Shown one piece after another: positions 1 to 24,118 of a stretch of DNA of 24,118 nucleotides. Every line of letters starts with the position of its first letter. The stretch's first letter is position 1. Under the pieces are notes generated by a model. It worked only from the letters and a program-made list of their open reading frames with translations, did no database searches and was not told the origin of the DNA. Position numbers and translations under genes: made by a program. The DNA comes from a virus (taxonomy: Duplodnaviria; Caudoviricetes): positions 1-24,118 of the IMG/VR virus record IMGVR_UViG_3300006749_000124. One strand, 5' to 3'.

Positions 1-72
1 ATTAACGAAAACTTGAACAACGAAGTGTTCATCGAACATCTTTGGTTCTTGATGGGCGGTGCAAATCAATGA
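1..72 (+). CDS. 3' end of a hypothetical protein (partial, runs off the left edge)
   Basis: Frame 1 is open (INENLNNEVFIEHLWFLMGGANQ*). Its TGA (70-72) overlaps the next ATG (69) as ATGA, like many gene junctions here. Confidence 0.6.
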   Translation: MNENLNNEVFIEHLWFLMGGANQ

Positions 73-731
73 ATATCTTTGCTCTTAGCACAGACCCTAC
101 TATTGCTGCTCAAGAAATGTTAGATAAGCATATTGTGAAGATGCCCACGGAAACGTGCCAAATGCTTCACACCAATGTTCTTTACAAGCAATTTATTCAT
201 GAGCATGGAAGAGAACCTAAACTTGCAGAGTTGAAGGATTTTCATTCACGCATCGGCTCGTATTTGATGAAGCCTGCTATGCTCAACCACCCCTCAACCC
301 AATGGGCGAGGGAATCCGAGAACAATTTCACATGGCTTTACTATCATGGACTTGCTCTTTGCAAGGAATATACGTTTCGTTATCAGAATCGTGTGCATCG
401 CACAGAGAAGCGTATTCGTGATATTGAAGAGTATGTGAAAGGTGATTCATCAAAAGCAAGCCCTGTTTGGATTGCGATGGATGACCAATATAGACTAAAT
501 GAAAAAGAATACTCTAACAGAAATCCTAATTGGACAGGTTGGGATTTTGTTATCGCATCTTATCGTCACTATTACCTTGAAGGTAAGTGGGAGTTTGCGA
601 ATTGGAAACCCGTAAGGGGTGAACCAGAATGGTGGCCTAAGCATCACGCCATTCTCAAATATAATGAGAGAACTACTGCTTTTAACAAGAAGTGGAATGC
701 TAATTTTAAATTGAAGGAGATACCAGAATGA
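69..731 (+). CDS. Viral protein of the pyrimidine-dimer DNA glycosylase/endonuclease V-like family
   Basis: MNIFAL..DP...A....DKHIVKM..E..QML, NHPSTQWARES..NF.WL..H..AL..EY..RY and YRHYY...K match the pattern I recall for this phage family. Start moved to ATG 69. Confidence 0.6.
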   Translation: MNIFALSTDPTIAAQEMLDKHIVKMPTETCQMLHTNVLYKQFIHEHGREPKLAELKDFHSRIGSYLMKPAMLNHPSTQWARESENNFTWLYYHGLALCKEYTFRYQNRVHRTEKRIRDIEEYVKGDSSKASPVWIAMDDQYRLNEKEYSNRNPNWTGWDFVIASYRHYYLEGKWEFANWKPVRGEPEWWPKHHAILKYNERTTAFNKKWNANFKLKEIPE

Positions 732-1042
732 CTTATAATTTTGAATGTGATGTATGTAATGGAGAACGTTATAAGGTGGTCCCATCCTCTTGGGATGATG
801 ATGTGCCTATGCGTGTTGAATGTGATGAATGTAGGGTTAATAGCATCTTGCTAACCACTATGTCTTATCAATTGACCAAGTTGCTGACTAATGCCTCCAT
901 TGAGAGCCTAGCAGCGATTATTTCTGTTGCATTTGTTGAGAGGAACTGCAACGATATGGACGTGTTGAACCGTGTTGAGAACATGATTCACACAAAGGAC
1001 CACAAGAACGCACTTAGCGTCATGGGGGCCTATCTATCTTGA
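728..1042 (+). CDS. Hypothetical protein with N-terminal Zn ribbon
   Basis: CDVC...CDEC pair; ATGA overlap with the upstream gene. Confidence 0.65.
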   Translation: MTYNFECDVCNGERYKVVPSSWDDDVPMRVECDECRVNSILLTTMSYQLTKLLTNASIESLAAIISVAFVERNCNDMDVLNRVENMIHTKDHKNALSVMGAYLS

Positions 1043-1048
1043 ATACGG

Positions 1049-1120
1049 GGGCGCGTGGTGTAATGGATAGCATCTTGGCCTTCTAAGCCGAGGATGGGGG
1101 TTCGATTCCCTCCGTGCCTG
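1049..1120 (+). tRNA. tRNA-Arg (anticodon TCT), intronless, CCA not encoded
   Basis: Cloverleaf: acceptor GGGCGCG/CGTGCCT, D arm GTGT-AATGGATA-GCAT, anticodon stem TTGGC/GCCGA with loop CT-TCT-AA (TCT 1082-1084), T arm GGGGG-TTCGATT-CCCTC, discriminator G1120 followed by CCT. Confidence 0.92.
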
Positions 1121-1145
1121 CCTGTATTTGAAAAAGGTGATTAAA

Positions 1146-1325
1146 ATGAATTTTATATTTAGATATTTAAGAAAGAAGATTCTTCAAGATATGGAAGAAC
1201 AAATTAATACTATTATTGATGAAAGGTGGGGGAGCCTTCAAGAATCTTTAGAGGTAATCCAATTAGGATTATCTAAGAATAGACCCCCATCTAAGAATAA
1301 GCCCCCGTGGAGGGAAGTAGAATGA
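1146..1325 (+). CDS. Small hypothetical protein
   Basis: GGTGA ribosome-binding site before ATG 1146; stop overlaps the next ATG. Confidence 0.55.
   Translation: MNFIFRYLRKKILQDMEEQINTIIDERWGSLQESLEVIQLGLSKNRPPSKNKPPWREVE
1271..1306 (+). repeat. Imperfect 18-bp tandem duplication inside the CDS
   Basis: ATCTAAGAATAGACCCCC followed by ATCTAAGAATAAGCCCCC, encoding SKNRPP/SKNKPP. Confidence 0.75.
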
Positions 1326-1576
1326 ACATGATTAAAGATAAAGTAAAGCCTGTTGAATTTCGTAAGGTAATGGATGAGGAACTTCCTCCTATTATTATTA
1401 CGATGAATGAGAATGATGAACCAAAGATGGTGCTAAACATGTATCATCGTATTTGGATTAGTCTGCACCGAAAGACTATCGCAGGAATTATCAATGTCTT
1501 CCCTGAGAAGATTGACGAGATTCTCGATGATTTCCTCTCTGACCAACGAGCAAACGAAAAGATGGATTGGGATTGA
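1322..1576 (+). CDS. Hypothetical protein
   Basis: ATGA-coupled ORF; purine-rich GGAGGG upstream. Confidence 0.65.
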   Translation: MNMIKDKVKPVEFRKVMDEELPPIIITMNENDEPKMVLNMYHRIWISLHRKTIAGIINVFPEKIDEILDDFLSDQRANEKMDWD

Positions 1577-1577
1577 A

Positions 1578-2045
1578 ATGGGATTTAGAAAGAACGATGA
1601 AGAAGCACAAAGGCGTCGTGACCTCCGAGCAAATGAAATTGCTTTGGAGTATGCGAATAAGAAAGGCATTACTCCTACAGTTATGATGGCTAGTGAAATT
1701 CACACCATTGGTATGCCTATTGCTTTTAACTGTTCGACTTGCATGGAAGAAGGTATTGATGCCGTGGATTCACTATTAGGTATTGCTCATCACACTAACC
1801 CAATGAATGATGAAGGTTGGTTTGAGAACCCAATTTTAGATGTTCAATGCCGCCGTGGTCATGTAGGGCACATTAAACTAAATACTATTCTTCATACCGG
1901 CAAATATCCCGTTCACATTAAGTTTTTGAATGGTGGTATTGCTTGGCTTGAAAGCGGTATTGCTATCGGAAACATTGAAGGTCTTAGAGAACAAGGCCGT
2001 TGGCCGTATAGTGATGATGATACAACAATGGGGTTGATGAATTGA
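1578..2045 (+). CDS. Hypothetical protein, possible Zn-binding (CSTC...C..GH)
   Basis: ATG 1 nt after the upstream stop; CxxC and CxxxH pairs. Confidence 0.6.
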   Translation: MGFRKNDEEAQRRRDLRANEIALEYANKKGITPTVMMASEIHTIGMPIAFNCSTCMEEGIDAVDSLLGIAHHTNPMNDEGWFENPILDVQCRRGHVGHIKLNTILHTGKYPVHIKFLNGGIAWLESGIAIGNIEGLREQGRWPYSDDDTTMGLMN

Positions 2046-3271
2046 AATTAAGAAAACTTGGAACAGGTCATTGGGACCGCAAACTTATTCAGCGAATGGT
2101 TGAAAAATCTATTTCTGATGATAATGAAGAAGCGGTTCGTGAATGGCGAGCAACAGGCGATTGTTGGTGGCCTAAGTATTACGACACCAACATTCCAGAT
2201 TGGGTGAGAGAATCCCAAAATGGTCCGGGCTTTTGTTTGTGTGGCCATACGATTTATTACCACTTCGCAATCGAAAACACCCATACAGGTGAAATTGAAT
2301 GTGTTGGTTCTGACCACATTAACGCTTACATGATTGCACGGAACATTTCTGAGGAACTCGACATTCCTATTGAAACTGTTAGCGATATGCAGATTCAAGC
2401 GTGGATTAAGGAGCGTATGAAGAACATGAAGGCAGATGCTTGGTGGACAGAATACGGCGATTGGTTCAATGGTTTGATTGAAGGTCTTCGTGAAGTTGAC
2501 CAATGGCATAACTTTATTGGAACAGGAGAATATTCTTGGGATAGCGAAACTGAACGCAATATTGAAAAGATGAAGCCTCGAAAGAAGGCTTTAGGTGTTA
2601 GGAATACTCATGGTTATCAAATGGCCTCCGTCTTTTGGCGTTGGGATAATCCTGATAATAGTCGCAATCAAATTGGAAGCCGTGGTTATCCAAATGAAAC
2701 ATTGTTAGCAGATATTGTGTTTCTAGATGCGGCACACAGGCCTGCATATCTAAAATGGAAGGAAGCATATGATATACGACGTAATCAACGCATTGAAGAA
2801 GTTAAGGAAATTCGTCGGTTGCGTGAAGAAAGGCACAGACAACGACAAGAGCAACAAAGAGAACGAAACCGGCTCCGTCAGATTGAGCAGAAACGTTTGG
2901 CTGAGATGAGGGAACAAAGTGAAATTCGTCTTGATATTAGTCAGGCATTGGAGATTGATGAGCATATGAATCATCCCAACGTCATTAATATGAAAGAACT
3001 TTATGGTGTAACACATGCTTGTTCTGCCGTTTGTTCCTCAAGAAACTATCTTAGAAGATATCATAGGATTATTTCTATGGTGGTTAGAGGTAGGGACATT
3101 ACAGGGTATATTAGTAATCTTCAAAGCATTTATGGCGCAACCCTCCGCGCTACAGATGAACAGATTACACGAATCATGGAACTAAACGGAGAAATCCGAG
3201 GTCCATGCACCTATAGCGATGCAGACCGACTGATTGCTTCGCTTGAAAGGAGGGAAAATAGTGAGGAATGA
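2042..3271 (+). CDS. Hypothetical protein with N-terminal Cys/His motif and central coiled coil
   Basis: 409-aa ORF with TTG start; CLCGHTI...I.N..TG....VGSDHI putative metal-binding motif; R/E/Q-rich coiled segment. Confidence 0.7.
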   Translation: MKLRKLGTGHWDRKLIQRMVEKSISDDNEEAVREWRATGDCWWPKYYDTNIPDWVRESQNGPGFCLCGHTIYYHFAIENTHTGEIECVGSDHINAYMIARNISEELDIPIETVSDMQIQAWIKERMKNMKADAWWTEYGDWFNGLIEGLREVDQWHNFIGTGEYSWDSETERNIEKMKPRKKALGVRNTHGYQMASVFWRWDNPDNSRNQIGSRGYPNETLLADIVFLDAAHRPAYLKWKEAYDIRRNQRIEEVKEIRRLREERHRQRQEQQRERNRLRQIEQKRLAEMREQSEIRLDISQALEIDEHMNHPNVINMKELYGVTHACSAVCSSRNYLRRYHRIISMVVRGRDITGYISNLQSIYGATLRATDEQITRIMELNGEIRGPCTYSDADRLIASLERRENSEE

Positions 3272-3291
3272 GCAGGGCGGCTCTTTCTCAT
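3261..3291 (+). other. RNA hairpin upstream of the Ubl gene
   Basis: GTGAGGAA(T)GAGC-AGGGCG-GCTC-TTTCTCAT: 12 bp with two G-U pairs and a 1-nt bulge. Confidence 0.5.
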
Positions 3292-3305
3292 CAGTCAAGG
3301 TTCAT

Positions 3306-3581
3306 AAGGGTTGTAGCCTTGGAGACTATGCAACGGAGGTTGTTTATAATGATTAAGTTAAGGATTTTAAATGAAACAGGACATACAGAAGTAATGCTCG
3401 CGTCGGAAGAAATTATTGAACAAATTGATACACACCCTACACATTGGGTTTTTATTGATGGTGAAATGGTTAGCCGCGAACAGATTACTACTCTTGATTG
3501 GAATACAGTCGAGAGTGTGGATTTAACTCCCGCAATTGTGGGAGGTGCATTCTGAAACACTAGTTTCCGGCTGCAACCCTT
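3306..3581 (+). repeat. Long-range inverted repeat enclosing the Ubl ORF
   Basis: AAGGGTTGTAGCC-TT-GGAGACTA (3306-3328) pairs with TAGTTTCC-GGCTGCAACCCTT (3561-3581): 21 bp, two G-U pairs, one 2-nt bulge. Confidence 0.8.
3349..3555 (+). CDS. Ubiquitin-like (beta-grasp; SAMP/ThiS/MoaD-like) protein precursor
   Basis: 68 aa, MIKLRIL...WVFIDGEMV...ESVDLTPAIVGG-AF. The pattern matches the beta-grasp C-terminal strand ending in P.I.GG. GGAGG site at 3335-3339. Confidence 0.75.
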   Translation: MIKLRILNETGHTEVMLASEEIIEQIDTHPTHWVFIDGEMVSREQITTLDWNTVESVDLTPAIVGGAF

Positions 3582-3585
3582 TTTA

Positions 3586-3625
3586 GGGGGAGGAAGACCG
3601 CCCATAGTCTTCTTCCCCCACTTTT
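3586..3625 (+). terminator. Terminator-like hairpin 1
   Basis: GGGGGAGGAAGAC/GTCTTCTTCCCCC 13-bp stem (one G-U), 8-nt loop, then ACTTTT. Confidence 0.55.
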
Positions 3626-3629
3626 ATTC

Positions 3630-3666
3630 GGGAGTGTAACCTTTATGGTTGCGCTCCCCTTTTTTT
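3630..3666 (+). terminator. Terminator-like hairpin 2 with T tract
   Basis: GGGAGTGTAACC/GGTTGCGCTCCC 12-bp stem (two G-U), then C and a run of 7 T. Confidence 0.65.
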
Positions 3667-3676
3667 ATTGAGAATC

Positions 3677-4054
3677 ATGGACTTAAAAAACTTAATTTCA
3701 ATTGGCGGACTAAAACTAATGCTAGAATTAAACGGATGGAGTTTGAATAGTCCTGTTGTGTTTGATGAAGTAGCCGCCTTCAAACCAGACTTTTATCCTG
3801 AAAGCCACGTAATTGCTTCAAGCAAGAAGGGCTACATTTATGCCTCGGGACAGACTCGCGTTGAATACGCGGGGGCTGAATACACAGACGTAAATGAACT
3901 GATTGCTATTCATGGAATTGAAGCAATCAAAAACTTCTCTGAGTGGGTTTTCCACGAAGAAAAGGAATGGGTAATCACCCGCGATGGGTCCGATTTTATC
4001 TATTCCTTTACTACCCTCGACAAACTACCTAAAACAACAAAAGTGAGGTGCTGA
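3677..4054 (+). CDS. Hypothetical protein
   Basis: ORF fills the gap before RNR; start uncertain (3668, 3677 or 3719). Confidence 0.65.
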   Translation: MDLKNLISIGGLKLMLELNGWSLNSPVVFDEVAAFKPDFYPESHVIASSKKGYIYASGQTRVEYAGAEYTDVNELIAIHGIEAIKNFSEWVFHEEKEWVITRDGSDFIYSFTTLDKLPKTTKVRC

Positions 4055-4057
4055 AAC

Positions 4058-5911
4058 ATGAACACAGAAATTTTATCTGATATTACCGTGCATATGAAAT
4101 ACGCAAAATATAATGAGAGTTTAACTCGTCGAGAAACATGGGACGAGATTGTTACTCGAAACAGAAATATGCATATTAAAACTTACCCTGACCTTGCGGG
4201 TGAAATTGAATCTGTATATGAAAAATTTGTGAGGGCAAAGAAAGTTTTGCCGTCTATGCGCTCTATGCAATTTGGAGGGAAACCCATTGAAATTAGTCCA
4301 AACCGTATTTATAATTGTGCTTATATGCCTCTTGACTCCTATCTATCTTTTTCTGAGGCTATGTTCCTTCTTCTCGGTGGAACGGGGGTGGGATATTCCG
4401 TCCAACGACATCATATTGAACAATTACCAGAAATTCGCCATCCCAAAGCCGACCGTAAGCGTCGTCACCTTATTGCTGATTCTATCGAAGGGTGGGCTGA
4501 TGCTGTAAAGGTTCTAATGGAATCTTATATTGGCATTAGAACATCAACTCCTGCATTTGACTATTCAGATATTCGGCCAAAGGGTTCTATTTTGAAAACT
4601 TCTGGTGGAAAAGCACCCGGACCTCAACCTCTTCGTGAATGTCTTGTTAAAGTTGAGGGTATCCTTCAAAACATTCAAGATGGAGAAAAACTTAGTCCTA
4701 TTAATTCTCACGATATTATGTGCCATATTGCTGATGCAGTTCTTAGTGGCGGTATTCGTCGTGCGGCTATGATTAGTCTTTTCTCTGCTGATGATGCTGA
4801 AATGATTGCATGTAAATCTGGCTCTTGGTGGGAGAACAACCCTCAACGTGGACGTGCAAATAATTCTGCCGTTATTCTTCGACACCGTGTAACTAAAGAA
4901 TTCTTTATGGATTTGTGGAAGCGCATTGAAGCAAGTGGTTCTGGTGAACCCGGACTTTATTTCAGTAATGATAAAGATTGGGGAACTAATCCCTGTTGTG
5001 AAATTGCTTTGCGTCCATATCAATTCTGCAATCTTACTGAAGTGAATGCTTCCGATGTTGAAGACCAAACAGACTTAGAATCTAGAGTGAAAGCCGCTGC
5101 TTTCCTTGGAACACTTCAGGCAGGGTATTCAGATTTCCATTATCTTCGTGAAGTCTGGCGCAAAACTACAGAAAAAGACGCTCTTCTTGGAGTATCAATG
5201 ACGGGTATTGCTTCAAACAGGGTTGAACATCTCGACCTCGAAATGGCTGCCTTCGCTGCTAAGTTGGAAAACAGCCGCATTTCTAAATTGATTGGAGTAA
5301 AGGAAGCGGCTCGCGTGACTTGCGTAAAGCCTGCCGGGACAACTTCTCTTGTTCTTGGGACTTCTTCTGGTATTCATGCATGGCATGATGAATATTACAT
5401 TCGACGTATTCGTGTTGGAAAGAACGAAGCCATCTATGGTTATCTTTCTGAACATCATCCTGAATTGGTGGAAGATGAATTCTTTAACCCAACACAACAG
5501 GCAGTAATTTCTGTTCCACAGAAGGCTCCAGAAGGAGCAATTACTCGTAGTGAAAACGTATTTGAACTTCTTGAACGTGTGAAGAACTTCAGCATTCGTT
5601 GGGTGAGAAGTGGACACCGTGAAGGTGCAAATACACATAACGTTTCTGCGACTATTTCGATTAAGCAGGATGAATGGAACGATGTTGGCGAATGGATGTG
5701 GATGAATCGTCACTATTACAATGGTTTGTCCGTATTACCTTATGATGGTGGAACATACACCCAAGCACCATTTGAGACTTGTGATAAGGAAACTTTTGAT
5801 GAATTAACTAAGGCTCTTCGAGGCATTGATTTAACTCAGGTTATTGAGATGACTGACGAAACTAACCTTTCTGGTGAATTGGCTTGTGCCGGTGGAGCCT
5901 GTGAAATTTAG
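4058..5911 (+). CDS. nrdJ: Ribonucleotide reductase, probably class II (adenosylcobalamin-dependent)
   Basis: RETW, IYNC, GGTGVG, GGIRRAAMI, GEPG, GTNPCCEI active site, KPAGTTS, C-terminal redox pair CAGGACEI. No beta-subunit gene in the window. Confidence 0.88.
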   Translation: MNTEILSDITVHMKYAKYNESLTRRETWDEIVTRNRNMHIKTYPDLAGEIESVYEKFVRAKKVLPSMRSMQFGGKPIEISPNRIYNCAYMPLDSYLSFSEAMFLLLGGTGVGYSVQRHHIEQLPEIRHPKADRKRRHLIADSIEGWADAVKVLMESYIGIRTSTPAFDYSDIRPKGSILKTSGGKAPGPQPLRECLVKVEGILQNIQDGEKLSPINSHDIMCHIADAVLSGGIRRAAMISLFSADDAEMIACKSGSWWENNPQRGRANNSAVILRHRVTKEFFMDLWKRIEASGSGEPGLYFSNDKDWGTNPCCEIALRPYQFCNLTEVNASDVEDQTDLESRVKAAAFLGTLQAGYSDFHYLREVWRKTTEKDALLGVSMTGIASNRVEHLDLEMAAFAAKLENSRISKLIGVKEAARVTCVKPAGTTSLVLGTSSGIHAWHDEYYIRRIRVGKNEAIYGYLSEHHPELVEDEFFNPTQQAVISVPQKAPEGAITRSENVFELLERVKNFSIRWVRSGHREGANTHNVSATISIKQDEWNDVGEWMWMNRHYYNGLSVLPYDGGTYTQAPFETCDKETFDELTKALRGIDLTQVIEMTDETNLSGELACAGGACEI

Positions 5912-6233
5912 AAAGAAAGATAGGAAATTGTTTCCTTTACACGTCCTTTGTCTAGCGGCGAATGAATTTAGCAAAGAAGAGTTTGCTGAAATAAAAGATG
6001 CGGTTGAGATTGCTCGTCGCCTCTATGATGACGAAGAAAGAATCAGAAGAGTTTGGGAAAGCCTAACAAAAATTATGTGGAGATACCCCAAGTGTATTGA
6101 TGAAGGATTCCATACATTCTTTAACTCTCGTATTGAACAATATAATGAAGCCATCGAATATCACGATGTTAATTGTAATAGCCAATGTAAATTATGTGTG
6201 GTTTTATCATGTGTAAAAAATCTAGAATTTTAA
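5901..6233 (+). CDS. Hypothetical protein
   Basis: Fills the gap between RNR and the deaminase; GTG start uncertain; C-terminal H..C...C..C..C cluster. Confidence 0.5.
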   Translation: MKFRKKDRKLFPLHVLCLAANEFSKEEFAEIKDAVEIARRLYDDEERIRRVWESLTKIMWRYPKCIDEGFHTFFNSRIEQYNEAIEYHDVNCNSQCKLCVVLSCVKNLEF

Positions 6234-6529
6234 ATGTTGCTCGTAATAAGGCAAAGGAATGTGACTACTTTTATCGCCTTGGTGCGGTAATTGTCCGTGG
6301 TGGAAAGATTCTTTCTATCGCAAGCAATACCCGTAAAGGACACGCTGAAGTGAACGCTATTAAACAGGCAAGTAAAACTGAAGGCGCAGACATTTACGTT
6401 ACTCGCCATACGCCAACAGGAATGGCTATGGCGAAACCATGCGGTAATTGCATGGAAGCGATTAAAGCGGCGGGCATCCGTCGTATTTATTACACTAGCC
6501 GTGATGGGCTACATAAGGTGATACTATGA
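6209..6529 (+). CDS. Zn-dependent cytidine/dCMP deaminase-family protein
   Basis: LGAVIV, HAE.NAI and PCGNC motifs; lies near RNR. Confidence 0.85.
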   Translation: MCKKSRILNVARNKAKECDYFYRLGAVIVRGGKILSIASNTRKGHAEVNAIKQASKTEGADIYVTRHTPTGMAMAKPCGNCMEAIKAAGIRRIYYTSRDGLHKVIL

Positions 6530-6693
6530 AAGAACATGACCCTGAATATACAGAAAATACCCGTGGGTATAAAAAAAGAACGGCTACACGATGCCGAATC
6601 TGTGGTGGACAACTTCTACACCCTGAAGATTTTAAAAGAGAAATGCACGAAGATTGTGCGAAGAAAGAAGATAAAACAATTTACATGATGTGA
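6526..6693 (+). CDS. 55-aa Zn-finger protein (not in the ORF track)
   Basis: MKEHDPEY...RCRICGGQLLHPEDFKREMHEDC...; CxxC...HxxC; AAGGTGA site and ATGA overlap. Confidence 0.7.
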   Translation: MKEHDPEYTENTRGYKKRTATRCRICGGQLLHPEDFKREMHEDCAKKEDKTIYMM

Positions 6694-6697
6694 TAAT

Positions 6698-7846
6698 ATG
6701 GAAAAGCAATGTATTTCATTTTATATTTACAAGCCTAACGATTCAGGGCAGTATTATACCGCTAGAATTTATTTTGATGGGACTGACACAGACAGATATG
6801 TTATTGGAACAAATAGTCTTAACATTTACGCAGACCGTAAGAATACACAGAACCCCCTGCATTTTTCAATCACAAAGAAGATGAAGGAAATGGTCACAGC
6901 AATTGGTAAGCATTTCAATGGAAGTGCAAAATCATTTAAGTTTGGTTCTCTTCCAATTGTTCTATCTAAGGAGGAGACTAAGTATCAAATTAATGGTCAA
7001 ACTAAGTCCCTTGCTGAGATTTCAGATATCCTTGCTCGTGTTCTGTATAAGAGTATCTTTGAAGAAGACCCTGTTAAACTCATGCAATATTTCATGAGTC
7101 GTCTTGATATGCCTGAAGCGGTGTCTTATGTTATTGAAAACCGCTTACCTTATTTCTTCTTTGAGAACTTTAGAAAGATTGAGGTTCGCTTGAATGTGAT
7201 GCAGATTGATGATGATTCTTGTGCAATCGAGATTGCTGATGGTATTTGGGGTGAAATTAGTTTCAGGGATTTAACTACTTATTATAACTACTATGTTCTA
7301 GGAAAGAAGCGTGGTTCTTGGAAGAACCTTTCACCTCAGAGTCTTTATGAGCGTCTAATGGGACACCGACCAAAAGATTCAGATGTTAAGGTGATGATTG
7401 AGTTTTTGAAGCAGAACCGACAACAAGATATTGTTGAAAAGCGTGCAATTGAATTAATGCACGACCTTGTGAAGCAATACCCTGAAAAGATTAAACTAAC
7501 ATATGATACGGACGGAAGGGCAGTAATGTATGTTCGTGGTCGTGGTTATGATTGGAAGTTATCAGAAAGCACATATAAGTCTGAAATTCAGAACGTTAGC
7601 ACATATGTCTGGCAACCGAGCCATACCACATATGATGACGAAGGAAATGCTATTAAGCAGAAACCTACATGGCGTGGTCCTATTTGCATTGATAATATGG
7701 CGCGAGGTTCTTCAACAGGCGACCAATTCGCGGCTAGGGCTTTGGCTCTTCTTAACGATACTTTAACAGTAACAATCGTTAGCACAATTCAACGATACCT
7801 AATTGCAAAACAAAATGAATATAGAGTTGATTTTAATGCGGTGTGA
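6698..7846 (+). CDS. Hypothetical protein; C-terminal domain is a candidate divergent E2 (Ubl-conjugating) domain
   Basis: The ORF is secure (382 aa); the E2 call is inferred. EKRAIELMHDL resembles E2 helix 1 and GPICID (Cys330) resembles GxICLD. No HPN motif. Confidence 0.45.
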   Translation: MEKQCISFYIYKPNDSGQYYTARIYFDGTDTDRYVIGTNSLNIYADRKNTQNPLHFSITKKMKEMVTAIGKHFNGSAKSFKFGSLPIVLSKEETKYQINGQTKSLAEISDILARVLYKSIFEEDPVKLMQYFMSRLDMPEAVSYVIENRLPYFFFENFRKIEVRLNVMQIDDDSCAIEIADGIWGEISFRDLTTYYNYYVLGKKRGSWKNLSPQSLYERLMGHRPKDSDVKVMIEFLKQNRQQDIVEKRAIELMHDLVKQYPEKIKLTYDTDGRAVMYVRGRGYDWKLSESTYKSEIQNVSTYVWQPSHTTYDDEGNAIKQKPTWRGPICIDNMARGSSTGDQFAARALALLNDTLTVTIVSTIQRYLIAKQNEYRVDFNAV

Positions 7847-8708
7847 TGAATGCGGTTCAAGACAAACGTCTTTTGATGAAAGACTTGGTGAAAGGGTTTG
7901 CGACGATTGCGGTTTAGTTATCGTTGTTGAACAGTTTGAAGAAACTGTTCGTGGCTATGGTGTTGGTGATTTTGGAAACTCTAGAATTGGAGATAAGGGT
8001 CACTTAGGAAGTTTTACAGACAAGAGGATTTCAACTGTAAGAACAGGAGCAGGTCATCATATGACTCGCGGTGTTTCCGATACCGAAAGAGCAATTTTGA
8101 AAGGTATTCAACTGACTAATATGGTGTTTGGCTCTTTGGGCTTTCCATCTGTTCTTAAAGAACGAACCGAACAGATTTATCGTGAGTGTTTCCGAAAGCG
8201 TGTCTTTGGTCAATATGGTATGGAAGTGCGAGCAACTGCTATTGCTTATTACGTTATGAAGGAAAATAGAACTCCTGTTCCTCTTTCATTAGTTTGCCAA
8301 GAGTATGACGTATCTCGTAAAGCAGTAAATAGATTGGTTCGTAGAATTACCAAGCACTATGGAAATAAAACTGTTAATCAAAACACTACAGACTTTGAAG
8401 TAAAGAGGCTCGCCCAACTAGTCTGTGAAGACCCAACGTTTTCTAGCCTGTGTTGTGAAACGTTGGTTCATTTTGAGAAAGTGCTTGAAGCACTAACAAT
8501 CAGTAAGAGTAAATCATTTGTGGCGTCCATTGTTTATATGACGAGCATTATGTATGATTATAAAATCACAGGACAGGCAATCGAGGACTACGCCTTTGTG
8601 TCCCGAGCGTCTATGATTCAAGAAGTAAAACGCTTGATTAAACCTTTTGGATTCAAACTTCCAAGAGAAATCAAAGGCAAAACATTAAACGATTTTGAGA
8701 TGATTTAA
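7836..8708 (+). CDS. tfb: Transcription initiation factor B (TFB/TFIIB homologue)
   Basis: Zn ribbon CDECGS...DERLGERVCDDCGLV followed by two cyclin-like helical repeats (ATAIAYY, VASIVYM). Confidence 0.85.
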   Translation: MRCDECGSRQTSFDERLGERVCDDCGLVIVVEQFEETVRGYGVGDFGNSRIGDKGHLGSFTDKRISTVRTGAGHHMTRGVSDTERAILKGIQLTNMVFGSLGFPSVLKERTEQIYRECFRKRVFGQYGMEVRATAIAYYVMKENRTPVPLSLVCQEYDVSRKAVNRLVRRITKHYGNKTVNQNTTDFEVKRLAQLVCEDPTFSSLCCETLVHFEKVLEALTISKSKSFVASIVYMTSIMYDYKITGQAIEDYAFVSRASMIQEVKRLIKPFGFKLPREIKGKTLNDFEMI

Positions 8709-9266
8709 ATGAAGAAAATTTTAGTAATTGGAGCAGGTGGAATTGGAAGTTTCTTAATTCCACTTCTCGACAGAATTAACGAATACAACATTACGGTGGC
8801 TGACCCTGATAAGGTGGAGACAAAGAATCTCCTTTATCAGAATTACCTACCTTTAAATGTTGGACAGAATAAGGCACAGTCAATGCAAGACATTCACAAT
8901 AATGTCTCAAAGGCTAGCCCTTATCCGATTTTAACTGCAAAACAAATGGAGGGTTATGACCTCGTTGTTTCTTGTGTAGATAACCTAGGAGTTAGGCGCA
9001 CTCTTTACAACACAACCCTTAAGTGGTTGGACCTTCGCGCTCAAGGTAGGAATGCGGCACTTGTGACGCATAACGCTGACCCTGCGCTTTACGATTCTCT
9101 CTTGGCCGGACCTGAAGGTTCTTTTTCGTGCCAAAGTGAGAATTGGGATGGTTCAGGAGCAGGTGTGAACCTTATGAACGCTATGATTGCAGGTGCAGGC
9201 GCACAATGGATTCAGAAGTATTTTAACAATGAAGACACGAAGGCGTTTATGACTTTTAATATTTGA
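8709..9266 (+). CDS. ThiF/MoeB/E1-family Ubl-activating adenylyltransferase
   Basis: ILVIGAGGIG, DPDKVETKNL, NKA, DLVVSCVDN...R, WLD; candidate catalytic Cys141 in SFSCQ; no Zn-binding CxxC pairs. Confidence 0.88.
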   Translation: MKKILVIGAGGIGSFLIPLLDRINEYNITVADPDKVETKNLLYQNYLPLNVGQNKAQSMQDIHNNVSKASPYPILTAKQMEGYDLVVSCVDNLGVRRTLYNTTLKWLDLRAQGRNAALVTHNADPALYDSLLAGPEGSFSCQSENWDGSGAGVNLMNAMIAGAGAQWIQKYFNNEDTKAFMTFNI

Positions 9267-9276
9267 GGTGAATAAA

Positions 9277-10476
9277 ATGAATTTTACAGAAGAAGAAATT
9301 AAATTTATGCAAAAACTACGAACGAAAAACATGGGCTATGGAAACATCGCTCGTCGGCTTGAAGCCGTTTATCGAAAGAAGCCTACGGTTTCTCAGGTAA
9401 AGCGAGCATTGGCGACCCCTGAGCAAAAGCAAGCAGATACAGAAATTGCTGCTATGTCTCTCCCTAACAGCCTTAAGGAAGTTGTGAAACTCCGAGAGAA
9501 TGGAGCAACATATAAGCAGATTACTGAGCAAACAGGCTTTTCTTATAAAAAGGTCAAGAGTATCTGTGATGTTTTTGTTGCTAATAACTCTAATATCTCT
9601 AAGTCTAATATGACTAGGTATAAAGCAGAAAAGATGAAGAAGGCCAGAAACAATAGATGGACTGATGAAGAAACTTCTAAGTTGTTTTCTTTAAATCAAC
9701 AAAATGTCTCTTGGAAAGAGATTTCTGAGAAGTTGGGAAGGAGTCAGAGGGCTTGCAAACAGAAATACATGTATGAAGTTAAGAAGGGCCATCTAACTTC
9801 TAAGTCTGCCCCTGTTGAGAATACTGAATGGACTACCTTTGAAGATAAGGCCTTAGTTTTCTCTATGTGGTTTTATAGTGAGCAACCCTATGCTTATGAA
9901 CATATTTCTGGACTTGTTTCAAAAGATAATAAGAGGACAGTAACAGATTGTTTGGCCCGTTACAATCTTCTAAAGGAGCAAAATCAGATTGAGTCTATCT
10001 TGGATGAGGAACCACCAAATTTTCCATTCCTTAATACTTTTTCTAATAGTGGTCGCATTAAGCCAATGCCCTTGCCGGAAGAGGTAAATGCAAAAGAAGC
10101 ATCTAAAGATAAAAAGTGGGCTAACAACCGATGTAACTATACTCCACAACAGGAGTTGGGAATTATGGTTGATTTCCCTAACCTGAGTATTGACGAAATG
10201 CGTGAAAAATACCAAAGGGACTATCGCGCTCTTGCAGGCCGGTATGAAGACATTTGGGATTCAGAAGAACCTTCAAGAATCGCTTTGGTTATAGAGGCTT
10301 CTCAGATTGTTTCTGCCCGTAAGCGGGAAGAGGCGGAAAAGCAAATTGAGCCGCGAATGGGATGGTTTGAACGCCGCCGTATGAAGCGTGTGGCGCGTAA
10401 GGCTGCGAGGATTCAGAAGCGATTGAACAAGATGGCTACCAAGTATGGTGCAATTCTAACAAATGGAGATGAATGA
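9277..10476 (+). CDS. Multi-HTH, Myb/SANT-like repeat DNA-binding protein
   Basis: WTDEE..KL......SWKEISEKLGRSQRACKQKY, WTTFEDKAL...RTVTDCLARY, YTPQQE...RDYRALAGRY, plus N-terminal HTH-like segments. GAGGTGA site before ATG 9277. Confidence 0.7.
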   Translation: MNFTEEEIKFMQKLRTKNMGYGNIARRLEAVYRKKPTVSQVKRALATPEQKQADTEIAAMSLPNSLKEVVKLRENGATYKQITEQTGFSYKKVKSICDVFVANNSNISKSNMTRYKAEKMKKARNNRWTDEETSKLFSLNQQNVSWKEISEKLGRSQRACKQKYMYEVKKGHLTSKSAPVENTEWTTFEDKALVFSMWFYSEQPYAYEHISGLVSKDNKRTVTDCLARYNLLKEQNQIESILDEEPPNFPFLNTFSNSGRIKPMPLPEEVNAKEASKDKKWANNRCNYTPQQELGIMVDFPNLSIDEMREKYQRDYRALAGRYEDIWDSEEPSRIALVIEASQIVSARKREEAEKQIEPRMGWFERRRMKRVARKAARIQKRLNKMATKYGAILTNGDE

Positions 10477-10477
10477 A

Positions 10478-11002
10478 ATGGGTAAGATTAAAGACAGATT
10501 TTTTGACGAAATCAATTCAGATGATGATTCTGGATATGAAGATTATGAACTTGCTGATGTAGCAATCAGGAATGCTTGGGAAACCTGTAAAGAACATTAC
10601 GGCCAAATGTCCGACACTCATCATCCAGAATTAAACGAAGCAATCTGGGACTGTTCGACAATGTTGTTTCCCGGTCTTGAAATTCAAGTTGTGATTGATG
10701 GGACAGATAATCTTTATTGGTCCGTTGGCTCGCCCGGATATGTTGATTTTCCCGCACCTCCTCTCGGAATGAAATTGCCGATTAAGTGTTGGATTCATAC
10801 CCATCCTTTTGGTTCTGCATATTTTAGCGGAACCGATTGGCGAACTATTAATTCATGGCGCATTCATATGCAACGTGCCGAAGTCCTTGGAAACATGGAA
10901 TGGGGTGTTTGGGATGGTGAAGCAGGTCATCAATACACCCATATTAAGGTTACAGAAGACAGTAACCTACTGCTAACAAAAATTGGAAGTGAAGAAGAAT
11001 GA
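10478..11002 (+). CDS. JAB/MPN+/JAMM metalloprotease
   Basis: E(IQV)...WIHTHPFGSAYFSGTD fits the JAMM E-xn-HxH-x7-S-x2-D motif exactly. Confidence 0.88.
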   Translation: MGKIKDRFFDEINSDDDSGYEDYELADVAIRNAWETCKEHYGQMSDTHHPELNEAIWDCSTMLFPGLEIQVVIDGTDNLYWSVGSPGYVDFPAPPLGMKLPIKCWIHTHPFGSAYFSGTDWRTINSWRIHMQRAEVLGNMEWGVWDGEAGHQYTHIKVTEDSNLLLTKIGSEEE

Positions 11003-11406
11003 AGAAATTTGAAAGAAAACAACAAGAACGCGGACAAGCATTTACTTTGGACTATACTCGTTCAACGCGAGCATATCCAAATGGAACTGCAAATGTTAAA
11101 ACCATTTACGTTAACGAGGTAACTGAAGGAAGAGGTGGAAAGAAGTTCACCAACACCATTCAGATGCTTGTTCCTGTTGAACCTGTTGAATGTTCAAAGC
11201 GTGTTAAAGAACATAAGGCCCGTCATCCGAACGATGTGAAGAAAACATATGATGAAATGCATATCCCCGGAAATGCTCGTCAAGCAAAGGCAGGAAAGCG
11301 AGATAAGCACCTAAAGGAGTTCTATAAAACTCATGTTTATGCTTACGTTAGGCCCGGAGTCCGTCGTTGGATTCCTATTCCTGAACTTAAGGAGGAAAAT
11401 GAATGA
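10999..11406 (+). CDS. Basic hypothetical protein
   Basis: ATGA-coupled on both sides; K/R-rich. Confidence 0.7.
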   Translation: MKKFERKQQERGQAFTLDYTRSTRAYPNGTANVKTIYVNEVTEGRGGKKFTNTIQMLVPVEPVECSKRVKEHKARHPNDVKKTYDEMHIPGNARQAKAGKRDKHLKEFYKTHVYAYVRPGVRRWIPIPELKEENE

Positions 11407-11636
11407 ACTACAATATTGTTAAATCAGTTGGAAACTATGCAGTAGTTAAGATTGAAAAGACTCAAACTACGTCAGGCATTGTTTCATCCCACGGTAACGT
11501 AGGAATGTGTATTGCTTGCTCAATGGATAGTGACCTTAATAATAAGAAGGTAATGTTCAATGGGCGAAAGACATATGAAAAGTATGGAGATTTTATGTTT
11601 GTTCCATATGCAGATATCTTTTGTGTGGTGAACTAA
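11403..11636 (+). CDS. groES: GroES-like co-chaperonin
   Basis: VGNYAVVK...TTSGIV (mobile loop)...G....A...KVMF...DIFCVV follows the Cpn10 pattern; 77 aa; just upstream of GroEL. Confidence 0.65.
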   Translation: MNYNIVKSVGNYAVVKIEKTQTTSGIVSSHGNVGMCIACSMDSDLNNKKVMFNGRKTYEKYGDFMFVPYADIFCVVN

Positions 11637-11720
11637 ATGTGTGGCGCTATTCCAATCGAATGTAATTCCTGCGGAACATGGTATAGATTTGACCATGAAT
11701 GTAAGGAGGAAGAAAAATGA
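11637..11720 (+). CDS. 27-aa Cys/His microprotein (not in the ORF track)
   Basis: MCGAIPIECNSCGTWYRFDHECKEEEK; starts directly after the groES stop and its stop overlaps the groEL ATG. Confidence 0.5.
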   Translation: MCGAIPIECNSCGTWYRFDHECKEEEK

Positions 11721-13231
11721 TTACTACAGAGAAAGAAGTAAAAGAAAAACTATTGCAAGGTATTAACATGGTTGCTGACGCAGTTTCGCCCACCTTTGGA
11801 CCACAGGCTAAAACGGCGATTCTTCAGGGAAACCCGCCCGTCATTATCAACGACGGTGTAACTATTACGAAATACGTTAAGCACGATGACCCATATGTTC
11901 AGATGGGTATTCAAATGGTTCAAAATCTTGCTAGCCAAGCACAGGATAAATCCGGTGATGGAACAACTACTGCCTGCATTCTTGCACGCTCTCTATGTAA
12001 TAACATCTTCAGCCATTACTCTAATATTGAAAATATGCGAGTATTTCAAGATGAACTTGCTACCATTTCAGAATTTATTGTTAGTAAAATTAAAGATGCG
12101 ACCCAACCAATTACTGATGAAGACGTATATGGTGTAGCATTTATCTCATCAAACAATGATTATCAGATTGCAGAAATGATTACAGAAGCAGTAAAGGCAG
12201 TAGGAAAGGACGGAGTGATTACTGTTGAAGAAGGTAAAACTTACAAGAATGAACTGATTATCAGAGAGGGCGTTCGTCTTGATGAAGGCTACCTTAGTCA
12301 TCTGATGGCTAACAAAGAAAATGGAACTTGTGAATTTGAGAACCCTCTCATCTTTATGTCCAACCTTTCTTTCCGTAACTTCCAAGATTTGCTGCCTATG
12401 CTTGAGATTGCTTCTGTTCAAAAGCGACCTCTTCTTATCATGTGTAAAGGAATAGAAGGTTCTGCCATGAATAACTTAGTGGCAAACATTATTCAACAAA
12501 CTGTTCAAGTGGCTGCTATTCTTGCGCCTAACTTTGGTGATGCACAGTTAGATGAATTGGGCGACCTTAATGCTCTTGTTGGAGGAAAGATTTTCAATAA
12601 TGAAAGCAACGATGACCCGACCTTAGTTTCCATTGGAGATTTTGGTTCTTGTGAAAGAGTAATTGTTTCAAAAGAATACACAACAATTATCGGTGGCGAT
12701 GGTGATGTTCAGTCTCGAATCGAAACGCTCCGTTCAATGGCTGAAGATATGGAAGGATATGATAAAAATAGAATTAAGCACCGTGTTGCTCGTTTGAAGG
12801 GAGGTGTAGCGACTATCCAAATTGGTGCATCTTCCGCTATTGAAATGCGTGAATCAAAGGAAAGATTAGATGATGCGTTAAATGCAACTAGAGCCGCCCT
12901 TGCTGAAGGTATTGTTGGGGGTGGAGGCATGACTTATGCTGATATCGCAAACGCAATTGCTGAAACTGCGGGACAAACTCTTTCTATCGTAGATAACATG
13001 CTAATGGATGCTCTCTATGAACCTATTCGCTGTTTGCTTGAAAATTCAAACATGAAAGAAGAAGTTCTAAACACTTGGGTTCTTGGTGGATTCAATGCTC
13101 TCACCGGAGAGTTTGGGGACTTAAAGGAAATTTATGACCCGGCTAGGGTTGCTAGAGAATCCTTTTTAGCCGCTATGTCCATTGCCCGTCTGTTCCTAAC
13201 TACATCTGTAGCAATTACATTGGAGGACTAA
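11717..13231 (+). CDS. groEL: Group I chaperonin (GroEL-like)
   Basis: TFGP, INDGVTI, GDGTTTA, GVITVEEG, APNFGD, ARLKGGVA.I.IG, ERLDDALNATRAA, GIVGGGG, DP; lacks the GGM tail. Confidence 0.93.
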   Translation: MITTEKEVKEKLLQGINMVADAVSPTFGPQAKTAILQGNPPVIINDGVTITKYVKHDDPYVQMGIQMVQNLASQAQDKSGDGTTTACILARSLCNNIFSHYSNIENMRVFQDELATISEFIVSKIKDATQPITDEDVYGVAFISSNNDYQIAEMITEAVKAVGKDGVITVEEGKTYKNELIIREGVRLDEGYLSHLMANKENGTCEFENPLIFMSNLSFRNFQDLLPMLEIASVQKRPLLIMCKGIEGSAMNNLVANIIQQTVQVAAILAPNFGDAQLDELGDLNALVGGKIFNNESNDDPTLVSIGDFGSCERVIVSKEYTTIIGGDGDVQSRIETLRSMAEDMEGYDKNRIKHRVARLKGGVATIQIGASSAIEMRESKERLDDALNATRAALAEGIVGGGGMTYADIANAIAETAGQTLSIVDNMLMDALYEPIRCLLENSNMKEEVLNTWVLGGFNALTGEFGDLKEIYDPARVARESFLAAMSIARLFLTTSVAITLED

Positions 13232-13233
13232 AT

Positions 13234-13413
13234 ATGCCACAAGTTATGCATCAAGAAATATTAGACTACATTACTTGGTTAGAAGGGCAAATCCCTGAAG
13301 GATTAGAGGGGCAATACCCTTTTCATAGGTTATACAAAAAGAATCTCTTTATGGCCTCCAATGGTAAGTTTTACTTTATTCATAAAGATGATGGACCGGG
13401 GAGGAAACATTGA
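13234..13413 (+). CDS. 59-aa hypothetical protein (not in the ORF track)
   Basis: MPQVMHQEILDYITWLEG...PGRKH*; GGAGG site upstream; TGATG overlap with the next gene. Confidence 0.6.
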   Translation: MPQVMHQEILDYITWLEGQIPEGLEGQYPFHRLYKKNLFMASNGKFYFIHKDDGPGRKH

Positions 13414-13805
13414 TGAAACGTGCAGTTACAGTTACATTACCTGCACCACATGATGCAGAAATTAATTGCCCTATTTGTGAAGGGAATAAATGTAAGGTGT
13501 GTAATATGACCGGGAAGATTAAATTTCAGGTCGCACCTAAGATTCCTATTCAAAGGGCGCACATCATTAAATACATCAACGATAATCTTAATGATGTAGC
13601 ATTCGAATTAAGTAGAATGTTTGGCCTTGTTCCTGAAGTCTCAACAAAGGAAGTTGTTGAAGTCAGTAGCGGCCAATATGAAATTGTGCAGGTATCTTCA
13701 ATTGGTGGAGCCTGTTGGATTGCTAACCGATTAGACCAATTAGAAGCGCCACGCTATTTTAGAACGTGGAAAGACCTAGAAAAGTTCAAGGAGGAATCAA
13801 TTTGA
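13413..13805 (+). CDS. Hypothetical protein with DnaJ-like Cys motif
   Basis: CPICEGNKCKVCNMTG, similar to CxxCxGxG repeats. Confidence 0.65.
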   Translation: MKRAVTVTLPAPHDAEINCPICEGNKCKVCNMTGKIKFQVAPKIPIQRAHIIKYINDNLNDVAFELSRMFGLVPEVSTKEVVEVSSGQYEIVQVSSIGGACWIANRLDQLEAPRYFRTWKDLEKFKEESI

Positions 13806-14008
13806 CTGATGACGGATTTGAACTGATTGGAACTATTCCCCGAAACGAAACTGATGTAGTTAAGGTTCGTAAGGGTAACTATTATAAAATCGACGTAATT
13901 GATATTCGTTGGTATAAGGCAGATAAGATTTCCCGTAAGGGTATTCGCCTTAATCGAGAAGAGGCTACATATCTTCTTAACATTCTCAGGAGAGAGTTAG
14001 ATGACTGA
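13802..14008 (+). CDS. PC4-like ssDNA-binding/transcription coactivator protein
   Basis: VKVRKGNY.....IDIRWY......RKGIRL..EE is the PC4 pattern. TTG start after GGAGG. Confidence 0.75.
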   Translation: MTDDGFELIGTIPRNETDVVKVRKGNYYKIDVIDIRWYKADKISRKGIRLNREEATYLLNILRRELDD

Positions 14009-14318
14009 AAGAAAAATTAAACCTAAGCGCATCAGCGATGTGCAAGCAAAAAAATCAGCAAGAGCAGCAAACGCCAAAAGACAATACGGAAGTGGTGCGG
14101 TAGGCAGATTTGTTACTCATGCTTCTTCATTAGTTGATTTATACGCACTATATGTTGAAAAGAGTATGGACGTTGCACCCGGTAAAGGACGTGGTTGCAG
14201 GGTTCAGACATACCATTTAGATATTGCTTTTGCTAAGATGCAATCGCTAATGAACGAACTTATTTTGGAGAGTGTATTAAATGAATACGAACAAGATTTA
14301 CCTAGTGACGACGAATGA
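14001..14318 (+). CDS. Probable divergent histone-fold protein
   Basis: Short helix (ISDVQAKKSAR), loop (RQYGSGA), long helix, then RVQTYHLDIAF; spacing fits a histone fold. Confidence 0.45.
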   Translation: MTERKIKPKRISDVQAKKSARAANAKRQYGSGAVGRFVTHASSLVDLYALYVEKSMDVAPGKGRGCRVQTYHLDIAFAKMQSLMNELILESVLNEYEQDLPSDDE

Positions 14319-14646
14319 TAAAAAGTATGCAGAATGGTCAAAGAAAATGGCTAGAACTCTAAATAAGAGTCCGCTAATGTTTGAACATTTTCAATCTCAG
14401 GCTACTGAGATGCGATATGCAAATTATCTAGCAAAGGCTTCATTCGTTTGTTATTGGGAAATTCAGACAGATAATAGTTTAGCGAGACTTGCACCCGCAT
14501 TGACTCAGGCTACGTTAATTCAACTAACACATCGTTTTGTTGAGCAGGAAAAATTTGAAGAAGTAGAAGTTACATCAATGATGATGACCAACTTCCTTCG
14601 ACTACTTGGGGGTCTTGATGATGTATCGCAAGATGAAGAAGAATGA
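14281..14646 (+). CDS. Hypothetical protein
   Basis: 121-aa ORF with GGAG upstream; helical character. Confidence 0.65.
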   Translation: MNTNKIYLVTTNDKKYAEWSKKMARTLNKSPLMFEHFQSQATEMRYANYLAKASFVCYWEIQTDNSLARLAPALTQATLIQLTHRFVEQEKFEEVEVTSMMMTNFLRLLGGLDDVSQDEEE

Positions 14647-14872
14647 ATGGATTAAGGTTGCAAAATTCCTACATTGGTTTTTTGTTTCCGAAGAACAAGA
14701 GCCGAAAGACTACACAACGATTTCGGACGATATTAAGAATTTAATTTATACAGTAAATAAAGAGGTGAATTTTGATGACGTGGAAAATGATGAGCAACCT
14801 ATTGGAAGCAACGGACCAAGCCCTTCCAAGCAGACAAATCTCAATGATTTCGAAGGCTCTGGAGAATTTTGA
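14633..14872 (+). CDS. Small acidic protein overlapping the ligase, with PIP-like C-terminal motif
   Basis: The only + ORF covering 14647-14774; extends 98 nt into the ligase in another frame; QTNLNDF near its end. Confidence 0.5.
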   Translation: MKKNEWIKVAKFLHWFFVSEEQEPKDYTTISDDIKNLIYTVNKEVNFDDVENDEQPIGSNGPSPSKQTNLNDFEGSGEF

Positions 14873-16301
14873 AGATAAGAGTAGTGTTCTTGCTGTTCTT
14901 GCTTTAGAATATCCTTCAAACAACATTGGTCTATCAAGAGCAAAGAAGTGGATGGCGAAGTCTTTTGATTTACATGAAGAAGAAATCGATGGAGATATGG
15001 TAGTCTATGAGGACTTGGGTGATGTTGTCTATTATCTAGATACTTCAGCAGATTCAGAAACGGGAACATCTGTAGCAACAATTCTTCGAATGCTAGGAAC
15101 CGATTGTTCAGGAATCAACTCAGATTCTAATAGAGCAATCAATGACCTAATTGTTTCGCTTTCTGCTATTGAGCGAAAGTGGTTCATTCGATATTGGCTA
15201 CGCACACCTCGTAATGGTATTAACTCTGGAAATGTCGTAAAGATGCTCGCAAAGCATTTTAAGAAGACACAATCTGAAGTAAAGAAGCACACTAACTTCA
15301 ATAGCATTTCAAATGTTTGTGAATATTACATGGGTGGAATGGAACCACCTATGATTCTAAATCACGGAACGTTTGTTGCGCCGATGTTAGCAAAAGCCGT
15401 TCCTTTGAATAAGTGGCCGAAGAATAGGATTGTTGATTATAAATACGATGGTAACAGATACCAGATTCATAAGAAAGGTGATAACGTTATCATCTTCAAT
15501 CGAAAGGGTAAGATTGTAACTAACCAATATCCAGATATTGTGGAAATCATTCGTGGTTATGATTGTGATAACTCAATCTTTGATGGTGAAATTTACCCTA
15601 TTCATGGTGACGGTTCGCCCGCACCCCATCAGCGTTTGGGAACCCGTGTTCATTCCAAAGACCACGCAGAAGCCGTCAGGAGATGCCCTGTAACATGGGT
15701 AATCTTCGATTGTTTGAAGATAGACGGCGAGGCCGTGTTGGGCCTTCCTTACGCTCATAGGCTTGAAGTAATGAAGGAGTTACCTAACCAAGCCCACCGA
15801 CAATTTGATGGAGATGCAATCGCTTTCTATCATGAAGCGATTAATGCAGGATTTGAAGGCATCATCGTAAAAGATGCAGATGCCGAATATCAGCCCGGAA
15901 AGCGTTCTATTTCTTGGGCTAAACACAAGCCACCGCGAATTGATTTAGATGTTGTTATTGTTTCAGCATCGTATGGTGAAGGAAAAAGAGCAGGTGTCTT
16001 TGGACGTTTTGAGATGGGAGTTAAATCAGATGGTGGTTATTCTCCTATTGGTTGGGTAGGGACAGGTTTTTCTGATTCTGACCTTGTTAACCTAACCAAT
16101 GCCCTTAGAAAGAATGTTGAAAGTTATAAGGGCAATATCTACTCTGTGCTACCTCGCGTAGTTTTGCAGGTAAGCGCAGATGTAGTAACTAGGGATTCCG
16201 ATGGAAACATTGGACTAAGATTCCCTAGAGTAACTAGAATCAGAGATGATAAATTCGCACAAGATGTGAATACTCTAGAAGAAGTTGAGAGGATGATTTA
16301 A
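14775..16301 (+). CDS. lig: ATP-dependent DNA ligase
   Basis: KYDGNR (motif I), FDGEI, IFD, EGIIVK, WAKHK, VGTGFSD, LRFPR...IRDDK; GAGGTGA site upstream. Confidence 0.95.
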   Translation: MTWKMMSNLLEATDQALPSRQISMISKALENFEDKSSVLAVLALEYPSNNIGLSRAKKWMAKSFDLHEEEIDGDMVVYEDLGDVVYYLDTSADSETGTSVATILRMLGTDCSGINSDSNRAINDLIVSLSAIERKWFIRYWLRTPRNGINSGNVVKMLAKHFKKTQSEVKKHTNFNSISNVCEYYMGGMEPPMILNHGTFVAPMLAKAVPLNKWPKNRIVDYKYDGNRYQIHKKGDNVIIFNRKGKIVTNQYPDIVEIIRGYDCDNSIFDGEIYPIHGDGSPAPHQRLGTRVHSKDHAEAVRRCPVTWVIFDCLKIDGEAVLGLPYAHRLEVMKELPNQAHRQFDGDAIAFYHEAINAGFEGIIVKDADAEYQPGKRSISWAKHKPPRIDLDVVIVSASYGEGKRAGVFGRFEMGVKSDGGYSPIGWVGTGFSDSDLVNLTNALRKNVESYKGNIYSVLPRVVLQVSADVVTRDSDGNIGLRFPRVTRIRDDKFAQDVNTLEEVERMI

Positions 16302-16673
16302 ATGGCAATTAAACACAAGAACTTTAATTACTTTGTTTGGAATGATAATTCAGTTACACGTATTGCGGAGTTAAGAAAACATGAAGTGGCAAAGGCGCTT
16401 AATTTACATAAGAAGCGTCTAAAGTCTGGCTACATTGTTCTTAAGAAGTTACATGAACAACGACTGAAAACCTTACCGGGTTCTAAACCAATTAATACAG
16501 AAAGGGTTATGCTAAGAACCATGAAGATGAGAACTAGTAGGCCCGTAAAAACCTCAAGCCGAGAAGTTCGTCTTGATGCAATTATTCAAACGGCTTTGTT
16601 TCTTTTGGATAGTGAAGCAGATTTTGAAGCAGTAAAGAACTGTCTAAAGCAAGCAGGTGATAAAGATGATTAA
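16302..16673 (+). CDS. Basic hypothetical protein
   Basis: Starts directly after the ligase stop; K/R-rich. Confidence 0.65.
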   Translation: MAIKHKNFNYFVWNDNSVTRIAELRKHEVAKALNLHKKRLKSGYIVLKKLHEQRLKTLPGSKPINTERVMLRTMKMRTSRPVKTSSREVRLDAIIQTALFLLDSEADFEAVKNCLKQAGDKDD

Positions 16674-17127
16674 AGAAGGACAATTTACAGTAATTGATGG
16701 TAAAACTTATCAAGTGATGCGTATTGAAGAACAAACTGCACATCTTCAGAATGTCGAAACGTATAAAGGGCGACCGCGTAAGATGTTGGCGAGGTTGGTC
16801 CCTTATTTCGCTGAAGACGGAAACCTTATTGTGCCTGAGCCTGTGACCGAAACTGCGATTCCAACGCGAAAACTGACTTCTAAAGTCAACATTAGAAAGA
16901 TTATTGCAGAAAATACTGAGATGCAAGTTTCAAAGAATGCAATTATGTGGCTACATGAACAGTTAGAAGGAATTTGTGAAGCCCTAATCAGTCAAGCAGA
17001 ATTGAAAGCCGAGTTCCATAATCACAAAAGAATTGAACCGAGACATATTCAACATGTCCCAATCCCTGAAAGCGCACCAGATTATGTATATCTGAGTCAT
17101 GATGATTATGTTAAGGATGGAATCTGA
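16666..17127 (+). CDS. Histone-fold protein with N-terminal beta-rich domain
   Basis: IRKIIAEN (alpha1), MQVSKNA (L1), IMWLHEQLEGICEALISQAELKA (alpha2), HKRIEPRHIQ (L2-alpha3). GGTGA site before ATG 16666. Confidence 0.75.
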   Translation: MIKEGQFTVIDGKTYQVMRIEEQTAHLQNVETYKGRPRKMLARLVPYFAEDGNLIVPEPVTETAIPTRKLTSKVNIRKIIAENTEMQVSKNAIMWLHEQLEGICEALISQAELKAEFHNHKRIEPRHIQHVPIPESAPDYVYLSHDDYVKDGI

Positions 17128-17483
17128 TGTATTCGGAACCCTTAGTTACTGAATGGCTAGAGAAATATGATAACGTAACGTCTTTTTCTTTTATGGTATT
17201 CTTTAAACTAACAGAAGAAGAAATGATGTTACTTTCTAAGGGTTTAACAGTTAGACTATTGTTCCTAAGTAAGAATGGTGAATTTGCATTAGTGCATGAT
17301 GAAGTGGATGAAGAATTAGCAAAGGCATTAGGGACATATCAAGGAATCAATCTATGCTTTATTTTTCCCGGAGACTATTCAGACTTAGAAGAAATGGTTA
17401 GAAGCACGGTGTTAGAAGGACTTGAATTCTTAAGATTAAAAGGTGAATATCTTGGAATGGCAAAGGTGAAAGACAATGTTTAG
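17127..17483 (+). CDS. Acidic hypothetical protein
   Basis: TGATG-coupled ORF of 118 aa. Confidence 0.7.
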   Translation: MYSEPLVTEWLEKYDNVTSFSFMVFFKLTEEEMMLLSKGLTVRLLFLSKNGEFALVHDEVDEELAKALGTYQGINLCFIFPGDYSDLEEMVRSTVLEGLEFLRLKGEYLGMAKVKDNV

Positions 17484-17895
17484 TAAAGAAAATCTGGAAG
17501 GTATCTTTCTTAGTTTGGCTAAGACAGAAGTTTCAATCGAGAGGGTTGATTCATCCAATATTGGTTACAGAGTTAGACTAAGAGTAAATCTTCGTTCTGA
17601 TTCTGAAAGATTTTTACTAGGTATAAAAAGAAGTCTTCTTCAACATGATATTGATTCCGTGTATAAACAAAGTGAACATAAGACTAGACCAAGACCAATC
17701 TTAAGAATCGGTGGGATTAAGAATCTCTATAAACTGTGTGAAATTGTTTCACCAGATTTACCGGATTCAAAGCACGAATGGGAACCATTTAGAGAAGCAG
17801 TATCTTTAGTTTCAAATGGTCAGCATCTTAAATTAGAAGGAATCGAAGAATTATTTAGAATTAAAATGGGAGAGAATTGGAATGGGGCTGACTAA
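17476..17895 (+). CDS. Single-domain LAGLIDADG-fold protein, probably catalytically inactive
   Basis: LEGIFLSLA in place of LAGLIDADG, then GYRVRLRVNL, FLLGIK, ILRIGG..NL and K..W..F...V.L.....HL..EG...L..IK as in I-CreI-type families. Confidence 0.6.
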   Translation: MFSKENLEGIFLSLAKTEVSIERVDSSNIGYRVRLRVNLRSDSERFLLGIKRSLLQHDIDSVYKQSEHKTRPRPILRIGGIKNLYKLCEIVSPDLPDSKHEWEPFREAVSLVSNGQHLKLEGIEELFRIKMGENWNGAD

Positions 17896-18727
17896 TACAA
17901 AAACAATACGACCAATCTTAATTACCGGCAAACCCGGATATGGAAAAAGTATGAAGGCTAAAACCTTCTGCGAGAATCCAATGTTGATGTTCGCTAACGA
18001 AGTGGACACAACAGATATTGGTTCTCATCCGAAAGAGGATGGAATCATTATTGAAGATGTTCATCATAAGCCAAACAAGGATGACATTTTACATATCCTT
18101 CGAAACTATCGAGGACAGGTAGTATTAACTTCAATTAATGAAAAATCTGTTCCTAAGGAAATTAAAGATATGTGTCAGATTAAAAGAGCAGGACGAACGA
18201 ATCACTTAGCCAATCAGATTCTTTCTATTGCTCCAAACTCTGAAGAACCTGTTAAGAGCGACATGGATGTTTTTAGTCTATGTATGGAGTTCTTAAAGAG
18301 TCGAGATAGAGATGAAGTAATGCATAAACTCAAATTTAATGCTCATTCAGATACTCAAATACTTTCTTGGTTGAGCCAAAACATGCATCCAAATAGACTT
18401 ATCTTTGTGGATGGCTACGTTAAACGTAGGTGGTCAAGCGATTACTTCTGGGAAATGCTTGCATATTCTCACGAAGGAGGACACGTTGGAAGAATGAACT
18501 TTCCGAAAAGGTTCAACTATTCTAAGATTCCTTACATCTGTAGAAAATTAGGAGTAAGGGATGAAAGGGTTCTAAGACAGTTACTCAAAGACGAAGACTT
18601 CAAAAATTGGGCGAAGTCGAAACTAAACAATTCAGAATGTCGTATGCTGAAGATTGGAGAAAAGAAGCGACGAAAGAAGACGGACCCTGTTCGTTATGAT
18701 ACAGGGACGCTAGATAAATTTATGTGA
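17882..18727 (+). CDS. rfcL: Clamp-loader (RFC) large-subunit-like AAA+ protein
   Basis: Walker A GKPGYGKS, Walker B-like IIIEDVH, VVLTSIN, C-terminal PIP-like TGTLDKFM; near RFC small and PCNA. Confidence 0.6.
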   Translation: MGLTNTKTIRPILITGKPGYGKSMKAKTFCENPMLMFANEVDTTDIGSHPKEDGIIIEDVHHKPNKDDILHILRNYRGQVVLTSINEKSVPKEIKDMCQIKRAGRTNHLANQILSIAPNSEEPVKSDMDVFSLCMEFLKSRDRDEVMHKLKFNAHSDTQILSWLSQNMHPNRLIFVDGYVKRRWSSDYFWEMLAYSHEGGHVGRMNFPKRFNYSKIPYICRKLGVRDERVLRQLLKDEDFKNWAKSKLNNSECRMLKIGEKKRRKKTDPVRYDTGTLDKFM

Positions 18728-18732
18728 TTATT

Positions 18733-19020
18733 ATGCAAATTAAAAAACATCAGAAACGAAATAAAATGATTGTTGACGGTTGTGTGGAAATTATCTTAGA
18801 AGAAGGTAGGCCACTTCCAACTTCAACTTTAACAACTATGCTGAGATTTAAGATGCCTAAGGGTTGGCTACCAAAGTCAACGCGGGTAACTTCAAATGTT
18901 CTAGCAAAATGCGACTATGAAAAGAAACTCAGGTGTGTTCCTGAAGATATTAATAGACCGAAGAACAGAAGGTTTCTTTGGACTGTGAGAGATGAATGGA
19001 GGGATTCAATTGAAAATTAA
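18733..19020 (+). CDS. Hypothetical protein, possible winged helix
   Basis: Basic; helix-rich followed by a beta-hairpin-like end (FLWTV). Start uncertain (18724 or 18733). Confidence 0.55.
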   Translation: MQIKKHQKRNKMIVDGCVEIILEEGRPLPTSTLTTMLRFKMPKGWLPKSTRVTSNVLAKCDYEKKLRCVPEDINRPKNRRFLWTVRDEWRDSIEN

Positions 19021-19354
19021 GGTTAAAGAAAACCTATTTGGAAAAATTACGGTTAAGATGGAAGGGACTTGGGAAGAGTTTGCTCCCTTTATTCTTAAAC
19101 CCCCAACTAAGGCTATTTATAAGAAAAACCCAAAAACTTTTAAAGATCAAATGGATAGAGGGATGACATTAGTTCAATTTATGAGAACAGTAAATCATAA
19201 AAATGTTTTTATTTCAAAGAAAGAATTTATTGAAAACTATCAAAAAATACATAATGTCTCACTTGCCTCTACTTATGAGCGATTTCGTAAAGTTCAAACA
19301 AACTTTGATTCAAGAAAAGAAGGGCGCTCGGTATTTATTAAATTGAGGGATTAA
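18992..19354 (+). CDS. Basic hypothetical protein, possible winged helix
   Basis: VSLASTYERF...SRKEGRSVFIKL resembles a recognition helix plus wing; visibly A/T-rich coding sequence. Confidence 0.6.
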   Translation: MNGGIQLKIKVKENLFGKITVKMEGTWEEFAPFILKPPTKAIYKKNPKTFKDQMDRGMTLVQFMRTVNHKNVFISKKEFIENYQKIHNVSLASTYERFRKVQTNFDSRKEGRSVFIKLRD

Positions 19355-19355
19355 A

Positions 19356-20264
19356 ATGCTATGGACAGAAAAATATAGACCAAACAATCTAAACGATATT
19401 GTCGGACAGGAACACTTCACAATGGATGCTAAGTCTTGGGTGGAAGAACGTAATATGCCTAATGTATTATTGTTCGGTAATCCCGGAAATGGTAAAACTG
19501 CGGCAGGAATCGCTTTAGCAAAGACAATGCTTGGCGATGCTTTTCGAGATAACTTCATTGAAGTGAATGCGTCTGATGACCGACGGCTAGAAACCGTAAG
19601 GACCACTATTAAATCTGTGGCGCAAAGTGGAACTATTGGCGATGTTCCTTTCCGTATCATGTTACTTGATGAAATGGATGGGATGACTTCGGATGCACAG
19701 AACGCTCTTAAGCGAATCATGGAAAGATATTCTTCGAATATTCGTTTCATTATTACCTGTAACGATAGAAATAAAATTATCTTTGCACTTCAAAGTAGGT
19801 GTGCAAATTACAGGTTCAATCCTTTGAGCCACGAAGTAATTCTTGAAGTTCTTCAAACTATTCTGAAGAAAGAGGAAGTCGAGCGTTTTAGCGAAGATGA
19901 ATTGTCGTCCTTTATAGCCGGTGGCTCCTTGGACTTAAGGAGGGCGATTACTGAAGTCCAAGCGGCTAAGGCAAGTAATACCTCACTTCAAAAGCAAATT
20001 GAAATTGGTCTAGAAGAATATTCTGAAGGACTCGAATTACTATTAACAAATAAAAATTCCGCCCTTCTGCACTTGCAGAAATTGTTAGTTCAAGGTAGGT
20101 CAATCAAAGAAATTTGCATCGGCTTACACGACGCAGTAATCAACAACAAAACTCTTGAACCAAAAATCAAGTTTAAGTTCCTAAGAGCAATTGGCGAAGC
20201 AGAATGGCGGTCCACAACTATGACTCCGAAGGTATTACTTTCGTGGATGGTTGGACAAGTATAA
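19356..20264 (+). CDS. rfcS: Replication factor C small subunit
   Basis: WTEKYRP, GNPGNGKT, EVNASD, LLDEMD, AQNALKRIME, SRC, DLRRAI. Confidence 0.95.
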   Translation: MLWTEKYRPNNLNDIVGQEHFTMDAKSWVEERNMPNVLLFGNPGNGKTAAGIALAKTMLGDAFRDNFIEVNASDDRRLETVRTTIKSVAQSGTIGDVPFRIMLLDEMDGMTSDAQNALKRIMERYSSNIRFIITCNDRNKIIFALQSRCANYRFNPLSHEVILEVLQTILKKEEVERFSEDELSSFIAGGSLDLRRAITEVQAAKASNTSLQKQIEIGLEEYSEGLELLLTNKNSALLHLQKLLVQGRSIKEICIGLHDAVINNKTLEPKIKFKFLRAIGEAEWRSTTMTPKVLLSWMVGQV

Positions 20265-20293
20265 AACAAAAAAATTACCTAAAGGTGAATAAA

Positions 20294-21499
20294 ATGAATG
20301 AAAAAACTAAAAAAGAAATCGCAGATTCCCTGCAATACATTGGGATGACGCAAGAAGAAGCAGAACAAAAATATGAGAACATCTGTAACGAAAATGGTTA
20401 CGAATTGACCGACCCTCTGGGTTTGGCTCTTTATCGCAGTTTCGTTATGCAACACCGACGTTCTCAGAAGCGACCAAGTAATTCTGGCGGGGATTCTCTC
20501 GTTAAGAAGTGTTTTGGTTTCTTCGTAGGTCTTGAAGCACCACGCGATACTCTCGCTTGGAAGCGCCGAAAGGCTAAGGAAGAATATAACCGCGATGTGG
20601 ACAATGCTCTAGAAAAGGGTATTGTTGCAGTTGCGACTCAAAACGCACTTGGAAAGTGGACCGTTTCGGCATATCGAAAGGGTGAATATCAGGAGAAGGT
20701 TATGACTAATCTTCCTCCCGGCGCAGAAGAAGGAAATGATGGACAATACTACATTCCTCTTGATGATACCGAGCGATACATGAATGGTGCTGAAAACAAG
20801 AATTTCGGTAAGCCTCTTGCTCCTGAAGAATACCGTCGTCAAGGAATCTTTTATGGTTCTGTTGATGGTGGCGAAATGGAAATCCGTCCATTCTCGTATA
20901 AGCGAAATCCATGCTTGGAGTTTGCACCAAATACGTTTGAATGGGTTCACTTCCTCGCTATCCCAAATGAGAACGGCAATCTTTACGGAATGACCGATAC
21001 GACTCTAAACAGTCTTATCTTGAACAGTTCGTTATCTCCTGATAACTCTGATTACCGCGACATGTCTAACTTTAACGTCGAAGATTTCCTCGTTGATTCT
21101 TTGAAGGACAATGTTGTTTCTCTTGTGGACCTTGACCGAAAGCACATGGAAAATCTGCAAAGGCCATATAATCAACGCTTTATCGTGACTGATGGCGTGG
21201 TCTGTAACATGAATATGACTCCGACTTCCAACGGAAACCGGATTCTAAACATTACCGACCTTAACGCTGAGTTTGATTACGAAGGTAATGGTGTAGTTAC
21301 CTGTTGGATTCCAGAACACATGGAAATTGATTTCGGTATCGGTTCATCCGTTATTGTTATCGGTAATACTTCGCAACGAACCGTTGATGGCGAAACCGAA
21401 CCTGCAACCATCAATGCTTCTGGCCTTTATGTAATTGAGCGTAAGGGTTCAGTCGTTGAGGCTTCTCCTGTTGTGGAAGAAGCCTACGATTGGTTCTGA
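20294..21499 (+). CDS. Probable OB-fold ssDNA-binding protein (RPA-like)
   Basis: C-terminal OB pattern (VTDGVVCNM...RILNITD...VTCW...FGIGSSVIVIG...INASG), acidic/aromatic tail EEAYDWF, replication-cluster context; GGTGA site before ATG 20294. Confidence 0.65.
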   Translation: MNEKTKKEIADSLQYIGMTQEEAEQKYENICNENGYELTDPLGLALYRSFVMQHRRSQKRPSNSGGDSLVKKCFGFFVGLEAPRDTLAWKRRKAKEEYNRDVDNALEKGIVAVATQNALGKWTVSAYRKGEYQEKVMTNLPPGAEEGNDGQYYIPLDDTERYMNGAENKNFGKPLAPEEYRRQGIFYGSVDGGEMEIRPFSYKRNPCLEFAPNTFEWVHFLAIPNENGNLYGMTDTTLNSLILNSSLSPDNSDYRDMSNFNVEDFLVDSLKDNVVSLVDLDRKHMENLQRPYNQRFIVTDGVVCNMNMTPTSNGNRILNITDLNAEFDYEGNGVVTCWIPEHMEIDFGIGSSVIVIGNTSQRTVDGETEPATINASGLYVIERKGSVVEASPVVEEAYDWF

Positions 21500-21507
21500 T
21501 TTAAACT

Positions 21508-21567
21508 ACCGTGTAAGCGTGGCGGTTGAATGACGCTCAATAGGGTGCAAAGCCCTCCCTTTGGGGG
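21508..21567 (+). promoter_or_regulatory. GC-rich intergenic structured element (possible pseudoknot plus hairpins)
   Basis: ACCGT/GCGGT crosses AGCGT/ACGCT; then AGGG-TGCAAAG-CCCT; CTCCC/GGGGG covers the next ribosome-binding region. Confidence 0.35.
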
Positions 21568-21575
21568 AAAATAAA

Positions 21576-21836
21576 ATGATTAAAGAAAATAGATATTTTT
21601 TACATCCGAACAATTTTGTTGTTGACTTATTTAATGTTGACTTCATCACGTTCAGAGAAAACGAAAAGAAAACAGGCGAATATTGGATTAAGTTTCATAT
21701 TGGCTCAAAAGAATGCAGATATAAAGCAGACGGACAGAAAGAAGTCGCAGAAATCCTCAATATTTGGGGAGATATCCACGGCAAGAATTTAAATGTCGAA
21801 GAATTTGAAATTGGTGGTAGTCATGGGACTTTCTGA
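21576..21836 (+). CDS. Hypothetical protein
   Basis: 86-aa beta-rich ORF with a C-terminal helix. Confidence 0.7.
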   Translation: MIKENRYFLHPNNFVVDLFNVDFITFRENEKKTGEYWIKFHIGSKECRYKADGQKEVAEILNIWGDIHGKNLNVEEFEIGGSHGTF

Positions 21837-22614
21837 AAGAAAAAACACAGAAGCAGCAACGGGGTCATTTAAAGATAGACTTGAAGCACATAAAGCAAAA
21901 CAGATGCAGGATAAGAAGTCCCGTATGGTTTTGGGTATTTGGGGAGAACCAAAGACAGGAAAGACAGGTATTGCTCTCGATTTTCCTGACCGTCCAATTT
22001 ATGTTTTAGATTGGGACATGGGTGTTCAGTCCACTTGGATTGAACATCACGATGCAACGGATAGAATTACCGTGTATTGTCCTATTGAAAAGACTAAGGA
22101 AAATGTAACCGACATTAATCTTTCTGAAAAGAACTCTCACGACTTTATCAAGTATGTTCGTGAGAAGATTGATGAAGGAGAAAAACCAATCTTTGTTATT
22201 GATGGCGTGGACTCTTGGTTTGAAGCCTGTATTTTGAAGGTCAATCCTAACCCTACTGTGGTCACAAAGATTATGCCTTTCCAATATGGTGCGCGAAACA
22301 AGACCTTCGAGCATTTGATGATGGCTATTTATCATCTTCCGTGTGATGTAATTTTCATCACGCACGAATCAGAAAAATATGTGGATAACTCACCCGTTGG
22401 TGTGCAACCAAAATGGCGTGATTGGGGCGGAAAACTTGAGCAAGAGATTCATTGTTACCGTAAGAAGGTAAAGGGTGAAATTCATTATATTGCTGAGTTG
22501 GTTGGAAGTCGAACCAACGGTAATCTTGTTGGGACGCAATTTACTACGAGACAAGGAACACCACCAAATATTATTTGGAACGGCATTCCTGAACTCCAAC
22601 AAAATAGAATTTGA
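21823..22614 (+). CDS. RecA-superfamily P-loop ATPase (Sak4/RadB-like recombination protein)
   Basis: GIWGEPKTGKT, VLDWD.G, FVIDG, IFITHE; lies near the SSB. Confidence 0.75.
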   Translation: MGLSERKNTEAATGSFKDRLEAHKAKQMQDKKSRMVLGIWGEPKTGKTGIALDFPDRPIYVLDWDMGVQSTWIEHHDATDRITVYCPIEKTKENVTDINLSEKNSHDFIKYVREKIDEGEKPIFVIDGVDSWFEACILKVNPNPTVVTKIMPFQYGARNKTFEHLMMAIYHLPCDVIFITHESEKYVDNSPVGVQPKWRDWGGKLEQEIHCYRKKVKGEIHYIAELVGSRTNGNLVGTQFTTRQGTPPNIIWNGIPELQQNRI

Positions 22615-22622
22615 GGGATAAC

Positions 22623-23387
22623 ATGAAATTGAATGTTAATGCTAATGAATTAAAGGACGCTTTAGAAAATCTTCAGGTAAAGGGCAAGTATAATTCCAGA
22701 GGTGGATTAAAGTCTGGTAGTCTTGAAGATATTTTCTATATGTCTGCAAAAGATGGGAAGATTAACCTTTGGTCTGGTAACAATACATTTATTGTGAACA
22801 TCAGTCTTGAAGCCGAAGTGGAATCATCCGGTGGCTATATTGGAAAGTCAGATGGCTTCATCTCTTTCCTAAAGCGTTTTGATGGTGATGTAAGGCTTGA
22901 GTTTGATGACTACATGATTATCAAAAGCGAAGGTCGTCAAGCATCACTACCTAGAATTACTGAATGGCCTCAGATGAATGCAATTACTCGAATGGGTGAA
23001 AGGCTATCTGATATTCCATATGCCTTAGACCCAGAAAAACTTCCGTCATTTGGTAAGGCAAACTTTGAAGGAGCCTTTGTGCTGACTTCAAATCAATTTA
23101 GTGACGTAATTACTTCGTGTGAACTAGTTAAAGAGGGAATCTATAAGATTGAGTTTAAGAAAGACTCTCTCGTATTCTCTTCTCAAATGTCCACAGAATC
23201 GAAGTTTTCACAAACTGTGGAACCTGCGTTTAGAACAGGCGACCCTGCCACTTTGGAGTATAGTGGTCCACTCCATAAGTTTTTCAAGAAAGACCAATTA
23301 CTGACTTTTTATGTGCTAGACGATGCACCCTTGGTTATCATCGCTGATGACCGAAGGCTCGTTAAGGCTCCACATCAAGGTGTTTAA
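22623..23387 (+). CDS. pcn: DNA sliding clamp (PCNA-like)
   Basis: About 254 aa with two repeated alpha/beta halves (NANELKDALENL; TSNQFSDVITSC), ending DAPLVI...LVKAP; between the ATPase and PolB. Confidence 0.7.
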   Translation: MKLNVNANELKDALENLQVKGKYNSRGGLKSGSLEDIFYMSAKDGKINLWSGNNTFIVNISLEAEVESSGGYIGKSDGFISFLKRFDGDVRLEFDDYMIIKSEGRQASLPRITEWPQMNAITRMGERLSDIPYALDPEKLPSFGKANFEGAFVLTSNQFSDVITSCELVKEGIYKIEFKKDSLVFSSQMSTESKFSQTVEPAFRTGDPATLEYSGPLHKFFKKDQLLTFYVLDDAPLVIIADDRRLVKAPHQGV

Positions 23388-24118
23388 ATGATTATCTGTA
23401 AAGCAGCAACAGGAAGACACATCTATAAATCATGGAGAGAAAACGGTGAAAAGAAGACTGAGTTAGTCGAATTTAGCCCATATTTCTATGTTGAAGATGC
23501 TCATCCTGAACCGAGGGAATATAAGATATCTAGGACTCTATCGCGTGAGTTTGAGTTTCAAAAGACTGATGCAGTTAGTCTTGACGGAGTATCTCTTAAG
23601 AAGGTATTTATTGATAAGTCTAACGACATTTATCGAGCAAAGGAAAGTTTCTCAAAGACTTGGGAAGCAGATGTTCCATATCATTTCCGTTATTGCGTTG
23701 ATGAAATGGAGGAAATGCCTGAGTATAAGATGAGAAAATGGTATTGGGATATGGAATGGATGCCTAGTGGAGAACATAAAGATGTGATTACTGCAATCAG
23801 TCTTTATGATAACTTTACAGAAACATTCTATCTTTGGACTTGGTTCCCAGAAGAAAGGGAAGACTTTGGAACCCCTAAGATTGAAGAGTATGAAAATGAG
23901 ATGTATGTCTTTTCTTCTGAAAAAGAAATGCTTGAAAGTTTTACGCAGACAATGATTGAGCAAGACCCCGATATGCTTATTGCTTGGTTTGGGCTTAAGT
24001 TCGATTTGCCGGTTCTTTTGAAGCGAATGTGTGCTAACGACCTCAACCCTCATATGCTCAGTCCTATTTATACCGTGGACGGCATCAAGAACCGTAAGGG
24101 AGGTTATGAATACGTTAA
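23388..24118 (+). CDS. polB: Family B DNA polymerase, N-terminal/exonuclease part (partial; not in the ORF track)
   Basis: Open to the window end: FSPYFYV, WEADVPYHFRYCVD, ExoI WYWDMEW, SEKEML..F, ExoII DPDMLIAWFGLKFDLP. Confidence 0.92.
   Translation, partial: MIICKAATGRHIYKSWRENGEKKTELVEFSPYFYVEDAHPEPREYKISRTLSREFEFQKTDAVSLDGVSLKKVFIDKSNDIYRAKESFSKTWEADVPYHFRYCVDEMEEMPEYKMRKWYWDMEWMPSGEHKDVITAISLYDNFTETFYLWTWFPEEREDFGTPKIEEYENEMYVFSSEKEMLESFTQTMIEQDPDMLIAWFGLKFDLPVLLKRMCANDLNPHMLSPIYTVDGIKNRKGGYEYV

What the first reader, a model, noticed from the sequence alone, without database searches (positions are those of the whole stretch)
6698..7846. Candidate new E2 family fused to a large unknown N-terminal region
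Seen: the last ~140 aa begin with EKRAIELMHDLVKQYP (compare eukaryotic E2 helix 1, KRIxKELxDL), continue with several beta-like segments, then WRGPICIDNM (Cys330, codon 7685-7687) and a helix (DQFAARALALL). Established: the E2 catalytic Cys lies in a GxICL(D) flap, and prokaryotic E2s are highly divergent. Inference: an E2 whose N-terminal ~240 aa may select substrates in place of an E3. The match is short and the HPN motif is absent, so this call is tentative.
Basis: inference. Interest (0 to 1): 0.72.

Follow-up and report, generated by a model that had tools for sequence, protein, structure and literature searches.

The report
Viral E2-like enzyme in ubiquitin-type kit
A conserved gene of ocean viruses that likely infect archaea ends in a domain predicted to fold like ubiquitin-carrier (E2) enzymes, keeps one almost unchanging cysteine, and sits near genes for a likely ubiquitin-like tag, an activating enzyme and a trimming protease, so these viruses likely bring their own protein-tagging system.

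The parts
6698..7846 (+). 382-aa protein: N-terminal alpha+beta region plus C-terminal E2-like domain
6698..7417 (+). N-terminal region (residues 1-240): compact predicted fold, function unknown, candidate adaptor; residues 1-80 highly variable, 1-120 basic
7418..7843 (+). Predicted UBC/E2-like domain (residues 241-382): helix, four-strand meander, flap strand, Cys, three helices
   Evidence: 11 of the 13 invariant residues lie here
7619..7666 (+). Variable-length loop (about residues 308-323) between strand 4 and the Cys strand
   Evidence: V300-to-C330 spacing is 17-83 residues in close homologues and falls to 15 in distant ones
7685..7687 (+). Cys330, predicted catalytic cysteine
   Evidence: 183 of 184, 115 of 115, 92 of 93
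3349..3555 (+). Small Ubl-like protein (68 aa, 66 after trimming), invariant GG at 3541-3546 plus a 2-residue tail; beta-grasp fold not tested
   Evidence: GG in 53 of 53 distinct homologues; 13 end at GG and 40 carry 1-2 extra variable residues; GGAGG upstream of the ATG
8709..9266 (+). ThiF/E1-like adenylating enzyme, single domain, Cys141 at 9129-9131
   Evidence: Pfam ThiF E 7.6e-15, above the curated cut-off; SCQ motif in 113 of 113 distinct homologues
10463..11002 (+). JAB/JAMM metallopeptidase (E73, H112, H114, S122, D125)
   Evidence: Pfam Prok-JAB E 0.0019, below the curated cut-off; these residues are kept in 70 of 70
7803..8708 (+). TFB-like gene between the E2-like and E1 genes; a conserved neighbour, not shown to be part of the cascade
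   Evidence: TFIIB Zn ribbon E 7.8e-8; present in 78 of 81 loci

Best explanation
The protein is likely the E2 (conjugating) enzyme of a predicted virus-encoded ubiquitin-like tagging cascade, with Cys330 as its likely catalytic cysteine. Inferred steps: (1) the viral JAB trims the viral Ubl to its GG end; (2) the ThiF/E1 adenylates it with ATP and holds it as a thioester on Cys141; (3) the Ubl passes to Cys330; (4) it is transferred to lysines of target proteins without a separate E3, with the fixed N-terminal region and the variable loop before Cys330 likely positioning targets; (5) JAB may reverse the tag. Shown here: the conserved co-occurrence of the four genes, the invariant GG, the two invariant cysteines, the JAMM residues and the predicted UBC-like fold. 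All chemistry and all targets are inferred.
Confidence: 0.7

Rival explanations
1. Sulfur-relay pathway: the Ubl is a ThiS/MoaD/Urm1-type sulfur carrier activated by the ThiF enzyme and matured by JAB, and Cys330 carries or accepts sulfur for modifying DNA, tRNA or a metabolite.
For: The Ubl is short (66 aa) and ends in GG. The E1 is a minimal single-domain ThiF. JAB peptidases also accompany sulfur-carrier clusters (PMC1779556 passages).
Against: The partner has a predicted UBC fold, which in PMC1779556 marks the conjugation-type neighbourhoods. No rhodanese, desulfurase or cofactor-synthesis family was found among the 22 window proteins scanned; the 92-kb relative G001 was read only by eye.
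Confidence: 0.12
2. Non-catalytic UEV/RWD-like adaptor: the domain binds the Ubl or E1, and Cys330 is structural.
For: RWD and UEV domains score as well as E2s. HPN is absent. One close homologue (P0015) has Tyr at 330.
Against: The Cys is kept down to 22% identity while its neighbours change. No second conserved Cys or His exists for a disulfide or metal site.
Confidence: 0.1
3. A different cysteine enzyme (acyltransferase, deconjugase or E3-like acceptor) whose helix-meander-helix layout resembles UBC by chance and which is not part of the Ubl relay.
For: Middling Z and no sequence link. An invariant polar set (Q298, D342, Q343, R347, N353, D354) has no known E2 counterpart. Other core genes are also syntenic.
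Against: The alignment to E2s covers the whole domain from first helix to last. An E1 with an invariant Cys and a processed Ubl would otherwise lack an obvious acceptor in the cluster.
Confidence: 0.08

Closest known systems
BilB, the E2 of bacterial BilABCD ubiquitination systems (PMC10557695; abstract and Results read)
   Same: Four-gene set Ubl, E2, JAB, E1; no E3; diverged E2 fold with a catalytic Cys after a variable loop; Ubl with a conserved Gly and a variable tail that JAB removes.
   Different: Bil is bacterial anti-phage defence; this is carried by the virus. BilD has IAD, AAD and CYS domains; this E1 is a 185-aa single domain. BilB has a conserved His beside the Cys; this has none. 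This protein has an added 240-aa N-terminal region, and the genes are dispersed among replication and transcription genes.
Canonical UBC E2s (UQ_con PF00179; Ube2K, UBE2S, Ubc13, Ubc9)
   Different: No HPN, no YPxxPP motif (both motifs recalled), 2-16% identity, no profile match.
PRTRC / operon 6d protein B (Prok-E2_D PF14460; PMC1779556 passages)
   Same: Cluster of Ubl, JAB, E1-like and an E2-like protein lacking the classical His.
   Different: No profile similarity. Lacks the conserved His after the Cys. Those systems are bacterial.
Nidhogg Asgard viruses with ThiF/E1-like genes (bioRxiv 10.1101/2021.07.29.454249; passages read)
   Same: Archaeal tailed viruses with E1-like genes.
   Different: There only E1 homologues are reported and the E2 and Ubl are assigned to the host; here the virus carries all four predicted parts.

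Membership tests
UBC/E2 fold superfamily | Helix, four-strand meander, flap and C-terminal helices aligned over the whole domain | tested here: met
Catalytic E2 | A conserved cysteine in the domain | tested here: met
   183/184, 115/115, 92/93
Catalytic E2 | That cysteine superposes on the E2 active-site cysteine | tested here: inconclusive
   The fold tools give ranges only. Spacing from strand 4 fits. Non-significant local alignments put Cys on Cys with L175 (probability 1.2%) and the Prok-E2_D set (0.1%), but not with L174.
Catalytic E2 | Forms a Ubl thioester received from E1 | not testable with these tools
UQ_con (PF00179) | Pfam profile match | tested here: not met
   No UQ_con hit for the protein or for any of 72 domain homologues at E<=10
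UQ_con (PF00179) | HPN motif before the Cys | tested here: not met
   Absent; Q306-P307 may occupy the place, and it is variable
BilB / BilABCD | Ubl, E2, JAB and E1 encoded together | tested here: met
   dispersed over 7.6 kb, order Ubl, E2, E1, JAB
BilB / BilABCD | Conserved His next to the E2 Cys; multidomain IAD-AAD-CYS E1 | tested here: not met
   No conserved His in the domain; E1 is 185 aa
Prok-E2_D (PF14460, PRTRC protein B) | Profile similarity and a conserved His after the Cys | tested here: not met
   feature taken from PMC1779556
RWD/UEV inactive domains | Loss of the catalytic cysteine (recalled) | tested here: not met
   An invariant Cys is present
Ubiquitin-like beta-grasp modifier (ORF 3349-3555) | Beta-grasp fold | not tested
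Ubiquitin-like beta-grasp modifier (ORF 3349-3555) | Conserved C-terminal GG, exposed or followed by a short variable tail | tested here: met
   53 of 53

The most novel reading that the evidence does not exclude
Magrovirus-type viruses of marine archaea carry a complete, self-sufficient Ubl conjugation cascade as core genes, in which this protein is a fused E2 and substrate adaptor of a family unrelated in sequence to known E2s. It would tag host proteins (for example general transcription factors, to be replaced by the adjacent viral TFB, or defence proteins) during infection. That would be the virus-side mirror of Bil/CBASS-type defensive conjugation.
Probability: 0.4. Interest if true: 0.88.

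Novelty: new variant of a known kind. Interest (0 to 1): 0.68.

Why it matters
The prokaryotic E1-E2-Ubl-JAB systems in the papers I read are cellular, and the tested ones act in or are linked to anti-phage defence. Archaeal viruses were reported there with E1-like genes only. A full cascade kept across a broad group of marine viruses would show viruses using their own ubiquitin-type chemistry on a prokaryotic host. It would also add a deeply diverged E2 family for studying E2 evolution. Four small soluble genes make it directly testable by co-expression in E. coli, although the likely hosts are uncultured.

Tried and rejected
Family libraries gave no name: Pfam, PHROGs, PDB sequence profiles (0, 2 chance-level and 0 hits at E<=10), ESM Atlas for each half, and INPHARED phages by tblastn (no match). 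Profile comparisons with fetched E2s were not significant. Tandem degenerate RWD repeats in the N-terminal region (suggested by Mediator, BRE and CENP-O/P rows) found no support: segment-against-segment hhalign gave probabilities below 1%. The mirror-tree test gave no E2-E1-specific signal. A stand-alone short form was not found: the 54 shorter hits and 58 representatives outside 330-500 aa look mostly like fragments, but I did not check their contig ends. A cellular origin was not supported: 2 matches among 185,579 genomes, both on short contigs in bacterial MAGs; L081 shows the viral gene order, and L082 was not read. That scan used two exact peptide patterns and would miss distant cellular relatives. 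crAss001 gp78 is not a detectable homologue. BFVD gave three unnamed full-length relatives (E<1e-29) and a giant-virus E2 at E 0.048.

Full report
Observation. The ORF at 6698-7846 encodes 382 aa; EKRAIELMHDLVKQYP is residues 247-262, codon 7685-7687 is Cys330, and HPN is absent. The protein has 360 homologues among 2509 candidates; none of the 120 listed has a Pfam domain or an informative name. It has 97 relatives in viral contigs, of which 80 were fetched.

Source. The window reads as a magrovirus-type archaeal virus. This label is my inference and comes from no tool. It rests on a TFIIB zinc ribbon and a histone-fold hit; on RNR, chaperonin, ligase and clamp-loader genes recognised by eye; and on five relatives being 92-96 kb viral records, 97-100% complete, one with terminal repeats. 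No host genome is held. A pattern scan of 185,579 prokaryote genomes gave 2 matches, both short contigs in bacterial MAGs; the one I read has the viral gene order.

Conservation. Cys330 is kept in 183 of 184 distinct close homologues (the exception has Tyr) and in 115 of 115 full-length homologues from loci, at 23% identity and up. A profile search of 1.84 billion representatives found 151 clusters. Of the 150 listed I kept the 92 of 330-500 aa and dropped 58. With the window protein, 92 of 93 have the Cys at 22-54% identity, and the exception matches only the first half of the domain. Neighbouring positions vary more: G327 73/93, P328 63/93, N333 76/93. Of 13 invariant residues, 11 lie in 241-382. 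Residues 85-240 are present in 93 of 93, so the fusion is fixed. Residues 1-80 are variable (mean identity 19%) and 1-120 are basic.

Context. In 81 loci centred on this gene (80 plus the window), a ThiF/E1 gene was found in 79, JAB in 77, the small GG-ended ORF in 71, TFB in 78 and the chaperonin in 71; misses include loci cut by contig ends. The reverse test used loci found through the E1 (best 80 of 395 and best 80 of 144), giving 92 distinct E1 sequences. This gene was present in 76 of 76 with at least 4 kb upstream, the Ubl in 55 of 55 with at least 9 kb upstream, and JAB in 89 of 89 with at least 4 kb downstream. The 8 loci without this gene had 1245 bases or fewer upstream. These loci sample this virus group only. 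The Ubl has GG in 53 of 53 distinct copies; 13 end there and 40 carry one or two variable extra residues. The E1 keeps its SCQ cysteine in 113 of 113, and the JAB keeps E73, H112, H114, S122 and D125 in 70 of 70. A distant clade (L169, L294-L296, 23-27% identity) keeps all four genes and the Cys. Against over-reading: TFB and the chaperonin are nearly as syntenic, and distance correlation showed no E2-E1-specific signal.

Mechanism. The most likely sequence is JAB trimming, E1 adenylation and thioester at Cys141, transfer to Cys330, then isopeptide transfer to targets with no separate E3. Each chemical step is inferred by analogy with BilABCD (PMC10557695). I saw no RING-like E3 in the window or in G001, but G001 was read only by eye. 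The N-terminal region folds well alone (pLDDT 93.8, pTM 0.85) and lacks invariant catalytic-type residues (only W184 and N240), which fits an adaptor or scaffold; its ligand is unknown. Targets are unknown. The adjacent viral TFB and the report that an archaeal TBP is Ubl-modified for degradation (PMC4895103, start of abstract in a search listing) make host transcription factors one testable guess.

Literature. 'magrovirus' + 'ubiquitin' returned 0 papers; five further searches listed no description of this system. Seen: PMC11706807 and PMC10160649 (term searches of the main text, no ThiF or ubiquitin passage); PMC5434244 (listing, and 2 supplementary files searched with no hit); PMC10557695 (abstract and Results); PMC11601596 (abstract and outline); PMC1779556 (passages); 10.1101/2021.07.29.454249 (passages); PMC10768690 and PMC4895103 (listing only). 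Supplementary annotation tables of the other magrovirus papers, bioRxiv supplements and subscription papers were not seen and may already list the ThiF or JAB genes.

Earlier scan notes. Two earlier findings on other genomes (e1-5996589, e1-5999316) reach the same reading. I had recorded that reading before opening them. They are not independent evidence, and they show this family has been flagged before in this scan.

Verdict. The feature is real. It likely works like an E2 (0.7) but belongs to no described E2 sequence family. It is a new variant of a known kind of system, notable for being carried whole by a virus. The claim that the N-terminal region replaces an E3 is plausible and untested.

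Noticed in passing
L162:3244-7654 (crAss001, NC_049977.1) and L163:3523-7654 (PQ006092.1): crAss-like phages carry two unknown genes, a JAB gene and a ThiF/E1 gene in a row. The second unknown (gp78, 444 aa) has an HSH...PC stretch in both phages and could be an unrelated E2-like protein; gp79 lacks a terminal GG. No similarity to this protein was found. Possibly a second virus-borne conjugation module.
   Followed up: partly
window 3349-3555: The Ubl-like protein has an invariant HPTHW motif (53 of 53); it may be a binding or metal site.
   Followed up: no
window 6526-6693: Small 55-aa ORF with CxxC and HxxC directly upstream of the gene, zinc-finger-like; conservation not checked.
   Followed up: no
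window 6194-6529: Cytidine/dCMP deaminase-like gene (E 1.3e-12) found in only 4 of 81 loci: a recent or patchy acquisition.
   Followed up: no
window 16657-17127: Protein with a C-terminal histone fold (Pfam Histone E 0.001, below cut-off).
   Followed up: no
window 11403-13231: A small ORF that looks GroES-like by eye (no Pfam hit; 62 of 81 loci) precedes a chaperonin gene.
   Followed up: no
L169 (G006:C18) and L081: One bacterial MAG holds two contigs of this virus group, one from a distant clade that matches IMG/VR record L294 at 100%: likely misbinned viral DNA.
   Followed up: partly
L025 and L045: One 184,733-base IMG/VR contig holds two different copies of the cassette about 90 kb apart, possibly two joined genomes.
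   Followed up: no
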